The translations under genes were made by a program, and so were the position numbers. A DNA stretch of 64,000 bases from a virus, in the IMG/VR virus record IMGVR_UViG_3300017917_003565, positions 48,192 through 112,191 of that record. One strand, written 5' to 3'. Positions within the stretch are counted from its first letter, which is position 1; the number at the start of each line of letters is the position of its first letter. Below, piece after piece: positions 1-64,000 of this stretch. The notes under the pieces are model-generated. The model was given only the letters and a program-made list of their open reading frames with translations, was not told the origin of the DNA and made no database searches.

Positions 1-72
1 CAGATTTTCATAGGTTTTTTCTATTGTATTTTTTAATGACTGATATTAGGAAAATCTATAAGTCTCAAGAGA

Positions 73-1515
73 TCAAAACTTGGGTCGAGGATTAGGTCGG
101 TAGAGATCCATCTTGCCTTCGACCAGTTCGGACAAGATATTCATAACTTTGAAACTGATGGCAGTGTGAGAAGTGATGCCCTGTTGATGCATCTTGCCCA
201 ACACATATTGATGCCAAGCTGGACCATCGGGGTGATGATTTAAGTTGTTGGGGATCTTGAGTATTTCTGGATTGATTTTGTCTGCATGGAACATAACCGA
301 ACTCAAATCATCGGCTTCGCGTCCATCAAATGTGATGAATTCATCCAGCTCGGTCCCTACATTGATGTGCATGATATCTCGTGCCAGCTTGGCATCCAGT
401 AAATATTCCCATCCGATGTCACGCCAGTGCAATCTGCGCATGTCTTCAGACGTGTCTTCGTCCATGAGAGGATGATAAAATTTTACCGGCCGCTGATTCA
501 GAGCAAATCGATTCCTTGCTATATGGTGTTTGTAATCCAAAGGAACTCTGGGTCTTTCTAGACTGATTTCCGGTCTCCACTGCTCGGTAACATGCTCTCG
601 AGCATAGATTGGATAGCGAGTCATTTCTTCAAACTCTGCATAGTCATGTCCGGCCAACAATAGGTCATCCATGAACAAAATCCAATGCAACAGGCTTTCA
701 TTGCCTAGGTGTCCGCCAATGTGTGCTCCGTCTGGATATTTGACCAACATGTCAGCTGTGCTGTAGCACTGAACAAACTCGAACTCATAATGGTTAAACA
801 ATCGAAGATAATCTTCAAGAGTTACAGTTTCTTCAATGATGCCTCCTACTCTACCGGCCATGTGTTTCCATAAAGCTTCACGTGCTTGTATTTTTTCTGG
901 ATTCAAAAATGCCTGATTAGGACGCCACAATGGTGAAACTTCTGGTAGGTTTCTAAAATACAACAGAGTGGTCTTTTTTTCGTAGCCCAGTTTCATAATA
1001 AAACTCAAGCATACCAAGCTGTCAATGCCGCCGCTGTAGTGCAGATACACTTTGTCATGCATGGCATATATCTTGTGAAACTCCTCGATACAGCGTTTGT
1101 ACATCCGCTCAGTGTATTCGTCTAGGCTGAGATTTTTTTCAATCAAACTGACTTCGATGTGTTCATGTGTGACTAAGAATCTATAGCTGGCTGTGGGTAT
1201 AACCCAGTCTCTAAAAACAGTGCCAGTGCGGTAGTCAAACGACACTATCAGTGGAAAGTTGGCTGCGCTGAAATACATGCATCTTTCAATGCGCTCGTTC
1301 TTTAACTTGCGGAAATCGTTGGTGAGATACAGATCATCTCCATCTACTCGAGCAAAAATCTTGTCACCACGTGTCAGATCATAGTTCTGGTACAGACCAG
1401 GTGGAACATTGGCTGCATTACGATATTTTTGCAGTTTGAGTGCTTGGTGCCGCATGGGTTTTGGCGGCCGACATTTAGGCTTCCATTGGTAGCTTGGATC
1501 GATTAAATCAGACAC
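73..1515 (-). CDS. PP-loop (adenine nucleotide alpha-hydrolase / asparagine synthase-like) protein
   Basis: YSGGIDS PP-loop and later GGHLGNE; TAAATA-like element upstream (~1543-1548). Confidence 0.55.
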   Translation of the reverse strand: MSDLIDPSYQWKPKCRPPKPMRHQALKLQKYRNAANVPPGLYQNYDLTRGDKIFARVDGDDLYLTNDFRKLKNERIERCMYFSAANFPLIVSFDYRTGTVFRDWVIPTASYRFLVTHEHIEVSLIEKNLSLDEYTERMYKRCIEEFHKIYAMHDKVYLHYSGGIDSLVCLSFIMKLGYEKKTTLLYFRNLPEVSPLWRPNQAFLNPEKIQAREALWKHMAGRVGGIIEETVTLEDYLRLFNHYEFEFVQCYSTADMLVKYPDGAHIGGHLGNESLLHWILFMDDLLLAGHDYAEFEEMTRYPIYAREHVTEQWRPEISLERPRVPLDYKHHIARNRFALNQRPVKFYHPLMDEDTSEDMRRLHWRDIGWEYLLDAKLARDIMHINVGTELDEFITFDGREADDLSSVMFHADKINPEILKIPNNLNHHPDGPAWHQYVLGKMHQQGITSHTAISFKVMNILSELVEGKMDLYRPNPRPKF

Positions 1516-1573
1516 AGTGGGGGATTCTCCGGATTGCGTTGGTATTTAACTTTTGTTGCCGCCCGGACAAAAA

Positions 1574-2641
1574 TTACTGTTTGGGTCGGCCAATGTATTC
1601 GTGGCTATAGCACACTCGATGAGCATCACGAGCCGTAGTGGTGCCACCATAGCCGGGCATGGCTCGTACAGTGCCGTCTTTTTTGATGTAACTGGCTGCA
1701 CGGCTTTTACGATTGGTCGAAGTCGGCCGCCATAGAGGTGAATGCTCTCGGTGCTCGCCAAAGCTGGGATGAGCAGTTTTTGAAAAATATCTAAGGCCAC
1801 GATCCACATATATCTGAGCAATGGCATCACTGAAAGCAGTACCTATTCCCATACCTTGGAACTCAGGTAGCACAACTGTTCTATGACCGCGCCAGTATGA
1901 GTGTATGTCTCTGTTGGTGGAATGTATGGCAGCATGGAAGGCCACAGGTTTGTCGCCAATAAGTCCCACATAGCAATGGACTGATCGACTCATTCTAGTA
2001 TCTAGATAGTGATATTTTGAGAAATATCGCCAATAGTCCGGAGTTGTGCTTCGGATGGTGAGTGTGATCTTTGGTCGCCCCAATCGAAGAAGTGACCTCC
2101 GATTATCTAATACCTGTAGGTCGGTATCATACACCCAGTCTGGATCCAGCCAGTCTATTATGTCTCTGTGACAACTAGCGATATACAACACGCCAGGATT
2201 GCGGTCAAAATACTTACGAACGCTTAATGCCAAACTTTTGGCAGTATCACGATCAACCACCGATGTAAACTCGTCAATGATCGTGTGTCCTTGATCCAGG
2301 CCCATGGCGATTTCAAATCTATGAAACTCACCATTGCTCAGAGTACTGGGTTTACGGAACCAAGCAGGTATGGTTCTCAGACCACAAGCAAGTAACAGTT
2401 CTTCGCCACGTTCAGGTGTACTAAAGTTTTCAATAACTGTTTTATCATAATCAATATCAAAGTCAACATCAAAAGGCTTTGGATTATCTACAGTTCGAAG
2501 AATTGTAGTCTTGCCTGACCCCGAAGTTCCTACGATCAACACAATGCCTTGGGTAGGTAACTTGGGAATGACTATGTTGGGTTCAACATAGTCCTTGATA
2601 TCATAGCGTTGTTTGATTTCGTCAAGATAGTTGCCAGGCAT
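1574..2641 (-). CDS. ABC-type ATPase fused to GNAT/Mom-like acetyltransferase
   Basis: Walker A GTSGSGKT, signature LSNGE, Walker B IIDEF; C-terminal acetyl-CoA motif RTVVLPEFQGMGIG. Confidence 0.8.
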   Translation of the reverse strand: MPGNYLDEIKQRYDIKDYVEPNIVIPKLPTQGIVLIVGTSGSGKTTILRTVDNPKPFDVDFDIDYDKTVIENFSTPERGEELLLACGLRTIPAWFRKPSTLSNGEFHRFEIAMGLDQGHTIIDEFTSVVDRDTAKSLALSVRKYFDRNPGVLYIASCHRDIIDWLDPDWVYDTDLQVLDNRRSLLRLGRPKITLTIRSTTPDYWRYFSKYHYLDTRMSRSVHCYVGLIGDKPVAFHAAIHSTNRDIHSYWRGHRTVVLPEFQGMGIGTAFSDAIAQIYVDRGLRYFSKTAHPSFGEHREHSPLWRPTSTNRKSRAASYIKKDGTVRAMPGYGGTTTARDAHRVCYSHEYIGRPKQ

Positions 2642-3575
2642 CCGAATATTCCATTATGCTGTCAAAGGTGTTTTTGGGAGTGGGCATGATGCTGGGACTA
2701 TACAACAAAATTTCTTGTGCGGACTTGGCGGTGCGCACTGTTTTATCATCTTTCTCTTCCGTGGCTCTGCGTCCAGCAGTGTACTTGATGTCGTAGTAGT
2801 TGATTGATAAATGCCCTCGGTTGGAGGTATAAAACGTGTCGGTGTCTCCGGCCATGCGATTGCAATACATGACCAGGTGTCCGGCTAAATCTGCTGATTT
2901 GCAAAAATCTATGAGCTTGACATGTGCCGTGTCATCAAACGTGGTACCGTACTGTGTGAAACTGTCTCGATATGGTGGATCAAAAAAGTAAAACGCACGG
3001 CCTGGAACTTGATCCACACAACTTTCCCAGGATCCGCTGTGTATAGTCACTCGTTGCAAGAAAGCATGCCATTCCATGACATTGGCTCGATCATACACTG
3101 ATCCGCGATGATTCAACAGGCCCGATGGGGTACAGAAACGACCTTTGGCTTCTTTGGTGCTTTGCCATATGCCGTTGAATGCTGTTTTCATAAGGAAGTA
3201 TAAACATGCGCTCTGGCGAGTGGGCGACCAGCTGGCCCAGTCAGTGATGTATTCTTTGCGTATCTGATAGTAGTAGGCCTTGCGGGCGTTGGCATCCATG
3301 GGCAGATAGGTGTTGCAATAGGCATCACATTCTTGTAGGAACACAGCCACATCGTTGCGTATGGCACGATACAGACCCACAATCTCTTCATTGATGTCAT
3401 TGAGAACAAAGTTTTGAACCGTGGGATTGTTTTCATATACATGGATCATCATGGCACCGCCGCCAAAGAATGGTTCCACGTAGGTGTCGTATCCGCTGAG
3501 AGGTAGCCCTGGGGCTTCCTGATACTTGGGTATCATTTTGCTCTTGCCGCCGGCCCACATGTACAATGGTTTCAT
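2622..3575 (-). CDS. DNA adenine methyltransferase (Dam/D12 family)
   Basis: WAGGK, EPFFGGG (motif I), LNDIN, DPPY (motif IV). Confidence 0.9.
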   Translation of the reverse strand: MKPLYMWAGGKSKMIPKYQEAPGLPLSGYDTYVEPFFGGGAMMIHVYENNPTVQNFVLNDINEEIVGLYRAIRNDVAVFLQECDAYCNTYLPMDANARKAYYYQIRKEYITDWASWSPTRQSACLYFLMKTAFNGIWQSTKEAKGRFCTPSGLLNHRGSVYDRANVMEWHAFLQRVTIHSGSWESCVDQVPGRAFYFFDPPYRDSFTQYGTTFDDTAHVKLIDFCKSADLAGHLVMYCNRMAGDTDTFYTSNRGHLSINYYDIKYTAGRRATEEKDDKTVRTAKSAQEILLYSPSIMPTPKNTFDSIMEYSDAWQLS

Positions 3576-4456
3576 TAGGTATTTAATCTAGGGTTTACTG
3601 TGAGAATAAAATTGCTTTCATAGGCCTCGGCTATGTCTTTGGTAGAGTAGGCATTGGCCAACATGTCAAGAGCTAGATCCTTGGCTTCTGGCTTGTCCTC
3701 TCTACTGACTCGCACCCAGGCCTGTGCCAATGGATCACGCTTGTTTTGCAAGATTTCCATGAATTGATCATCGATGCTGTTGAGCTTTTGTTTGACCAGA
3801 ATATCTGCCATGATCTGCTCAGGAGTGAGAGTTTCTTCAAACAGTGACAAGAAATGATTGGTGCGAACCTTGCTGTCAAGATAGGGCTTGATATCATTGA
3901 ATTTGAGATCGTCTAGTTTCAGTGTGGACCTCATGATTTCAAAGATTTGTTCTTGACTGAATCCGTCGGGTGCATAATGCCATTTGACATTTGAGCCATG
4001 GATGATTTCCATGTTGGTACCATGTCTGTGCAACACTTCTCCTTGGGCCGCACCAGCACCGGTGGCAAAGGTCACATATTCGCAATCAGGGTTGATCGCG
4101 GTACAAATGTCATGATTGGTGCCCCAGCGTTCAATAGCATTGCCACCGGTGCCTTGATGCTTGGCTTCAAACACACATTTGAGTCGACGGTTTTTCACTG
4201 TTCTATCACCATCAAACCACATGCCGCCGTCGGGCACACAGCCTAACGTGATGCCCATGGACACCAGTTCTGGCAATCCAGCACGATCTCTCACGCTTTC
4301 GCTGATACGGTCACTGGTGAGATTCCTATGACCTTGTTCATAATGATATCGTTTTTGGGCCAAGGCAATGGCCTGCGAAACCACTCGGACATCGCCGTCG
4401 AGTTTTTTGGATTCTGCGCTGCCTGCTTCGGTACCTTTTTGTATGCCACCTGCCAT
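3575..4456 (-). CDS. EcoRI-like type II restriction endonuclease
   Basis: PDGG...EAKHQG...GNAIER, matching the EcoRI catalytic PD-(D/E)xK and recognition motifs; abuts the methylase. Confidence 0.72.
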   Translation of the reverse strand: MAGGIQKGTEAGSAESKKLDGDVRVVSQAIALAQKRYHYEQGHRNLTSDRISESVRDRAGLPELVSMGITLGCVPDGGMWFDGDRTVKNRRLKCVFEAKHQGTGGNAIERWGTNHDICTAINPDCEYVTFATGAGAAQGEVLHRHGTNMEIIHGSNVKWHYAPDGFSQEQIFEIMRSTLKLDDLKFNDIKPYLDSKVRTNHFLSLFEETLTPEQIMADILVKQKLNSIDDQFMEILQNKRDPLAQAWVRVSREDKPEAKDLALDMLANAYSTKDIAEAYESNFILTVNPRLNT

Positions 4457-4482
4457 AAATCACCCTTTATAGTCTTTCTGCT

Positions 4483-4511
4483 AGTTTAACACAGAGTGAT
4501 TTTTTGGTCAA
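4483..4511 (-). promoter_or_regulatory. sigma70-type promoter for the nuclease-methylase operon
   Basis: TTGACC-N17-TAAACT on the minus strand. Confidence 0.6.
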
Positions 4512-4753
4512 CCACCATATTTCAGCAGACACAACGTGTATTTCTGGGAATCAATGATTTCGGGTTCCCCAGTAATACCACCATCCTCGTCATAGATCGG
4601 TCGGAATCCATGTTGAGCTTCGCACCAATCCCAAAAGTTCCAATCAGTAGGATGATCTAACATGACCTTGCCTAGCATAGCCCAGTAGGCTTTACTATCG
4701 CCCACTACGGTGTCTAATCGTGCCGCCCGGTCTCGATAGAGATCATCGTTCAT
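4508..4753 (-). CDS. small phage hypothetical protein (W-C...L-K/R-W/Y family)
   Basis: ORF coupled to neighbours; C-terminal motif shared with local paralogues. Confidence 0.6.
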   Translation of the reverse strand: MNDDLYRDRAARLDTVVGDSKAYWAMLGKVMLDHPTDWNFWDWCEAQHGFRPIYDEDGGITGEPEIIDSQKYTLCLLKYGG

Positions 4754-5063
4754 TGGGCCACCTTAGTTGAAAGAAGTTGAGTTCCTTGTCGGTGGCCAAG
4801 AAAAAATAAAATAGGTTATATTTGCTAGGATTGTCCCATGCCCAGTGTGGGTTTACTGTGTAACCATGATGTTCTAGGTAACCATGGTAACGTGCCTCGC
4901 AACTGTGTCCCCAGGTATCTGTGCACCAATTTTTCATGCGACGATACAGGTCTATCTTGGCAGGAAAATCTCGTAACTCGCCATCGTTGATGTGTATGCG
5001 ATACCGAGCAAAATGACTTCCTGTGTATCTGCGATCTATAAGTTTGATATCGTAGTTTTTCAT
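4743..5063 (-). CDS. small phage hypothetical protein (W-C...F-x-L-R-W family)
   Basis: ORF; ends ELNFFQLRWP; ATG at 5063 preferred. Confidence 0.6.
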   Translation of the reverse strand: MKNYDIKLIDRRYTGSHFARYRIHINDGELRDFPAKIDLYRRMKNWCTDTWGHSCEARYHGYLEHHGYTVNPHWAWDNPSKYNLFYFFLATDKELNFFQLRWPNER

Positions 5064-5071
5064 TTTGTTCA

Positions 5072-5310
5072 CATGCTCTGCCAGGGCCGGCGGTTACTAT
5101 AGAAGCAATCTGTGCCACAACCAGTTGGTGGCACGTCTTGGTTGCCCGATGGGGCTCAGCAAGACAGGATTAACAACCTCGCCATCCGCTTCACGGCGCC
5201 CTGCGTTATCGTATTGCCAACGCCAGTTGGGTTTGACTGGGACCACCCGTAGTTCGCTAAAACCACTATCATGCGGGTCACACTAGACAGGCGCTACCTG
5301 TCACGAACCA
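5072..5310 (-). ncRNA. putative structured non-coding RNA (~240 nt), family not assigned
   Basis: Gap without a credible ORF in a gene-dense region; nine mutually compatible helices including long-range 5082-5087/5198-5203; strand inferred from flanking genes. Confidence 0.55.
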
Positions 5311-5505
5311 TTAGTGGAGAGTGTCTCCACCATCCACACCCCAAAATACCGATCCACCAGCATCATGAAGATCCTGCATTTTTTTGTTCATTACGGCTTC
5401 CTGTACTCTTAGTAATACTTCATCTATCTCGTCCTGTGTCAACATGCTTTCCGGCAACTTGCCTTCTAACACTGCCCAAATAATCATTTCTCTATCTTCG
5501 GTCAT
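5311..5505 (-). CDS. hypothetical protein
   Basis: ORF with SD-like AGGAA upstream. Confidence 0.55.
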   Translation of the reverse strand: MTEDREMIIWAVLEGKLPESMLTQDEIDEVLLRVQEAVMNKKMQDLHDAGGSVFWGVDGGDTLH

Positions 5506-5513
5506 GCCAGTTC

Positions 5514-5930
5514 CTATCTACAATCACATTTCATCAATCGTTGGTCTCGATGTCTGCGCCAGACAGCATCCAGATCATCTGCACGGAATATCTTGTCAAA
5601 CAATCGGTCAGTAATGCCTTCTACACCAGCATAGACGATTTCTTGTGTGCCTTCCCACCATTCGTAGTCAAGATTCCACTTTGGTATCAGAGACCCACGG
5701 GCGTCGCTGTCATGCATGGGCACTATGTTGCGCCACTGTAGCATGAGGCGGTCCAAGGTTTCCTGCCAATACCAACGGCTCCATTCCGAACTAGCACGGC
5801 CCAGAGCTTCTCGGGCCGCATCCAATCTCAAACCAAGATTTTCCATTTCCAAGCCTATCATGCGCCAGTTACGCAGATCTGCTTGCACAGCCACAAACTC
5901 TATAGGGGTTGACTTGGCAAATAGGTTCAT
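5514..5930 (-). CDS. hypothetical protein
   Basis: 138-aa ORF downstream of promoter-like sequence. Confidence 0.6.
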   Translation of the reverse strand: MNLFAKSTPIEFVAVQADLRNWRMIGLEMENLGLRLDAAREALGRASSEWSRWYWQETLDRLMLQWRNIVPMHDSDARGSLIPKWNLDYEWWEGTQEIVYAGVEGITDRLFDKIFRADDLDAVWRRHRDQRLMKCDCR

Positions 5931-5966
5931 GATTTTAGTTTACTATACACAGTGGTTCCTGGTCAA

Positions 5967-6233
5967 TCAAGACCATTTCATTACGAATGCCAGACAATCT
6001 CTTTCATCGTCAAAGAAAAAACAGTAGCGTCCGGGTTTGATGTCTGAACTCATTTCTATCAACTGCCAGCGCCATTCACCAATGATTTCGCTTTTGCACC
6101 AGCTCAGCACAGTTTCTATCGCGCCAAAAGGTTTGATGATTTCTTGTGCATAGCGGAAACTGTCACGATCTCTGACCCAATCCATCGGTGGCATCTGTGG
6201 ATCGGGCTTGACTTTGCTTTTAAGCTGGGTCAT
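5967..6233 (-). CDS. small phage hypothetical protein (W-C...F-F-D-x-R-D...K-W family)
   Basis: ends FFFDDERDCLAFVMKWS. Confidence 0.6.
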   Translation of the reverse strand: MTQLKSKVKPDPQMPPMDWVRDRDSFRYAQEIIKPFGAIETVLSWCKSEIIGEWRWQLIEMSSDIKPGRYCFFFDDERDCLAFVMKWS

Positions 6234-6621
6234 AGATCAATCTATTGACGTGTTGCTTGGGTATACCCCAGAAATCATAGCTGTCTATGATGTCACGCAC
6301 ATAACCAGAACTAGGTGTGCCAGTTTTTGGATCATTCATTTCATAGAAGAAAAACTGTATGCCATCTTGTATCCAGGTACGTTTAACATAATAATATGGA
6401 AAACCTTCAAAATGATCCAGAGACTGTTCACAATCACGAGTAAGGCTCCACAACACACCCGGGCATTCGGCACCTGGCCGAGGTTCAATGGTGGCATGGC
6501 AGTAAAACTTCAGTTCCCAATCACGCAACATAAACGCACCCTTGGCTTGAGCTTGTGGGCATCTCCAATGCATCTGTCCTGGATGCATGTTAGCACCATA
6601 GGCAAAATATAAGTTTTCCAT
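6220..6621 (-). CDS. gamma-glutamylcyclotransferase (AIG2-like)
   Basis: N-terminal YFAYGAN; LDHFEG with catalytic Glu. Confidence 0.8.
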   Translation of the reverse strand: MENLYFAYGANMHPGQMHWRCPQAQAKGAFMLRDWELKFYCHATIEPRPGAECPGVLWSLTRDCEQSLDHFEGFPYYYVKRTWIQDGIQFFFYEMNDPKTGTPSSGYVRDIIDSYDFWGIPKQHVNRLIYDPA

Positions 6622-6860
6622 CAGCGTACGACCTCTCCAAACTTCAATCTAAAAAGCACAGCATCACGATCAGATCTGAAACTATAGATCATGCGATGTT
6701 CATCTATGTCAGTGATGTACCTGTCGCCAGGTAAACCAAACAACTCCAGGGCCTGGGCAGTCATTTCATTCCAGTTGTGCCAAGTTGTGCTCCAAGGCAC
6801 GCAACAATGATGAACATATTCAGGATCGCGCAAGATATGTTTTTTTGATATAGTCATCAC
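6621..6860 (-). CDS. small phage hypothetical protein (same paralogous family)
   Basis: ends FRSDRDAVLFRLKFG; start uncertain. Confidence 0.55.
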   Translation of the reverse strand: MMTISKKHILRDPEYVHHCCVPWSTTWHNWNEMTAQALELFGLPGDRYITDIDEHRMIYSFRSDRDAVLFRLKFGEVVR

Positions 6861-7071
6861 ACCAATCTATTCCCCCCGGAGCATAATACAGATGATTGTC
6901 AGTGATGTTGAAATGATTGCAAAAGCTCTGTCCGTATCTAATGCCATGCAGGGCTTCCCAGGTGTAATCCTTCTTCCACTGCTCAAAGTCTTCAAGATCT
7001 ATGGGCGCACGTGGTACACCTGATCGATCGGAAAAGGCCACAAACTGTTCAAAAACTTTTGCTCCGGTCAT
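6820..7071 (-). CDS. hypothetical protein
   Basis: ATG overlaps upstream stop; RYGQSFCNHF motif. Confidence 0.55.
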   Translation of the reverse strand: MTGAKVFEQFVAFSDRSGVPRAPIDLEDFEQWKKDYTWEALHGIRYGQSFCNHFNITDNHLYYAPGGIDWCDDYIKKTYLARS

Positions 7072-7301
7072 TACAATATCCTTAGTAAACCATAAAAGTA
7101 TGCCAACAACAATCCAGCATTGACTACGACCAAACTCCATTCACGCCATACTATAGCGGTGATCAGCCAACACACTAGTCCAAGATTCCACAGATAAATG
7201 CTGGCAGGATACAAGCCCTCCACAATGGTCAATGCTGCCATCAGTGTTACAGCAGTACTGAACCATTTCATTTTTTCTGTCACAGACAGATCTGTATTCA
7301 T
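7071..7301 (-). CDS. small membrane protein
   Basis: three hydrophobic helices. Confidence 0.6.
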   Translation of the reverse strand: MNTDLSVTEKMKWFSTAVTLMAALTIVEGLYPASIYLWNLGLVCWLITAIVWREWSLVVVNAGLLLAYFYGLLRIL

Positions 7302-7792
7302 TATACTACAGGATCCCCATTGTTGTCAACTTCAATCCAAGTGTAATCTCCCAACCATTTGACCCTAGCTATGTATTGATAGTGATCCGGGGCACCTGTG
7401 CTCCATTGTGTAGGACCAAGATGCGTGAGTATAGTCGCTCCTAGTTTGTTGTCGTATGCCAACCAATAGATCTGATTATGATATACCTGGAACTGGTATC
7501 GAGCGGCATGGACAGCATCAGTTATCTCAAGCCTGCGCCGTATACTATTGGCCTGTTTTTGCAAAACAGCCACCAAAGACATGATCCTATCGTATTCTTG
7601 CTGAGCGTGTAAACGGGCCACGTTAAGCATGATGTCTTTTTGTTTTTCAACTGGTACCAGATCAAAAGCCGGAGCACCAACCTCCACAGGATAAGGCGTA
7701 GATGTACGGTTGATGAACTCCACCAGACTATTGCCCATGGTGGCATCGAAACTGGTGCGACCTTTGGCACGATTGCTAGATTCTTCACTCAA
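7301..7792 (-). CDS. DUF2452-like protein
   Basis: PYPVEVGAPAF, coiled segment, VKWLGDYTW. Confidence 0.55.
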   Translation of the reverse strand: MSEESSNRAKGRTSFDATMGNSLVEFINRTSTPYPVEVGAPAFDLVPVEKQKDIMLNVARLHAQQEYDRIMSLVAVLQKQANSIRRRLEITDAVHAARYQFQVYHNQIYWLAYDNKLGATILTHLGPTQWSTGAPDHYQYIARVKWLGDYTWIEVDNNGDPVV

Positions 7793-8489
7793 AAGTCAAC
7801 TCCGGTCGAACCACCTTCCAGAAATAAAAGTCATTCTGGCGATCATGCCCCAGTAGCCATTGCCCATTAAGCCGTAGTGTAGATTTAGTGTCCCACACAT
7901 GTTCTACTACGCTACGCAAGGGATTGTCGTAGGCCACAGACCACTGCACAGGATGTCCTGATGTTTCATCATGGAACCAATATTCCATGACTTCTCGACC
8001 TCGTCGGCTGTGGAAGATACGGCTGTGTTTACGGAGTTGTTTGGTGTGCCCTTCACGTAGGATAGACGGCGTGGCATCATTCAGTGTGGGTTGGATCAAG
8101 GTCTGTTCGATCAAGGTAATCCGCTGAATATCTTCTACATAGAAGTAAGGCAAGCGATAGATCATGCCACGATGGCATTCTCTCATGATACCACCGTTGC
8201 AGATGTCATAAAGATCACGACTAAACTGGCTAGGCTCGGTGTTGGATTTCAGTGCTCGTACGGCCAACTTGTTGCGATAATATTTACGAGTTGCATCAGC
8301 CATTTCTCGATCATGATCATGAGCTTCAATATCAGACCAGTCTACCCAACGCCGGTTGGGAAACTTGGTCCACACATGATATGCCGCCCACGACAACGCC
8401 AAGGGATCGGCTTTTTCAGTCAAGGGCCTGCGATCTTGTGCTCGTTGCTGTATCTCGTATTCTTCCAAAAAAGTTTCTGTATCTGCCAT
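7785..8489 (-). CDS. hypothetical protein
   Basis: long ORF, ATG at 8489 right after upstream stop. Confidence 0.6.
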   Translation of the reverse strand: MADTETFLEEYEIQQRAQDRRPLTEKADPLALSWAAYHVWTKFPNRRWVDWSDIEAHDHDREMADATRKYYRNKLAVRALKSNTEPSQFSRDLYDICNGGIMRECHRGMIYRLPYFYVEDIQRITLIEQTLIQPTLNDATPSILREGHTKQLRKHSRIFHSRRGREVMEYWFHDETSGHPVQWSVAYDNPLRSVVEHVWDTKSTLRLNGQWLLGHDRQNDFYFWKVVRPELTFE

Positions 8490-8490
8490 A

Positions 8491-9216
8491 TCAGTCCCAC
8501 AATCCTTCGTAGTATTTGCCAAACAGTCGGAATCCGTTAGAGATGCGTTTTTGCACAGCCTCCATGCCTTCACGATCCCAATAACTGGTGTCGTTTGGAC
8601 CTCGCTTCATTTCGTAATACTTGTGTTCGCCCTTGGGCACTTCGTTGCCATCCTTGTCCACCGGAATCCACAGCAGGTCGATTTCACCTGAATGGAATTC
8701 GCTTTGCCAGTCGTCCTCGTTTTTCTTTTCAAAGGCAAAAATCATTTCGTCCAGGACCCAGTCCCAGCGCAGGAAGTGATTATCATCTGTGTCGTATTCG
8801 TTTTCCTTGGGTGGCGCGGCTGTGCTACGCAAGTGTTCGGGCACATCCTCGTCGTCTACCATAGGAGCGCCATGCTTGGTCGCTTTGAGTTGTCGCAACA
8901 TGGGCAACACGATGGAAGCCAAGGTCGAATCCATTGACCAGGTATCCCAGCGATCGATACGGACATATTCGACACGAGGATGGATCGTGTCTAGAACGCG
9001 GTTGATAAACCCAGATACGGGCGTTAACCGGTCGGCCCAGCGATCTACCCACTCAGGATGATCCACCCATTGGCTTTTTTCTCGCTTTTCATCTTCTAGA
9101 GTTTGTGTCAAAGTCCATCGACCGCACTTGCTCCAGTCTGTCCAAAAGAATACGCATTCGATGATCTTATAAGGCGAGATCCAGTGATTGCGGTAGTTTG
9201 ATTTATAAACTTTCAT
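8491..9216 (-). CDS. conserved T4-like phage hypothetical protein
   Basis: DTWSMDSTLA...WDWVLDEMIFAF...GFRLFGKYY motifs. Confidence 0.65.
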   Translation of the reverse strand: MKVYKSNYRNHWISPYKIIECVFFWTDWSKCGRWTLTQTLEDEKREKSQWVDHPEWVDRWADRLTPVSGFINRVLDTIHPRVEYVRIDRWDTWSMDSTLASIVLPMLRQLKATKHGAPMVDDEDVPEHLRSTAAPPKENEYDTDDNHFLRWDWVLDEMIFAFEKKNEDDWQSEFHSGEIDLLWIPVDKDGNEVPKGEHKYYEMKRGPNDTSYWDREGMEAVQKRISNGFRLFGKYYEGLWD

Positions 9217-9596
9217 TGTAATCCTTTTTGTTCTAGGCCTTGTTGATACCACTCGATGAATCTATTGCCTTCGGTCTGTTTCAAATCTATCATGCAACCA
9301 TCTTTAAACAAGGCTTCATACTCAATCCAGGCATTGGCTGAATAGCCACCTTGTTCCTGATTTTCTCTATAAAATCTTAGAGATCCAGAAAAATCATCGC
9401 ACCACTTCCAGTGATGATTCTTTGTATCTAAATACATGCCAAATAAATGGCTAGCATCATTGATCCATTCTGCATCATATTCTTCAACCCACAAACGTCC
9501 TAACTCATCTATTTTGTATTGATCCAACATCTGACGAGGAGTGTCTTTGCTTTGATACTTGTTGCCTTCAAACTCTACCCAGTCAAACATACCCAT
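9213..9596 (-). CDS. hypothetical protein (MGMFD family)
   Basis: MGMFD...YQSKD start. Confidence 0.6.
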   Translation of the reverse strand: MGMFDWVEFEGNKYQSKDTPRQMLDQYKIDELGRLWVEEYDAEWINDASHLFGMYLDTKNHHWKWCDDFSGSLRFYRENQEQGGYSANAWIEYEALFKDGCMIDLKQTEGNRFIEWYQQGLEQKGLQ

Positions 9597-9829
9597 TACT
9601 TGATTCCTAAAGTCAGAGGACTATGATCAAGATCACAAATATCTCGACCATTGATTGTGCCTTCGTAAAAATGTGCATCGGCGTCAATGATCTTGATTCT
9701 CATGTCACAATGTTTGATGTCGTAGTCTGTGAAGTTGTATTGTGCATCATAGACTCTAAACACAAATTTATTCGAGGCATGGCAATAGATCAAATCTCCA
9801 ACTTCACCATTAGCAGTTCGGCTCTTCAT
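9596..9829 (-). CDS. hypothetical protein
   Basis: ATG overlapping upstream stop. Confidence 0.5.
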   Translation of the reverse strand: MKSRTANGEVGDLIYCHASNKFVFRVYDAQYNFTDYDIKHCDMRIKIIDADAHFYEGTINGRDICDLDHSPLTLGIK

Positions 9830-10011
9830 TACCACGATCCATCGTCCTTCCATATTCGTATTGTCAAAAACAACCAACCCAGGCTCACAGTCTGTGAGTG
9901 TGGGCCAGCCCATTCATCTTGGTAACGGTTGATCCAGGGTATCCATCGCCAATGCAAAGGATTCACAGTCACGATCAAGGACAGGCCGCTATACCGTAAC
10001 CAGTTAAACAC
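9829..10011 (-). CDS. small Trp-rich hypothetical protein
   Basis: fits operon packing. Confidence 0.45.
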   Translation of the reverse strand: MFNWLRYSGLSLIVTVNPLHWRWIPWINRYQDEWAGPHSQTVSLGWLFLTIRIWKDDGSW

Positions 10012-10375
10012 TTTTGACTCCTTGTTCCACCCATTGTGCTAGAGCGTCATATTGCAGAGTGTCCCACTTGGTGTGCTCATCCATTATGTCGATCTGGATG
10101 TCTCGTTCTTTGGCCTGACACAACAAGTTGTTTAACACGGCCTGTCCATACCCATTGGTACCATATCCACCGTGACGACAACGATACACTGATCCTGAAG
10201 AACCATCAAAATCCCAAAATGAATCCTGCCACGTGGCACGCACTATGCCCGAGTTCAGTTTCCATGCGTCAGAACCTGTGTAACCTCCGGACCATGACGC
10301 AAATACCTTGTAGATGATTTCTTTGGGGGTGTGTATGCGCAACACCATCCAGCGATCTGGAACATACTCACTCAT
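10004..10375 (-). CDS. conserved T4-like phage hypothetical protein
   Basis: PDRW...WSGGYTGSDAWKLNSGI...GSSGSVY. Confidence 0.65.
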   Translation of the reverse strand: MSEYVPDRWMVLRIHTPKEIIYKVFASWSGGYTGSDAWKLNSGIVRATWQDSFWDFDGSSGSVYRCRHGGYGTNGYGQAVLNNLLCQAKERDIQIDIMDEHTKWDTLQYDALAQWVEQGVKSV

Positions 10376-10581
10376 CAGCTACCTCCTCCGACATAGACAT
10401 GATGCATCAAATAGTTGATCACTTGATCAGACCCCAGTACCCACTGTTGTTCTGGTGTGCGTCCATCAAAAGCACGATTAGGACTGCACCACCATTTTGG
10501 TGCCAAATCTGATCCTACCATGGCTGTGACCAAACGATCGGCAATGTACCGGAATTCTTTTTGAGTATCAACAGAGCTCAT
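10375..10581 (-). CDS. MbcA/ParS/Xre antitoxin C-terminal-like (DUF2384) protein
   Basis: WWCSPNRAFDGRTP motif. Confidence 0.55.
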   Translation of the reverse strand: MSSVDTQKEFRYIADRLVTAMVGSDLAPKWWCSPNRAFDGRTPEQQWVLGSDQVINYLMHHVYVGGGS

Positions 10582-10587
10582 ATGCAT

Positions 10588-10616
10588 ATTATAACTGATC
10601 TATGATTTTTGATCAA
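10588..10616 (-). promoter_or_regulatory. sigma70-type promoter
   Basis: TTGATC-N17-TATAAT. Confidence 0.6.
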
Positions 10617-11431
10617 TCGAGATCTAAGTACTGTAACTCAAAATGATTGGCTTGAGACTCATGCCCTACGTAACCTCTAGGGTTGCATACCACACGAGTG
10701 GTTCCAATATGGTAGTCACTATTGTTGTGCATGTGACCATGACAAACCAGTTTGATCTGTGGACGGTCCAACAAAAACTCCGAAAGATCGGTGTAGAAGT
10801 TACCGTTCATCAAAGTATCAGATTTGTAGCATTCGGCCACACTGAGCTCAGATGGTGCATGATGCACTACCAACACAAACTTTTCATCCGGTCGGCCTTC
10901 GGTCACGATACGGATATAATCCAGCATGGCCCGATGATCGGCCAAGGTATCTTCGGGTTGTAATCGGCTGGCATAACCGCCACCGCTGACACCGCGCCCG
11001 CTGTTACGACACACTCGGTAATCATTCATGCTCTTGCTGGCATTCCACATGGTCAAAGGATCTTCGTTGTTAAAGTCAGTCCAGAGTGTTCCGCCTACAA
11101 AGGTCACACCTTTGATGTCAATGGTGTTCTTGTCCAGCATGTGCAAGTTGGAACACTTCTGATTGTCTAGCATGGCCCGGAGGCGATGACGACTACGGGC
11201 AAAATCACCGCTGTAGTGTTCGTGGTTGCCTAGCACATATACAACCTTTTCAAACCGATCGCATACACGACGGAAAAAGGTCTGTACCCTACGACCCATA
11301 GGAGTGTCGTTGGTGGCATCTACCGCTTGGCAGATATCTCCAGCCAACACTAACACATCAGCTGCCTGTTCATTGAACAGCTCGATATCACCGAACTCTA
11401 GATGGATGTCAGACGCCAACGCCAGTTTCAT
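10613..11431 (-). CDS. calcineurin-like metallophosphoesterase
   Basis: SDIHLE, LAGD, GNHE, HHAP, HGHMH. Confidence 0.88.
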   Translation of the reverse strand: MKLALASDIHLEFGDIELFNEQAADVLVLAGDICQAVDATNDTPMGRRVQTFFRRVCDRFEKVVYVLGNHEHYSGDFARSRHRLRAMLDNQKCSNLHMLDKNTIDIKGVTFVGGTLWTDFNNEDPLTMWNASKSMNDYRVCRNSGRGVSGGGYASRLQPEDTLADHRAMLDYIRIVTEGRPDEKFVLVVHHAPSELSVAECYKSDTLMNGNFYTDLSEFLLDRPQIKLVCHGHMHNNSDYHIGTTRVVCNPRGYVGHESQANHFELQYLDLD

Positions 11432-11801
11432 TTGTTTCCTGTTTTTTAAGATTAGCCAGTTCGGCCTTGAGTCGCTCGATTAGATCTGGATCGCCACCAC
11501 TGAGATATGCAATCTTGTCAGGATACAGTTCAGCGAATCGTTTGCGTATTTCGGCTAGGTCAGATCCTTGACACAGGAACTGACGATCGTTTTCACGATA
11601 AAAATACAGTTGTCCATTGTGTTCTTCTACCAACACACCCAACATCTGTTTTTCTACCTCTTGGGCAGCTTCACGTGCTAGATCACGGATCTGCACTTCA
11701 AACCGCCCAATGGCGCGGCGCACCAGATAAACCAGCAACAACACGCTGATGCCCATGCCGATCATGATACCAGCTATAAGATTTAGAGTACTACTTTCCA
11801 T
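11409..11801 (-). CDS. membrane-anchored hypothetical protein
   Basis: N-terminal TM helix; QFLCQG motif. Confidence 0.6.
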   Translation of the reverse strand: MESSTLNLIAGIMIGMGISVLLLVYLVRRAIGRFEVQIRDLAREAAQEVEKQMLGVLVEEHNGQLYFYRENDRQFLCQGSDLAEIRKRFAELYPDKIAYLSGGDPDLIERLKAELANLKKQETNETGVGV

Positions 11802-11830
11802 GTTTCACTCCAGGTTGATTAACACAGTGT

Positions 11831-12349
11831 TTATTTTAGTCCTTTGGCTTCTACACCTTCTTTGTACCACTCAGTCAAAGGTTCTGGTTCTTCATCTTCA
11901 ACATAGCCAAACGCTTCTTCGGCCATGGCCAGATACCCTTCACGATCAGAATTTGCGTCACGATGATCATCATCCAGGTATTCGCCATCCCAGATTACCC
12001 GGCCCACAAAGGCCATTCCGGGTTCCCAATATTCCAAGGTAAACTGCATCTGACTGTTTTGTTGCGCCCAGGTGTAAAAGGCTTCCACACAAGGACCCCA
12101 GGCCGTACTGAACTCAAATGTGACAGAATCTTCTTCGGGTTGATGCTCAAAATACACATCCGATATTTCCCATTTGGTACCCCAGTTGGCCACACGCCAC
12201 GAATACCAATCTTGGTCAGTTTCGTACTTGGGCTCGGGCACCATCCAGGCCAGCAACGGTGTGTCTTCATGATTGAGGATTTCAGTGATTTCCTGGATCA
12301 CCGACGCAGGACCTGAAATAGTTGCACGGTTGGAACACCAGTTGGGCAT
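11831..12349 (-). CDS. Api92/YubB (DUF1281)-like ferredoxin-fold protein
   Basis: MPNWCSN, WRVANWGTKW, FSTAW, YWEPGMAF. Confidence 0.75.
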   Translation of the reverse strand: MPNWCSNRATISGPASVIQEITEILNHEDTPLLAWMVPEPKYETDQDWYSWRVANWGTKWEISDVYFEHQPEEDSVTFEFSTAWGPCVEAFYTWAQQNSQMQFTLEYWEPGMAFVGRVIWDGEYLDDDHRDANSDREGYLAMAEEAFGYVEDEEPEPLTEWYKEGVEAKGLK

Positions 12350-12377
12350 GATATACCTTTATTTACTGTAAAACTAC

Positions 12378-12406
12378 ATTATACAGCAAATGCCATTATT
12401 GGTCAA
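12378..12406 (-). promoter_or_regulatory. sigma70-type early promoter
   Basis: TTGACC-N17-TATAAT. Confidence 0.75.
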
Positions 12407-12412
12407 CCAAAG

Positions 12413-12440
12413 AAAAAGCCCTGGTATTGCGCCAGGGCTT
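12413..12440 (-). terminator. intrinsic terminator
   Basis: AAGCCCTGG/CCAGGGCTT stem followed by a U-run on the minus strand. Confidence 0.65.
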
Positions 12441-12479
12441 GGGCTCAGTGCTCGGTCTGAATCGAGCAGCGGGTGGGTA

Positions 12480-12743
12480 TTAGATACCCAATGCAAGAGC
12501 ACGGTAGCCAGCGGCTACCAACTTACGGCTGGGTTTGCCAAGCACATATTCTGTGACTTGTACGCCATTGCCTGCTTTGCGGCTGTTGGTGTAAACGGCA
12601 AAACCGTGGTTACGGATGCGGCTTACTTCAGCTGACAAATTCTTAACACCCATCTTTGATGCTTGGCTGGCTGTTAAGGCTTTACCACTTTGCAGTGCTT
12701 GGAAGACGCGGAAGGTCTTGGTTTCTGGATTGATAAACTTCAT
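12480..12743 (-). CDS. small basic winged-helix/HTH DNA-binding protein
   Basis: LTASQA...NLSAEVSRIR..G..VY pattern. Confidence 0.65.
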   Translation of the reverse strand: MKFINPETKTFRVFQALQSGKALTASQASKMGVKNLSAEVSRIRNHGFAVYTNSRKAGNGVQVTEYVLGKPSRKLVAAGYRALALGI

Positions 12744-12872
12744 TTGTGTTACCTTTCATGATAGTTCACTGTTTTTACACAGCGTAGGCTTAGTATAGCA
12801 TGCGCTGACTTGCTAAACAACCTTGTTTGGTAAGCATTTAGCCATAAATAACAAAAAAGGCTGAATCCACAC

Positions 12873-15800
12873 ATGACCCAATATGTTATCAACATCGGAG
12901 CCTTGCCCAATGATGGCACGGGCGATCCGCTTAGAACCGCTTTTAACGAAGTAAATCTCAACTTTGACCAGGTTTTCGCCGCGGGTCCGGTACTGAGCAA
13001 TATTCGGATAGCCAACAACACCATACTCACTACCAACACCAATGGAAACTTGGTTTTGGCACCCAATGGCATAGGCCTAGTGCAATCCAATGTCAGCATC
13101 GTGCCTAACTCGGCCAACATACGCAATCTAGGAAGCGCAGATCGTCGTTGGAGCACGGTGTACACACAGTATCTGGACGTTTCGGCCAATCTCACCATCA
13201 GCGGAAACATCATCTACAACGGCGACCTAAATGTGGCCGGAAATCTCACAGTCAATGGCGATCTTATCGAAGTCGGCAACATCGTCACAGACAGTAAAAC
13301 CATACAGTTAGCCAACACCGCAGGTACTACCGCCGCTGCCAACGGGTCGGGTATCACTGTGGGGGCCAACGATCTTATAGCCACTTACCTTTTTGACAGC
13401 TCAGCTGATGCCTGGACCACCAATATCGGCATTACGGCCGTGGGCAATATAGCAGCACCTTATTTCTTGGGCAACGGTAGCCAGCTTTCCGGCGTACGAG
13501 CAGATACCTTGGTCGGCAACACCCTGAGTTCCAATGTGTTGTTCTCCAGCCTAACTTCCGTGGGCACCTTGACTGCGCTAAATGTAACTGGCAATGTTTC
13601 AGCCACGGGCAACATCATTGGTGGCAATGTTGAAACCACAGGACTGATCACAGCCACGGGCAACATTATTGGCGGCAACATCACTACCACAGGCAATGTG
13701 TCTGCAGATTATGTCATAGTAGCCGGAGGAATCGTAGCCGAAGCATCGGCCAGTCCGGCTCCTAGCTTATCAGGATTTGGCAATATCACTAGCGGTAATC
13801 TTATCACCACAGGGATGGTAACAGCCACTGGCAATGTCACAGGTGGCAATGTTGCCAGCGGTAACCTGATCACTGGTGTAACTCTGCAGGTGTCTGATGC
13901 CACTGTGTATGGCAACGTTGACAGTGTCATGGTCAATGCCACGGGCAACGTAGTCGCAGGACAATATTTTATTGGTGACGGTAGTTTACTCACAGGCATT
14001 GGTGCCAGCTACAACGATGCTGACGTAGCCAACTTGTTGGCGGCATTCGGTGCTAATATTATCAACAGCACTGGCAACATCACCACCACTGCCAATGTGT
14101 CCGGCGGTTACATACTAGGAGATGGTAGCCAGCTTACCAACTTGCCAGTACAACCCGGCACTTATGGTGACTCCAACGTAGTCACATTGTTGGGTGCATT
14201 TGGCAGCAACAATGTATCGACCACGGGCAACATCACAGCCGGATTGTTGATAGGCAATGGATCGGTTCTAACTGACATCACTGGAGCCAACGTCACAGGA
14301 ACTGTGGCAAATGCGTCCTACGCCACTTCGGCAGGTTCCGCGACTACTGCCACTTCGGCCACTACTGCTAACACAGTGACTGACGCAGCACAACCCAATA
14401 TCACAAGTGTAGGCACATTGACCAGTGTGACCAGCTCGGGTAACGTACAAGGCGGTAACTTGTTGACTGGCGGACTAATTTCGGCCGCTGGTAATGTTAC
14501 AGGTGCTTATATATTTGGTAACGGTAGCCAACTCACTGACATCAATGCCGTCACGATAGATATAACCGATACCAACGGGTTGACCACCGTATACTACCCA
14601 ACTTTTGTAGAGAACAGAAGCACAGGACAGATCGCCCGTGCCGATGTGGACCTTTCATATCGCACAGACACCAATACGTTGACCGTGGGCAATCTATCAG
14701 CCACTGGCAACGTCACAGGCACATTTATACTTGGCAACGGATCACAACTTACTGGCATCATTAGTAGCTATGGCGATTCCAATGTGGCCACATTGTTGGC
14801 CAACTTTGGTTCCAACGCAGTATCAACCACAGGCAACGTGACCAGTGGTAATCTAACAACTTCTGGTACTGTGTCAGCCACAGGCAATGTCAACAGCAAC
14901 GAAATCAATGCCAATCGAGCGGTACTAGGAAACATTGGTGGTAGTAGTATTTCTGCCGATGGTCGTATTTTCACCAGCGGCAATGTGGTTGCAGGAAACG
15001 TAAACTCAAACGGTATACTTTTTTCCACAGGCAACATCGTTGGTCCACATGTCAATGTCACTGGAAATGTAGTAGCTGGCAATGTCAACTCCAATGGCTT
15101 GTTGTTTGCTGTCGGCAACATCGTTGGTGCTAACTTAGATTCTTATGGTATTATCACAGCGATTGGTAATGTCACTACCAATGCCAACGTCAATGCCAAC
15201 AACTTGCATGCATCAAATCGACTCAGTGTTACCGGTAACATAGTAGCCGGCAATGTCAACTCCAATGGCTTGTTGTTTGCTACAGGTAACGTAGTGGGCG
15301 GCAATGTCAACTCCAATGGTAGAATTTTTGCGTCAGGCAATATACAAGGTGCTAACATTGACACCACTGGATCAATTTCAGCTGTGGGTAATGTGATTGG
15401 TGATTACTTCTTTGGTAACGGTAGCCAACTTACTGGCATTGTAGTTTCTGGAGGAACTTCCATAGACAATGGCATATCAAATGTGAGCATAGCTTCTGCT
15501 AATGGTCCAATCACTGTGTCATACAATGGCAGCGGCAATACCTGGACATTTGGCAATACAAGTGTTCCACAAGCTCTGTATTGGCCGGATGGATCATTCC
15601 AGGCCACAGCCTTTGTGGGCCAGGCCACAGACTTGGTCAGTACAGGTAATGCCACAATCACCAGCGATGCGCTTGGTGTATCATATGTATGGACCTTTGA
15701 CGATATTGGAAATCTCACTCTGCCTACCAACGGTAGTATTGTTGTAGATGGCGGCGATGGTGCGATTGGCCCGGTCAGCGACGACTTAGTTATCTCATGG

Positions 15801-17027
15801 GACAACGAGGAAATCCGCTTGGTTTCTGTTCAAGGCAGCATTGAAATGCAGGCTGACAACGCATTCCGTGTACAGACCAGTTATGACGGTCCCAATGTCA
15901 TATATGGCAGCCGCTGGGAATTCAGCAACAACGAAATCGTCAACATCACCGGTGATTTTGGCATTGTGTCTGAAGTAGGAAACCTCACCCTGTCGGGCGG
16001 ACGTGATGGTGTCAACAGCGGCAATACCACAGTGCGAGCAGTTAATGTTGGCGTGTTGGTTGCTGACTGGGTATTTGACAACACTGGCAATCTTACAGCA
16101 CCCGGAAATATCATCACTACTGCCAATGTGTACGGTGATGTAGGATTGTTCAATGACATCAATCTTAATAATGCCGGCACTAACCGTATGCTCTATGTTG
16201 ATGGTGATCGCAACATCTACGACACTGATTTCTCTTATGATTCAGCTAACAGTGTTATATCTGGCACCGGCAACATCATAGCTGGTTATTTCATTGGTGA
16301 CGGTAGTCAACTTACAGGGTTGTCATCAAGTTATGGCAATGCCAACGTAGACGTTTACCTTAGCAGTGGCACCATGTCAGCTAATATCATTACCACAGGT
16401 AATGTAGATAGTGCCAATGTCAACACCAGCAGAATGGTTATAGGCAATATTGGTGGTAGCAGTATTTCTGCCGATGGTCGTATTTTCACCAGCGGCAACG
16501 TAGTAGCTGGCAATGTCAACTCCAATGGCATACTGTTTTCAACCGGCAATATCGTTGGTCCACATGTCAATGTCACTGGCAACGTAGTGGCCGGCAATGT
16601 CAACTCCAATGGCGTTATTTTTGCCACTGGTAATATTACTGCCGTGGGTAATATTATTACTTCGGCCAACGTAGTGGGCAACACCTCGGGCTACACCATT
16701 GGTTACAGAGATATACCACAGGTGGCTTTTTCAGCCAATACTACCGCAGCTCTTATTGACGCTGGTAAACATTATTATTCCACTACAGCAGGTAACTTGA
16801 ATCTAACTTTGCCCGATGATTCATCGGTGACATTCCCAGATGGCGCTACATTGACCATTGTACTCAATGCCGCAGGTAATGTCTTGGTCAGCCAAGGAAC
16901 AGGTGTTACCCTGTACCAAGCCGGTAGCGCAACTACAGGAAATCGAGTGGTAGGAGCCTATGGACTGGCCACAGTGATGAAAGTGTCTGCCAATACCTGG
17001 GTGATCAACGGAACAGGAGTGTACTAA
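12873..17027 (+). CDS. long tail fibre / virion structural protein (Gly-Asn-Thr-rich beta repeats)
   Basis: N-terminal INIGALPNDGTGDPLRTAF baseplate-attachment motif; GNV/GNI repeats; recurrent GxGSxLT; TAAATA upstream (12845-12850). Confidence 0.8.
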   Translation: MTQYVINIGALPNDGTGDPLRTAFNEVNLNFDQVFAAGPVLSNIRIANNTILTTNTNGNLVLAPNGIGLVQSNVSIVPNSANIRNLGSADRRWSTVYTQYLDVSANLTISGNIIYNGDLNVAGNLTVNGDLIEVGNIVTDSKTIQLANTAGTTAAANGSGITVGANDLIATYLFDSSADAWTTNIGITAVGNIAAPYFLGNGSQLSGVRADTLVGNTLSSNVLFSSLTSVGTLTALNVTGNVSATGNIIGGNVETTGLITATGNIIGGNITTTGNVSADYVIVAGGIVAEASASPAPSLSGFGNITSGNLITTGMVTATGNVTGGNVASGNLITGVTLQVSDATVYGNVDSVMVNATGNVVAGQYFIGDGSLLTGIGASYNDADVANLLAAFGANIINSTGNITTTANVSGGYILGDGSQLTNLPVQPGTYGDSNVVTLLGAFGSNNVSTTGNITAGLLIGNGSVLTDITGANVTGTVANASYATSAGSATTATSATTANTVTDAAQPNITSVGTLTSVTSSGNVQGGNLLTGGLISAAGNVTGAYIFGNGSQLTDINAVTIDITDTNGLTTVYYPTFVENRSTGQIARADVDLSYRTDTNTLTVGNLSATGNVTGTFILGNGSQLTGIISSYGDSNVATLLANFGSNAVSTTGNVTSGNLTTSGTVSATGNVNSNEINANRAVLGNIGGSSISADGRIFTSGNVVAGNVNSNGILFSTGNIVGPHVNVTGNVVAGNVNSNGLLFAVGNIVGANLDSYGIITAIGNVTTNANVNANNLHASNRLSVTGNIVAGNVNSNGLLFATGNVVGGNVNSNGRIFASGNIQGANIDTTGSISAVGNVIGDYFFGNGSQLTGIVVSGGTSIDNGISNVSIASANGPITVSYNGSGNTWTFGNTSVPQALYWPDGSFQATAFVGQATDLVSTGNATITSDALGVSYVWTFDDIGNLTLPTNGSIVVDGGDGAIGPVSDDLVISWDNEEIRLVSVQGSIEMQADNAFRVQTSYDGPNVIYGSRWEFSNNEIVNITGDFGIVSEVGNLTLSGGRDGVNSGNTTVRAVNVGVLVADWVFDNTGNLTAPGNIITTANVYGDVGLFNDINLNNAGTNRMLYVDGDRNIYDTDFSYDSANSVISGTGNIIAGYFIGDGSQLTGLSSSYGNANVDVYLSSGTMSANIITTGNVDSANVNTSRMVIGNIGGSSISADGRIFTSGNVVAGNVNSNGILFSTGNIVGPHVNVTGNVVAGNVNSNGVIFATGNITAVGNIITSANVVGNTSGYTIGYRDIPQVAFSANTTAALIDAGKHYYSTTAGNLNLTLPDDSSVTFPDGATLTIVLNAAGNVLVSQGTGVTLYQAGSATTGNRVVGAYGLATVMKVSANTWVINGTGVY
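14928..16613 (+). repeat. 171-bp intragenic duplication (14928-15098 and 16443-16613)
   Basis: identical 57-aa segment GNIGGSSISADGR...GNVNSNG, synonymous DNA differences. Confidence 0.85.
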
Positions 17028-17752
17028 TGGCCGGTGCCTTGGGCATTATGGTTGCCCAGCCCGGGCAGATCATCACAAATGGATTGCAACTGTGGTTGGA
17101 TCCTGCCCTTTCGTCTAGTTATCCGGGCACAGGAACGTCGGTATATGATCTAAGTCCAAATCGTTACACCGCAACTTTGGTCAATGGTGTGACCTACAGC
17201 ACCGCACGAGCACCCAGTTTTGGCTTCAACGGTGCCACCAACTACAGATATATCAACACCGGACAGTATCTGAGTTCTGAAACCTTTACCTTGAGCTCAT
17301 GGTTCAAAAGTTCCGTTACTACCACTTACCAGATGTTGTTTTCAAAAGAACAAGTGGGTGGCAGTCCGTGGAACTATCGTTTGTATTTGGGTATAACAGA
17401 TGGTCGTATCTATGCTGACATGACCAATGGGACAACTGCATCATTGGCCGGATCTACCAATCTCTGTAACGGAGTGTGGCACAATGCTGTGTTTGTGCGT
17501 AGCGTGGCCTTGGATACCTTGTATCTTTATGTGGATGGAGCCTTGATTACTTCTATCACTGATGGCACCACAGGTGCCATGAGCAACAATCAAAATGTCT
17601 GGATTGGTTTGAGTGCTTTTACAGGTGCTAGTCCTACAGGCAGCTACCCTGTGAATGGACAGATAGGCCAGAGCTTGATTTACAACGTGGCTTTGACTGC
17701 GACGCAGGTCCAGCAAAACTTCAAAGCGATGAAATCAATCTACGGAGTCTAA
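17027..17752 (+). CDS. LamG/concanavalin A-like virion protein
   Basis: GLQLWLD...SYPGTGT; FTLSSWFK; WHN...LYVDG; IYNVALT. Confidence 0.8.
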   Translation: MAGALGIMVAQPGQIITNGLQLWLDPALSSSYPGTGTSVYDLSPNRYTATLVNGVTYSTARAPSFGFNGATNYRYINTGQYLSSETFTLSSWFKSSVTTTYQMLFSKEQVGGSPWNYRLYLGITDGRIYADMTNGTTASLAGSTNLCNGVWHNAVFVRSVALDTLYLYVDGALITSITDGTTGAMSNNQNVWIGLSAFTGASPTGSYPVNGQIGQSLIYNVALTATQVQQNFKAMKSIYGV

Positions 17753-18100
17753 CTGTAGAGTTGTAATATGCCGGCATTGGCCGCGAAACTTGAATCCTGA
17801 ACAAGTACAAGTCCAAGATCCTTGATTTTCATTCACAGTATAAACATCACCTTTTGAACCAGTGATGTTCCATACCCGGCCCTGCGGCTGTTCGGGCTTG
17901 ACCATCTTGAACTTCCAACGATTAGCCACTTCCACGAACTTGCGCCTGCGGCGATCTATAGTAGTAGGGCGATCAAAATATTCAGGTTTGCTTTCACCCC
18001 AACGACTATAGGCATAGATTTTATCACCATCCATGAGATACACATGATTGGGTTGACGATATTCGACATCCCACTTGGTGACTTCTTGCATGATTTTCAT
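17735..18100 (-). CDS. SWIM zinc-finger protein
   Basis: CTCSGFKFRGQCRH. Confidence 0.75.
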   Translation of the reverse strand: MKIMQEVTKWDVEYRQPNHVYLMDGDKIYAYSRWGESKPEYFDRPTTIDRRRRKFVEVANRWKFKMVKPEQPQGRVWNITGSKGDVYTVNENQGSWTCTCSGFKFRGQCRHITTLQLDSVD

Positions 18101-18117
18101 TATGGAATCCTAAACGA

Positions 18118-18390
18118 TCAGCGTGATAGGTTGATTACACGACCTTGATATTCCATGAAACTTACACGCCATGGAATGAAAAAGACATGCCCCACTCGGC
18201 TGTGTTTATCGGTTTGCTCGTCACCGCCAAACACATCACGGGTGACTTCGACCTTGTAGGCTTGATAACCCATGTCTTGATTGTGGGCGTCAATCACACG
18301 ACCTTCAATGAAACTGTCACCACGCCCTACCATGGGTTTGAAATCGTAACCGCGGATCACATCACCTACCTGGACATTTAATGCAACCAT
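18118..18390 (-). CDS. early hypothetical protein
   Basis: VGDVIRGYDF; SD GGAG; directly after a promoter. Confidence 0.65.
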   Translation of the reverse strand: MVALNVQVGDVIRGYDFKPMVGRGDSFIEGRVIDAHNQDMGYQAYKVEVTRDVFGGDEQTDKHSRVGHVFFIPWRVSFMEYQGRVINLSR

Positions 18391-18421
18391 TTTCGCTCCT
18401 GTTATCTAACTGTATAACAAT

Positions 18422-18450
18422 ATTATAGCAAAATGGGTTTTTTTAGTCAA
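18422..18450 (-). promoter_or_regulatory. sigma70-type early promoter with extended -10
   Basis: TTGACT-N17-TATAAT with TGC before -10; spacer identical to the promoter at 21123. Confidence 0.8.
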
Positions 18451-18645
18451 CCAAAATAGCCAGGATTTTAGGTGATATAACTCACTGATTTTTAAGTGAT
18501 TTTTCGTGTGTTTCTTGGGATCTATCGAAACAATGTGGCGCCCAGCCACAGAATGCCACAGTCCAAGCCGTGGCCTCAGGAGAGCCCCAGGTCAGGAGAG
18601 TCATAGCGCCGGCGGCACCGGCTATCAAGATTGCGATGATTTTCA

Positions 18646-18900
18646 TTAGGATTTCCTTTTGAGTTCACGTTCAGTATTTTGTTTTTCCATCTCATAGATG
18701 CTGTAACTAAAACGAAACCAGGCCCTAGCTGCATCACCAAGTACCACGATCAGTCCTACTGCGGTCAGAATCTGAGGCCACGGTGAAGGGCACCCTGCGA
18801 TCAAGGCCACGACGGCCAACATAGTGAGACTGAATCCATAAAAACTAGGGCTAGTCAGCGTGCCTTCAAACTGCCAGCGTAAATAACCTCGAATATTCAT
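18646..18900 (-). CDS. small membrane protein
   Basis: two TM segments; SD GGAG; promoter TTGACT-N17-TACAAT at 18931-18959. Confidence 0.6.
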   Translation of the reverse strand: MNIRGYLRWQFEGTLTSPSFYGFSLTMLAVVALIAGCPSPWPQILTAVGLIVVLGDAARAWFRFSYSIYEMEKQNTERELKRKS

Positions 18901-18945
18901 TGTTTGCTCCTAGAGAATTGATAATGTCATATTGTAACAAAAGAT

Positions 18946-19332
18946 TTATTTTGAGTCAACCACTGGATGCCACCCCAACTGAGCCAAATCCCAACGTATT
19001 TCATCAGTGATCATGCCCTCGGGCACATAGCGTTTTTCAGATTCGGTAGGAGTGTAACCATCGCGATCGTGCCATACTCCCGACCCCGAACAGTACCAGT
19101 CCAGATAATCGCCATGGCCACGGATCTCGGCCACAATAGCACCAGCACTACGCCAGGAACAGGACCAAGTCTGATCTCTTAGAATCTCCCACACATCCTC
19201 TTCCTGCCATTCTTGATTGCACAAGGCCGCATAGAAGTTCTGGGCATAGGCATCGTCATTGCGAATTTTGTCCACAATCCAGTCGCATTGACACACATCC
19301 ATGTCCAAATGATGGGTGTGTTGTATGGTCAT
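18946..19332 (-). CDS. conserved phage hypothetical protein
   Basis: YAQNFYAALCN, WSCSWR, GDYLDWYCSG. Confidence 0.65.
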   Translation of the reverse strand: MTIQHTHHLDMDVCQCDWIVDKIRNDDAYAQNFYAALCNQEWQEEDVWEILRDQTWSCSWRSAGAIVAEIRGHGDYLDWYCSGSGVWHDRDGYTPTESEKRYVPEGMITDEIRWDLAQLGWHPVVDSK

Positions 19333-19679
19333 CTTTTCTGTGGGGGTTTAGGCAGTTGTGGGAGATTTTTCCAGTGTTCGATCCACCGTTGCTGATCCTC
19401 TAACTGGCGTTGTTGTGCTTCGTTCATCCGGCGTAATTCGTTGACATGATCTCGCTGTTCGTGTTGTGCCTGTGCCACGCGATCGATCTTTTGGTCCATG
19501 TAGTTTACACGCTGTTCCATAAGACCCAGGCGCTCTTTGAAATAATCTACATCGTGACCGCGGCTGGCTGCTATAGCGTACAGTATCACCACCATTGCCA
19601 ACAACATGGTACACAACATCCAGGCCACTTGAGCTCGCTCATCCGCAGTCATGTCAGACCATACACGAAAAGGGTTCAT
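19329..19679 (-). CDS. single-pass membrane coiled-coil protein
   Basis: N-terminal TM, heptad-rich C-terminus. Confidence 0.6.
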   Translation of the reverse strand: MNPFRVWSDMTADERAQVAWMLCTMLLAMVVILYAIAASRGHDVDYFKERLGLMEQRVNYMDQKIDRVAQAQHEQRDHVNELRRMNEAQQRQLEDQQRWIEHWKNLPQLPKPPQKR

Positions 19680-19836
19680 GCTCTGGGCCTCGCTTCACAC
19701 CATACCAGGTATCGGCTACCACTCTGCCGGGCCGCGGCATTGTAGATACGCACCTTATCTTCACACTGCGCTTGGGTGACAAAAGTATCAACATCTATGG
19801 CCCAGCCGTTCATGAACAAGACGAATATCCAGGCCA

Positions 19837-20673
19837 CTACATCCTCCAATCCAGATCCAGGTCGGCGATCTGGCCATCGGGTATGTGGTTTATCATCAGG
19901 CTCCGTGCTTCTTCTATCCTGGCCTGCTTGGTGCGAGATCCCAGGACCACTATGACGAATATCTGGCGATCGCGTTCCACTACCATGGCCACGCACCAGC
20001 CCGCGGGAGTAGTGTATCCGGTCTTGGATACCACGATGCTATCAAACTCTAGCAATAGGTTTCGATTGGTGTTGGGCAGTTCTATGGTACGGATCTTCTG
20101 CCCGTGATGTGTTTCGAATGTGGCCTGGCGTGCTGTGCTTGCTTCACGGATCAAGGGATAAGTGGCCGCGGCCAAGATCATTTCCGTGACTTCGCCGGCC
20201 GTGCTGACATTACCCGAACTCAAGCCCGAGGGATCCACGAACTTGGTGGTCGATAATTTTAGTGCTCGTGCCCGGCTATTCATGGCCTTAATAAATGCCT
20301 CTCTGCCTCCGGGGTAATCTGCGGCCAGTGTCTCTGCGGCCGCATTGTCCGAGCGTACCAGCATGGCTGCCAGTAAATCTCTGCGGCTGTATTCTTGCCG
20401 AGGAAGGTTACTTTTCACAGGAGTTATCAACCGTACCTTGGTATTCAAATATCGATGGTAGTCCAAGTACACCATAGCCGTCATGATCTTGGTTATCGAT
20501 GCTATGGACCGCTGTTGCGTGATATTGTTGCCCATGACTATATCGTCACTGCTCTTATTATACACTATCACGGCGCCCGCAGGTGTTTTTTGCCCCACAG
20601 TCAAAGCGGCCATAGTTCCAGGGTTGGCCCAGGCCGCGGTCGTGAACAAAAAGAAAGCGATAAAAATACGCAT
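19837..20673 (-). CDS. D-Ala-D-Ala carboxy/endopeptidase (peptidase S11, PbpG-like)
   Basis: signal peptide; SITK, SDN, KTG motifs; FVDPSGL. Confidence 0.88.
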   Translation of the reverse strand: MRIFIAFFLFTTAAWANPGTMAALTVGQKTPAGAVIVYNKSSDDIVMGNNITQQRSIASITKIMTAMVYLDYHRYLNTKVRLITPVKSNLPRQEYSRRDLLAAMLVRSDNAAAETLAADYPGGREAFIKAMNSRARALKLSTTKFVDPSGLSSGNVSTAGEVTEMILAAATYPLIREASTARQATFETHHGQKIRTIELPNTNRNLLLEFDSIVVSKTGYTTPAGWCVAMVVERDRQIFVIVVLGSRTKQARIEEARSLMINHIPDGQIADLDLDWRM

Positions 20674-20771
20674 CTGTTACTTATTCAAAAGTTAAGCCTC
20701 ACCTTTCCTACAAATCATTATTTCACTCCTAGTTTATTCTTAGCCATCCATTCAACATAAATCCGTCCCGT

Positions 20772-21116
20772 TCATGCTGCCGTCCTTTCACGCACATCGG
20801 TGTTCAAGTTAGGCCGCAGTTCGCGGATCAGAGCACGCTCGACCTGATGTGCCGCACTCTTGCCACGCACCACTGACACGATGCTGTAAGCGAAAGCACC
20901 AGGGCCACGATCACGCAGGGCTTCGTACAGGGCCCAACTCTTGTCTTCGGTGCGTGAGCGATACAGATGTTTATTCATACGCACACGGACTGACTTCAGC
21001 ACCGTGGATTCGGTCTTGGCAGTGACGCCGATGTAGAAATCTGTGCCCGACACGATCTTGTAAACGATGTGGGTACGATCTACTCGTTTTTTGCGGGATG
21101 TTTTTTTACTATGCAT
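20772..21116 (-). CDS. GIY-YIG nuclease-domain protein
   Basis: IVYKIV...FYIGVT, Arg, E...LN. Confidence 0.65.
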
Positions 21117-21122
21117 ACCCAT

Positions 21123-21151
21123 ATTATAGCAAAATGGGTTTTTTTGGTCAA
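21123..21151 (-). promoter_or_regulatory. sigma70-type early promoter with extended -10
   Basis: TTGACC-N17-TATAAT. Confidence 0.8.
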
Positions 21152-21158
21152 TCTGGAC

Positions 21159-21210
21159 AGGTAAATGCTCACTAACCTATTGTTTTTGCTAAGTTAGTGC
21201 TTGCTTACCT
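21159..21210. promoter_or_regulatory. two copies of a 20-bp palindromic operator-like motif
   Basis: AGGTAAATGCTCACTAACCT and AAGTTAGTGCTTGCTTACCT; third copy at 59130-59149. Confidence 0.5.
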
Positions 21211-21673
21211 AACTGTAAATCCAGCCCAGATTTTGTATTTTGTGTATCCACGTAAACACCGGAACATCAAATGTCAAGGTCCACTTACCGTTCCACCCCA
21301 GGTAACTTTGATTGGTCAACTGTTGCTGAAGTGCGACTCCACGTGATCGTTGCTCTTGGATCCAGAGTTTAGGATATCGAGGTTCATATACTCCGGCCCA
21401 CACAAACTTGGGATCACTGATGCCAAAGAAACTCACGTTGTTGATAATCACAGCCTTGTCAAGATTGTGTTCTGGCACGGTGTCGTGATCGCGTTTGTTC
21501 AAAAACTCCACTGTGAGATCACAGGGTTTATCGGATTCGAATTCAAACTCCAATGTGGCAGGTCTTGTGAGATCTCTTTCGCGCCGATCATCATTTACTG
21601 CCACACATATACGAGGTGGTTCGGAATGCCAAACCGGCACAAGAGTGATTGCAAGTTTAACTGGATGTTTCAT
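21209..21673 (-). CDS. hypothetical protein
   Basis: LGWNGKWTLTFDVPVFTWIH C-terminal motif; coupled to the radical SAM gene. Confidence 0.6.
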   Translation of the reverse strand: MKHPVKLAITLVPVWHSEPPRICVAVNDDRRERDLTRPATLEFEFESDKPCDLTVEFLNKRDHDTVPEHNLDKAVIINNVSFFGISDPKFVWAGVYEPRYPKLWIQEQRSRGVALQQQLTNQSYLGWNGKWTLTFDVPVFTWIHKIQNLGWIYS

Positions 21674-22982
21674 AGTTGTATTTTTGCAACAACTCATGGA
21701 ATTCTGGATACAGCGTCCTGGCATTATAGCCATACACGCGATCCCAACGTTCACAATGACGTACCATGGTTTCGAGTTGTGTTTCACTGTCTGGGGGTGT
21801 TGGAGTGGTCAAAACATTCACGCACATCTCGATCTGTTGTTTGATTACCTGTTGATAGTTATTAGGATCGCTGGCATTGTAATCGCCCACAGAAGTCACA
21901 GCAGACAGTCTGTGTTGCAACTTCGAATATTTCTGTAGGTATTGTTTCTTTATGGACTCGGGCAAGATTTCTGCAGACAAAAATCTCGGGTTATAACAGA
22001 GATTGCTCTTCACTATCAACTGTTGGGTGAGAGCAAAATCCAACAGACCCGGATAATATCCAATGGTCAGTAGACTGGGCGCCGGACGCAGAGTCACTGT
22101 AATATTGGAACCATTGCAATGGGCTTGATATTGTTGTATATTAGACAGTACCAAAGCAGTATCAGTGCCTTGACGTTGGTAGGCATTGTGCTCATCCACG
22201 GTCTCTATACTGATCTCCATGCCCACTCTGCGAAATCGTTTGAGTTTTTCAATCAACTGAGGACGAAACACTGTACCATTGGTCACAAAACTAAAACAAA
22301 GGTCGAATCTTTCATGCTGAATCATGAAATCTATCAAATCTTCAAGTCTAGGAGTCAACAAGGTTTCACCGCCCATGAAATGAATGTTGTTGAGGCCAGG
22401 TAGATCTAATAACTGTTGTTTGAAACTGTTCCACACTTCGAGATTCTGTGTCCAGTCAGTGCCTAGATATTCGCGACTGGCATCAATGCCCCAACGTACC
22501 TCTTGACTGGCTATCACGCTGCTGGCTTGGGCATTACACATCTTACAGGCTAGATTACAGTAGTTGCCAAGATCGATGTGCAGGTCAATAGGTGTAGTAG
22601 TGGTGTATCCGTGATTGTTGGCGCTGTAAACAAACTTGGCGTGCCCGGGACTCTGTTGGAAACTGTCATTGAATGCAGACCTAGTGAAGATCACACTTTT
22701 CTGATTACTTTTGTGTCGACGACTGTTGCCATCGTGCGATTCTTCAATGTAACACCGTTGACACAACGACAATGGTGTGGTCGCCAGTATATTGGTTCTG
22801 AAATCACGCACAGGTTCACTGTTAAACCAATCCTGTATGCTCATACGAGCAATATTGTACTGAGTGTGGCCAGGCTGATACAACTTATGTGCTTCTTGGC
22901 AACAAATCCCTAGGTCACCGTTCCAATAAATGTGTAACTCGTACCAGGGTGTGTTGCAAAATATGTGTTGATTAGGCGTCAC
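21657..22982 (-). CDS. radical SAM protein with N-terminal SPASM/twitch-like domain
   Basis: CNLACKMC; FCNTPW...ICC...CQRC; GGET; TNGT. Confidence 0.85.
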
Positions 22983-23568
22983 GCTTGGATATCACTCGGT
23001 CCGCCAGGCCATAGGTCACAGCTTCCTCTGCGCTCATGAAAAAATCACGTTCCATGTCACGAGCAAAATCATCATAGGTTTTGCCTGCGGTGTTATGTGT
23101 GACATAGATTTCTGTGAGATAACGTTTCATTTTCAAGATTTCTCGGGCTTGGATTTCAATATCAGTGGCCTGTCCTTCGGCACCACCACTGGGTTGATGG
23201 ATCATATTGCGTGAGTGCGGCAACATAAATCTCTTGCCTGCGGCACCGGCTGTGGCCAGCAATGACCCCATGCTACAGGCCTGCCCCATAACGATAGTTG
23301 ACACATCGCAACGAACATATTGCATGGTATCATAGATGCTCATACCTGCGGTGACTGATCCTCCAGGACTATTGATGTAAAACAAGATATCGCGATCAGG
23401 ATCTTCGGCCTCCAAAAACAGCATCTGTGCCACTATCAAACTGGCGCTGTGATTGTTGACATCCGAATCTAGCATAACGATACGGTCACGCAAAAGTCTG
23501 CTGTAGATATCATAACTGCGTTCACCTTTTGAGGTCTGTTCTACGACCATGGGGATTAGACTGGGCAC
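22972..23568 (-). CDS. clpP: ATP-dependent Clp protease proteolytic subunit
   Basis: [18 protein letters not shown] (catalytic Ser), IHQP (His), ERDFFMSA. Confidence 0.95.
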
Positions 23569-23576
23569 AGGGTTCC

Positions 23577-23774
23577 TTATTTTGTAGGGTTAAAACTGCG
23601 CACCACTGATTCAGTGATGCTAAGACATACATTTGCTGCAGAATGATAGAACTGGGTCTGAGCATCAATGAGCTTGAGCACTTCTTGTTGCACAGTTTCA
23701 TCTTTGATCATGGATACGACAGCATTGTGTTTGAGTTTTTGCCAGCTGTCAATGTAATAGTGTGGGCCAAACAT
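23577..23774 (-). CDS. small helical phasin-like protein
   Basis: IDAQTQF motif resembling the ORF at 26214; SD AAGGAG. Confidence 0.45.
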
Positions 23775-23828
23775 AACTTCTCCTTTGTGGGTTAATGATA
23801 AGTATACTATATATTCAAAGCAGATACA

Positions 23829-25400
23829 ATGAGAAACTTAATCAATCTAATCACAAAATCCACCCTGACTGAAACATCTCGGGGACTATTGTATCGCTCA
23901 AAAGGCGATGGATTTTTCCAAGGTTCCAAAGACAATCCCACAGCCGAAATCGTGTTTGACCGAGTGGATTATTTTCCTGGGCAACCCGGAGCCTATGCCA
24001 ACTATGAAGAAATGTCTCGGGTTGGACAAGAACTGTTCCGCCAATATCCCAATGTGATCTGGAGCAACAAGCCCACCAATGCCAGCAAGGCCTTTGCTAT
24101 ATTGACGTTTGATGGTCCTGGCCCAGGACAAAAAACCTATTTTGGTAGATTTTTTTCAGAAATCAAACAGAACATGGCTGGTCTGTGGAAAAACAATGAG
24201 TTGCCGGGTGGGTGGCAACTCAACAAGCAGGTCAGCCTCAAAGGTTCATACTACAAACTCAAGCCCGTGGATCTGTTTCCACAAAACTCAACCTTTGCTA
24301 CACCAGCTGATGCAGTAGCGGCCATGGGCACCAGACCCGGAACCACACCAGACGAGTTGTCCAACATCAACAAGATACGTCCCGGCATGGACCAGTTACT
24401 GGGCGGCAAGTTGCCTACATTTGACAACGTAGGCGAAATGGCCACAGCAGTACGTGATGATCTAGGCGAAACCATTGGACCTATTGCACTGATTCAAGGC
24501 ATGATCAACTCCGGTGGTGCTGAAGCTGCCAGAAAAGATATACTAGGCGACCGTGGAAGTTTTTCAGGTAGCGCCATAAACTTTCCAGCGGCCAAAAACA
24601 ACGGCCTAGTAGACAGTTATCTGTTGCATCCGTCGGGCATAGAAATTGGTATTTCTAGCAAAGGCGAAAAAGGTGCATCTGCATCAGTCAAAAACATTGC
24701 CGATGGTATCGCGACCGCAAGAGAAAAGGGCATGAACAAACTGTTAAAACAGTATGCTCCACAGGTGGATGTGATTGAGAAAGTAGGAACCTTGGGGTCC
24801 GTGGACTTTCCTCTGGAGTTTGGTATTGAACAAGGACTGATTGATCCAGCCACAGCCAATACCATCAAACAGTTAATCAAATCAGGTGCCACCACCACAG
24901 ACAATCCGGCGGTGTTGGATCTAATGAAAGATATCAAGGCCAAGACTGACAATCCCCGATACAATGCTGGATATCACGCCCTGGCAAGTCTGGCACGCAA
25001 AGTAGCGGTCAACATCAACTCAGATCCCAAGTTTGGCGAAGCTGCGTTGAAGTTCTTGAATACCAGTCCGATTATACAACTTCACCTCAATGGCACCGAC
25101 AAAGGCGGCAACTACACTGTAACTGGGTTCACTTCAAAGTATCCTCCAGATTTTAAAGGTACTGTGGGCCTAGATGCTTCAAAAGTCTACGCTGCTACAG
25201 GAACCATTGGACGGGTGAGTTTCAGCTACAACGGTGGCGGTGACAAAGACACAGATGTCGATATTGATATCTCTCCAGCTCGAACTAAAACTCAAGACCT
25301 AGATGTAGTGAGCCAACAAAGAAGCAAGATCAAAGCGGCTCCTGCAGAACCAGAAAAACTAGGAACAGAAAAAACACTAGGACGCAAGCGCCAGCGTTAG
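23829..25400 (+). CDS. probable internal virion protein with PD-(D/E)xK-like motif
   Basis: N-terminal MRNLINLI...LTE; GLVDS...ISSKG. Confidence 0.5.
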   Translation: MRNLINLITKSTLTETSRGLLYRSKGDGFFQGSKDNPTAEIVFDRVDYFPGQPGAYANYEEMSRVGQELFRQYPNVIWSNKPTNASKAFAILTFDGPGPGQKTYFGRFFSEIKQNMAGLWKNNELPGGWQLNKQVSLKGSYYKLKPVDLFPQNSTFATPADAVAAMGTRPGTTPDELSNINKIRPGMDQLLGGKLPTFDNVGEMATAVRDDLGETIGPIALIQGMINSGGAEAARKDILGDRGSFSGSAINFPAAKNNGLVDSYLLHPSGIEIGISSKGEKGASASVKNIADGIATAREKGMNKLLKQYAPQVDVIEKVGTLGSVDFPLEFGIEQGLIDPATANTIKQLIKSGATTTDNPAVLDLMKDIKAKTDNPRYNAGYHALASLARKVAVNINSDPKFGEAALKFLNTSPIIQLHLNGTDKGGNYTVTGFTSKYPPDFKGTVGLDASKVYAATGTIGRVSFSYNGGGDKDTDVDIDISPARTKTQDLDVVSQQRSKIKAAPAEPEKLGTEKTLGRKRQR

Positions 25401-26125
25401 TAGGTCAGGTGTGTGGTGGTCTTGAATGGCCGGCCAATGGCAGCATATTCCAGTTGCTTGATTATTTTCTTCTTCATCTTCTTGACTCGAGCATGGTCAT
25501 GATCCCAGTCAAAGGCTTTCAGAAACTTGTGATAACTGGTTTTTTTATGGCGCTTGGATTGCATGCTGTCCATGTAGCGTTTTATGCTTTGTGGTTCATG
25601 TCCAAATCTGTCCACTAGCTCGCAGGCGATGTTGAAACTGAATGCTCCCATTTCATCCCTGTGACCATAGTATTCTTGATCCATGCGTTGTTTGCGATAG
25701 TGAGCGGTGCTTTCATAGCCCGGAATGCATTTGAAGTTACGGCTGCGATACTGGCGCATGTGTATGATCTCGTGCAAGATGGTGTCCGAGAACAACTGGC
25801 ACAATCGAGTCCAACGATATTCGGTTAGACGTATTTTTTCATCCAAAGGATGATAGCACAGCAGTATTTCAATGAATCGTGATGTCTGATTGGAATCATA
25901 GTCGGCATAGTAGGTGCCGCCTAGATATATGCACCCTCTTTGTTGCGTGTAGTCGTTTTGTCTACGAACCACTCGCACCGGTAGATGAGATTTTATGTGA
26001 CGGCTGAGGATCTTTTGCAGATCTTTGACAGCCATACGCTTGCCAACCACATCACGCCCTGCTGAATAGAGCATGCTGTAGAGGTTTTCGCGATCTAGTA
26101 GACTCCAGTTAAAGTCCGGGCGCAT
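25397..26125 (-). CDS. putative zinc metallopeptidase
   Basis: HEIIH plus downstream DEMGA; TAAATA upstream. Confidence 0.6.
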   Translation of the reverse strand: MRPDFNWSLLDRENLYSMLYSAGRDVVGKRMAVKDLQKILSRHIKSHLPVRVVRRQNDYTQQRGCIYLGGTYYADYDSNQTSRFIEILLCYHPLDEKIRLTEYRWTRLCQLFSDTILHEIIHMRQYRSRNFKCIPGYESTAHYRKQRMDQEYYGHRDEMGAFSFNIACELVDRFGHEPQSIKRYMDSMQSKRHKKTSYHKFLKAFDWDHDHARVKKMKKKIIKQLEYAAIGRPFKTTTHLTY

Positions 26126-26213
26126 TTCGGGTCTCCGATTGTACCCAGTATTTAGCGCAAAAAGTCGTAAAAAAGCCCGGAAAACTCCGGGCTGGGTGCT
26201 GACGCGGTGTAGA

Positions 26214-26480
26214 TTACACAGCCGCTTTGGCAGCTTTTTGTACAGACTTGACAAATGCTTCTGTGGAGTCTTTGGTTACTTTTTCCACGGTCTGGGCATA
26301 TTCAGTCACGCTGGCAGCAGTAGCACGTACAAAGCCAAACTGTGCCTTGCTGATGGTCTGAGCGGAATCACGCACTTGCTCGGGCAAATAAGTGATCAAG
26401 CTGGTAGCACCTTTTTCCATGTTGTCGATAGCCACGGTAAGGTCAAATAGTTTTGTGAAGTCGATTTTGTTGAAATCCAT
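26214..26480 (-). CDS. phasin-like (PHA granule-associated) protein
   Basis: Ala/Thr/Lys-rich amphipathic helices; SD AAGGA; PhaR-like box upstream. Confidence 0.55.
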   Translation of the reverse strand: MDFNKIDFTKLFDLTVAIDNMEKGATSLITYLPEQVRDSAQTISKAQFGFVRATAASVTEYAQTVEKVTKDSTEAFVKSVQKAAKAAV

Positions 26481-26545
26481 TTTAGTTTCCTTTTCAAATA
26501 AGCGAAATTTAAAGTTTCTACTGCCCGGCCTATCCAGCACAGTAT
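26478..26545 (-). promoter_or_regulatory. ROSE-like RNA thermometer leader of the phasin-like gene
   Basis: UUUCGCUU pairs with AAGGAAA with a bulged G; upstream hairpin. Confidence 0.5.
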
Positions 26546-26584
26546 TTCTTTAACAACTTTATTTATCAAGTTTAACAGATTTTA

Positions 26585-26599
26585 TATTGCAACGCAACA
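26585..26599. promoter_or_regulatory. PhaR-like operator
   Basis: TTGC-AAC-GCAA palindrome over a possible -35; related TGTTGCACCCGCACA at 28074-28088. Confidence 0.45.
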
Positions 26600-26619
26600 T
26601 TTTTTAGTACCTTTTTAGG

Positions 26620-27336
26620 CTATTTTGGAGAAATTGACCTTGGTCGAGCCAGCCCAAAAAACTCTAGTATGCGTATGTACATCCATCCTATATCAAATTC
26701 TCCTGGGCGTTTGCTGAACTTGGCGCTGGCGCCATCGCCGTGATGATTGTTATGCAGTTCTTCTCCACCAATCCATACAGCCCAAGGCCATAGATTGCGA
26801 CTAGTATCTTTAACATCATAGTTGCGATAACCCCACCAATGTGCAGCACCATTGATAACTCCTGCTGCCCAGAACGGAATCCAGATCATCTGCACCAACC
26901 AGATCCAAAATCCCCAACCACCAAAAACGGCTAAGTTTATGGCCAACATCAAAAATATACCCATGCGGCTGTGAGGTGTATAAAGTTTTTCTTCGATCCA
27001 GTCTGTGGGTGTGCCGTGCCCTAGTTCCTGTATCATGATCCTGTTGCGTGATGCTTTGATATACAAAAACGTTCCACCAAACAGCACACGCCATATTCCG
27101 TGCTGTTTGGGACTGTGCGGATCTGCTTCTGTGTCAGCAGCCTGATGATGTTTGCGATGTATGGCCACCCACTCACGGGTGATCATGCCAGTGGTCAGCC
27201 ATAGCCAAAAACGCATGAAATGTGTTACCGCAGGATGGAAGCTCACTGCACGATGCGCCTGGCTACGGTGTAGATACAGTGTAACACAAGCTATGGTGAT
27301 TTGAACCATCACCAGGGTATAGATTAATTCAGTCAT
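26620..27336 (-). CDS. membrane fatty acid (delta-9-type) desaturase
   Basis: His boxes HRSQAH, HRKHH, HNNHH; DPHSP. Confidence 0.92.
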   Translation of the reverse strand: MTELIYTLVMVQITIACVTLYLHRSQAHRAVSFHPAVTHFMRFWLWLTTGMITREWVAIHRKHHQAADTEADPHSPKQHGIWRVLFGGTFLYIKASRNRIMIQELGHGTPTDWIEEKLYTPHSRMGIFLMLAINLAVFGGWGFWIWLVQMIWIPFWAAGVINGAAHWWGYRNYDVKDTSRNLWPWAVWIGGEELHNNHHGDGASAKFSKRPGEFDIGWMYIRILEFFGLARPRSISPK

Positions 27337-27339
27337 ATA

Positions 27340-27891
27340 TTACTTAGCTGGGATCCAGTTGGCGGACAACAGCCGTGTCCAAATATTGCGATTGACTGTC
27401 ACAAACTCTTTGCCCACAGAAATCACCGATGGTGGCGGCAACGGTACGTCTACCTCGCCAGATCCTTGATAATGTTGCACTTCTAGTCCGTATTTTTGGC
27501 ATAGATGTTTCACTGGTTGATTCCAGCTCAAACAATGCAGATACAGCCTACGATAACCACGATTTTGTACCCAGGTCACAGATTCGTCCATGAGACGGTC
27601 TGCGATGCCTTGCCCTCGATATGCTGGATCTACTATGATGCCAAACTCCACATCAGACTCTCCATGGGTGGCCATGTGCAACACCCCTACCCAACGATCA
27701 TTGTGATCGCTAGCCACCAAAAAATAGTGTCGATCTGGCGTCTGGAGTATGCGTGACACTAGATTCTTGATAAATCCTTGAGATGCCAGCACTCCAAAAT
27801 AGTTTTTCAGCGTGTCCGCGCTCTGCCGAGACAACCAGGTCTCATACTCCTGGTAACGGTCCTGAGGCAACAACATCGTAGTGACTACCAT
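27340..27891 (-). CDS. GNAT acetyltransferase
   Basis: EFGIIVDPAYRGQGIA; N..V..L..KYG. Confidence 0.85.
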   Translation of the reverse strand: MVVTTMLLPQDRYQEYETWLSRQSADTLKNYFGVLASQGFIKNLVSRILQTPDRHYFLVASDHNDRWVGVLHMATHGESDVEFGIIVDPAYRGQGIADRLMDESVTWVQNRGYRRLYLHCLSWNQPVKHLCQKYGLEVQHYQGSGEVDVPLPPPSVISVGKEFVTVNRNIWTRLLSANWIPAK

Positions 27892-28019
27892 TATTTTTTA
27901 TAATGATCCTGGGCTCGTTTCCATTGCTGGTTGCGTGCCAGGTGTGCTGCATAGCTGGCATGGGTCAACATCTCCATGAAATCCAAAATACCCTTGATTG
28001 TTTTCTTTAAAACTGTCAT
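27891..28019 (-). CDS. 42-aa hypothetical protein (not in ORF track)
   Basis: MTVLKKT...AAHLARNQQWKRAQDHYKK; SD AAGGA; stop overlaps the GNAT start. Confidence 0.5.
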   Translation of the reverse strand: MTVLKKTIKGILDFMEMLTHASYAAHLARNQQWKRAQDHYKK

Positions 28020-28137
28020 GTTTGTTCCTTGTTGTTCGGTAGAAACCTCTCATGGTTTCTACTGATATTTATATGTTGCACCCGCACATAATAACGAAAC
28101 ATAACGATGGCCGCGATAAATACCACACAAGGAGATC

Positions 28138-28311
28138 ATGATGTTATCATTTCTTAAAAAGTTTTTTGGTACTAAACCTTCGGTAAATCCCTGCGGTGAT
28201 GCACCTTACAAGGTAGAAACTGTGGAAGCTAAACCTGTTGCGCCCAAAAAGTCCCCAGCCAAACCCCGCTCAACCCAGAAACCTCGTAGTTCAAAAACTA
28301 AGAAACAATAA
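28138..28311 (+). CDS. small Lys/Pro-rich basic protein (not in ORF track)
   Basis: TAAATA and AAGGAG upstream; MMLSFLKKFFG...KTKKQ. Confidence 0.6.
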   Translation: MMLSFLKKFFGTKPSVNPCGDAPYKVETVEAKPVAPKKSPAKPRSTQKPRSSKTKKQ

Positions 28312-28600
28312 AATATCGTATCAGGCCAATACTGTCGATAATGACCAAGAACACAGCATTGGCCAGCAATCCAAAACTCCTGCGAGTCCAACAGGCATAG
28401 GCGCTGCATACACACCCAGTGATAAAAATACTGTAGAGTGGTACCACAGGAATGTGTGGCACAGTGATAGCAAATATGATGGCGGATATCACGCTACAGG
28501 CCCAGGCTGTGACTTCCAAACAAAATCTCAAGCGGTTGGATGCCCAGTCGTGACGTACATAAGTGCAGATGTTTTGCACTACTGTTCCAACAAAATCCAT
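28298..28600 (-). CDS. small membrane protein
   Basis: three TM helices. Confidence 0.6.
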   Translation of the reverse strand: MDFVGTVVQNICTYVRHDWASNRLRFCLEVTAWACSVISAIIFAITVPHIPVVPLYSIFITGCVCSAYACWTRRSFGLLANAVFLVIIDSIGLIRYFIVS

Positions 28601-29637
28601 TACATCAGCCCTAGTTCTACCGCACGTTCATAGACCTGCTGGCTGGCAAGATTTTTACCTTTGGCTTCGACCTGAATGTCAAACTCGGAACTAAACGACA
28701 AGGCCCAGTCATTGACCTGTGTGTTCCACATAAAGTCCGAGTGGGCACGCAGTTTTTGTTTTTTTAGACCCTGGTCAAGAAGTGTTGCAAGATCAGGTCT
28801 AGTTCGGGTACAATGATCCACAACAACATCTTCGCGACTAACACTGTAATGCATAGCAGGGCGCACACCACGCCAACTGTCAATAACCCGCTTCGTACGA
28901 TCATCCTGGGCAGTGATATATTCACCGGTGTTGATCCAGTGGTGATGTATATCCAATACAAGAGCAACATGCTCGCCCACAGCAAGAGTAGTGTCAAGAC
29001 CATTTGATATTTCGTCGTTTTCTATAGTTATGAGGTTGCGAGCCTCGGGGCTAAGTTTGCCCAGAGTCTGCAGGAACTTGGTGGCACCGCCCTTGCCTGA
29101 CAAGTGTACATTGATCTTGAATCCAGAATCATGCCATTCGGCGCCATAGCCCATCCAGCGGGCCATGTCTGCATGGTATTCAAACTCTAAGATACTGCGT
29201 TCTACGATGCCGTCATTTTCTGACGCCAGCACACAAAACTGTCCTGGATGAAAACTTAATCGCACATCCAGTCTGCGAGCTGTTTCACCGATGGGTGCAA
29301 AAATCCGTTCCAAATGACGCTGGATGTCGGGTTGTTGCCACCAGTCGATCCATGATGGTTCTGTGTAGCCCTGTAGCATTTCACTACCCAAGCGAACCAT
29401 TCTGCGTTCTGGGGGTAACGTAGCCACACGTTCAATCAGGCGCACAGCAGCCGCGGCATTGTGATTCATGATGTCCCACTGACGCTGTTCAGCTTCATCT
29501 TTGTGTTCGCGTAACCAACGCATTGTAGTTGAACGCCCGTTAAGGTCCCGATCTTTTGCGTTGACTTTCATGCCGCCACATTCTGAGGGGTCATTGAGCC
29601 ATTTGCAGCAGAAGCCAATGCGTTTGAGTGTTGTCAT
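28600..29637 (-). CDS. uvsE: UV damage repair endonuclease
   Basis: RIGFCC, RLSFHPGQF, IEND, LDIHHH, HYS, AHSD, EAKGK. Confidence 0.9.
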   Translation of the reverse strand: MTTLKRIGFCCKWLNDPSECGGMKVNAKDRDLNGRSTTMRWLREHKDEAEQRQWDIMNHNAAAAVRLIERVATLPPERRMVRLGSEMLQGYTEPSWIDWWQQPDIQRHLERIFAPIGETARRLDVRLSFHPGQFCVLASENDGIVERSILEFEYHADMARWMGYGAEWHDSGFKINVHLSGKGGATKFLQTLGKLSPEARNLITIENDEISNGLDTTLAVGEHVALVLDIHHHWINTGEYITAQDDRTKRVIDSWRGVRPAMHYSVSREDVVVDHCTRTRPDLATLLDQGLKKQKLRAHSDFMWNTQVNDWALSFSSEFDIQVEAKGKNLASQQVYERAVELGLM

Positions 29638-29655
29638 AGTCGCGATTGTTGAGTG

Positions 29656-29695
29656 TATAAATAGTTATTATAGCATCATTTGATTAAAATATCAA
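29656..29695. promoter_or_regulatory. overlapping divergent promoters (T4-late TATAAATA on +, sigma70 on -)
   Basis: TATAAATA 29656-29663; TTGATA-N17-TATAAT 29695-29667. Confidence 0.6.
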
Positions 29696-29728
29696 GAGAA
29701 TGCGAACGACTGCAAAAGGAGACCCAAA

Positions 29729-30025
29729 ATGGCAGACACAATCCGAACTATCAGCAGATATTCTTGCCCTCTTATAAACAATCCTAACAACAAGGATGTG
29801 CCCGGAGTACAGGATTGGTTTGATTATATCGGTCCAAAACTGGACCAAATGGTAGCCGAAGGCAAAACTACCATGCGTAACGCCATTCTAGGACCGCAGG
29901 GACCCACTGAGTGGGAATATATCCGCACCTGGAGAGACGAAGCAGCGGCACAGGAGTTCTGTGATTATGCTGATCTCAAACGAGGACATAGATTGATCTC
30001 TCGTACCATTGAACCCATAGTATAA
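29729..30025 (+). CDS. hypothetical protein, tandem paralogue 1
   Basis: SD GGGAG; near-identical to the next ORF. Confidence 0.8.
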   Translation: MADTIRTISRYSCPLINNPNNKDVPGVQDWFDYIGPKLDQMVAEGKTTMRNAILGPQGPTEWEYIRTWRDEAAAQEFCDYADLKRGHRLISRTIEPIV

Positions 30026-30033
30026 GGACACCC

Positions 30034-30318
30034 ATGGCCGATACCATAAGAACCATCAGCAGATATTCCTGCCCGTTGATAGATTTGTGTAAACCAGGAG
30101 TACAGGATTGGTATGACTACATTGGACCCAAACTGGACCAAATGGTAGCCGAAGGTAAAACCGAACGACGCAACGCCATACTAGGTGAACAAGGGCCCAC
30201 CGAGTGGGAATATATCCGCACCTGGAGAGACGAAGCAGCAGCTCAAGAATTTTGTGACTTTGCTGATCTCAAACGAGGTCATAGATTGATCTCGCGCAGG
30301 ATCGAACCCATAACCTAG
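30034..30318 (+). CDS. hypothetical protein, tandem paralogue 2
   Basis: SD AAGGA; mostly synonymous divergence from paralogue 1. Confidence 0.8.
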   Translation: MADTIRTISRYSCPLIDLCKPGVQDWYDYIGPKLDQMVAEGKTERRNAILGEQGPTEWEYIRTWRDEAAAQEFCDFADLKRGHRLISRRIEPIT

Positions 30319-30875
30319 TCTGTTTTTAACAATGCCAGGACACCCTGCAGGGTGTCTTGGGTAAAGTTTGGTACACCTTCCAACTCTTTCATAGGATCTC
30401 CAAGATGATCCACCAAGACCCATTGTACCTGGGTGTTTTCTGTCATGACTTGTCTGATCAAGGTGCGATAGTTCTGCGCAGCATGTTCCTGTAGACGATC
30501 AGGATTTTTAGCCCGAACTCTCCAGTCAAACCCCAGCAACAACACGATATCACTTTGGCTGCTGGCCAGGTGCATGGCAATGATTTCTTCTTTGTTGTCC
30601 AGATCCAGCACTGTGGTAGCACCATATAGTTTCACAGGCGAAGGTCGATCCAGTGTTTGGAACAATGATTCAGGAATATAAAAGTTACAATGATCCTGGA
30701 ATCGTCGAGCTGTCAACGATTGCGCTCGATCCAAATCATTGCAGATCACATTGTCGGTGCCGCAGGCTCGCCAGGTCTGCCAGCCTCCCCAGAACGACCC
30801 AATGGCTTTCAACTGACTAAGATCAACCATGGGGTCTGGTATGTAATGATTGGCCAACACCCAGCTTATATTCAT
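30315..30875 (-). CDS. hypothetical protein (Rossmann-like, IVLLLGFD motif)
   Basis: motif seen in MptE-like/glycosyltransferase-associated proteins. Confidence 0.5.
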   Translation of the reverse strand: MNISWVLANHYIPDPMVDLSQLKAIGSFWGGWQTWRACGTDNVICNDLDRAQSLTARRFQDHCNFYIPESLFQTLDRPSPVKLYGATTVLDLDNKEEIIAMHLASSQSDIVLLLGFDWRVRAKNPDRLQEHAAQNYRTLIRQVMTENTQVQWVLVDHLGDPMKELEGVPNFTQDTLQGVLALLKTD

Positions 30876-32152
30876 TCTGCGCTCTTGAGTGTTTGCCACT
30901 TGAAGGCGCCCAAGCATACCCAGGCAAACACACGATCATTTGCTGGATTGGCGTTAAACACTATGTCTCCACGAGTACCGGACCATCCTGGAACCTGGGC
31001 CGAATGGCTGATACGATGTTGTCCTACCTGCAGTTGTTTGATCGTGGTCAACCCAGTGACAGCAACCTCTATTTGTGGTTCACGGTTCACTCCTATGACC
31101 AGGCTTTGATCTCTGTTGGTACCCATATAGGCCTGGTTGAGTTTGTGTTTACCGATCACTATGCTGACTTCTTCATCCCAGATGCCTAGAGCTTTTTCTG
31201 GAGTGTCGTTGTTGATGCCCACACGCTTGTTTAACACAGTCATGGTGGTGTTGTTAAATCTGGCTTCACCTTGCACACGTAAACTACGGAGTCTGCCCAC
31301 AGATTGCAGATTACTGTCGACCACGGTGTCTGTGAGTCGGTTGCCTTCGATCACCGGATCATCTCCCAGTCGTATCTGTTCAAACTTGATGCCTTGGCTT
31401 TGTATCTGCTCAGTGACTTCCTGTACCAAGCGGCCGTTCCATTCTGCGGTCAACTTGTCCAGAGTCTGCTGGCTAATATGACTAGACAATGCAGACCAGG
31501 AATCGTTGTCGGTGTTAATGCTGCCGGTGACCACGAGATTTTGTACCTGCAGTGATTCCTGTGCCTGTATATTTTTAGCATGTAACACATTTTCTATCAC
31601 CACTGCATCATCCATCACAGTGAGTTCACACTGTCCCGCACGATCTACGATGCCAGAACTGGTAAAGTTTTCTAGTAGTCCTGTGGTGAATCGTTGCATG
31701 TAATCTTCCACATACTGTTTGATCGACGGACCAAGATCTATGTTTCCTAGTCGCGCAAGAGTTTCTTGCGCCACGGCTTGGGTTATCAATCTTTCTACCT
31801 GGGCTTGCCAGGCAGGGTCTTGCCCAAATTGGTCCACAGATGACTGTATTATTTGTTCTACCGCTGAATCCACAGAGTGTTTGATCTTGTTGTGATCCAC
31901 AAACTGTTGTACGCCCGGGATCAACCCGGCTTCAAACATTTCATTTACACTGGTCTTGACTGCTTGTATGATTTCCGGCATGGTCTCGCTGTTGGCAAAC
32001 TTGGCCAGGATTCGATCTTGGGTGTATTGCAAGATCTTTTGTTCTAGAGATTCTATCCATTGATCAGAAGTCAACACGTCCAGTACCTGTTGGTTGACTT
32101 CCGTGGCAATCTGTTTTTGTATCATGTCAGTGATGGCTTGTGTATCAAGCAT
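30872..32152 (-). CDS. hypothetical, possibly structural protein
   Basis: helical Gln-rich N-terminus; SNLQSVGRL, RVGIN, GDIVFN...WVCL fibre-like C-terminus. Confidence 0.55.
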   Translation of the reverse strand: MLDTQAITDMIQKQIATEVNQQVLDVLTSDQWIESLEQKILQYTQDRILAKFANSETMPEIIQAVKTSVNEMFEAGLIPGVQQFVDHNKIKHSVDSAVEQIIQSSVDQFGQDPAWQAQVERLITQAVAQETLARLGNIDLGPSIKQYVEDYMQRFTTGLLENFTSSGIVDRAGQCELTVMDDAVVIENVLHAKNIQAQESLQVQNLVVTGSINTDNDSWSALSSHISQQTLDKLTAEWNGRLVQEVTEQIQSQGIKFEQIRLGDDPVIEGNRLTDTVVDSNLQSVGRLRSLRVQGEARFNNTTMTVLNKRVGINNDTPEKALGIWDEEVSIVIGKHKLNQAYMGTNRDQSLVIGVNREPQIEVAVTGLTTIKQLQVGQHRISHSAQVPGWSGTRGDIVFNANPANDRVFAWVCLGAFKWQTLKSAE

Positions 32153-33068
32153 GTTGTCTCCTGGTATCCAAGGTCACACAATGAAATCCACCGCCCAAGG
32201 TGCGGCTGTGACTCAAAGTCAATGGTATAACATCAAAACGGTGTTGCTTCAATCGATCAATGAGTTGTGTCTGCGCCGCATCCATGATCACTGTTTCCGG
32301 ATCCAGTACCAGCATGTTCATGGCTATCCATTTTGACGCATAGGGATATTGATAAAAACTCTGCGGCACTATCATATCATCAGTGACCCAGATCTTTTCC
32401 CAATGATCAAATGCCTTGGGACAGTTGTCGGGCGTTACTCGATTGGCATTGAGCAGGACCAGGCCTTGCCGCAAAGGTACTATGGTCGAATCAATATGTA
32501 CCCCTGAATAAAAGTTACAGAGTTCGATGTTGATGTGAGGGAACTGGGCACATAACCACTCATAGGCTGCACGATTGCCTGACGCAGACTCCAGGAACAA
32601 CCATGTGTTTCCCAGTCTGCACACATTGGCTGCATCTAATATCATCCCCTGATCTCTCGGCATGCGTATCACAGTTCGGGCATCTTCCAATAATCTGCTG
32701 TAGTTTTGGATCTCTTGATCGCGGCAAGGATACATCATGTTGACATCCACTACTACATCACCATGTATCAGCAGTCGATCTCGAGGACAATAGTTGTACA
32801 TGCCTTGAGTCTGTACAAAATCCATGAGACGCGGTCTGTACACTGTGGCACCATAGCGTGCCAGTGTTTCGCATAGGCCGTCTAGCTCTCGATTGGTTTG
32901 ATCTATGATATGCCCGGGAACAGGACCCGATGGAACCGGTGATTCAGTCCAGGTAGTCTTTGAACCTTCGTTAGCAAACACCGGATCAGTGCTGGGCCAG
33001 TTGGCCGCTGTGGCCGATCCTACTATGATGGACTGCAACGGATCCCATTCATTGCGAGTATCAACCAT
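32145..33068 (-). CDS. amidinotransferase (glycine/inosamine-phosphate amidinotransferase family)
   Basis: NEWDPL, CPRD, DAAN, HID, GGGFHC. Confidence 0.9.
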   Translation of the reverse strand: MVDTRNEWDPLQSIIVGSATAANWPSTDPVFANEGSKTTWTESPVPSGPVPGHIIDQTNRELDGLCETLARYGATVYRPRLMDFVQTQGMYNYCPRDRLLIHGDVVVDVNMMYPCRDQEIQNYSRLLEDARTVIRMPRDQGMILDAANVCRLGNTWLFLESASGNRAAYEWLCAQFPHINIELCNFYSGVHIDSTIVPLRQGLVLLNANRVTPDNCPKAFDHWEKIWVTDDMIVPQSFYQYPYASKWIAMNMLVLDPETVIMDAAQTQLIDRLKQHRFDVIPLTLSHSRTLGGGFHCVTLDTRRQHA

Positions 33069-33603
33069 CTACATGTCCTGTGATCTGTAGAGTATATCTG
33101 GGAGCCAGTCCTAGGTTGGCTGCCATGTGAGGAGTATCGTAGGCCCATTCTACCACAGCACCTGCTCGCCAGTCCACAAAAGCTCGATCTTGGTATTCAG
33201 CATAGTGGCCAGGTTGCCAGTCTTCTAAAAATATCACGGCTCTACGGATGGTATGTTCAAGACCTTGTAGATCAAAAAGTTCAATATACTTTTTATAGAG
33301 ATCACTGTGAGTGGGCAATATGGTGCCGGGCCCCATACGATAATAACTGGTCCCAACATCACGCCACCCTTGGCCTTCGAAGATTTCTATGAATCGATTA
33401 TTCCAGGCAGGTTGAGGACTGCGCATGTCACACATGGCCCCGGTAAAGTTATTGCCGTATCCTTGGTTCAACCAGATTTCCACCTGGTCTGGATCGTTGA
33501 ATGCTTCAGTAATATACTCCAACGATTTGTAAGATTCATCCCAAAAAGGATACAGTTGATACCTGTGTGTTTGGTGTTTTTTAGTAGGTGTAGACTGCAT
33601 CAA
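33061..33603 (-). CDS. cupin/2OG-Fe(II) oxygenase-like protein
   Basis: PTHSD...PHMAAN (HxD...H), LQITG. Confidence 0.7.
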   Translation of the reverse strand: MMQSTPTKKHQTHRYQLYPFWDESYKSLEYITEAFNDPDQVEIWLNQGYGNNFTGAMCDMRSPQPAWNNRFIEIFEGQGWRDVGTSYYRMGPGTILPTHSDLYKKYIELFDLQGLEHTIRRAVIFLEDWQPGHYAEYQDRAFVDWRAGAVVEWAYDTPHMAANLGLAPRYTLQITGHVDG

Positions 33604-33616
33604 TAAATATTTTCCT

Positions 33617-34921
33617 ATGACTGTTCCTTTAGATTTGATGTATCATTACATACACGACGTTGCCTGTAAAATCTATGGAGGTAACACGTTAATTTATCGT
33701 TTCTGGCCACACGGAAGTAAAAATATAACCAATCTGGCTCTCATGGGCAAGCACGATATCCTAACACGAGTGACCAGTCCACAGATCTGGTGCAACGATC
33801 AAGAACCTCTAGATCATGAATATTATCGTATTAATCTGCACAACGAGTTTACCGAAAAGCATCTGCGTTCCATACTGGTATTGAAATCTATTGCACAGTA
33901 TCGTCAGCGTATCAATCTCAACTATGCCTACAATGCTTTTACCAAAAGTATCTTGTTACACAGCGAGCGCAGATCCGCAGAAGTAGAAAAATACATCCGT
34001 GACGGCGAACTGATTCCTGTATACTATTGGAATCATGCTATAGTGGCACTTGATTGGTATCGTTATGCGCAGTACACTACATTTGCCAAACTGCCGCAGA
34101 CCAAGAAGTTTTTGATCTACAATCGAGCCTGGAGCGGTACTAGAGAATATCGCATCAAGTTTGCAGATCTTTTACAACATCATGATCTAGTTAGACAGTG
34201 CCAGACCACGTTCAACTCAGTCGATCCTGAGTCAGGATCGCGCTATCAAGATCATGTGTTCCGAAATCCCCAATGGAAACCTGTGCATCAGTTGGAAGAT
34301 TGTTTTGAATCTAATGCCACACCCAGCACGGCCAGTGCGGACTTTGTGGCCGAGGACTACAATGGCACCGATATTGAAGTGGTATTAGAAACCCTGTTCG
34401 ACGATGGTCGTTTGCACCTCACAGAAAAAAGCCTGCGGCCCATGGCCTGCGGTCAGCCTTTTATATTGGCAGCTCCTCATGGTAGCCTGCAATATCTACG
34501 TGACTATGGATTTCGGACCTTTGATACAGTATGGAACGAAGACTACGACACTATTGAAGATCCTGAGCAAAGGTTACAGGCCATTGTAGATTTAATGTGT
34601 GAAATCACCACCTGGACACCTGCAGTGAGACAGCAAAAGTTGGCCCAGGCCCAGGCTATCGCAGATCACAATCGAGCTTGGTTTTTTGATCCGGTATTTG
34701 GTCGTACAATCGAAAACGAACTAGAAACCAACATGCGAGCTGGCATAGAAGAGCTAAAATCTGCAGGTCTCAATGCCAACTACATCGCACACTGGCCCGT
34801 GGCATTATCATATCCGGAGGTTGCTGCCTGGTATCATGAACTGGGTGTGCCTACGGATCATCATCGTTTCCTTGGGCAGTTAAACAACCGTATCAAAGAA
34901 CTCAAACAAAAGATATCCTAA
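33617..34921 (+). CDS. putative glycosyltransferase-like protein
   Basis: ET...LTEKSLRP...PFI...LRDYGFRTF...EDYD, recalling the GT10-type TEK motif. Confidence 0.5.
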   Translation: MTVPLDLMYHYIHDVACKIYGGNTLIYRFWPHGSKNITNLALMGKHDILTRVTSPQIWCNDQEPLDHEYYRINLHNEFTEKHLRSILVLKSIAQYRQRINLNYAYNAFTKSILLHSERRSAEVEKYIRDGELIPVYYWNHAIVALDWYRYAQYTTFAKLPQTKKFLIYNRAWSGTREYRIKFADLLQHHDLVRQCQTTFNSVDPESGSRYQDHVFRNPQWKPVHQLEDCFESNATPSTASADFVAEDYNGTDIEVVLETLFDDGRLHLTEKSLRPMACGQPFILAAPHGSLQYLRDYGFRTFDTVWNEDYDTIEDPEQRLQAIVDLMCEITTWTPAVRQQKLAQAQAIADHNRAWFFDPVFGRTIENELETNMRAGIEELKSAGLNANYIAHWPVALSYPEVAAWYHELGVPTDHHRFLGQLNNRIKELKQKIS

Positions 34922-35129
34922 TCAGCTTTGATACCATTCATAGTCACATGAGTCAACCATCGGTTGGTTTCTGATTGCACTTCTGGCAATCGAGATGGCA
35001 TGTACCAGAGATTCAAAAAAGTATAGACCCAGCAATCAAACATCCAGTTACAATAGCTGTTGACTGGTTGCAACACGAATGCCAGATTGGGATCTTCTGC
35101 TGCTTGTTGCCAATGATCAGCCCAGGGCA

Positions 35130-35339
35130 TCATTGTGGTCTGCTCTGGATGAATGCCTGCGACAACCCGTATTCTGCAAACACAAAGAAAACAACACACA
35201 GTATCAGGAGTCCCAGCAGGGATTTGCCAGATCCTAGCACAGACTTGACGCATAGGTATAAAAACCCATACAAAAAAGCCAACAATATCACTATACACAC
35301 AAATGCCAACATAGGTCTATCTCCTAACCAGCAGTACAT
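35130..35339 (-). CDS. small membrane protein
   Basis: two TM helices; TAAATA upstream. Confidence 0.45.
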   Translation of the reverse strand: MYCWLGDRPMLAFVCIVILLAFLYGFLYLCVKSVLGSGKSLLGLLILCVVFFVFAEYGLSQAFIQSRPQ

Positions 35340-35379
35340 TTTTTTCTATCGTTATGTATTTAACTTAAATATCTACCTT

Positions 35380-35730
35380 ATGTATTGGGGATATCACTTA
35401 CTGCTTGACTGTTCAGGATGCACGGGTATAGACAGTCGCGACAACATCTACCGTTTTGTCAAAGATCTGGTGGCACGCATAGACATGACCGCACACGGAG
35501 AACCCATTATCGAGTACTTGTTACCCGGAGATCCCAAACAAGGTTATAGTCTCATGCAGTTGATCACCACTTCGAATATTGCTGGGCATTTCATGGAACT
35601 GGATGGCACAGCCTATTTTGATATATTTTCGTGCAAAGAGTTTGATATTGAAGTGGCTAAGCAAGTGGTGCGTGATTATTTTGCACCCGATCGTATGCGT
35701 GTGAATTTCCTGACACGTCATGCCGATTGA
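35380..35730 (+). CDS. speD: S-adenosylmethionine decarboxylase proenzyme
   Basis: GYHLLLD, LITTSNIAGH cleavage site, DIFSCK; true start ATG 35380. Confidence 0.8.
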   Translation: MYWGYHLLLDCSGCTGIDSRDNIYRFVKDLVARIDMTAHGEPIIEYLLPGDPKQGYSLMQLITTSNIAGHFMELDGTAYFDIFSCKEFDIEVAKQVVRDYFAPDRMRVNFLTRHAD

Positions 35731-36469
35731 GTTTCCGATACGTGTGCCTTACACCACTGCACCCCACATGGTGCGCAACACTGGTGCTATATTTCGTAGA
35801 GATCCCAGACCTCGGTACCTACGCCAGAAAAAACAAGAACTAGAAAAGTACGACACTGACCTCTGGGCCGATATGCCAAAATCTCGCGAGTTGATACAAC
35901 AAGCTACCCGAGAGTTGGGTCTGGTACAAACTTCCAACATCGTGAACTTTGCTCTGCAGATTGAAGAAGATGTAGCCATCATGCATCAAGGGCACCTAGT
36001 GGCTATATGTTTTTGTTTTCCTAGTTCGTGGATTCCGCGAGAACGCATAGGAATGTCATTAACTGATATTCATACACCTGTGGCTGACGGAGATCGATTG
36101 AGAACCATGAGCCAAAGAATAGCCGAAACCATGGCTGATCCCAAATCGGGCAGTTTTCTCAGACATGTGTGGACTGTTGCTACTTCAGGCGAGCTCAGTC
36201 AACATCCTTCCAACAAATCCGATCTTGTACCCAACAGCATTGACGATCTTTGGTTTAGATTAGAAACACAGACCACCATGCCTTTGGGTGATGGAGAGAG
36301 CAGTGTATTTTTTGTTCATGTGGAAACAGAACCGTTGTCTAACAGTTGGTCGCAACCAGACCGTCGTGCCCTGTTAATTGATAGTGTCAACTCAATGACT
36401 GATGCTGTGTTAGAGTATAAAAATCTACACACCATTAAAGAAATTTTCAACAAAAAAAAGACCCCGTAA
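35720..36469 (+). CDS. heme-dependent oxidative N-demethylase alpha-like (DUF3445)
   Basis: EDVAIM, CFPSSW..ERIG.SL..IH.PV, FRLETQT. Confidence 0.75.
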   Translation: MPIEFPIRVPYTTAPHMVRNTGAIFRRDPRPRYLRQKKQELEKYDTDLWADMPKSRELIQQATRELGLVQTSNIVNFALQIEEDVAIMHQGHLVAICFCFPSSWIPRERIGMSLTDIHTPVADGDRLRTMSQRIAETMADPKSGSFLRHVWTVATSGELSQHPSNKSDLVPNSIDDLWFRLETQTTMPLGDGESSVFFVHVETEPLSNSWSQPDRRALLIDSVNSMTDAVLEYKNLHTIKEIFNKKKTP

Positions 36470-36530
36470 CGGGGCCTCAAATGTGTTACGGGGTCGACTC
36501 CTTGTAGTTGTAATGTCGACCCTGTATTTA
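36452..36530 (-). ncRNA. putative ~70-nt late small RNA with intrinsic terminator
   Basis: TAAATA 36530-36525, 8-bp hairpin, GC-rich terminator and U8; no ORF. Confidence 0.4.
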
Positions 36531-36908
36531 AGAATGCATCTTAAAAAACATTTCTACTCAGTTTACTACTACACTCTAGAGCGAACATCTGATTGCCAAT
36601 GTTTGCCACAGGTCTTTAGATATGAAGTCTGTCCTTTGATGTTTCTGTTTTCATAAATCTGCGAAGGGCGCGAACACCCGGGCCAGATGCACCAGGGTGC
36701 CGGAGTGTTGGGCACCGGTGTACTCATCTAGATTCAACTCTCCACATAGATTCCCGATGATCTTGTTCAACACCGTTGGTATCTTGTTCATCGTCTTGAT
36801 ATTCTTCCAGATGCTCAAGACTGGAACGATCTTTGCGCAGTTTTACTATGTACTCGGACAAGGTTCTAATGGTGTGCCCTTCCATGATTTCTCCTCTAAC
36901 ACACCTAT

Positions 36909-37391
36909 TTATTTCCCTCCAGCCAAGGGATTGTCCAACGCCTTTTGTATTTTAACATCAACTTCTTTGCGTACCGCTCTAATGTCTTGCTCGGTCTCTC
37001 GACTGAGTTGTTTGCCATCGCGTTCCACTTGCTCTACCACCTTTTCCAATCTACGGATGTCTGCTTTGAGATCATTCTTGATGTCCTGTGTATATTGAAC
37101 TGACTTCTCTGAGTTCTGCATGGTGATTTCCATCTTTTTGTTCAACTCGCTCAGATCTGGTGCCACATACTCGGCAATCTTTTTCTTCATGCCTTGGTAG
37201 TCCTTGTACACTTCAAAGGCTCCATACAATCCGCCCAAGGTAGAACTTATGATAGTTGCTGCTACCATGAGCTTGGCAGGTGTAAACTCGTAACCACCTA
37301 TGCTGATCACGGTGTCCTTGCTCATGTATTTTTTGGCCGCGGCTTCGAGCTCATCGACCTTGCTGTTTACGTCTTTTATTTCTGTAGCCAT
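36909..37391 (-). CDS. single-pass membrane coiled-coil protein
   Basis: TM LMVAATIISSTLGGLYGAF, coiled coil, ends ALDNPLA. Confidence 0.7.
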   Translation of the reverse strand: MATEIKDVNSKVDELEAAAKKYMSKDTVISIGGYEFTPAKLMVAATIISSTLGGLYGAFEVYKDYQGMKKKIAEYVAPDLSELNKKMEITMQNSEKSVQYTQDIKNDLKADIRRLEKVVEQVERDGKQLSRETEQDIRAVRKEVDVKIQKALDNPLAGGK

Positions 37392-37532
37392 TTTAATAAT
37401 CCTTTAATCATGCTGGGTTTACGCTCACGAACTTCTGCATCATGCAGATCCATGTAGCGTTGGATGTATTTTGTGTTGTTAAGAATGTAATCCATTCTTT
37501 GTTGTGTGTTCATATGATTCTCCTTGTTTTGA

Positions 37533-37736
37533 TTATTTTTTATCCAACCACGGATCCTTGCCGCCGGACCTTTTTATCTGCTGTGCCAATAAATCAATCT
37601 GTTGCTGTAGTTCCGTGTTTTTTCTTTCTATCGCACTCATGCGATGTTTGTCTGCATCTTGATCCCATTTGACCCATAAACACACAAAAGCTGATACAAG
37701 GCTTATGGTATAGATAGCAAATATGATACCGTCCAT
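37533..37736 (-). CDS. small membrane protein
   Basis: N-terminal TM and short coil. Confidence 0.5.
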   Translation of the reverse strand: MDGIIFAIYTISLVSAFVCLWVKWDQDADKHRMSAIERKNTELQQQIDLLAQQIKRSGGKDPWLDKK

Positions 37737-37908
37737 TATCGTCGCCCTATCATGAGTCTGTTGAGATACTGGTGATATTCCAGTTCATCCTTAAGATCGC
37801 ATATTCGGATGTAACAGTATACGATGCTTACTGAGCACGCCATCCACCATACCATAAACAAGTATTCAGCTAGGGTGTGTCCTAAATACAATTCATTCAT
37901 GTCTGCTC

Positions 37909-40125
37909 CTATCTATTTTTATATTGTGCATCCACCATCTCTGTGTGCAATCTGTCAGATCCTGTCATGAATCTACGTCCAGCTGGATTGTCTATATTAC
38001 GCTGACCTTTGTAGATCTCAAATGGTCGGTAACCCACGGCATCTGGCAGAACTGCTTTGCCATAGGCGTCAAATCCCGGAGTGAATCCCATGGCTTGGAT
38101 TACTACATTCTGCACAGCCACTTGAGCTTCTATAGTTGCAGCCTCGCCCATCTTGCTGGCAAGATTTTTGCCTTCTTCTACGGCTTTGGTACGTGCGGCT
38201 TCTAATCTGCGTTCGGCCAAGGCTTGACGTGTGGTCTTAGGTTGATCAGTAGAGGATGAACTGGCACTGGTTTTTGGTGCTGATGAATCTTTTGAATCTA
38301 CAGTCTTGGTTTCTTCTTTCTTTTCTTCTTTGGTTGCTACTACTGTGGCAATCACCGGTTGTGGTGCAGGCACCAATGGAACCGTGGCAGTGGTTGCTTG
38401 AGCTGGACTGGCCGAAGTAGCAGTAGCGGTTACTGTTTGATTGACCACCGGGTCTGCTATCACTGGTGGGTTGCTACTTTGATTGGTGGTGGTGGCCACC
38501 ACCACTGTTTCTTGCACTGGAGTAGACACGGTTGGTGTTGATGATCCTATGTTAAGGATATTTTTCTTGGCATAGGCCTCGGCATAGTTGGGACATTGAT
38601 TGCTGTACAACCCATCAAGATTACATTGTTGTGCAAAATATGCCTGGGCATACCCAGTGCATCCTGTGTCATACAGAGGGTTGGCAGTACATTGTTGCAC
38701 ATAATAGGCATCAGCATATCCTGGACATTGACTGTTGTACAAAGGATTCAAACTGCACTGTTGTGAAAAATAGGCCTGAGTATACCCAGGGCAGTTAGGA
38801 GAATACAAAGGATTAGCTGTGCATTGATAAACGAAATATGCGGCGGCATAGCCCGGGCATTGGGTATTATACAGGGCCGAGATGGTGCATTGTTGTGCGA
38901 AGTAAGCCTCGGCATACCCAGGGCAGGCAGGATTAGTCAGAGGATTAGAACAGTCAGTGGCCTGCGTGGAGTTAAGGCTCCAATCGGCAACCGATTTTCC
39001 AGGTATGCCAAAAAACTGATGTGTCTTTTCTCCCAAAGCCAGATTACCGATGGTTCCAATGGTCACTGTCTGCTGTGAATTTATGGAAGTATAGTTAGCT
39101 CCAATGTAGCCAGTGGGTCTCAGTTCTAGATTAAATGTGTTGAGGTTGGCACCATTGCTGATGTCTCCAATGTTTTTCCAGTGATAGCGTATGTGATTGG
39201 CATCTTTGGTGGTGTAGAATTCTGATGTTGGACCGGGATAGAGATCAGTCCAAAATGGTGCTATCAAGTAGTTGATCCTACTGCCAAGGCTGGCAGTATT
39301 TTGACCAAGGTCGGGCCCGCCACAGCAATAGGCCCACCCACCATCATTGGGTTCAATGAGGCTGAGAGGATCTAGAAAACTGACCACACCATTGCTGTGC
39401 ATCCAGGAGTTGGTAAACACCCGGCCATAGAAAGGAAATCCAAATGGCAAAGGCACATGAGCATAAGAATCATCACCAAATGTATAGTAGGTTTTGTAAC
39501 CCGGGCACGATGGCGACGATTGTGGGTTGACCACACAAGGATCTACACTATAGTTTAATCCCACATTGACGTTGCGTATCTGAGGACCGTAGTATCCTCC
39601 CCAGAATTTGTTATCCTGTCCGGAGAAACTGACTTCGAGATTGCCCACTGAAGCCAGGCCATAGGATTGGCTGAAATTCTGTGTGCCACTCTGTGTATAC
39701 CATTGATTGCCTTGCACAGGCATGGAATAGTTATAGGTCTGCAAGGCCGACCCTGTGGGGCTGGTCAGTCGGATCTGTCCAGTGAGTGATCCCTGACTTT
39801 CACCAAAGTTGTAATATTGCCAAGAGTAGTTATAACCACTGATCTGTATGCCTGTGCCACTGAGTGCTTGATTGATGGCTATGGCCTGCGCCACTGTGCC
39901 AGACTGCCAGGAAAAATAAATGGTATTGTTGGAAGAATTATAACCCGGAGGCCCACCTTCTCCTGGAGCACCGCCACCGGTGCCGGTGTAAGGTACCGCA
40001 CCAGACCAGGTATTGTTTATAAGATTGGGTGTGGTAGATGTCTGTGCTCGTACTGGTGCACTGAGCCATACATAAAACAGGCACAGGTACATAACCAGAA
40101 GAAAACGAGCAAACAGTCGCATCAC
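37909..40125 (-). CDS. secreted protein with NIDO-like domain and Cys-rich 22-aa repeats
   Basis: signal peptide; LPFGFPFYG...SNGVVSF...IAPFWTDL; six QCxxxxLYxxxCPGYAxAY repeats. Confidence 0.75.
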   Translation of the reverse strand: MMRLFARFLLVMYLCLFYVWLSAPVRAQTSTTPNLINNTWSGAVPYTGTGGGAPGEGGPPGYNSSNNTIYFSWQSGTVAQAIAINQALSGTGIQISGYNYSWQYYNFGESQGSLTGQIRLTSPTGSALQTYNYSMPVQGNQWYTQSGTQNFSQSYGLASVGNLEVSFSGQDNKFWGGYYGPQIRNVNVGLNYSVDPCVVNPQSSPSCPGYKTYYTFGDDSYAHVPLPFGFPFYGRVFTNSWMHSNGVVSFLDPLSLIEPNDGGWAYCCGGPDLGQNTASLGSRINYLIAPFWTDLYPGPTSEFYTTKDANHIRYHWKNIGDISNGANLNTFNLELRPTGYIGANYTSINSQQTVTIGTIGNLALGEKTHQFFGIPGKSVADWSLNSTQATDCSNPLTNPACPGYAEAYFAQQCTISALYNTQCPGYAAAYFVYQCTANPLYSPNCPGYTQAYFSQQCSLNPLYNSQCPGYADAYYVQQCTANPLYDTGCTGYAQAYFAQQCNLDGLYSNQCPNYAEAYAKKNILNIGSSTPTVSTPVQETVVVATTTNQSSNPPVIADPVVNQTVTATATSASPAQATTATVPLVPAPQPVIATVVATKEEKKEETKTVDSKDSSAPKTSASSSSTDQPKTTRQALAERRLEAARTKAVEEGKNLASKMGEAATIEAQVAVQNVVIQAMGFTPGFDAYGKAVLPDAVGYRPFEIYKGQRNIDNPAGRRFMTGSDRLHTEMVDAQYKNR
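38570..38960 (-). repeat. six tandem ~66-bp coding repeats (approximate bounds)
   Basis: period-22-aa Cys/Tyr repeat. Confidence 0.8.
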
Positions 40126-40658
40126 TGTTTCTCAGTAGGCCGATCAGGAATAACCGCTGGTGATTTAGTAGCGTAATGCCCTACATTCTCTTTTTTGGCC
40201 GAATCTAACACACCACGGCGTTCCCATTCTGTGCGAGCATCGGTGCCGATTTTGCCCTCCACTGGGCAGGGCGTGCCAGCCGCCATCATGGCAGTGAATA
40301 TACGATCATCTTGACAAAGCGTGGCCACAGCAGCCACTTTCATGCCCATGTCGTAGAGATTTTTACTGAGTTTGATGCGCTCGCAGTTCATGTCTCGCAT
40401 GGTTCCTCCCACGGAGATACCCAAGATCTGTGTTTGAACTGCACCTGATGCTGCCACAGCACACACATCATTGTTGATGGTGGTCACGGCAGGTGCCACA
40501 GCCGTGGGCGGCGGCGACTTGACCGTGGTTTCGCTGGTGTTGTGAGTGGTGCTACGCGAGGTTGAATCAGTGACGATTGGTTGTGCTTGTACTGGCAGTA
40601 CAAGCAAGGAAGCGGATATCACGGCCCATCCGCCAAGGCTTGCAAGTTTTTTGAACAT
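40122..40658 (-). CDS. secreted Cys-containing hypothetical protein
   Basis: signal peptide; SPPPTAVAP, DMNCERIKL, AGTPCP; four Cys. Confidence 0.7.
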   Translation of the reverse strand: MFKKLASLGGWAVISASLLVLPVQAQPIVTDSTSRSTTHNTSETTVKSPPPTAVAPAVTTINNDVCAVAASGAVQTQILGISVGGTMRDMNCERIKLSKNLYDMGMKVAAVATLCQDDRIFTAMMAAGTPCPVEGKIGTDARTEWERRGVLDSAKKENVGHYATKSPAVIPDRPTEKQ

Positions 40659-40756
40659 TTTTCATTGGATTGGTTTTGCCAATCTTCTCCACGTGTTCCT
40701 CTTAGTGGGAACATCGCATGTATTTAACTCAAAATGTCCTGCAAAAAATGCTGGTA

Positions 40757-41311
40757 TTAAATGGTTATAGGCAACCACAGCCATATGGCCTGGCTCATGA
40801 GTAACATGGCCAAAGAACCTACCGCGATACTGGCCTTGTACATCTTGGTATTCACTGCCAATATACTGGCAGTCAACAACACGATGGCTATTTGAAACAA
40901 ACTGCCAGCATAGGTATACCAGGGGCTGCGATTTTTAGCTTCAGAGCGCACAGCTTCATGAGCTCGAGCTTTGGCCATGAGTTCTTGTTTGCCCTCGCCA
41001 GATTTAGGATCTGACTCATAGCGATCAATCTTGGCCTGTAGATCTGAAGCCTTGCGCTTGTCACCGGCACGCACAGCATCTTCTTGTGCCATTTCGGCCA
41101 AAGTCTGCTTGATTGATTTGGCTTGATAGAATGCCCAGGTGTTGTTAGCGTCTATGGTGTTGTTTAATATTTTGCTTGAATTAGCACCACCCATAAGTGT
41201 GTTGATAGCCAACATGGCAGCCAGTACTGTGATTACCCAACCAGCTTTATCTTTGATCTGTGCTTCACGTTCACTGCGGCTCAGTGGTTTGACTTCTTTG
41301 ACTTCGCTCAT
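40757..41311 (-). CDS. DUF4337-like membrane protein
   Basis: WAFYQAKSIK, FQIAIVL; three TMs. Confidence 0.7.
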   Translation of the reverse strand: MSEVKEVKPLSRSEREAQIKDKAGWVITVLAAMLAINTLMGGANSSKILNNTIDANNTWAFYQAKSIKQTLAEMAQEDAVRAGDKRKASDLQAKIDRYESDPKSGEGKQELMAKARAHEAVRSEAKNRSPWYTYAGSLFQIAIVLLTASILAVNTKMYKASIAVGSLAMLLMSQAIWLWLPITI

Positions 41312-41351
41312 TGTAGGCTCCTATTGTTTTAATAATAGGAGTATTTAGCGT

Positions 41352-41699
41352 TTATTTTCGTATGACCGGGGACCAGTCGCTGGGAAGATCCTGTGTTTTC
41401 AATCGTTGGATTCGTGCACCAAACTCCGCATAAAATGAATCTAGTTCATTGCCCCATTTGCCTGTGAGATGTCCAATGGCCTGTTCACAGAAGTCCCAGT
41501 TTTTTTCTGCATAGTTTTTGATCAACTTGGCATGTAGTTCTTTGTTGGCATCCAGATTGGTCAACTCAGCAATGGGCACGTTTTCTACCACGCAGTAAGC
41601 GGTGTGTTTGTTGCCATCCGCCAACAGCAGAGTGTCTAACTCTAAAATGGTGTACTTGTCTTGATCTTCGGGCAGTGCTTCTTTGAATATTATGTTCAT
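41352..41699 (-). CDS. hypothetical protein
   Basis: KYTILELDT...LTGKWGNELDSFY. Confidence 0.6.
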   Translation of the reverse strand: MNIIFKEALPEDQDKYTILELDTLLLADGNKHTAYCVVENVPIAELTNLDANKELHAKLIKNYAEKNWDFCEQAIGHLTGKWGNELDSFYAEFGARIQRLKTQDLPSDWSPVIRK

Positions 41700-41725
41700 G
41701 GTATAAACCTCTGTAAATAGTTATC

Positions 41726-42520
41726 ATGCAGTTAGCCTTTGATTTAATTTCTGACTTACATGTTGAAACCTGGCCCGAAGATTTTGATTGGTCGTCTCAG
41801 GCTACCAGTGCTTATTGTGTAGTAGCTGGTGATGTATGCCGAGACCGAGATCTCTTGGTTCGTGCCCTTACCAATCTGGGACAGAGTTATCCTGGTGGAG
41901 TGTTCTACATCGACGGCAATGATGAGCATCGTAACCATTTGGAAGACCTCGGTAACAGTTATCTTGACCTAGATCATTTGGTCAGACCCATAGACAACTT
42001 GGTGTACCTACAGGACAATGTGGTGATCATCAATGGTGTAGCGTTCCTTGGAGCCAACGGTTGGTGGAACTTTGAGTTTGGCAGTGATATTGACGCTGAA
42101 CAAACACAGATGTGGTATCAACACAAACTAGGATTATCGGATCAGGCAATCGCAAGCATTGTTAGTTGCGCCAACGGTGACGCAGCTTATTTGATCAACA
42201 GCGTGAAGAAACTGCAAACACACAAAGAAGTTCATGCCATAGTCATGATCAGTCACACTGTGCCATCACCAGAGTTGGTGGCTCATGATCCTGAGTTGGC
42301 TGATACCTATAGATTCAACTGTGTTGGCAACAATCTGCTGCTACATGCCTTGGCAGCAGATTCAGAAAAAAAGATCAATACCTGGTGCTTTGGACACTAT
42401 CACAGCGCAGTGGATCAACTACACAATGGTATACGCTGGGTCAACAACTGCCGAGGCCGTGGGGATTCTCCTTGGCGGCAACACACTTATTTTCCCAAAA
42501 GAATCGAGATCAACTACTAG
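41726..42520 (+). CDS. calcineurin-like metallophosphoesterase
   Basis: SDLH, AGD, GNDEH, SHTVP, FGHYH, NCRG. Confidence 0.85.
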   Translation: MQLAFDLISDLHVETWPEDFDWSSQATSAYCVVAGDVCRDRDLLVRALTNLGQSYPGGVFYIDGNDEHRNHLEDLGNSYLDLDHLVRPIDNLVYLQDNVVIINGVAFLGANGWWNFEFGSDIDAEQTQMWYQHKLGLSDQAIASIVSCANGDAAYLINSVKKLQTHKEVHAIVMISHTVPSPELVAHDPELADTYRFNCVGNNLLLHALAADSEKKINTWCFGHYHSAVDQLHNGIRWVNNCRGRGDSPWRQHTYFPKRIEINY

Positions 42521-42825
42521 GAGATTTCAGGTTCTAGTTTAACCTGGAGAGGATAGTTGTTGGTACGAGCCTGTACCGTGACTTCAATGCCTTTTTGTTC
42601 GGCGATTTCATAGGGCAACACGGCTACCACTGCAGATCCTTCTTCGTGTATGTCATAGGTGATTTTGACTGCGGTCTGTTCGGTATAATCAAAGCTGGAT
42701 ACCAGCGTTTCTATCACAAACTCCATGGGGGTGGCATTGTCGTTGAGATATATGACCTTGAACATGGGCGGTTCTGCTAGACCATGATTGGTTTTAACTT
42801 TTGTAGCGGTATCTGCCTGAGACAT
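42517..42825 (-). CDS. clpS: N-end rule adaptor ClpS
   Basis: FKVIYLNDNATPMEFV, IHEEG, EIAEQK, YPL. Confidence 0.92.
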   Translation of the reverse strand: MSQADTATKVKTNHGLAEPPMFKVIYLNDNATPMEFVIETLVSSFDYTEQTAVKITYDIHEEGSAVVAVLPYEIAEQKGIEVTVQARTNNYPLQVKLEPEIS

Positions 42826-42884
42826 AAAGAGTCCTTGATTGTAGTGGAGAGCAACATGCCCTCCACTGTATTTACTATATTATA

Positions 42885-43325
42885 CTATTTTGTGTACGAG
42901 ATCGCAATGGTCTTTGGCTTGGCAGCTTCAGGCACACGACGCTCAAGACGCACGGTCAAGATACCATTTGTGCATTCTGCGCTGACTACTTCCACATAGT
43001 CGGCCATGGTAAATGTGCGTACAAAACGACGAGCACTGATTCCTTGATGCAGATACTCTGTGCCTAAAACCATGGCTTCAGGTTGCTTCTCACCGGTGAT
43101 CACTAGTTCTCCATCCTTGACAGAAACTTCGATCTCACCATCCACAAAGCCGGCTACGGCTACCTGTATTTCAAAGGTATCGTCACCTGTTTTAAGTATG
43201 TTATAGGGCGGATAGTTGGTTCCACTGGCATGATCGATTTGATCCATGATACGACCAAACAAACGATCTACACCAATGCTGTTGCGATAAAATGGAGTAA
43301 GATCCATAGCTGTGATTTTTGTCAT
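42885..43325 (-). CDS. small heat shock protein (IbpA/Hsp20)
   Basis: IGVDRLF, NYPPYNI, YLHQGISARRF, NGIL, IAI. Confidence 0.93.
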   Translation of the reverse strand: MTKITAMDLTPFYRNSIGVDRLFGRIMDQIDHASGTNYPPYNILKTGDDTFEIQVAVAGFVDGEIEVSVKDGELVITGEKQPEAMVLGTEYLHQGISARRFVRTFTMADYVEVVSAECTNGILTVRLERRVPEAAKPKTIAISYTK

Positions 43326-43399
43326 AATATTCTCCTTTCATTAAGCAAGTTATGACTGTAGTGTAGACCCGACCATCGGCGTCTACACTACTATTTATA
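43321..43399 (-). promoter_or_regulatory. TATAAATA promoter plus ROSE-like RNA thermometer
   Basis: 10-bp stem TAGTGTAGAC/GTCTACACTA; second hairpin GTCATAA-CTTGCT...AGGAG-TTATGAC masks SD and AUG. Confidence 0.7.
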
Positions 43400-43415
43400 A
43401 CAGATTATCTCTGTT

Positions 43416-45340
<1,925 letters not shown>

Positions 45341-45424
45341 AGTTAATCCTTGTAAAGTAAAGCACACCACTGATCAGGATGGTCAGCGGTAATCTTGATA
45401 GGTTGTTTGGAAGTTGACGCTAGG

Positions 45425-45448
45425 TCAGAAGATATATTGCATTGACAT
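45425..45448 (-). CDS. 7-aa leader ORF (MSMQYIF) upstream of groES
   Basis: strong SD AAGGAGG before the ATG, inside a ROSE-like hairpin. Confidence 0.45.
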   Translation of the reverse strand: MSMQYIF

Positions 45449-45538
45449 GTTATTCCTCCTTAATCTAAGCAAGTAATAGTGTAGACCCATTGGGCGTCTA
45501 CAAAACATATTTATAACACTTTTTCCTGGATCTGTCAA
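45446..45538 (-). promoter_or_regulatory. dual sigma70/late promoter plus ROSE-like leader for groESL
   Basis: TTGACA-N17-TATAAA overlapping TATAAATA; TGTAGA/TCTACA stem; CTTGCTT/AAGGAG; homologous to the hsp20 leader. Confidence 0.65.
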
Positions 45539-45565
45539 TATGACAATGACAGTTTTGGAAAGATA

Positions 45566-45787
45566 TCAGTAGAGTTTTTTAGGCAACTGTTGGTCACGCA
45601 GTTTGCGCAACCATCTTGCTCGGGCAGCGCCCTTTTTGCGTTTGCGCACAGTCGTGGGTTTTTCGTAGGTTTCACGGCTTCGTAGTTCATCTAGTAGGCC
45701 AGATTCCTGCACCTTTTTCTTAAACTTACGTAGAGCTTTTTCTACGTTGCCATCTTTGACAATCACACCCTTGCGATATTCTTTCAC
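45566..45787 (-). CDS. rpsU: ribosomal protein bS21
   Basis: [26 protein letters not shown]. Confidence 0.9.
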
Positions 45788-46980
45788 GTATTTTCCTGTA
45801 CCAGTGTCATGGGTGTATTTACCTGGGTTTTATTGATAACCACACGCAGAATATTGTTGCGGGCGTACCTGGACAGATCAAACATGTGCGGCAACAATAC
45901 TCTCTCCAGCTCGCTGTGCAGGCCTCGGGCACCAGTATGAGTGTTTAATGTTCGTTCTGCTATCTGTTCCAGGCTTTCCTGATCAAACTCCAGTTCCACG
46001 CCATCGGCGCTAAACAAGGTCTGATATTGTTTGACAAAGTTTCCTCGTACCTGTGTCAAAATACTGATCAACTGTGCCTTGTCGAGATCGTGTAGATTTA
46101 CATAGGTACCAAATCTACCCACAAACTCAGGAATCATACCATACTTGACTAAGTCATCTGGAATCACTGTTTCCATAGGTATTGCTCGGTCACTTAGTTG
46201 TGCTCCAAATCCAATAGCAGTACCTCGGATCCTGTTTTGTATGATCTTGTCAAGACCCACAAATGCGCCTCCGGCTATGAATAAGATATTGGTAGTATCG
46301 ATCTCTACAGTTTCTCCTGCGGAAGTTTTTCTGGTACCCATAGCAGGTATGCGACACTTGGTGCCTTCGATAAGTTTTAACAAGGCCTGTTGTACTCCTT
46401 CTCCCGACACATCTCTGCTGACTGTGGCACTTTCACTTTTCCTGGCGATTTTGTCAATCTCATCTAAAAAAACTATGCCTCTTTGGCATGCGTCAATGTC
46501 TCCGTTGGCCGCTGTGTACAATCTTGAGATCATGCTTTCTACATCATCGCCCACATACCCTGCTTCAGTCAAGCAAGTGGCATCTGCTATCACAAACGGC
46601 ACTTCAAGATATCGAGCCACGGTGCGGGCCATCAAGGTCTTGCCAGTTCCTGTGGGTCCAATCATCAGTAGATTGGCCTTTTGTATCTCCATGCCTGGGC
46701 GGTTGATACGTTTGTAGTGATTGGCCACGGCCACGCTCAGCACGACCTTGGCTTGGTCCTGACCTACCACACACTGATCTAGATAATCACGTATGTCATG
46801 CGGATCCGGAATCTTTATGGCCGTGGATTTTTTCTGTGCAGTGGTTTTGGTGTCTCTCAGCAGAGTGCTACAAAGATCCACACATTCGTTGCAGATTGCT
46901 ACTTTATGACTGACAATGAGTTTGTTGACTTGATCCTTGTGTTTGTCACAAAAACTGCAATGATCATTGTTCACGGTCAT
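45784..46980 (-). CDS. clpX: Clp protease ATP-binding subunit ClpX
   Basis: CSFC...CNEC zinc domain, [28 protein letters not shown] loop, TGARGL. Confidence 0.95.
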
Positions 46981-46981
46981 G

Positions 46982-48541
46982 TTATGCTGATCCTTGTTGG
47001 TTGGTCAACTTTCTTTCAATGCTGTCACGTTCGGCGTCGCTGAGTAGATCTGGATCGTATTCGCCAGATTCAATCTTGGCTATGAGATGATCAATGTAGG
47101 CATCATCATAGGCATAGATGTCGGTCAAAGCCTTGTCTACTTCTACCCAGAGATTTCCATTGAACTTGTACAAGGTGCTGGGCAACTGATCCACACGCAG
47201 GAACATATCACCTTTCTTGGGATTAAATGGAAAACTGGTTCCAAATCCTTTGACTTCTCCTTTGAGTCCTGTGGGTGCATTATCAGCTTCTAATCCCTGT
47301 GTGGCCATTACACGGGCCTGGAACTCGGAATCTTGCCAGGGCAACTGTTGTATGGCTCCTGAAGCCAGGAGATATCGTTGGCGTTTGAGAGTGTCATCAG
47401 GATTTTCAACCTTCCAGGCACGTTCAGCCAGTTTTTCTGGTGTGTTGATGTTTTCATCCGTGGATTCGTCGGGCAGTGTAGGGGTATTGAGAGGGGCATG
47501 CTCGGCTTCGGAGTCACGTATGACCAATCGCTTGGCATTGGCCCACATGCTGTCAAGGCCTTCAAATATGGACTTTTTCTTGATGGGTTCTTCGACGGGT
47601 GGTTCATATGTACCTGTGTCGATGGACTGAGCCACATTCCGAGCTCGATCAAAAAACACTGTGGTGTCTGTATCTACCTTAGCTTCTTGAAGTTGAGCAT
47701 TGAGTTGATTTATCTGGTCGTCGCTGAGCGAGTTGTTGTCCGGCTCGTAATCAGTGCGTCGTTTACCTGTGGCAAATATGTTTACACCCTGTTCCCATTC
47801 CAAGGTCTTGGTCGCGGCCAACAACAAGGTCAGAGCTAATGGATCAAACACTATGACGATCAAAATAATGACCCAACGCACAGCCTTTTCTAACACATTG
47901 GCCTCAGGATTGTCGCCATAGATCAAAGCCGCTATGTATTTGATTGGCCCAACTTCAGCCTCGACTTTCCGTGCTTCGCTGGCTATAGGTGCTCGTTGTT
48001 CTTGTAGTTTGACGATTTCAGCCTGAGCCCGAGAGATGTCTGCGTTGAGTCTGTTGCGTTCAGTACCCTGGCTACGTCGAAGATTGGCCGCACGTTGCGC
48101 ACCTTGTTCGTCGTTGCTGCGGGCCATCTGTTGATCCACTGCTTCGTCCATCTGCCGCAGAGCCTTGCGAGCGGCTTCGATGTTATCACGCTGTGATTTT
48201 ATTTTGTCGTCAAATATGGCTACCTGGGCCTGTATATCACCTGACGGAACTGCTTGATCTAGGTGCGCTTTGGACAAGAATCCAAACACACCCATGCTGG
48301 TAAGAACCATGAGTATGGCCACTGCGCTTGATAGATATATTTTGTATTGTAGTTCGGCTCGGTGCCAGTATCTATGTAACCACAAGGTACTGACTATTTT
48401 GCCCACTTCTAGGCTCGATCCCAAGATCACAATGGGCCAAAAAGCCGCGGCAAATATAGCCGTAAGGCCTAGTATAGAATAATAGGCAGCACTGACCGAG
48501 ATGATCAGTGCAGTTGCGAGAGTAAGTAAACCAAACCACAT
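46982..48541 (-). CDS. membrane protein with long coiled coil
   Basis: TMs, FGFLSKAH, EVGPIKY, VFDPLA; acidic C-terminus. Confidence 0.7.
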   Translation of the reverse strand: MWFGLLTLATALIISVSAAYYSILGLTAIFAAAFWPIVILGSSLEVGKIVSTLWLHRYWHRAELQYKIYLSSAVAILMVLTSMGVFGFLSKAHLDQAVPSGDIQAQVAIFDDKIKSQRDNIEAARKALRQMDEAVDQQMARSNDEQGAQRAANLRRSQGTERNRLNADISRAQAEIVKLQEQRAPIASEARKVEAEVGPIKYIAALIYGDNPEANVLEKAVRWVIILIVIVFDPLALTLLLAATKTLEWEQGVNIFATGKRRTDYEPDNNSLSDDQINQLNAQLQEAKVDTDTTVFFDRARNVAQSIDTGTYEPPVEEPIKKKSIFEGLDSMWANAKRLVIRDSEAEHAPLNTPTLPDESTDENINTPEKLAERAWKVENPDDTLKRQRYLLASGAIQQLPWQDSEFQARVMATQGLEADNAPTGLKGEVKGFGTSFPFNPKKGDMFLRVDQLPSTLYKFNGNLWVEVDKALTDIYAYDDAYIDHLIAKIESGEYDPDLLSDAERDSIERKLTNQQGSA

Positions 48542-48557
48542 AATCTAATATTTACCG

Positions 48558-49013
48558 TTAGTTCCAGGTCCTGTGATCCTCGGCCACACATTCCATGCCA
48601 TCATATTCCTCGATGATCCATGACACATCGGCAGGTATCCGTACCACTTTTAATCGGGCATGTTCTCCCCAGCAGGCAGGTCCCAATTCTCGGACCAGTT
48701 GCACCAGCACAGGATCATCTCTGGGAATGTCATTGCCGCTCCAATGGCGTTGATTCACTATAATGTGCGGGCCCCAGCGATCATTGCTATGGCGATCATC
48801 TCTGGGTATGGTATGATAAGGTATTTTATTGCGCTCTAGCCAGGCGATTTCAGTATCTCGACTGAGTCCATAGCCTCCGTGTTGACAGTTGATCACAATG
48901 TCACGGAATCCGCGTAGATGTTGTATCAACAGGTCGTGATCTGGGTTTGATCTACTGTCAATCGGGTTGCCACAGGTAGGGCATCTTTGACCGTTTATTT
49001 CTTGCCCGGCCAT
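48558..49013 (-). CDS. conserved phage hypothetical protein
   Basis: VIN..HGGYGLS, RDDPVLVQLVRELG, IEEYDG.E. Confidence 0.65.
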   Translation of the reverse strand: MAGQEINGQRCPTCGNPIDSRSNPDHDLLIQHLRGFRDIVINCQHGGYGLSRDTEIAWLERNKIPYHTIPRDDRHSNDRWGPHIIVNQRHWSGNDIPRDDPVLVQLVRELGPACWGEHARLKVVRIPADVSWIIEEYDGMECVAEDHRTWN

Positions 49014-49207
49014 GTCTTACTAAACAGATTGAATTCACGTTCGTTGGTTATGATACGAGATTCTAATCTGTCAACCCTGCGCTGTAGATTGATGGTGCGT
49101 ATCAGTAGGATAGCCAAAGCTGCGATCAGCAGAGTTATGGTAACACCCCACCCGGCAATAATACCATAGGTCCATAACCACAAAGAATCTACTGCGTCGG
49201 CCAGCAA
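48995..49207 (-). CDS. small membrane protein
   Basis: TM and coil. Confidence 0.45.
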   Translation of the reverse strand: MLADAVDSLWLWTYGIIAGWGVTITLLIAALAILLIRTINLQRRVDRLESRIITNEREFNLFSKTWPGKK

Positions 49208-49339
49208 GTTAACGGGATTGATTTTGTTTTCCTATCGAACGTTGTTTATAATCACATAATACATGATAACCCATCTGATAGCAAGAACAGTGATTGCCTA
49301 ATATCTTGCGGGCCAACCAAATTCGAAATCGTTTGATCA

Positions 49340-50023
49340 TCAATCTTTCTTGCCGCCAAACAACTGTAGTAAGCTGAGGAATAGATTGATAAAGTCCAGA
49401 TACAAACTCAATGCACCCAGGATCTCCATTTTGCCGTCGTTTTCGTAGCTGACCATTTCACGGATCTTTTGTGTGTCATAGGCGGTAAGGCCCAGAAACA
49501 CTAACACAGCAATAGCCGAAATCACCATTTGGAACAACGTAGATCCAAGGAAGATGTTGATCACAGAAGCGATGATGATAGCGATTAGACCAATGGTCAA
49601 GAAACTGCCAAAGCCCGATAGATCCTTCTTGGTAAAATAACCATAAAAACTCATCACACCGAACAAAACCGCGCCGGCCATGAATGCACTCACGATGGAT
49701 CCCAAGTTGTATACATGGAAGATCGTGGCGAAACTCAACCCCATGAGAGCCGCGAAACCATGTAAGAAAGCCTGTGCCGCGAACTTGGTCATGCGTTCAT
49801 AGGCAAATCCTGCTGCCAATATGGCCACCAATGGTGCAAAAATCACCACCCATTTCATGGCGCCTGTAAAGAAAAACTGCATGGCACTGGCGCTGCTGGC
49901 CACCAACAGGCTGACTATCATGCTGGTCACTACAGCCAAGCCCATGTTTCCATACACCCGCCCCATGGCAGCATTTATGGCACTGGCTGATCTGTAAATA
50001 CCTATCATCGTATTAGTATACAT
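49340..50023 (-). CDS. Bax inhibitor-1/YccA family membrane protein
   Basis: about seven TMs; TKKDLS, TAYDTQKI, ALSLYLDFINLF. Confidence 0.92.
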   Translation of the reverse strand: MYTNTMIGIYRSASAINAAMGRVYGNMGLAVVTSMIVSLLVASSASAMQFFFTGAMKWVVIFAPLVAILAAGFAYERMTKFAAQAFLHGFAALMGLSFATIFHVYNLGSIVSAFMAGAVLFGVMSFYGYFTKKDLSGFGSFLTIGLIAIIIASVINIFLGSTLFQMVISAIAVLVFLGLTAYDTQKIREMVSYENDGKMEILGALSLYLDFINLFLSLLQLFGGKKD

Positions 50024-50034
50024 TGTCTATCTCC

Positions 50035-50715
50035 TTATTCAGTAACAAATTCTTTCACCATTGGAAAGATCTTGGCAATAACTTCTGCACAGAGTCTAGC
50101 TATGTCTCTGTGCTCTTTCTGCGTACCATTGCCAGACCGCAGTTCTATGAAATGCACCCAACTTCTAAGAGTACCGTTCATGTATATCCTACTGGACGTG
50201 ATACCTTCAGGCAACACTGCACGAGCTTGTTCTTTGGCTATGCCACGTGTCACTGCCCATTTGTAGGTGTTCCTGGCCAACTCGATCACTTCTCTTTGTT
50301 TGGCCCGCCATTCATCTTGCAGTATGGCATGCCCTAGAGTGGAGTCCAGTTCCACACTGTTTTGTCGATTATGGGGATCTTGTAATCTAGCTTCTCTAAT
50401 CACAAACTCCAGATCTTTCACAGGATCTGCATAGCGTTGGCTGAACTCTTGGAAACTGAAACTGCGATGACGCAAGATCTGTCGGGCGATGTCTCGTGTG
50501 GTTTCTATTTCCACACAAGCTGACACCATCTCCAAGGGTGACCAGTGCTGGTGTTTGACCAAGTACCGGATGAGTTTTTCCGAAGTTTCGGTGTTGAACT
50601 GATTGGCAGGATTTGAAACCCTGGCACAGAATGCTATAAGTTCCTGGGCATCATCGATACCCTGGGCACTGAAATCCTCAACCGGCTGACTGTATGATAT
50701 CAGTTTGACTTTCAT
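50035..50715 (-). CDS. thyX: flavin-dependent thymidylate synthase
   Basis: HWSPLE, RHRSFSFQEFSQRY, TQKEH. Confidence 0.95.
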   Translation of the reverse strand: MKVKLISYSQPVEDFSAQGIDDAQELIAFCARVSNPANQFNTETSEKLIRYLVKHQHWSPLEMVSACVEIETTRDIARQILRHRSFSFQEFSQRYADPVKDLEFVIREARLQDPHNRQNSVELDSTLGHAILQDEWRAKQREVIELARNTYKWAVTRGIAKEQARAVLPEGITSSRIYMNGTLRSWVHFIELRSGNGTQKEHRDIARLCAEVIAKIFPMVKEFVTE

Positions 50716-50718
50716 AGT

Positions 50719-50886
50719 TTACTCAGGATGTTGATCCTGTTCATTCCTGTCGGTTTCTTCTTGATTTGCTTGCCATTCTTCCAACTTGGCCTGATATGCT
50801 TCTTCTGTGAGCCCATGCCATCCAATGCATTGACCGGTAGGACTGCGCCCACAACCGCAAGAATATTTAGCACCTGTTTTGGACAT
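50719..50886 (-). CDS. small CDGSH-like Fe-S/Zn-binding protein (not in ORF track)
   Basis: CGCGRSPTGQCIGWH; SD GAGGAG. Confidence 0.55.
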   Translation of the reverse strand: MSKTGAKYSCGCGRSPTGQCIGWHGLTEEAYQAKLEEWQANQEETDRNEQDQHPE

Positions 50887-51380
50887 CATTCTGCTTGCTC
50901 CTCAAAATCTACCATGTTGCCGGCGTCGTCTGCACAGACCAATCTCACACGGTTTCCTGCTTGATCCAAGATTTCAATAGGACCCCAGATCCACATCTGT
51001 GTGTCATTAGAAATCCAATCTTCTTCTTCCAGGGCATAAAATCCTTCTTCATCTACCAGCTCTTCTAGCCGCTCACGTTCATCGTCGTCCATGTCCTCGG
51101 GCCAGTCTACTTCTTCCCAACAGCCGTCCCAGGTTTCTATGAGTTCAACGTCTTCGATGTTAGGACCTGGGCAGTTATACATGTCCACACTGTCTAAGTT
51201 ACCATCTCCGCCGGGCACATAATCAAACTCAAACTCAGGAGGATTGTCATCGCTAGTGGTGACTAACCATGACCCCGCACGCCATCCGGTACGGCGTACA
51301 ATCACAAGATCATCCTTGCTGAAATGTTCATGTTCTTCGATGCTCTTTTTATAGTAAGTCTTGACCGTAAACTGTGCCAT
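50886..51380 (-). CDS. acidic hypothetical protein
   Basis: ORF with SD; D/E/W-rich. Confidence 0.65.
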   Translation of the reverse strand: MAQFTVKTYYKKSIEEHEHFSKDDLVIVRRTGWRAGSWLVTTSDDNPPEFEFDYVPGGDGNLDSVDMYNCPGPNIEDVELIETWDGCWEEVDWPEDMDDDERERLEELVDEEGFYALEEEDWISNDTQMWIWGPIEILDQAGNRVRLVCADDAGNMVDFEEQAE

Positions 51381-51381
51381 G

Positions 51382-52581
51382 TTATTGTTTATCCTTTTCA
51401 AAATCAAAGTTTTTCAATATCTTGTCTAGCTCTGCTATAGGATTCCAATCTGCAGGTGTAGCAGGCTGACAATATTTCTTACGATTAGACAACCCCTTCT
51501 TGCTTTCTGCACTGTAATCCAGCCAGTCAATCTTTTTGCTGTCGCATTCTGGGCAGTGATGATCATAGGTATCATCATCGCACCGCATAGAATCCTGCAT
51601 GCCTACCCATCCACAAGTTTTGCATCTTGCATCGGGTGGTTCAGGTGGTTGGTTAGCCCAGTCTGAGGTATCCCAGTTGTACCCTTGCCAAGTCACGATA
51701 CCTTCGTGATCCTTGGCACGAAACACGCCATATTCAAAGTCTCCAAAGTTATTGCCATCCCAGTACAGACTACCATAGGTTGACCCATAACCATAGTTGC
51801 AACTATACCAGCCTGGATGTACAGGTCTATGTTGTTGATAGTCAATCTTGGGGCTAGATTCCCAATCGCGAGGGCTCGGTCCAAAGGACGGTTCTCCCCA
51901 GTCCTTTTCGCCAGGTTCGTAGCGTTCCCAGTTGCCTTCATCATCAGTGAGTCGGACCATGTCCATGTCCGAACTTTTACCATCGGTGCTGCCGCCCCAG
52001 TTTTCAATCTCTTCACCATCATAGTACACACGATTTACTAATTCTTCACCATCTATTTCGTCATAGTGTAGTTCCAGTAACTCGATGTTGAATGGAGCTT
52101 GAAGCTCAATCTTGCCTTCAAAAAATGTGCCTTTTTCATTAGAGCTACCGATAAAAACCACTTCTCCTTTTTTCTTTGATCCAACCCAGACTTCATCTTG
52201 GCAAGACCAGGCTGGGCTGTCGTCGCACCCATCACAATCATCTAGGCTTTTTTGAAACACAGTGGCGCCATTTTCGTCTTCGATTTGTAAGGTTCCGGCA
52301 CTCCTGCTCACCCCGTTGGTATGAGCCATGTCGTCGCATTCATACCACGAGCCCGGCGGAAATGGCAACAGATCCTCGTCAAGCCCTATTTTTTCTGCGG
52401 CATCCGAATCCCAGGCCAGATCCATCAAGTTGACTTGATGTTTCATACAGTAGTCCCAGACCTCGGGTCGCACAGTGCCCATGACTTTTTCACCTCCATA
52501 TCCCCACAGGCTGATACTGTAGGTTCTAGGGGTGAATCTTAAAGTTTCGATCAGTTGTTGCTTTTCTTCTTTGGTAGCCAT
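51382..52581 (-). CDS. acidic hypothetical protein with C-terminal zinc ribbon
   Basis: GYGGE, EKGTFF; CKTC...CPEC. Confidence 0.65.
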   Translation of the reverse strand: MATKEEKQQLIETLRFTPRTYSISLWGYGGEKVMGTVRPEVWDYCMKHQVNLMDLAWDSDAAEKIGLDEDLLPFPPGSWYECDDMAHTNGVSRSAGTLQIEDENGATVFQKSLDDCDGCDDSPAWSCQDEVWVGSKKKGEVVFIGSSNEKGTFFEGKIELQAPFNIELLELHYDEIDGEELVNRVYYDGEEIENWGGSTDGKSSDMDMVRLTDDEGNWERYEPGEKDWGEPSFGPSPRDWESSPKIDYQQHRPVHPGWYSCNYGYGSTYGSLYWDGNNFGDFEYGVFRAKDHEGIVTWQGYNWDTSDWANQPPEPPDARCKTCGWVGMQDSMRCDDDTYDHHCPECDSKKIDWLDYSAESKKGLSNRKKYCQPATPADWNPIAELDKILKNFDFEKDKQ

Positions 52582-52780
52582 GATATTCCTATTGTGTCGC
52601 AAATTGACGTAGACGTTTCAAGACCTTAGCAATACGCCATTTGACATAGGCGATCCATTCTTTGGGATGTATCATTTTATTTCTCCATTCATATAATCAA
52701 ATATTTTGATCACAATAAAAATCAATAACAAAGCCACAGCCATGGTGACCACAGCTTCTATCAACCATGATTCTACAAAA

Positions 52781-53062
52781 TCAAACACAGTGGTTGCCCC
52801 ATGTTTGTTCTTGTTCGTTCCAGTGCCTTATATCATATAGTCGAACACCGATGCCATATCCTAGCACGCCTATAACGATCTCTAATCCAGCGTGATCTTG
52901 CTGGCGACACAGTTCAAATTCTGCGTCTACCAATGCATCACTGTAGTAGGTGTGTTCTATTTCCCAGGCCAGATTCTTGGAAAGTTTACCATGCAATGAT
53001 CCTAGGTTACGAAAAAACTCTCGTTTCCAAGGTGTGTCGACGTGCAATCTAAAACTAATCAT
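52781..53062 (-). CDS. hypothetical protein
   Basis: QDHAG...YDIRHW motif; ATG 53062. Confidence 0.55.
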   Translation of the reverse strand: MISFRLHVDTPWKREFFRNLGSLHGKLSKNLAWEIEHTYYSDALVDAEFELCRQQDHAGLEIVIGVLGYGIGVRLYDIRHWNEQEQTWGNHCV

Positions 53063-53189
53063 TAAACCTTCTTTGCTTCGGAGTAGACACCCAGTGTAAA
53101 AAACATAGTGGCTATAGCTAACGCCGGGCCGTGGCCCGAAACTACTCCTTCTAATACTGCGATGATTGCCAAAACCCAAATCATCAATC

Positions 53190-54554
53190 TCATAGTTTTT
53201 CTCCCGCTTCAAATCCACGGAAACGAACAAATCTTGGAAATCTTAGGCTATAAGATCCGTCTTGATTTTGGGTGACTGCATCGGCCTGAATTTCGATCGT
53301 GTGACCCAATAAGCTATGCCTACTAGCCCAATATTGATCGCGATCAAGATCACTAAACCCACTACCAACGTTGACTCGAATCCTGCGGTCATTGTCTTCT
53401 CCTTCACAGATTATAGCACCCAGGCGATTTAGATTGCGACCTGTGCCTTCCTCGAATCCCACGATATTTAGGTCCACAGTGATGGTGGGTTTCCATTTCA
53501 TCCAAAAACTGCTACGTCGGCACTCGTAAGGTGCGCCCACGTCCTTGATCATGATGCCTTCGTAACCTTCTTTCACAGCATCCTGAGCAAAACGAGTCAT
53601 GATATCTTGACCTTCTGCGGTGTCAAGATCCACATCCATGCCCGGCATCACACGTAGATTGGGTTGTGTTTCGATTTCTTCCTTGTTGATATCTAGGATC
53701 AAGGTACGCTTGTGTTGTTGGGAATTCCAATACCCACGTTCGAAGTCTACCAAAGGAATCACATCAAAAATGTAGTAGGTCATGTCTTTGGTTTGCACAT
53801 CGCTCTTGCGTTGTGCCTGTTTCATCAGGGCCTGGAAACTTTTTCCCACGATCTCACCATCCAGGATAAAAGGTCCTCGAGTGTCAGAACTAAGTCTACC
53901 TTTGATATTGCGTATCTGCTCTTCAATGGCAGGAAAGTTTTCAAAGATCTTGCCGTTGCGACTGTACAAGGTCACACGATTCTTGGTACACAAGGCCAGC
54001 ACACGCACACCATCCAACTTGCACTCTATACGTTTGATCCCTTTCATCTTGCTAGGATGATCGTTGGAGTCTGTAGCTAACTGACAAGTGAATACAGGTA
54101 TCTTCCACTCAGTCTTGCCCAGAACCTTGTTCAAAGTCTTGTCACTGATACCACAGCGCAGGTCCTTGATAATGACTCTGCGGCACAAACCATTCCACTC
54201 TTCTGAGTCAAACAATTCTGACATTTGTTCAATGTGGCGTTTGGCTTCATGACCAGTTAGGCTACGAGTTCTCAATCCTTCGAGCATGGCCCAGAATCTA
54301 GGCCAGGGATTAGGAGCATTAGTAATACCTTCTGTTTCAGGAACTTGTTTGACACCAAACACATGGAAAGGATTGTAGGCCTCGTAGCAGTTAAACAAGA
54401 AACACTGGGCGTTGGCACTGCCCAACTTTGCAGCCATCAAGGCCTTTTCTATGACCTTTTCTTTGTGCAGCCTGCTGTCGGAACTTTCAAGGTCACGGAT
54501 CCAATCTGCGGCCAATTTTAATCCTTCGAACTTGACATCTTGTGTGTCTAACAT
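53190..54554 (-). CDS. ATP-dependent DNA ligase
   Basis: KLDGVR, LDGEI, FDVI, EGIMIK, WMKWK, SLRFPRF. Confidence 0.95.
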   Translation of the reverse strand: MLDTQDVKFEGLKLAADWIRDLESSDSRLHKEKVIEKALMAAKLGSANAQCFLFNCYEAYNPFHVFGVKQVPETEGITNAPNPWPRFWAMLEGLRTRSLTGHEAKRHIEQMSELFDSEEWNGLCRRVIIKDLRCGISDKTLNKVLGKTEWKIPVFTCQLATDSNDHPSKMKGIKRIECKLDGVRVLALCTKNRVTLYSRNGKIFENFPAIEEQIRNIKGRLSSDTRGPFILDGEIVGKSFQALMKQAQRKSDVQTKDMTYYIFDVIPLVDFERGYWNSQQHKRTLILDINKEEIETQPNLRVMPGMDVDLDTAEGQDIMTRFAQDAVKEGYEGIMIKDVGAPYECRRSSFWMKWKPTITVDLNIVGFEEGTGRNLNRLGAIICEGEDNDRRIRVNVGSGFSDLDRDQYWASRHSLLGHTIEIQADAVTQNQDGSYSLRFPRFVRFRGFEAGEKL

Positions 54555-54592
54555 TATTTACTAGCTCCCAGAGTACGATTATGTTAGATGTT

Positions 54593-55321
54593 TTAGTTCA
54601 CAGTGTATTGACCGATCACTGCACCAGGTTTTTTCAAGGCTTCGGCACGTCGTGCTTTGTATTCCTCGTTGTCAACCTGGACCAAGCCCATGGTAGTCTG
54701 AGTACCATCAGGATTGATCACACTGATTTTGTCGGACTTTTTGTCAGCGGGTTCAACAGTGGGTGCCTGCTTGGTTTCATTGGTGATGTTGTCTAGTTCT
54801 TTGAACGCACCAGGAGCTCGGGCAGCCGCATCTTTGGCTGACTTCAGCACATTCTTGTCACCAATAGGTAGGGTAACCAACACATAGGTGCGGATGCGAT
54901 TGCCTTCGCTGACATGTTTCATCTCCACCGTTTCTACACCAGTGATGTCCACATCTGGGCACATGCTACGCAAAGCCATTTCACTTTGATCCGTACTGGC
55001 ATCACCGTTGTCACTTCTAAAAATCTTGACTTGGCTACGCACCTTGCCGCCGGCTGCTGTACAAATCTTGGCATAGGCGATGCTCTTAGCCTTGATATCA
55101 GCAAAACCAAAATCTCCACTGGTCGCGGTACCATTTTCAAAAATATATCCAGGAGCCTTGGGTAGCTTGCTCATCCAGGCTGGCGCCTGTTCGACCGCAG
55201 AGTTCATCTGGGCCGTTTGTAACTTGCTCTGGCTACTGTACTGAGCACTGTAATCCGGGCCTTTGGTGCCACAGGCGCTGAGTACTCCGGTTGCCACTAA
55301 TGCTAATGCTAGTTTCTTCAT
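54593..55321 (-). CDS. lipoprotein (LPP20-like)
   Basis: lipobox LSAC; APAWM; promoter TTGACA-N17-TAAACT at 55354-55382. Confidence 0.7.
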   Translation of the reverse strand: MKKLALALVATGVLSACGTKGPDYSAQYSSQSKLQTAQMNSAVEQAPAWMSKLPKAPGYIFENGTATSGDFGFADIKAKSIAYAKICTAAGGKVRSQVKIFRSDNGDASTDQSEMALRSMCPDVDITGVETVEMKHVSEGNRIRTYVLVTLPIGDKNVLKSAKDAAARAPGAFKELDNITNETKQAPTVEPADKKSDKISVINPDGTQTTMGLVQVDNEEYKARRAEALKKPGAVIGQYTVN

Positions 55322-55368
55322 TTTGATACCTCTTTCAAGTATGTAACTGTCACAGTTTAACACAAGTT

Positions 55369-55932
55369 TTACCATTTGTCAACCACCTTCCAATCTGGAC
55401 CGTGAGAACGACAGATAACGCCTTGCCGTTGCACCAGATCTCCACTGCGGATTTCGGGCTCGATAAACCAACGACATTGGGTGCCGCGGTAGTTGAACTG
55501 TCGAGGAAAGTTTGGGTGTGGTCTTACTTCGCTTTCCCGTATCTGATCTCCGATGCGCACTCTGCGCACTTGTATTTCAGGCTGATCGGTACAGACCATG
55601 TTCTGCTCTACCACCATGCGACCACCATCTGCACGACTCAAACTTTGGGCACGACCTTGATCCACAGCACCACGGCAAAGATCTCGTTCGCTAAGACTGC
55701 GTGGACCAATGTTTTCTCCTTCGGCTGTGATCCAGGCGCCATTTACCTGTGCTCGAAATGAAACAATACATTTGTTCTGTGTAGGGCTGATTGGCACCAC
55801 CAAAGGTTCTACATCAGCCACGCTGGTAATACTGATCGCGGTCTGATTGGACATGGCTGATCGCACATAGCAATCGGCCTGTGCTGTGGTGGATAGGCCC
55901 AAGGCTAGGATCAGCGTTGTAGTGCGGAACAT
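55369..55932 (-). CDS. secreted Cys-containing hypothetical protein
   Basis: signal peptide ending AQA-DC; six Cys. Confidence 0.65.
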   Translation of the reverse strand: MFRTTTLILALGLSTTAQADCYVRSAMSNQTAISITSVADVEPLVVPISPTQNKCIVSFRAQVNGAWITAEGENIGPRSLSERDLCRGAVDQGRAQSLSRADGGRMVVEQNMVCTDQPEIQVRRVRIGDQIRESEVRPHPNFPRQFNYRGTQCRWFIEPEIRSGDLVQRQGVICRSHGPDWKVVDKW

Positions 55933-56177
55933 GATGCTCTCAATGACCAAATGTTATTTTTCAACCGAGTGTAATATCTGCGATCTTCTGTGGTGATAGG
56001 GCGTGATTGGAAATATCGATGATAGGTATCAATCTGCTGTTGCAAAAACTCCACCTGAGATTTGGCTTGCCTGCAATCGGCTTTGAAGCCTGACATAGCC
56101 GAACGATCAAACTCCTGCGTGGGTTGAGTGGCACAACCGACCAATAATAACACCGCAGAAATCATGACCTTTTTCAT
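55911..56177 (-). CDS. small lipoprotein
   Basis: lipobox LVGC. Confidence 0.65.
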   Translation of the reverse strand: MKKVMISAVLLLVGCATQPTQEFDRSAMSGFKADCRQAKSQVEFLQQQIDTYHRYFQSRPITTEDRRYYTRLKNNIWSLRASCSALQR

Positions 56178-56188
56178 TGTTGGCATAG

Positions 56189-56599
56189 TTACCATGAAGA
56201 GTTGTAGAAAACTTTGAGCCCCAGAAACAGTTCAGCCCTAGCATTCTTGATGAACTCCAGATCGTCATTGTAGTATTCTGCATCAGCTGGGTTACCAAAG
56301 AAAAATCCCGAAGTCTCAGGCAGTTCGCCGTTGATCACATCATATTCCAGTCGCTCTAGCATGTCATAAGTGATCTCTAACTCATCACCGTTGAAACTTC
56401 CTGAGTTGCCGGCACTCTCCCACTCGGCCTTGAACCAGCCGTGTAGTCCAGGGTGCTTGCGCCAGTAGGCGATCTCTCGAGGACGGCTCACAGTCCGGCT
56501 GACAAATTCATTGGTGCCTTCGGCCGCTTCGGCCGTTTCCCAGAACTCATCATACTGGCCGGCACGGCTGGCCACGTATGCGTACATGTCTAATCCCAT
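56189..56599 (-). CDS. conserved phage hypothetical protein
   Basis: MGLDMY, YWRKH..LHGWF, GFFFG, YNSSW. Confidence 0.7.
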   Translation of the reverse strand: MGLDMYAYVASRAGQYDEFWETAEAAEGTNEFVSRTVSRPREIAYWRKHPGLHGWFKAEWESAGNSGSFNGDELEITYDMLERLEYDVINGELPETSGFFFGNPADAEYYNDDLEFIKNARAELFLGLKVFYNSSW

Positions 56600-56934
56600 T
56601 ACACTATCCTCGCTGGTTCTGTTGCTCGATCTGAATAAAAACGGTGTCCAATCCGCCGTACAGTATCAGCCATATTCTGCGGGTTAGCTTCAAATGCTGC
56701 TATGATGTCATTTACTGTAATACCTTCTTCCACAGAGACAAGGTAAATCTCATAGTGTCGTTGCATATTGGCCTGTGCTCTGAGCCGCCAATGTAAGAGA
56801 TTAGGCGGTGCAGGCAACTTTGACACATCTTCGCCTTTCAACATGGCCCACATGCGTTGCTGATCAATGTCGGTAACGTTGACAGCGGCTTCTAGGCCGT
56901 TGCAATCCCACATCAATGCTATAGTGTCGCTCAT
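56599..56934 (-). CDS. hypothetical protein
   Basis: WDCNGLE...LRAQAN.QRHYEIY. Confidence 0.6.
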   Translation of the reverse strand: MSDTIALMWDCNGLEAAVNVTDIDQQRMWAMLKGEDVSKLPAPPNLLHWRLRAQANMQRHYEIYLVSVEEGITVNDIIAAFEANPQNMADTVRRIGHRFYSDRATEPARIV

Positions 56935-56935
56935 G

Positions 56936-57118
56936 CTATGTCCTATGTCCTTCTTTTCTAAACTGCTGTCTCAAAAACCATTTGTGGCGGCGGAAATATT
57001 CTGGTAAATCATATTCCAATGAAATATTATGTAACAACAGTTCGTCTCTGTGCTGGAACCAACGATCTTGGCACCACACTCGGAATCTGCCGGGCATCTT
57101 TATTTGGTCTTTATCCAT
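56936..57118 (-). CDS. small hypothetical protein
   Basis: FRVWC...EYFRRHKWFL. Confidence 0.5.
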   Translation of the reverse strand: MDKDQIKMPGRFRVWCQDRWFQHRDELLLHNISLEYDLPEYFRRHKWFLRQQFRKEGHRT

Positions 57119-57438
57119 TCTATAACCTGTTGTGCTTCTGGAAATCCCTGTTGCTCTTTGGCACGAACCACAGCTTCAATCATCTCCCATTGTGTTTCGT
57201 GCAAGCCATTTACAAAGGTCATGATCTGGTCACGAGTCAAGGTCATCCGGATGCTGTCAATCACGTATTTTTTACGACGTGCGCGATCTTGATTAGAATC
57301 AGTTGGTTCCATTTCTTCTCTCCTGTTCCAAGGCTTCAAGCAAGGCTTGGATAAACATCTGGCTTTGTTGCATCCAGATGGGACTGTTTATGATAGTATA
57401 ACCATGATCCATGGCTATGTCACGAATGTCCTGCTCAG

Positions 57439-57828
57439 TCAAACTGTTGCTCCATAGTGTTCTGCATCTGCGTTGGCCGATGCCTCGGCATAGCACATTG
57501 GATCGCTGTAACGATCGTTGAGTTCGGCATACTCGATCACGGGTTCCTTGAAAGTGATAGAGCCTTCATAGTCCAGTTGTGATTTTTCAAACCAACTAAG
57601 ATAGTCATCAGACTCCACACTCCATCCGATAATCTGTGTTTGAAAGTATGGATCGTTTCGTTCAATGTCTCCGCGGACCATTTCCACGATTTCAGCAAGG
57701 TCCACACCAGAAGGAATGCCAGTGATTTTGAACTCTGAACCGCCCTTGGCCTTCCAATAAAACTCACCGGTGAAACCCTGATGAGCAGCATAGTTTTCGT
57801 GGTCTTGGGTGGAAATAACTAGCATCAT
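57439..57828 (-). CDS. early hypothetical protein
   Basis: TQDHENY...YWKAKGG; SD AAGGAG. Confidence 0.65.
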   Translation of the reverse strand: MMLVISTQDHENYAAHQGFTGEFYWKAKGGSEFKITGIPSGVDLAEIVEMVRGDIERNDPYFQTQIIGWSVESDDYLSWFEKSQLDYEGSITFKEPVIEYAELNDRYSDPMCYAEASANADAEHYGATV

Positions 57829-57860
57829 ATCCTTCGCTCCTTTTTAGTTTCTATACACAT

Positions 57861-57889
57861 ATTATAGCAAAAAAGGATTTTTTGGTCAA
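57861..57889 (-). promoter_or_regulatory. sigma70-type early promoter with extended -10
   Basis: TTGACC-N17-TATAAT. Confidence 0.8.
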
Positions 57890-58152
57890 TCCCAGGACTT
57901 TTTGTCGCCATACTGCTCATTGTAATCGTAGCCGGCCATGTATTCGGCGATTTCGGCCTCATTGAGATCAGTGACCTTTTCACCGTGGCCGGTGCCTTGG
58001 GTCCACCAGTGCGGATCACGGGGACGGCCGTAATACGAGTCGGCACTACCGCGGTCAAATAAACCACCATGCAGTTTTCGATCAAACTGTGGACCACGCA
58101 AGGCCTGGATGACTAGTTCTTGTTCTTGTTCAGTAAGAATATGGAAATACAT
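57886..58152 (-). CDS. hypothetical protein
   Basis: HGGLFDRGSADSYYGR...YMAGY. Confidence 0.65.
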   Translation of the reverse strand: MYFHILTEQEQELVIQALRGPQFDRKLHGGLFDRGSADSYYGRPRDPHWWTQGTGHGEKVTDLNEAEIAEYMAGYDYNEQYGDKKSWD

Positions 58153-58172
58153 ATTGGCTCCTTGTGTCATGT

Positions 58173-58634
58173 TTAACTCCCGGTGTGTAGTCGTAAATGC
58201 CCAGGTTTATCCGCAATGGGTGTGAACGCCTCGATGAAGCAGTGATGACCATCTCCCGAGGCTCGAATGGCAGCATCTGCGGCACGATAGAGGCTGAGCC
58301 AATCATGGCCTTCGATCCGACGCACCACTTCGCCACCGTTGCCCCAGTGTTCATCGTACACCACATACTCAGCATCTCCGTAGTCGTGTAGTTGGGTCAT
58401 GCTTTCCACTTGGTACAGGCTCCAGATGCTTTTCAAGCCGTGGTGCTCCTGCCAGTGTCGATATTGGGCATGCTTTTGATCAAAGGCCTGATTGTCCTGC
58501 TCGTAGGCGCCCTTGAGGGCGGCCCGGATGCGTTCGGCGCCCACCTTGCCGTCGAGACCCCGGTACTCCAGGTCCCACAGGGTGTTGTGTATGACCTTAA
58601 ACTCTTCTGCGGTTAAAGTTGGATTACAGTTCAT
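58173..58634 (-). CDS. hypothetical protein
   Basis: W..LY.AAD.AIR.SGD.HH.FIE motif; SD GGAG. Confidence 0.65.
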   Translation of the reverse strand: MNCNPTLTAEEFKVIHNTLWDLEYRGLDGKVGAERIRAALKGAYEQDNQAFDQKHAQYRHWQEHHGLKSIWSLYQVESMTQLHDYGDAEYVVYDEHWGNGGEVVRRIEGHDWLSLYRAADAAIRASGDGHHCFIEAFTPIADKPGHLRLHTGS

Positions 58635-58647
58635 TGACGTCTCCTAT

Positions 58648-58893
58648 CTATTTTACAGACCACTGTTCACTTCGTTCCGGCACATATTCACCAAACTCGT
58701 TGCCAAGATAATGCACCGCGAGCTTGTTTTCGATCATGGCCGAAAGATCACCATAGCCGTGCTCGAGATAAAACTGTATTGGGCATCTGCGCCAGGAACG
58801 GCATTGAAGAAACTCCAAGTAATATCGTCTATGCTCAGAAGATGCAGCATCGAAGTAGACAGTGGGCCTGGCCTTGATATCAAGGATGCTCAC
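58648..58893 (-). CDS. hypothetical protein
   Basis: GTG start overlapping upstream stop; RP...FD....HR. Confidence 0.55.
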   Translation of the reverse strand: MSILDIKARPTVYFDAASSEHRRYYLEFLQCRSWRRCPIQFYLEHGYGDLSAMIENKLAVHYLGNEFGEYVPERSEQWSVK

Positions 58894-59066
58894 CCTACCA
58901 CCTGCGATGCCCCAATGCCACAAGCGGCAAAGAATCGTTGCTCATCAAATTTTGAGTTGGCTACTTTGCAGGCACTTGCCACTGCTACTGCAGCCTGGAG
59001 ACGAGCATGGGAATCCATGATCGAGTTGATGTACATGGCGAGTAGTTCAAAGTGTTTCTTAGACAT
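58890..59066 (-). CDS. early hypothetical protein (not in ORF track)
   Basis: MSKKHF...FDEQRFFAAC; SD AGGAG; first gene after a promoter. Confidence 0.6.
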   Translation of the reverse strand: MSKKHFELLAMYINSIMDSHARLQAAVAVASACKVANSKFDEQRFFAACGIGASQVVG

Positions 59067-59096
59067 ACTGTGGCTCCTATCATTTACTATATCTAT

Positions 59097-59149
59097 ATTA
59101 TAGCAAATAAGCCATTTTGGGTCAACCGCAGGTTAGTACGCACTAACCA
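59097..59149 (-). promoter_or_regulatory. sigma70-type early promoter with upstream palindrome
   Basis: TTGACC-N17-TATAAT (59125-59097); GGTTAGT-ACGC-ACTAACC at 59131-59148. Confidence 0.75.
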
Positions 59150-59150
59150 T

Positions 59151-59178
59151 AAAAAAACCCTACACATAGTAGGGTTTT
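59151..59178. terminator. intrinsic terminator
   Basis: AAAACCCTAC/GTAGGGTTTT stem with A/T runs. Confidence 0.65.
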
Positions 59179-59196
59179 CCCGACAAAAACTGACTA

Positions 59197-59394
59197 TTAT
59201 TTCTTGGCGTCTTTCTTTTCGTCTTTTTTCGCTTCTGCTGGTTTAGCGGCAGCTGGTTTGGCTTCCTCTTTTTTAGCAGGAGCAGCAGCAGCTGGTTTGG
59301 CTTCTGCTTTTTTCTCGTCTTTCTTGGCAGGAGCCTGAGCGAAAGCGGTCACGGTAAACAAAGATGCTACTACGGCTAATACTGCTGATTTCAT
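59197..59394 (-). CDS. secreted Pro/Ala/Lys-rich low-complexity protein
   Basis: signal peptide ending AFA; AKP/KKDEKK repeats. Confidence 0.7.
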   Translation of the reverse strand: MKSAVLAVVASLFTVTAFAQAPAKKDEKKAEAKPAAAAPAKKEEAKPAAAKPAEAKKDEKKDAKK

Positions 59395-59499
59395 GTTATT
59401 TCCTTTCGAAATGAAATTCACACCTTTCTGGGCGTGGAATGTTTAACGCCTCAGTCAGTGTAGTTTGGGTTTTTGAATCACTGCTAGATCACAGATTGG

Positions 59500-60423
59500 T
59501 TACGTCGGAGTGCTCGGGATCTGTGCATTGGTATTTATCCCGGCACTGTTCAGCGCAGCCTGGTTCCTACCTTCTCTGAGCGTGCCTACCACAGCTTGTC
59601 CGGTAAAGGTTTGCACATCAGCTACTCCTTCCCAGAATACACCAAGCCCTCCAGGTTCAACTTTTTGTCCATACCCGGGCAAACTGTTGACCAATCCTAG
59701 CACCGTAGGATTGCCTATGGCCACTAGGTTACCAAAATCTATACCGGCTTGGATCTGTAGGTACTGCTCTTGAGACACTTGAGAACCCATGGAGGTGAAA
59801 TAGGAATTCAGCGCAGAAACTTGGGCAGAACTGTTGCTTATGATATTGGCCACTTCTATCTGTGCCACTGGTATCAGTCCGGGACCAGTAGGAGGAGTAT
59901 CTCCGCCCGTGCCAGTGATAGCAGCATCTGCGGCCGGCGCCAAGACGTTGCCCATGCCATCTGTGGTAGCTGTGTAGGTGCCGGCCCCCGGAGTTCCTCC
60001 AGGAATAATCACTGGGCCAAGGCTGGTATCTCCATAGGTGCCATTGACCACAGCATTCATGGTTTGATATATAGTGGTCAGATACACCACATTAGTGTTG
60101 GCCAATGTACTGACTGTGTTGGCAAAGTTATCGGTTGCTTTGTATCCAGCAGCTAATCCCATCACATCGCACACCGTCACAGGCTGACCATTGGTACCTC
60201 CAATGTTGGCCAGAAAAGTGGCCACGGATGCTGGTACCGGTGTTGCAAGATTAGCTATGAGAGAAAGATTGTTGGTACTTTGCATGCCCACCACAGTGTT
60301 GGCATATACCGGAAGAGTCATGTTACAGATGCCTGATACCTGTTGCAGACTTGTGGCTAGGGCCTTGCAGGCCAGAGCCTGGTCGGCCGGTACTATTTGA
60401 CTGAGTCTATCGTAGGCTATCAT
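59500..60423 (-). CDS. probable baseplate/tail structural protein
   Basis: small-residue-rich; operon with PAAR; ends GQAVVGTLREGRN. Confidence 0.55.
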   Translation of the reverse strand: MIAYDRLSQIVPADQALACKALATSLQQVSGICNMTLPVYANTVVGMQSTNNLSLIANLATPVPASVATFLANIGGTNGQPVTVCDVMGLAAGYKATDNFANTVSTLANTNVVYLTTIYQTMNAVVNGTYGDTSLGPVIIPGGTPGAGTYTATTDGMGNVLAPAADAAITGTGGDTPPTGPGLIPVAQIEVANIISNSSAQVSALNSYFTSMGSQVSQEQYLQIQAGIDFGNLVAIGNPTVLGLVNSLPGYGQKVEPGGLGVFWEGVADVQTFTGQAVVGTLREGRNQAALNSAGINTNAQIPSTPT

Positions 60424-61364
60424 ATAAGGCTACTTACTACATAAGGTGGCAACAGAGTGCTAAGTTCAGAATTTACAGCGCCATCACTGTCAAGGTAGAT
60501 AGGTTTGGATCCATTAGGAGTAGGCGCCAATAAACTCAAGTAACTGTTGGGAAATATTTTGATGGGATTCAACAGATCAGCCATGGTTTCAATGCCTGGT
60601 GTGGTTACCTGCAACACCTGCAGTATCTGTGCCAGATCATTGTCTTTGATCTGTGTCATGGCGCGATACATGGCACGTTGTGTGCTATCAACCAATGACA
60701 CTGAAGGATTGGTAATGTTTATCACGATCTCTTGACTGATGCCGGCCTGTACAAATGCCGCAGTCAATGTAGGATTGACCCCACCTACTGCAAACAACTG
60801 ACGTGTCAGTGCCAAAGGACTGCCAAAGTCAAAGAGATCTGCTAGATTGATCAAGCGTCCTAGACGCACAAGATCAGCACCAAAGGCCACGGTATTGTTG
60901 CTGACAGAATCAATACCACCAGTGATGGTGTCATTCATGTTGGTAAATGTATTGCCAAGATAACTTTGGCTGTTGACCGCTGCATTTACATAGGTAGTGG
61001 TCTGGCTGGCATAACCCTGGGCCTGATTCACAGCCTGGGTCAGCTGTGCCACGTTATTGCCACAGATATCCACGGTAGCCTGGGCAAGCACGGCCACTGT
61101 CATCTGGGTGCCGATTGAGTTGTAATCAGGGGGCACACTGTTGCTGAAGGCTGCACAAGTATTAGCGGCCAGAGTTTCCACAGCCACCGAAGCATTGGCA
61201 CTGATATTGCCGCTGGTTGCTACCGCAAGAAATGGCGTCATCAATGACGTGGATTCGTAGCTGTTGATCGCAGAGATCAAGTTGGCGTTGATGCCAATGC
61301 CCTGGTTCTGCAACAGACCAGCAGCGGCATTGAGTTGTAAAGGAGTCAGTTGTGGGCCAGCCAT
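60420..61364 (-). CDS. probable baseplate/tail structural protein
   Basis: follows PAAR; MADLLNPIKIFPNSY. Confidence 0.55.
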   Translation of the reverse strand: MAGPQLTPLQLNAAAGLLQNQGIGINANLISAINSYESTSLMTPFLAVATSGNISANASVAVETLAANTCAAFSNSVPPDYNSIGTQMTVAVLAQATVDICGNNVAQLTQAVNQAQGYASQTTTYVNAAVNSQSYLGNTFTNMNDTITGGIDSVSNNTVAFGADLVRLGRLINLADLFDFGSPLALTRQLFAVGGVNPTLTAAFVQAGISQEIVINITNPSVSLVDSTQRAMYRAMTQIKDNDLAQILQVLQVTTPGIETMADLLNPIKIFPNSYLSLLAPTPNGSKPIYLDSDGAVNSELSTLLPPYVVSSLI

Positions 61365-61367
61365 GGA

Positions 61368-61652
61368 TCAACCCACAAACACGTCTGGACTGCTGGTAGC
61401 TCGAGGATGTCCGCAGGTATCAACATCACCAACCAAGACCACTGGTATACCGTTGATCAAAACTGTGAAGTTGCTGGATGTAGTCACTGCGGCACAGTGG
61501 GCGCCACAACCGGGGCGGCCGCAACAAGGGTGAGGACTGACTGGCGACCCTTGGATGGCTATGACCTGTCCATTGACCAAAACGGAAGGGTCACCGCTCA
61601 TTATCACTCCACCTGCGCTGTTGGCATCACCTACCCGTTCTACTGCTGGCAT
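61368..61652 (-). CDS. PAAR-domain spike tip protein (T4 gp5.4-like)
   Basis: PAVERVGD, VLVNG, VLINGIP...GD..TCGH, SPDVFVG. Confidence 0.88.
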   Translation of the reverse strand: MPAVERVGDANSAGGVIMSGDPSVLVNGQVIAIQGSPVSPHPCCGRPGCGAHCAAVTTSSNFTVLINGIPVVLVGDVDTCGHPRATSSPDVFVG

Positions 61653-61656
61653 TGAC

Positions 61657-61959
61657 TTATCCCATTAAAATCTTGCTGTTTCTCACTGGCTTGATTCCAG
61701 TAGTGGCTTCTACATAGCTGTCCTGTACTTCGTCTCGGCTGACAGCGATCAAAGCCACTTGACTTTTATTTATAGTCACATTTTTTTCAGGATTAGCAGT
61801 AAACAAGGAAAATATCATCTGTATGCCTTGCTGACTGGGTACCACTGTGAGTGGGCGAGAGAGTGTATAGGTGTCAGCATCTTCTGCAGTGATTTTTGCT
61901 ACCATTTCGTCGCCATTGGCGATTTTAATCGTGTAAACTTGATCTAGTTCTACTTTCAT
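61657..61959 (-). CDS. Sm/Lsm-like fold hypothetical protein
   Basis: TIKIANGDEMVAK...LSRP. Confidence 0.55.
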   Translation of the reverse strand: MKVELDQVYTIKIANGDEMVAKITAEDADTYTLSRPLTVVPSQQGIQMIFSLFTANPEKNVTINKSQVALIAVSRDEVQDSYVEATTGIKPVRNSKILMG

Positions 61960-61960
61960 G

Positions 61961-62188
61961 TTATCCTTGTAAGTGTTTGCGTAACTCTGTGAATCCACCA
62001 ATCAACTGGTCGTCTAAAAAAATCTGTGGCACTGTGCGGGCCGTGGGAACTGCTTCCAACAGTTGATCGCGGGTCCAATCGCGATTGATGTTGCGTTCTT
62101 CATACTCGATGCCTTTTAACTTGAGCAAGTTTTTTGCTTGATCGCAAAAAGGGCAGGCATCTTTGCTCCATACCACTGCTTTCATCAT
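61961..62188 (-). CDS. glutaredoxin
   Basis: CPFC, TVPQIF, IGGF. Confidence 0.95.
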   Translation of the reverse strand: MMKAVVWSKDACPFCDQAKNLLKLKGIEYEERNINRDWTRDQLLEAVPTARTVPQIFLDDQLIGGFTELRKHLQG

Positions 62189-62772
62189 GCTTCCTTTATG
62201 TGTAATGTTTTGATCTTTTTCTGGAACTTGATCTCTTTGATATAGAAATCAAAATCTTCTGGAAAGTACTGTGATAGATCGCCACCATCAACTATCAGCA
62301 CACACCGGAATTTTTTATGATTTAGTTCCATAAAGTCTGTGATATTATGTAGTCGATCGCCCAGCCCCTGTGTGCTTTTTCCGCCACTCCAATGTCCAAA
62401 CACATCCTTGACTATGAGCAAATCGGCAGCAGGCACATCCAGAGTCTCGGTACAGATAAAAGTCTTGTTGGGGTCACGGGCACGAGCAAGATCGATGGCG
62501 GTCTGGCTCACATCGATCCCGGTGTAGGCCACTGCTCCCCAGTCAAAGTTATCGTAAACTCCGGTGTCACCACAACCATAGTCTACCACTGACCGTATGT
62601 GATTTTTGGCCACAAACTCACTGAGAAACTTATGATATTCTTTGGTCCTTTCTGGAAAACTTTCTGGACCGCTAAGGCTGGAAGGATTTTTGTGTTTGGT
62701 TACCCAGGCTCCGGTGCGATAGATTTGTTCAAAGATTTCTGTCATTGATGTCATGATCGATCCTGTGATCAA
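62185..62772 (-). CDS. class I SAM-dependent methyltransferase
   Basis: SGPES, VVDYGCGD, YTGIDVS, KDVFGHW. Confidence 0.75.
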   Translation of the reverse strand: MITGSIMTSMTEIFEQIYRTGAWVTKHKNPSSLSGPESFPERTKEYHKFLSEFVAKNHIRSVVDYGCGDTGVYDNFDWGAVAYTGIDVSQTAIDLARARDPNKTFICTETLDVPAADLLIVKDVFGHWSGGKSTQGLGDRLHNITDFMELNHKKFRCVLIVDGGDLSQYFPEDFDFYIKEIKFQKKIKTLHIKEA

Positions 62773-63869
62773 AGGCTGGGCAAAGCATCATAGTCAATCT
62801 TGTCACTCATGACACCGATCACATAGTTAGTTGATTCATTTTCCTGCAAAGCAGTCTGCTTGTTTGACGTGTTGACATGTTTGTTAAACCAAGGAATAGG
62901 CGTGGTCTTGGGCGCCGGCGATTGATACTTGACTCCAATCTCTTTGAGAGCATTAACCGCGGTATAATCCACAAAGTCGCGCAAGATATTGGCGTTGAGA
63001 CCAATCACCGGACCTTTCTTAAACAGGTAATCGGCCCAGGTCTTTTCTTCACGGATCACATCTTCGTACATGGCATACACTTCGGCTTCACATTCCACAC
63101 GAGCACGAGCGAATCTTGGATCCTCTTTGACCACTTGATTGATCATCCATGCAGTCCAGTCCTTGTGTAAGATTTCGTCTTGCAAGATAAGTTGGATGAT
63201 GTTGCCATTGCCGATGAATATGCGATTCTCAACCATGGCCAACGATGTGGCAAAGCTAACCATGAAGCGGAAGGCTTCCAACCCGTAGCTGGCGTTGAGT
63301 GCCAGCCAAATGGCTTTGACATGTTCGTATTCGTCAAACTTTTCTTGCAGTTCTTTACGGCAGTTGATCATGTGCAAACGATCGTAATAACGTCCAATGC
63401 TGGATGCCATGCTCACGATCTCCTCTGTGTCGTGGATCTTGTTAAACTCTTCTTTGGGCACGTTGTAGATGTTACGGATAATGTGTGAATAGCTACGACT
63501 GTGGATGTTGGTTTCAAAAAATCCCCAGTTGTACATGAGTGCTTCTAATTCAGGAATACTCACCACAGGAGTGAATACCTGTGTGGGTCCACGTCCTTGC
63601 AGGCTGTCCAAGGCTGTTTGGCGCAACAGGTTAGAAGTAAAGATATGACGCACCGTGTCCGACGCTTCTTTGAAGTCTGCGGCATCTTTGGTTAGACTAA
63701 TCTCTTCTGGGACCCAGAAGAATCCGCGTGCCTCTTGTTCAAACTTGGCCACTTTGTTGTATTTGACTTCTTCAAATCGTTGAATGGTCACAGGCCCAGC
63801 AGGATCCAAGAACATCTTGCGATTGAGATAATCGGTTTTTGTTTTTAAGTTGTATTGTGCTTGACTCAT
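62769..63869 (-). CDS. nrdB: ribonucleotide reductase class Ia beta subunit
   Basis: FFWVPEE, LDSLQ, ETNIHSRSY, LEAFRF, DEILH, QENE. Confidence 0.96.
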   Translation of the reverse strand: MSQAQYNLKTKTDYLNRKMFLDPAGPVTIQRFEEVKYNKVAKFEQEARGFFWVPEEISLTKDAADFKEASDTVRHIFTSNLLRQTALDSLQGRGPTQVFTPVVSIPELEALMYNWGFFETNIHSRSYSHIIRNIYNVPKEEFNKIHDTEEIVSMASSIGRYYDRLHMINCRKELQEKFDEYEHVKAIWLALNASYGLEAFRFMVSFATSLAMVENRIFIGNGNIIQLILQDEILHKDWTAWMINQVVKEDPRFARARVECEAEVYAMYEDVIREEKTWADYLFKKGPVIGLNANILRDFVDYTAVNALKEIGVKYQSPAPKTTPIPWFNKHVNTSNKQTALQENESTNYVIGVMSDKIDYDALPSL

Positions 63870-63903
63870 TTTAATAGTTTCCTGATGCAAGTACGATCTT
63901 GCA

Positions 63904-63999
63904 TTATAGTTTACATGCCTCACAGTCTTCGGCATTGTCGATATCAACTGATTCTATCTGTACTTCAACAGTTGGCGACGGTGCAGATTTGCTGCCGGC
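63904..63999 (-). CDS. nrdA: C-terminal end of ribonucleotide reductase alpha subunit (partial)
   Basis: ends AEDCEACKL-stop directly upstream of nrdB. Confidence 0.8.
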   Translation of the reverse strand, partial: AGSKSAPSPTVEVQIESVDIDNAEDCEACKL

Positions 64000-64000
64000 C

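Follow-up and report, generated by a model that had tools for sequence, protein, structure and literature searches.

Within the DNA analysed here (64,000 nt, referred to as the window, cut from positions 48192 to 112191 of an IMG/VR virus record of 112 kb), a gap between two genes very probably contains a genuine structured RNA under selection. Its conserved core comprises 213 nt on the minus strand (5073-5285), which fold into 12 helices with 60 base pairs, and it lies directly in front of a gene for a protein of 106 aa (4743-5063, minus strand) with which it is co-inherited. Since the conserved RNA lies directly before this gene, is inherited together with it and is not followed by a terminator, its simplest reading is a cis-acting 5' leader of this gene, to which we assign a probability of roughly 45%.

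The CheckV completeness of the 112-kb record of about 33% suggests a very large phage as the source. All credible genes around the gap are located on the minus strand. Upstream, these are an ORF of 138 aa (5514-5930) and, directly adjoining the gap, an ORF of 64 aa (5311-5505). Downstream follow the gene called at 4743-5072, for which the alignment with relatives places the true start at the ATG at 5063, an ORF at 4508-4753, a 293-aa gene (3575-4456, phrog_2400) and a D12-class adenine methyltransferase (2622-3575). The gap itself comprises 238 nt (5073-5310) between the minus-strand genes at 5311-5505 and 4743-5072, and the ORFs inside it are short and without exception lack an ATG start. The first-pass annotation had described the gap as free of credible ORFs, richer in GC than other intergenic DNA and devoid of a U-tract or of the hallmarks of tRNA, tmRNA, RNase P or SRP, and these points were confirmed. 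The gap has no conserved frame, its sense-frame translation has no homologue among 5.8 billion proteins, its GC content amounts to 0.555 (5100-5299) and to 0.56 in the core compared to about 0.43-0.50 nearby, and the site scan, which revealed no terminator-like site in the gap, as well as ARAGORN and the Rfam search remained empty.

Some further features of the surroundings were noticed. The final codons of the 64-aa ORF overlap with a small hairpin (GGAGA-CAC-UCUCC, 5314-5326), which closely precedes the variable hairpin at the 5' end of the RNA and is missing in the second copy described below. The 293-aa gene and the D12-class methyltransferase (window 2622-4456) occur as a pair in nine IMG/VR loci (L002-L010) with identities of 31-56% and 43-69%, respectively, and may represent a restriction-modification-like or methylation module. 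For a 480-aa ORF (73-1515), weak PHROG matches to PAPS-reductase and QueC-like auxiliary genes were obtained (E about 5e-4), and a 133-aa ORF (6220-6621) corresponds to a GGACT/AIG2-like gamma-glutamyl cyclotransferase (E 2.8e-7). An ORF of 1384 aa (12873-17027) lies on the plus strand, against the surrounding gene string; it showed no family match, its sole match being a sub-threshold Chlorovirus glycoprotein repeat.

A metagenome scan with protein alignment returned one locus, a contig of 4821 nt (L011), so that two copies of the RNA are known as DNA. Positions 1352-1561 of this contig (210 nt) align with window positions 5285-5073 on the minus strand, and an orthologue of the 106-aa gene follows at 1573-1884 with an amino acid identity of 68-69%. 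A comparison of both copies showed a nucleotide identity of 87% for the RNA, while the adjacent coding sequence reached 71% and its third codon positions 57%. Upstream of the first core column (column n corresponding to window position 5286 - n), the alignment collapses.

The 27 differences between the two RNA copies comprise 13 in paired columns, and pairing is kept in all 13 cases. Accordingly, 100% of the pair cells are paired in both copies across the 60 base pairs and none is broken. Six pairs show double compensatory changes, two of them in H2 and one each in H5, H6, H8 and H11, and one further change in a paired column is a C to U giving a G.U pair. In a control in which the partners were slid by 1-3 columns, 0-1 double changes and a pairing of 35-46% were obtained. 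Since the fold was derived from the same two sequences, a stricter control was carried out, in which the same 27 differences were placed randomly and the alignment was refolded with RNAalifold (n = 300). This resulted in a mean of 0.98 double changes and a maximum of 4, and none of the 300 simulations reached 6. Compensatory changes were thus seen in local as well as long-range helices.

The fold, which was calculated with RNAalifold from the window and the L011 copy, comprises two domains (all helices on the minus strand). In the 5' domain (5205-5278), helix H1 (5274-5278/5245-5249) encloses the variable hairpin H2 (5260-5263/5252-5255; two compensatory pairs) and is followed by the hairpins H4 (5236-5240/5223-5227; loop of 8 nt) and H5 (5220-5222/5210-5212; one compensatory pair). 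Within this domain, a block of 30 nt (5220-5249) is identical in the window and L011. The 3' domain (5082-5203) is closed by the long-range helix H6 (5198-5203/5082-5087), which closes a junction with the hairpin H7 and helix H8 (5171-5183/5089-5099). H8 for its part is the closing helix of a four-way junction, from which H9/H10, H11 and H12 branch off; H9 lies at 5135-5140/5160-5165 and H11 at 5128-5134/5112-5118. Both ends of the core are joined by the outer helix H3 (5241-5244/5075-5078), whose 3' strand reads GAGC. Of the nine helices proposed from the window sequence by the first-pass annotation, five (H1, H4, H6, H9 and H11) are identical to helices of the covariation-supported consensus, whereas those at 5090-5093/5186-5189, 5204-5207/5219-5222 and 5250-5253/5265-5268 do not appear in the two-sequence consensus. 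The ninth, a hairpin with a 6-bp stem and a loop of 5 nt (5286-5291/5297-5302; 5286-5302 in total, minus strand), is present in the window and abuts the core, but its sequence is not conserved. In L011, another, imperfect hairpin is found at the same place, between the predicted transcription start and the core, and the two 5' hairpins are presumably equivalent.

With regard to the strand, 4-5 G.U pairs of the fold would become A.C mismatches if read on the plus strand. Since the G.U pairs, the flanking genes and the promoter in L011 all share one orientation, the evidence points to the minus strand, which is the sense strand of the flanking genes, as the strand from which the RNA would be transcribed.

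The RNA also contains a direct repeat of 16 nt (5113-5128 and 5215-5230; in the sense direction CCAACUGG..GGCA), whose copies are 81% identical and 102 nt apart. The repeat is kept in L011, and both copies contain ACUGG, which is able to pair with CCAGU of H4. A putative alternative pairing or pseudoknot of H4 with the H11 loop is therefore possible; both segments are invariant and for this reason lie outside the reach of covariation.

Further lineages became visible by spurious ORFs, which had been called across the element in three or four additional lineages, on either strand and not in a common frame. P0005 (62 aa) reads the element in antisense, while P0171 (167 aa), P0156 (156 aa), P0173 and P0004 (121 aa) and P0002 (130 aa) run from the element into the 106-aa gene and thereby extend its N-terminus. 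P0005, P0171, P0156 and P0173 were converted into IUPAC codon constraints with ambiguous third positions and aligned to the window RNA, P0173 standing for the cluster of P0004 and P0002 belonging to the cluster of P0156. Only 7 of 134 back-translated pair cells (5%) were unable to pair, compared to 31-40 (23-30%) with slid partners, and most of these 7 cells adjoin indels, where the alignment is uncertain. Where both sides were forced to differ from the window, 6 of 7 cells could still pair. In P0171, both strands of H6 are changed at 4 of 6 pairs (C-G to G-C, G-C to C-G twice and C-G to U-A), and in H11 an A-U pair is changed to G-C in P0171 and a G-C pair to A-U in P0005. These data represent constraints, not sequences. 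They were obtained independently of both DNA copies and point in the same direction. Altogether, the RNA is rare, with a known range of about five or six metagenome lineages, and the four close protein clusters contain 41 member sequences.

The folding energy, in contrast, was not below that of shuffled controls, an outcome that the first-pass annotation had named as speaking against a folded RNA. For the whole gap, z-scores of -0.22 (minus strand) and -0.68 (plus strand) were calculated, and for the core +0.6 in the window and +1.7 in L011. Because of the covariation, this result is considered to be outweighed. The signal above chance is comparative (conservation and covariation) and not energetic.

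Searches for known RNAs were without result. With cmscan, no match to Rfam 15 (4227 families) was obtained for the whole window at gathering cut-offs, nor for locus L001 (window 3573-6810) and L011 on both strands at E up to 10, which agrees with the novelty proposed by the first-pass annotation. No tRNA or tmRNA was detected by ARAGORN in L001 and L011. With a covariance model of the core (R1), the 112-kb record yielded just one copy, and four records of related large phages (G001-G004) yielded none. A blastn search of 4700-5600 against phage GenBank records gave no match. Scans of IMG/VR and GTDB genomes with flanking proteins, protein alignments and three DNA patterns from the invariant blocks revealed no true relative; the 13 DNA-pattern matches were attributed to chance, R1 scored none of them, and the best stray hit reached 9.4 bits (E 0.34). 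Protein-guided scans of IMG/VR and 185,579 species genomes, in which records very close to the genome of the window may be missing, revealed no further cassette.

According to BLAST, the segment at 1352-1844 of L011 (window 5285-4795) is the only one shared with the 112-kb record, and no other L011 protein matched this record. Since solely the RNA and the gene are shared by the two genomes, both have moved as one cassette, one boundary of which falls precisely on the 5' end of the element. For the 106-aa protein, three close clusters with 68-70% identity were found in a collection of 5.8 billion proteins. When 1.84 billion representative proteins were searched with a profile, the family grew to 201 clusters (E up to 0.001), whose members comprise about 90-125 aa and share a common motif around W-C-x-x-T-W-G-x-S-C-E. 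No Pfam, PHROG or PADLOC family was found for this protein. Its AlphaFold model showed a pLDDT of 92.4. For this model, Foldseek returned nothing from the PDB at E 0.001 or better, VIA-align returned only generic alpha/beta folds (Z of 5.6 or less), and the matches in BFVD and the ESM Atlas were restricted to unnamed phage proteins and unnamed viral clusters, respectively.

Two distant homologues of the 106-aa protein were found in other very large phages (L006:10736-11011 and L026:1995-2339), located behind an ORF of about 360 aa. In a by-eye reading of the L006 translations, this ORF resembles a MoxR-type AAA ATPase, and the 420-aa ORF that follows the L006 homologue resembles a VWA-domain protein. 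An upstream gap comparable to the RNA element is absent at both homologues. Therefore, the RNA is not needed by the gene family, and as judged from these sequences it seems confined to one narrow branch of the family.

In L011, a sigma-70 promoter with 12 of 12 consensus positions (1294-1322; TTGACA, 17 nt, TATAAT) is aimed into the element, with about 30 nt between it and the core. This promoter diverges from a weakly TctC-like gene (329-1225; 25 bits compared to a Pfam cut-off of 27), and L011 may represent the border between bacterial genes and a prophage or island. No promoter-like site was found just upstream of the element in the window, so the element is probably read within the gene string there. 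An intron was considered as well and rejected, as a promoter and not an exon precedes the element in L011; furthermore, roughly 200 family members all begin at the same methionine.

Neither the window nor L011 contains a terminator between the RNA and the gene. The distance from the end of the element to the AUG is 9-18 nt in every lineage seen, the lineages other than these two being judged by the read-through ORFs. In the window, this spacer (5064-5072, minus strand) is A/U-rich and not conserved. The only purine-rich Shine-Dalgarno-like triplet before the start codon is a GAG in the 3' strand of H3. It is separated from the AUG by 12-13 nt in both the window and L011 and could represent a putative sequestered ribosome-binding site. 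Since H3 is invariant, covariation provides no test of this helix. In single-sequence folds, the start codon itself lies within an unstructured A/U-rich stretch, so that a control of translation by its sequestration is not evident. No recognisable expression platform was found: there is no terminator-like site, and the GAG in H3 is the sole candidate for a masked site.

Read as a leader, the multi-junction RNA of about 213 nt would form the 5' end of the message of the gene at 4743-5063. RNA and gene are inherited as one cassette, with the L011 copy presumably driven by its own sigma-70-type promoter. The ligand of the leader might be a small molecule or else a protein, perhaps the 106-aa product itself, and the binding would then set the translation or the stability of the message. 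Of the roles suggested in the first-pass annotation (ribozyme-like RNA, protein scaffold or decoy), none gained support from any test, and the anatomy points to a 5' leader instead.

Two other readings would deny the existence of a functional RNA. Pairing in single-stranded DNA, for example at a replication or recombination site, would also leave compensatory changes, which alone do not separate RNA from single-stranded DNA, and the cassette boundary exactly at the 5' end of the element would fit such a site. We nevertheless regard a DNA-level element as very improbable, since G.U pairing is retained solely on the sense strand of the gene, the consensus promoter of L011 points into the element, and the fixed place beside the start codon in all lineages fits a feature of a transcript. 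Still less credible is a small protein gene missed by the ORF rules. An open frame of 49-61 codons does exist on the sense strand (5097-5282), ending with the tandem stops TAG TAA, but it has neither an ATG nor a ribosome-binding site, and its translation has no homologue among the 5.8 billion proteins. The indels between the window and L011 are single-base and not multiples of three, which shifts the end of the frame, and the L011 frame stops elsewhere. In P0171, about half of the residues over this frame are changed, several of them non-conservatively, before the frame switches. Gene callers chose different frames and strands in different lineages, and since no single reading frame is conserved among the relatives, the coding interpretation was rejected.

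The main rival to the leader is a trans-acting non-coding RNA that is paired with the 106-aa protein, as in a type III toxin-antitoxin-like or other RNA-protein module, and would be released by processing. In its favour are the common transfer of RNA and gene across unrelated contexts, the layout of promoter, RNA and small gene, which resembles such modules, and a conservation of the RNA above that of the protein gene. In addition, the start codon seems to be accessible under any fold of the RNA, and the variable hairpin beside the core could mark a processing site or shield the end. However, the tandem repeats that define the known type III antitoxin RNAs are missing, there is no terminator or recognisable processing site between RNA and gene, the protein has no ToxN-like, PADLOC or Pfam match, and distant members of its family occur without the RNA. 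Altogether, we consider a trans-acting partner unlikely, yet as the alternative to be taken most seriously. Clearly less probable is a self-processing or stabilising element, i.e. a ribozyme or a folded 5' end that excises the cassette message from a polycistronic transcript or protects it against decay. In the phage, the element is embedded in a gene string and is not preceded by a promoter-like site, which would fit this reading, and complex junctions together with long invariant blocks are typical of catalytic or ligand-binding RNAs. On the other hand, even at E up to 10 no self-cleaving ribozyme or other Rfam family matched, a cleavage site cannot be inferred, and the promoter in L011 makes an excision from an operon unnecessary there.

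The preferred reading as a cis-acting leader can also be compared with known systems. Fremin et al. 2023 (PMC10690425) describe phage RNAs that precede gp20 and gp32 as candidates for cis-regulation and use a location within 25 nt upstream of a start codon as the criterion for cis-regulation. Their survey, the largest of candidate structured RNAs in phages, lists 8495 IMG/VR candidates of 29-151 nt, each from at least three IMG/VR regions. Going by this stated length range, the element described here (213 nt) is longer than any of these candidates, and since at least three regions are needed as well, it is therefore unlikely that the whole element is part of the catalogue as there described; a sub-part of it may overlap with a listed candidate.

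Like riboswitches and other structured leaders, the element is situated within 25 nt of a start codon and is co-inherited with the gene. It is also more conserved than the coding sequence and shows multiple junctions, long-range helices and the covariation-backed conserved fold that is asked of a riboswitch (60 pairs with 6 double compensatory changes). Unlike these systems, it does not match any Rfam family, neither a terminator nor an anti-Shine-Dalgarno platform is recognisable in it, and no ligand has been assigned to it. An interpretation that we hold to be rather doubtful is a novel class of RNAs with a ligand-sensing or catalytic role in large phages and mobile cassettes, which would control or process the message of the widespread family of about 100 aa. 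If it were true, a two-domain riboswitch or ribozyme of about 213 nt and its gene would constitute a self-contained mobile regulatory unit.

The order of promoter, RNA and small gene, carried as a unit, resembles the type III toxin-antitoxin systems. In these systems (ToxIN, CptIN, TenpIN), a promoter, a non-coding RNA and a small protein gene form a mobile or phage-borne unit, the antitoxin RNA is a tandem array of 34-36-nt repeats, and a terminator lies between RNA and gene. In contrast, the element contains no tandem repeats (0 arrays with Tandem Repeats Finder), no terminator follows it, and the 106-aa protein has no detectable relation to ToxN/AbiQ, CptN or TenpN. A membership in this group was rejected, as no repeat array and only the one pair of 16-nt segments was found.

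With GOLLD and ROOL, both Rfam families, the element shares the location in phages or prophages and an elaborate multi-helix fold. Compared to these RNAs, it has about one third of the size, does not match the Rfam models, is not located beside tRNA genes and is tied to one specific downstream gene. The pseudoknot in the leader of T4 gene 32 is an autoregulatory leader of a phage mRNA. The element likewise precedes a small phage gene and could bind the product of that gene, but it is much larger than such a leader and is more conserved than its own gene, and the model of the 106-aa protein shows a generic alpha/beta fold with no sign of nucleic-acid binding.

It is uncommon for a complex RNA of more than 200 nt to exceed the neighbouring gene in conservation, and where this was the case in bacteria, the RNA has usually proved to be a riboswitch, a ribozyme or a component of a ribonucleoprotein machine. 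If the element senses a ligand or binds the product of its gene, it would offer access to the function of a phage protein family that comprises about 200 clusters, and it would exemplify a regulatory RNA travelling together with its gene from one phage genome to another. The element is rated as a probable new RNA family within a known kind, that of conserved structured leaders or non-coding RNAs.

Follow-up and report, generated by a model that had tools for sequence, protein, structure and literature searches.

A predicted ROSE-like leader, apparently duplicated from hsp20, opens a decayed mini-ORF upstream of groES in an uncultured jumbo phage

Upstream of the groES and groEL genes of an uncultured jumbo phage we find a promoter, a two-hairpin leader and a seven-codon open reading frame (mini-ORF) that together resemble the 5' end of the phage's own hsp20 gene. 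Comparison with related loci gives fairly good support to the view that a duplication put promoter, leader and some 48 nt of hsp20 coding sequence before groES, where the coding part later decayed. The promoter, both hairpins, the Shine-Dalgarno sequence (SD) and the AUG appear to be kept by purifying selection; the peptide is not conserved. The leader has the predicted anatomy of a short RNA thermometer and, since selection retains this sensor, probably still tunes chaperonin expression.

The stretch analysed here, referred to as the window, comprises 64,000 nt of an IMG/VR virus record that measures 112 kb in total. Given that this record is judged to be 33% complete, it should derive from a jumbo phage with a genome of roughly 340 kb. 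Pfam matches on the minus strand give the gene order clpX, rpsU (S21), groES, groEL, hsp20, clpS. A search for near relatives in a phage collection returned none, with distant groEL matches alone, and a search of IMG/VR with GroEL identified 80 related loci (69-83% identity), most of which have the order groES-groEL-hsp20 in common. Coordinates of all features in the groES upstream region and of the neighbouring chaperone genes are given in Table 1.

Table 1. Features upstream of groES and neighbouring chaperone genes, in window coordinates.
Feature	Position	Strand	Basis
Promoter P1: -35 TTGACA (45538-45533), 17-nt spacer, TG-extended -10 ending TATAAATA (45515-45508)	45508..45538	-	Read from the sequence
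Hairpin I: 7 bp, bulged G, two G-C pairs, 4-nt loop	45480..45502	-	Predicted fold; compensatory changes in 51 leaders
Hairpin II: anti-SD with U(U/C)GCU (45473-45467) paired to SD (45461-45455), G opposite G	45451..45478	-	Predicted fold; Rfam ROSE_3 alignment
Mini-ORF, 7 codons, MSMQYIF-stop	45425..45448 (AUG 45448)	-	Translation; apparent frameshifted remnant of the hsp20 5' coding region
Putative hsp20-derived decayed stub, about the first 16 codons	45400..45448	-	Anchored alignment; best six of 391 gene starts for the window all hsp20
14-nt block across the stop codon, invariant in 11 loci	45428-45415	-	Inside the hsp20-derived stub
C-rich, G-poor stretch 3' of the mini-ORF stop, 18 C and 5 G in 48 nt	45377..45424	-	Composition count
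Proximal hairpin, 8-bp arms (45390-45383 / 45373-45366)	45366..45390	-	Folds; -12.1 kcal/mol, p=0.007 versus shuffles
Degenerate P2 remnant: -35-like (45386-45381), 19-nt spacer, -10-like (45361-45356) without A at the second position	45356..45386	-	Alignment with relatives
groES with its own SD (SD 45351-45347, gene 45340-45053)	45053..45351	-	Pfam Cpn10, E 1.5e-31
groEL	43416..45041	-	Pfam Cpn60_TCP1, E 2e-80
hsp20 source-type copy: -10 element and ROSE-like leader (43399-43323), hsp20 (43325-42885)	42885..43399	-	Sequence; Pfam HSP20, E 3e-17; ROSE_3 25.1 bits; fold

The initial annotation, made from the letters of the window, had described a second copy of the hsp20 leader that opens a seven-codon ORF, followed by 84 nt with another hairpin and by a groES gene with an SD of its own. 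Every element of this layout is present on the minus strand, and the spacer from the mini-ORF stop to the groES ATG (45340) measures exactly 84 nt (45424-45341). As regards a second copy, the inverted repeat after the -10 element, taken with its flanks and the -10 element itself, occurs exactly twice in the 112-kb record where no occurrence would be expected by chance; however, the minus strand carries a third leader of this design, more diverged, at 26545-26478, 5' of an 88-aa ORF, so that the count of two holds for the repeat but not for the design. The product of this 88-aa ORF is weakly Phasin_2-like.

P1 is a sigma70-type consensus promoter, and the relatives' copies and their hsp20 leaders share its -35/17/-10 layout. 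We considered whether TATAAATA might instead be a T4-type late promoter and rejected the idea: there are just five copies in 64 kb and, both here and in relatives, a consensus -35 stands 17 nt upstream, so that rarity and spacing together point to a promoter of the sigma70 type. The two-hairpin leader (45502-45451, minus strand) begins with hairpin I 5 nt from the end of P1, a spacing from which transcription would be expected to start at the foot of this hairpin.

ROSE-type thermometers are known from bacterial small heat-shock genes. When 3.1 kb of sequence were compared with all Rfam families, only two plausible matches emerged, both to ROSE_3 (RF02523), a family built on the short ROSE-like thermometers of the Pseudomonas ibpA type. 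Both matches cover the full model and fall exactly on the two leaders, with 25.1 bits (E 0.03) for the hsp20 copy and 23.8 bits (E 0.06) for the copy on the groES side. Among relatives, eight leaders from seven loci likewise match ROSE_3 over its full length, with scores of 24.5-36.3 bits (best E 9e-4). The gathering score of the family, 43 bits, is reached by no match, neither by the copies in the window nor in 14 loci, where the top relative scores 36.3. A search of the phage's own record with RF02523 missed both known copies too, and is therefore a search without power.

In the predicted fold, hairpin I is stable, rich in G-C pairs and carries a bulged G; hairpin II joins the SD to U(U/C)GCU by imperfect pairing, with a predicted 1x1 G/G internal loop opposite the SD, and the AUG, 6 nt 3' of the SD within the 5' UTR arrangement, is left unpaired. 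Among the features that define short ROSE-like thermometers, as described for ibpA of Pseudomonas (Krajewski et al. 2013, PMC3669281), is pairing of the SD with U(U/C)GCU, and an unpaired G opposite the SD has been described as a ROSE feature in a review (PMC13104619). The likeness to the ibpA elements extends further, to two hairpins within a 5' UTR of about 60 nt, an unpaired AUG, a stable G-C-rich hairpin I with bulged G that starts from the 5' end and has a similar core sequence, imperfect SD/U(U/C)GCU pairing with the unpaired G and, for the hsp20 copy, association with a small heat-shock gene (PMC3669281). Unlike the ibpA type, the phage leader resides in a phage genome, is preceded by a sigma70 consensus promoter rather than a sigma32 promoter, has A-U instead of G-C pairs flanking the SD/anti-SD core, and scores below the Rfam gathering value. 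A further difference concerns the gene that is controlled: the hsp20 copy and the relatives' copies on groES and dnaK are placed to control heat-shock genes, whereas the groES-side copy in the window opens the seven-codon relic ORF. Since ROSE anatomy is combined with sub-threshold scores, we call the leader ROSE-like: it is, on the predicted structure, a short ROSE-like RNA thermometer related to ROSE_3 and not a certified member of that family. To this extent anatomy and sub-threshold match lend support to the initial reading of the leader as a thermometer. Partition functions computed from 10 to 45 C have hairpin II melt slightly, which counts against a thermometer; the nearest-neighbour parameters used omit the non-canonical pairs on which ROSE melting depends.

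Does the inverted repeat act as RNA or as DNA? The repeat overlaps the expected transcription start, a position typical of operators, and is present on two or three chaperone genes, so that it might be imagined as the operator of a repressor, as CIRCE is for HrcA, rather than as an RNA structure. CIRCE of bacterial groESL operons is a DNA operator of fixed 9-N9-9 geometry and conserved sequence. The phage repeat resembles it in lying between promoter and groES, but differs in sequence from the CIRCE consensus, has variable spacing and covarying arms, and belongs to a unit that resembles an RNA family. Half-sites are 9 nt apart in one copy and 12 nt in the other within a single genome, and loops range from 2 to 9 nt in relatives. 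In an anchored parse of 51 leaders (adopted after MAFFT with RNAalifold had put the arms out of register and recovered two pairs only), outer pairs 3-7 of hairpin I are paired in 51/51 leaders with three to five pair types each, neither the bulged G nor the inner C-G pair changes, and the anti-SD core U(U/C)GCU is invariant. Arms that vary freely with compensatory changes, and loops of variable length, argue for an RNA structure and not for a DNA operator of fixed spacing, and the whole unit, second hairpin included, matches an RNA family. We therefore regard the operator reading as very improbable.

ROSE-like leaders stand before hsp20, dnaK and groES in related uncultured jumbo phages. A pattern scan of IMG/VR gave at least 120 matches; among the 117 leaders parsed from the matches listed, 95 precede hsp20, nine dnaK and one groES. 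Two further apparent cases of a mini-ORF in IMG/VR proved to be start-codon artefacts of the pattern, the genes concerned being hsp20. The layout seen in the window, a leader whose AUG opens a short ORF ahead of groES, is restricted to a single clade with about 20 loci. In a quick, midpoint-rooted GroEL tree this clade comprises 21 rows including the window (SH-aLRT 94, not starred). L029, which is basal within it, is without the leader; in more distant, basal lineages the leader is fused directly to groES; and in the sister clade hairpin II and the mini-ORF have been lost, while the -10 element and a hairpin enclosing the -35 of a second promoter are kept. Most genomes of the mini-ORF clade carry a second promoter, P2, a consensus sigma70 promoter between mini-ORF and groES.

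Where does the mini-ORF come from? Pairwise alignments anchored at the ATG place mini-ORF and spacer in colinear register with hsp20 over its first ~16 codons. Similarity to this 5' coding region has p<=0.003 for L017, L012 and L004 and p 0.02-0.05 for four more loci; for the window p is 0.10. As a rank control, the stubs of nine loci were scored against 391 distinct gene starts from all loci, 8% of which are hsp20 starts. An hsp20 start ranks first of 391 in six of the nine loci (the window, L012, L004, L014, L017 and L027), second for L022 and fifth for L007 and L015, and the top six for the window are all hsp20. A profile of the hsp20 5' coding region run with nhmmer against the stubs gave no matches, so that the claim of origin rests on the anchored pairwise alignment and the rank test against 391 starts. 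The similarity is faint but consistent, and judging from it the mini-ORF plus the next ~25 nt is a decayed remnant of the first ~16 hsp20 codons.

Other sources fared worse. The mini-ORF is not a remnant of dnaK, the C-termini of which are without the stop-codon block, nor of groES, whose 5' ends score no better than shuffles. The 14-nt stop-codon block has no second copy or complement within the window. With respect to origin, then, the alternative put forward in the initial annotation, the relic of a deleted gene, finds support in the closeness of the stub to hsp20.

Decay of the stub is evident in the peptides, which differ in sequence, frame and length: 7, 8, 11 or 14 codons, and 34 in L013. 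Even between the window and its closest kin, a length difference of 2 nt shifts the stop from TAG to an overlapping TGA inside the same conserved block. It might be argued that the good SD and the AUG serve a functional micropeptide of seven residues. With peptides that differ completely between and even within subclades, in frame as well as in length, we find this scarcely credible.

We next consider how much of the module has been retained at the level of nucleotides. Four-fold sites of groES and groEL are 38-52% identical between representatives of seven subclades, that is, near saturation. Over the same distances, leader A (62 nt up to the ATG) is 65-89% identical between subclade representatives, compared to 52-57% for shuffled controls aligned likewise, and mini-ORF plus spacer are no more alike between subclades than random sequence. 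Conservation falls on the functional positions: the -10 element, the pairs of hairpin I (kept up by compensatory changes), anti-SD, SD and AUG. All 20 loci have the AUG, and 18 of them a canonical SD, which has gone in L006 and L013. Across the stop, 11 loci share a 14-nt block without change, between flanks that have drifted. Gene conversion between the two leaders of a genome was considered as a cause of this conservation and rejected except for L003, where conversion is evident: apart from that locus, the two leaders in one genome are no more alike than leaders of different genomes, so that concerted evolution does not explain their retention. Whether the uORF is conserved, a check proposed with the initial annotation, thus has a divided answer, in that the start signals are conserved and the coding content is not.

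Conservation of this kind bears directly on the main rival to a working thermometer, namely that the duplicate has the same origin but is idle, contributing a strong promoter and a stabilising 5' hairpin while thermometer and mini-ORF are baggage that leaves the output of groES and groEL unchanged. Several observations fit such a view. The stub looks like a decayed gene fragment and its peptide is not conserved; groES comes with a separate SD and, in most relatives, with a separate consensus promoter as well; and mini-ORF lengths of 7-14 codons (one of 34) are such as random AT-rich sequence gives (p ~0.09 by our own estimate). Loss of the SD in L006 and L013, and of hairpin II and mini-ORF in the sister clade, likewise fits an idle module, and indicates that the module is dispensable in some lineages. 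If thermometer and mini-ORF were baggage everywhere, however, we would not expect anti-SD, SD and AUG to be kept in 18-20 of 20 loci next to a stub at random-level identity and with synonymous sites near saturation. Moreover, the AUG is unpaired in the predicted leader fold, so that structure alone would not keep it; its retention indicates that selection acts on the initiation of translation, or at the least on the binding of ribosomes, rather than on the peptide made. We consider an idle module a serious possibility, though one we would not expect to prove right.

If the mini-ORF start is under selection, how might this influence the genes that follow? Direct translational coupling from mini-ORF to groES is unlikely given the 84-nt gap and the SD that groES has for itself. 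A second route is attenuation, which the initial annotation had suggested; in its classical form, translation of a leader peptide would select between hairpins, one of them an intrinsic terminator in the 84-nt spacer. There is indeed a short ORF followed by a stable hairpin (45390-45366), and a longer fold would alternatively pair the mini-ORF SD with the last codons ahead of the stop. But the hairpin is without an adjacent U-tract, a terminator scan calls none, the mini-ORF stop lies ~35 nt before it, and the alternative pairing of the SD is not conserved in relatives. Neither do we see regulatory codons, and the peptides are unrelated between subclades. We consider attenuation of this type highly unlikely. 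The downstream hairpin matches a structure located inside the spacer of the second sigma70 promoter of relatives. A relay from the leader peptide to groESL may exist, and the selective retention of SD and AUG favours it; the particular mechanisms proposed for it in the annotation have less support.

A hairpin positionally equivalent to 45390-45366, with unrelated arm sequences, is found in most subclades and folds better than shuffles in 11/17 loci (p<=0.03). In genomes that bear P2 it stands between the P2 hexamers, and as RNA it can therefore exist only in transcripts that start from P1, which suggests that the upstream (P1) transcript matters. In the window, the bases homologous to P2 align with the relatives' TTGACA and TATACT/TATAAT but amount to a poor -35, a 19-nt spacer and a -10 without its key A, and a promoter scan of the window does not call P2. 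With P2 degenerate, P1 is probably the main groESL promoter in this phage.

The same region raises another possibility, that groES is under the direct control of another, weak ROSE-like unit just upstream, made up of the proximal hairpin and UGCUU (45364-45360), which would pair with the groES SD, the upstream copy being secondary. The minimum-energy fold at 30 C contains this pairing, G opposite G, and at 37 C it is gone; the L015 group has U(U/C)GCU 12 nt before the groES SD, behind a hairpin; and there are the basal relatives in which a ROSE-like leader is fused directly to groES. On the other hand, a 101-nt search gave no Rfam match for this unit, nor was there one for L015, the predicted pairing, itself marginal, has a competing partner upstream, and the UGCUU bases align with the -10 region of the relatives' P2. 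On balance we think direct gating of groES improbable.

Our best explanation, on which we find ourselves evenly divided between belief and doubt, is that the duplicated 5' end of hsp20 has retained its thermometer module, and that this module brings about heat-gated loading of ribosomes in cis on the groESL mRNA. Imagine that a partial duplicate of the hsp20 5' end landed between rpsU and groES in the ancestor of one uncultured jumbo-phage clade, and brought along its strong sigma70-type promoter, both hairpins of the ROSE-like thermometer and the first 16 or so codons. The coding stub would have decayed via frameshifts and stop codons, leaving the peptide seen in the window without meaning, and the groES-groEL mRNA would now begin with this module. 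In the cold, the SD of the mini-ORF would be hidden in hairpin II; upon warming this hairpin would melt and ribosomes would load on the mini-ORF. Ribosome traffic that ends beside the C-rich, G-poor stretch could then shield the 190-nt leader from premature Rho termination and/or RNase, so that more full-length groESL mRNA would be obtained, be it by read-through or by stability, with groES translated from its own SD. Anatomy, family resemblance, origin and the pattern of conservation come from the comparisons described above, whereas four of these steps are inferred: the start of transcription, melting with temperature, translation of the mini-ORF and the effect on groESL.

Why Rho or RNase? 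Only 0.1% of the 48-nt windows in the 64-kb window are as C-rich and G-poor as the 48 nt that follow the stop, and this stretch may be a putative rut-like site. In several subclades just 16-25 nt separate the stop from the second promoter, so that a rut site could hardly be accommodated. There is also a precedent. For the ROSE element of P. aeruginosa rhlA, better translation at 37 C raises read-through into rhlR, a polar effect of unresolved mechanism (Grosso-Becerra et al. 2014 as reviewed in PMC13104619). The rhlA system is like ours in that a thermometer gates an upstream ORF and the downstream gene has its own start signals, with read-through in the phage assumed by analogy; it differs in that the upstream ORFs there are full-length (rhlAB) whereas the phage has a seven-codon remnant. 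Taken together, the lack of a terminator, the C-rich stretch, the invariant stop block and the rhlA precedent favour heat-gated loading that acts against Rho or RNase.

Two further groups of known systems help to place this scenario. The tnaC leader of E. coli is a leader-peptide/Rho attenuator. The toiL leader upstream of topAI is another (PMC12121999). Both share with the phage module a short uORF, and here too a ribosome near the stop could mask the adjacent C-rich, G-poor stretch, if the putative rut site is one. However, tnaC and toiL sense a ligand or ribosome stalling via a specific peptide, whereas the input of the phage module would be SD access set by temperature, and its peptide is not conserved. 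The second group is exemplified by E. coli ompA and the aprE leader of B. subtilis, where a 5'-terminal stem-loop and a ribosome-binding site stabilise the mRNA. An ompA-type stabilising effect is cited in PMC3669281. As in these leaders, the phage has a stable hairpin at the extreme 5' end and then a ribosome-binding site that needs no useful protein; the stabilisers of ompA and aprE are constitutive, whereas the phage ribosome-binding site lies inside a thermometer hairpin.

A broader reading, which we put forward tentatively and would sooner doubt than assert, is that a ROSE thermometer gates a junk mini-ORF and that the act of translation decides, via Rho or RNase, whether the promoter-distal groESL transcript survives. 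This would make the module a temperature-sensing leader-ORF relay arisen from duplication of the hsp20 5' end, and part of a phage heat regulon in which hsp20, groESL, dnaK and the phasin-like gene share one thermometer design.

What is new here is the setting, chaperone genes of jumbo phages behind sigma70-type promoters, and the derived layout in which a sensor would gate a relic mini-ORF before groESL. In literature searches of incomplete coverage we encountered neither a phage ROSE-type element nor a leader ORF under thermometer control, which is absence of evidence only; within the same scope, the sole phage-linked thermometer was a fourU element in prophage SPbeta. Lambda cIII is a further example of a phage thermometer. 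A phage that places such a sensor on its own hsp20, dnaK and groES would adjust a private supply of chaperones to temperature at the level of translation, and would do so with host sigma70-type promoters instead of the heat-shock sigma factor of the host. The case also illustrates how control can spread: promoter, sensor and first codons appear to have been duplicated before another operon, where the stub rotted and sensor and start codon stayed under selection. If mini-ORF translation does control read-through, the module would be a compact natural pairing of thermometer and leader ORF and a design for temperature-controlled operons; if not, it would be a clean example of how regulatory baggage can outlast the capture of a promoter.

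As for where the phages obtained the source of the duplicate, a scan of bacterial contigs with the 18-nt core of hairpin I gave at least 120 stretches, nearly all of them chance matches in GC-rich genomes. A single genuine leader of a small heat-shock protein (sHSP) gene is found among the 120 matches listed, in a metagenome-assembled genome (MAG) of Novosphingobium. This leader has the same hairpin-I core, motif and SD, and would fit a bacterial origin of the hsp20 gene together with its leader.

Leaders of the ROSE-like type (two-hairpin 5' RNAs that may act as thermometers) occur both in the window and in related jumbo phages. In the related jumbo phage L003, the leaders on the groES side and the hsp20 side (L003:3489-3559 and 5669-5736) share 88% identity, loops and upstream bases included. 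This identity far exceeds that of leader pairs in other genomes, and it points to gene conversion between the two copies. Further afield, the hsp20 leader of another relative (L063:5623-5703) matches the Rfam family freshwater-2 (RF02980) with 30.7 bits, below the gathering score of 49.9; this orphan metagenomic motif may be related to the jumbo-phage leaders. A Novosphingobium MAG contig (L154) carries a small heat-shock gene behind a hairpin-I core identical to that of the phage hsp20 leaders, with a UUGCU motif and a Shine-Dalgarno sequence (SD) around the pattern match.

The window itself holds a third leader of this kind (see table). For the 88-aa ORF downstream of it, the Phasin_2 match has an E-value of 0.002 and 18.5 bits, under the cut-off of 24.9. 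In related jumbo phages, dnaK and groES are each immediately preceded by a leader of the same design, the dnaK products being 622-631 aa long; the usual bacterial arrangement for these two genes differs from ROSE-type control.

Across the stop codon of the mini-ORF, the 7-codon relic ahead of groES, lies a 14-nt block that is invariant in 11 loci, with drifted flanking sequence. Two of its frames carry stop codons and a 4-bp hairpin is possible; neither a second copy nor a complement was found within the window. In the sister clade, the neighbour in the GroEL tree that has no mini-ORF (all 21 rows, L018-L067), a TAAATA element upstream of groES precedes a hairpin, and within the loop of that hairpin sits a -35 hexamer belonging to a consensus promoter (for example L018:3820-3880). 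The hairpin arms covary from phage to phage, and the whole looks like a leader remnant fused with a promoter.

Features in the window and in related loci
Feature	Position	Strand	Remarks
Third ROSE-like leader	26478-26545	-	TAAATA (-10-like), hairpin with bulged G, UCGCU motif, SD, AUG
88-aa ORF downstream	26480-26217	-	Sub-threshold Phasin_2 match
Unbroken proteostasis and translation gene cluster	42517-48541	-	ClpS, Hsp20, GroEL, GroES, ribosomal protein S21, ClpX
14-nt block across mini-ORF stop	45415-45428	-	Same block in L003-L012
Repeated ~50-nt element, four copies	18402-18452, 21103-21153, 57841-57891, 59077-59127		
Leaders directly before dnaK	L030:1706-1773; L043:5648-5720; L063:1710-1778; L074:2018-2090		
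Leaders directly before groES (examples)	L043:3628-3696; L046:3637-3705		

The proteostasis and translation cluster gives way after ClpX to a 519-aa ORF, for which Pfam gives no match. Read on the minus strand, the ~50-nt repeat is a consensus sigma70 promoter (-35/17-nt/-10), and its copies probably form one family of early promoters of the phage. Long ORFs contain, at 13400-16700, extensive imperfect repeats with a 51-nt period and probably encode a repetitive structural protein such as a fibre.
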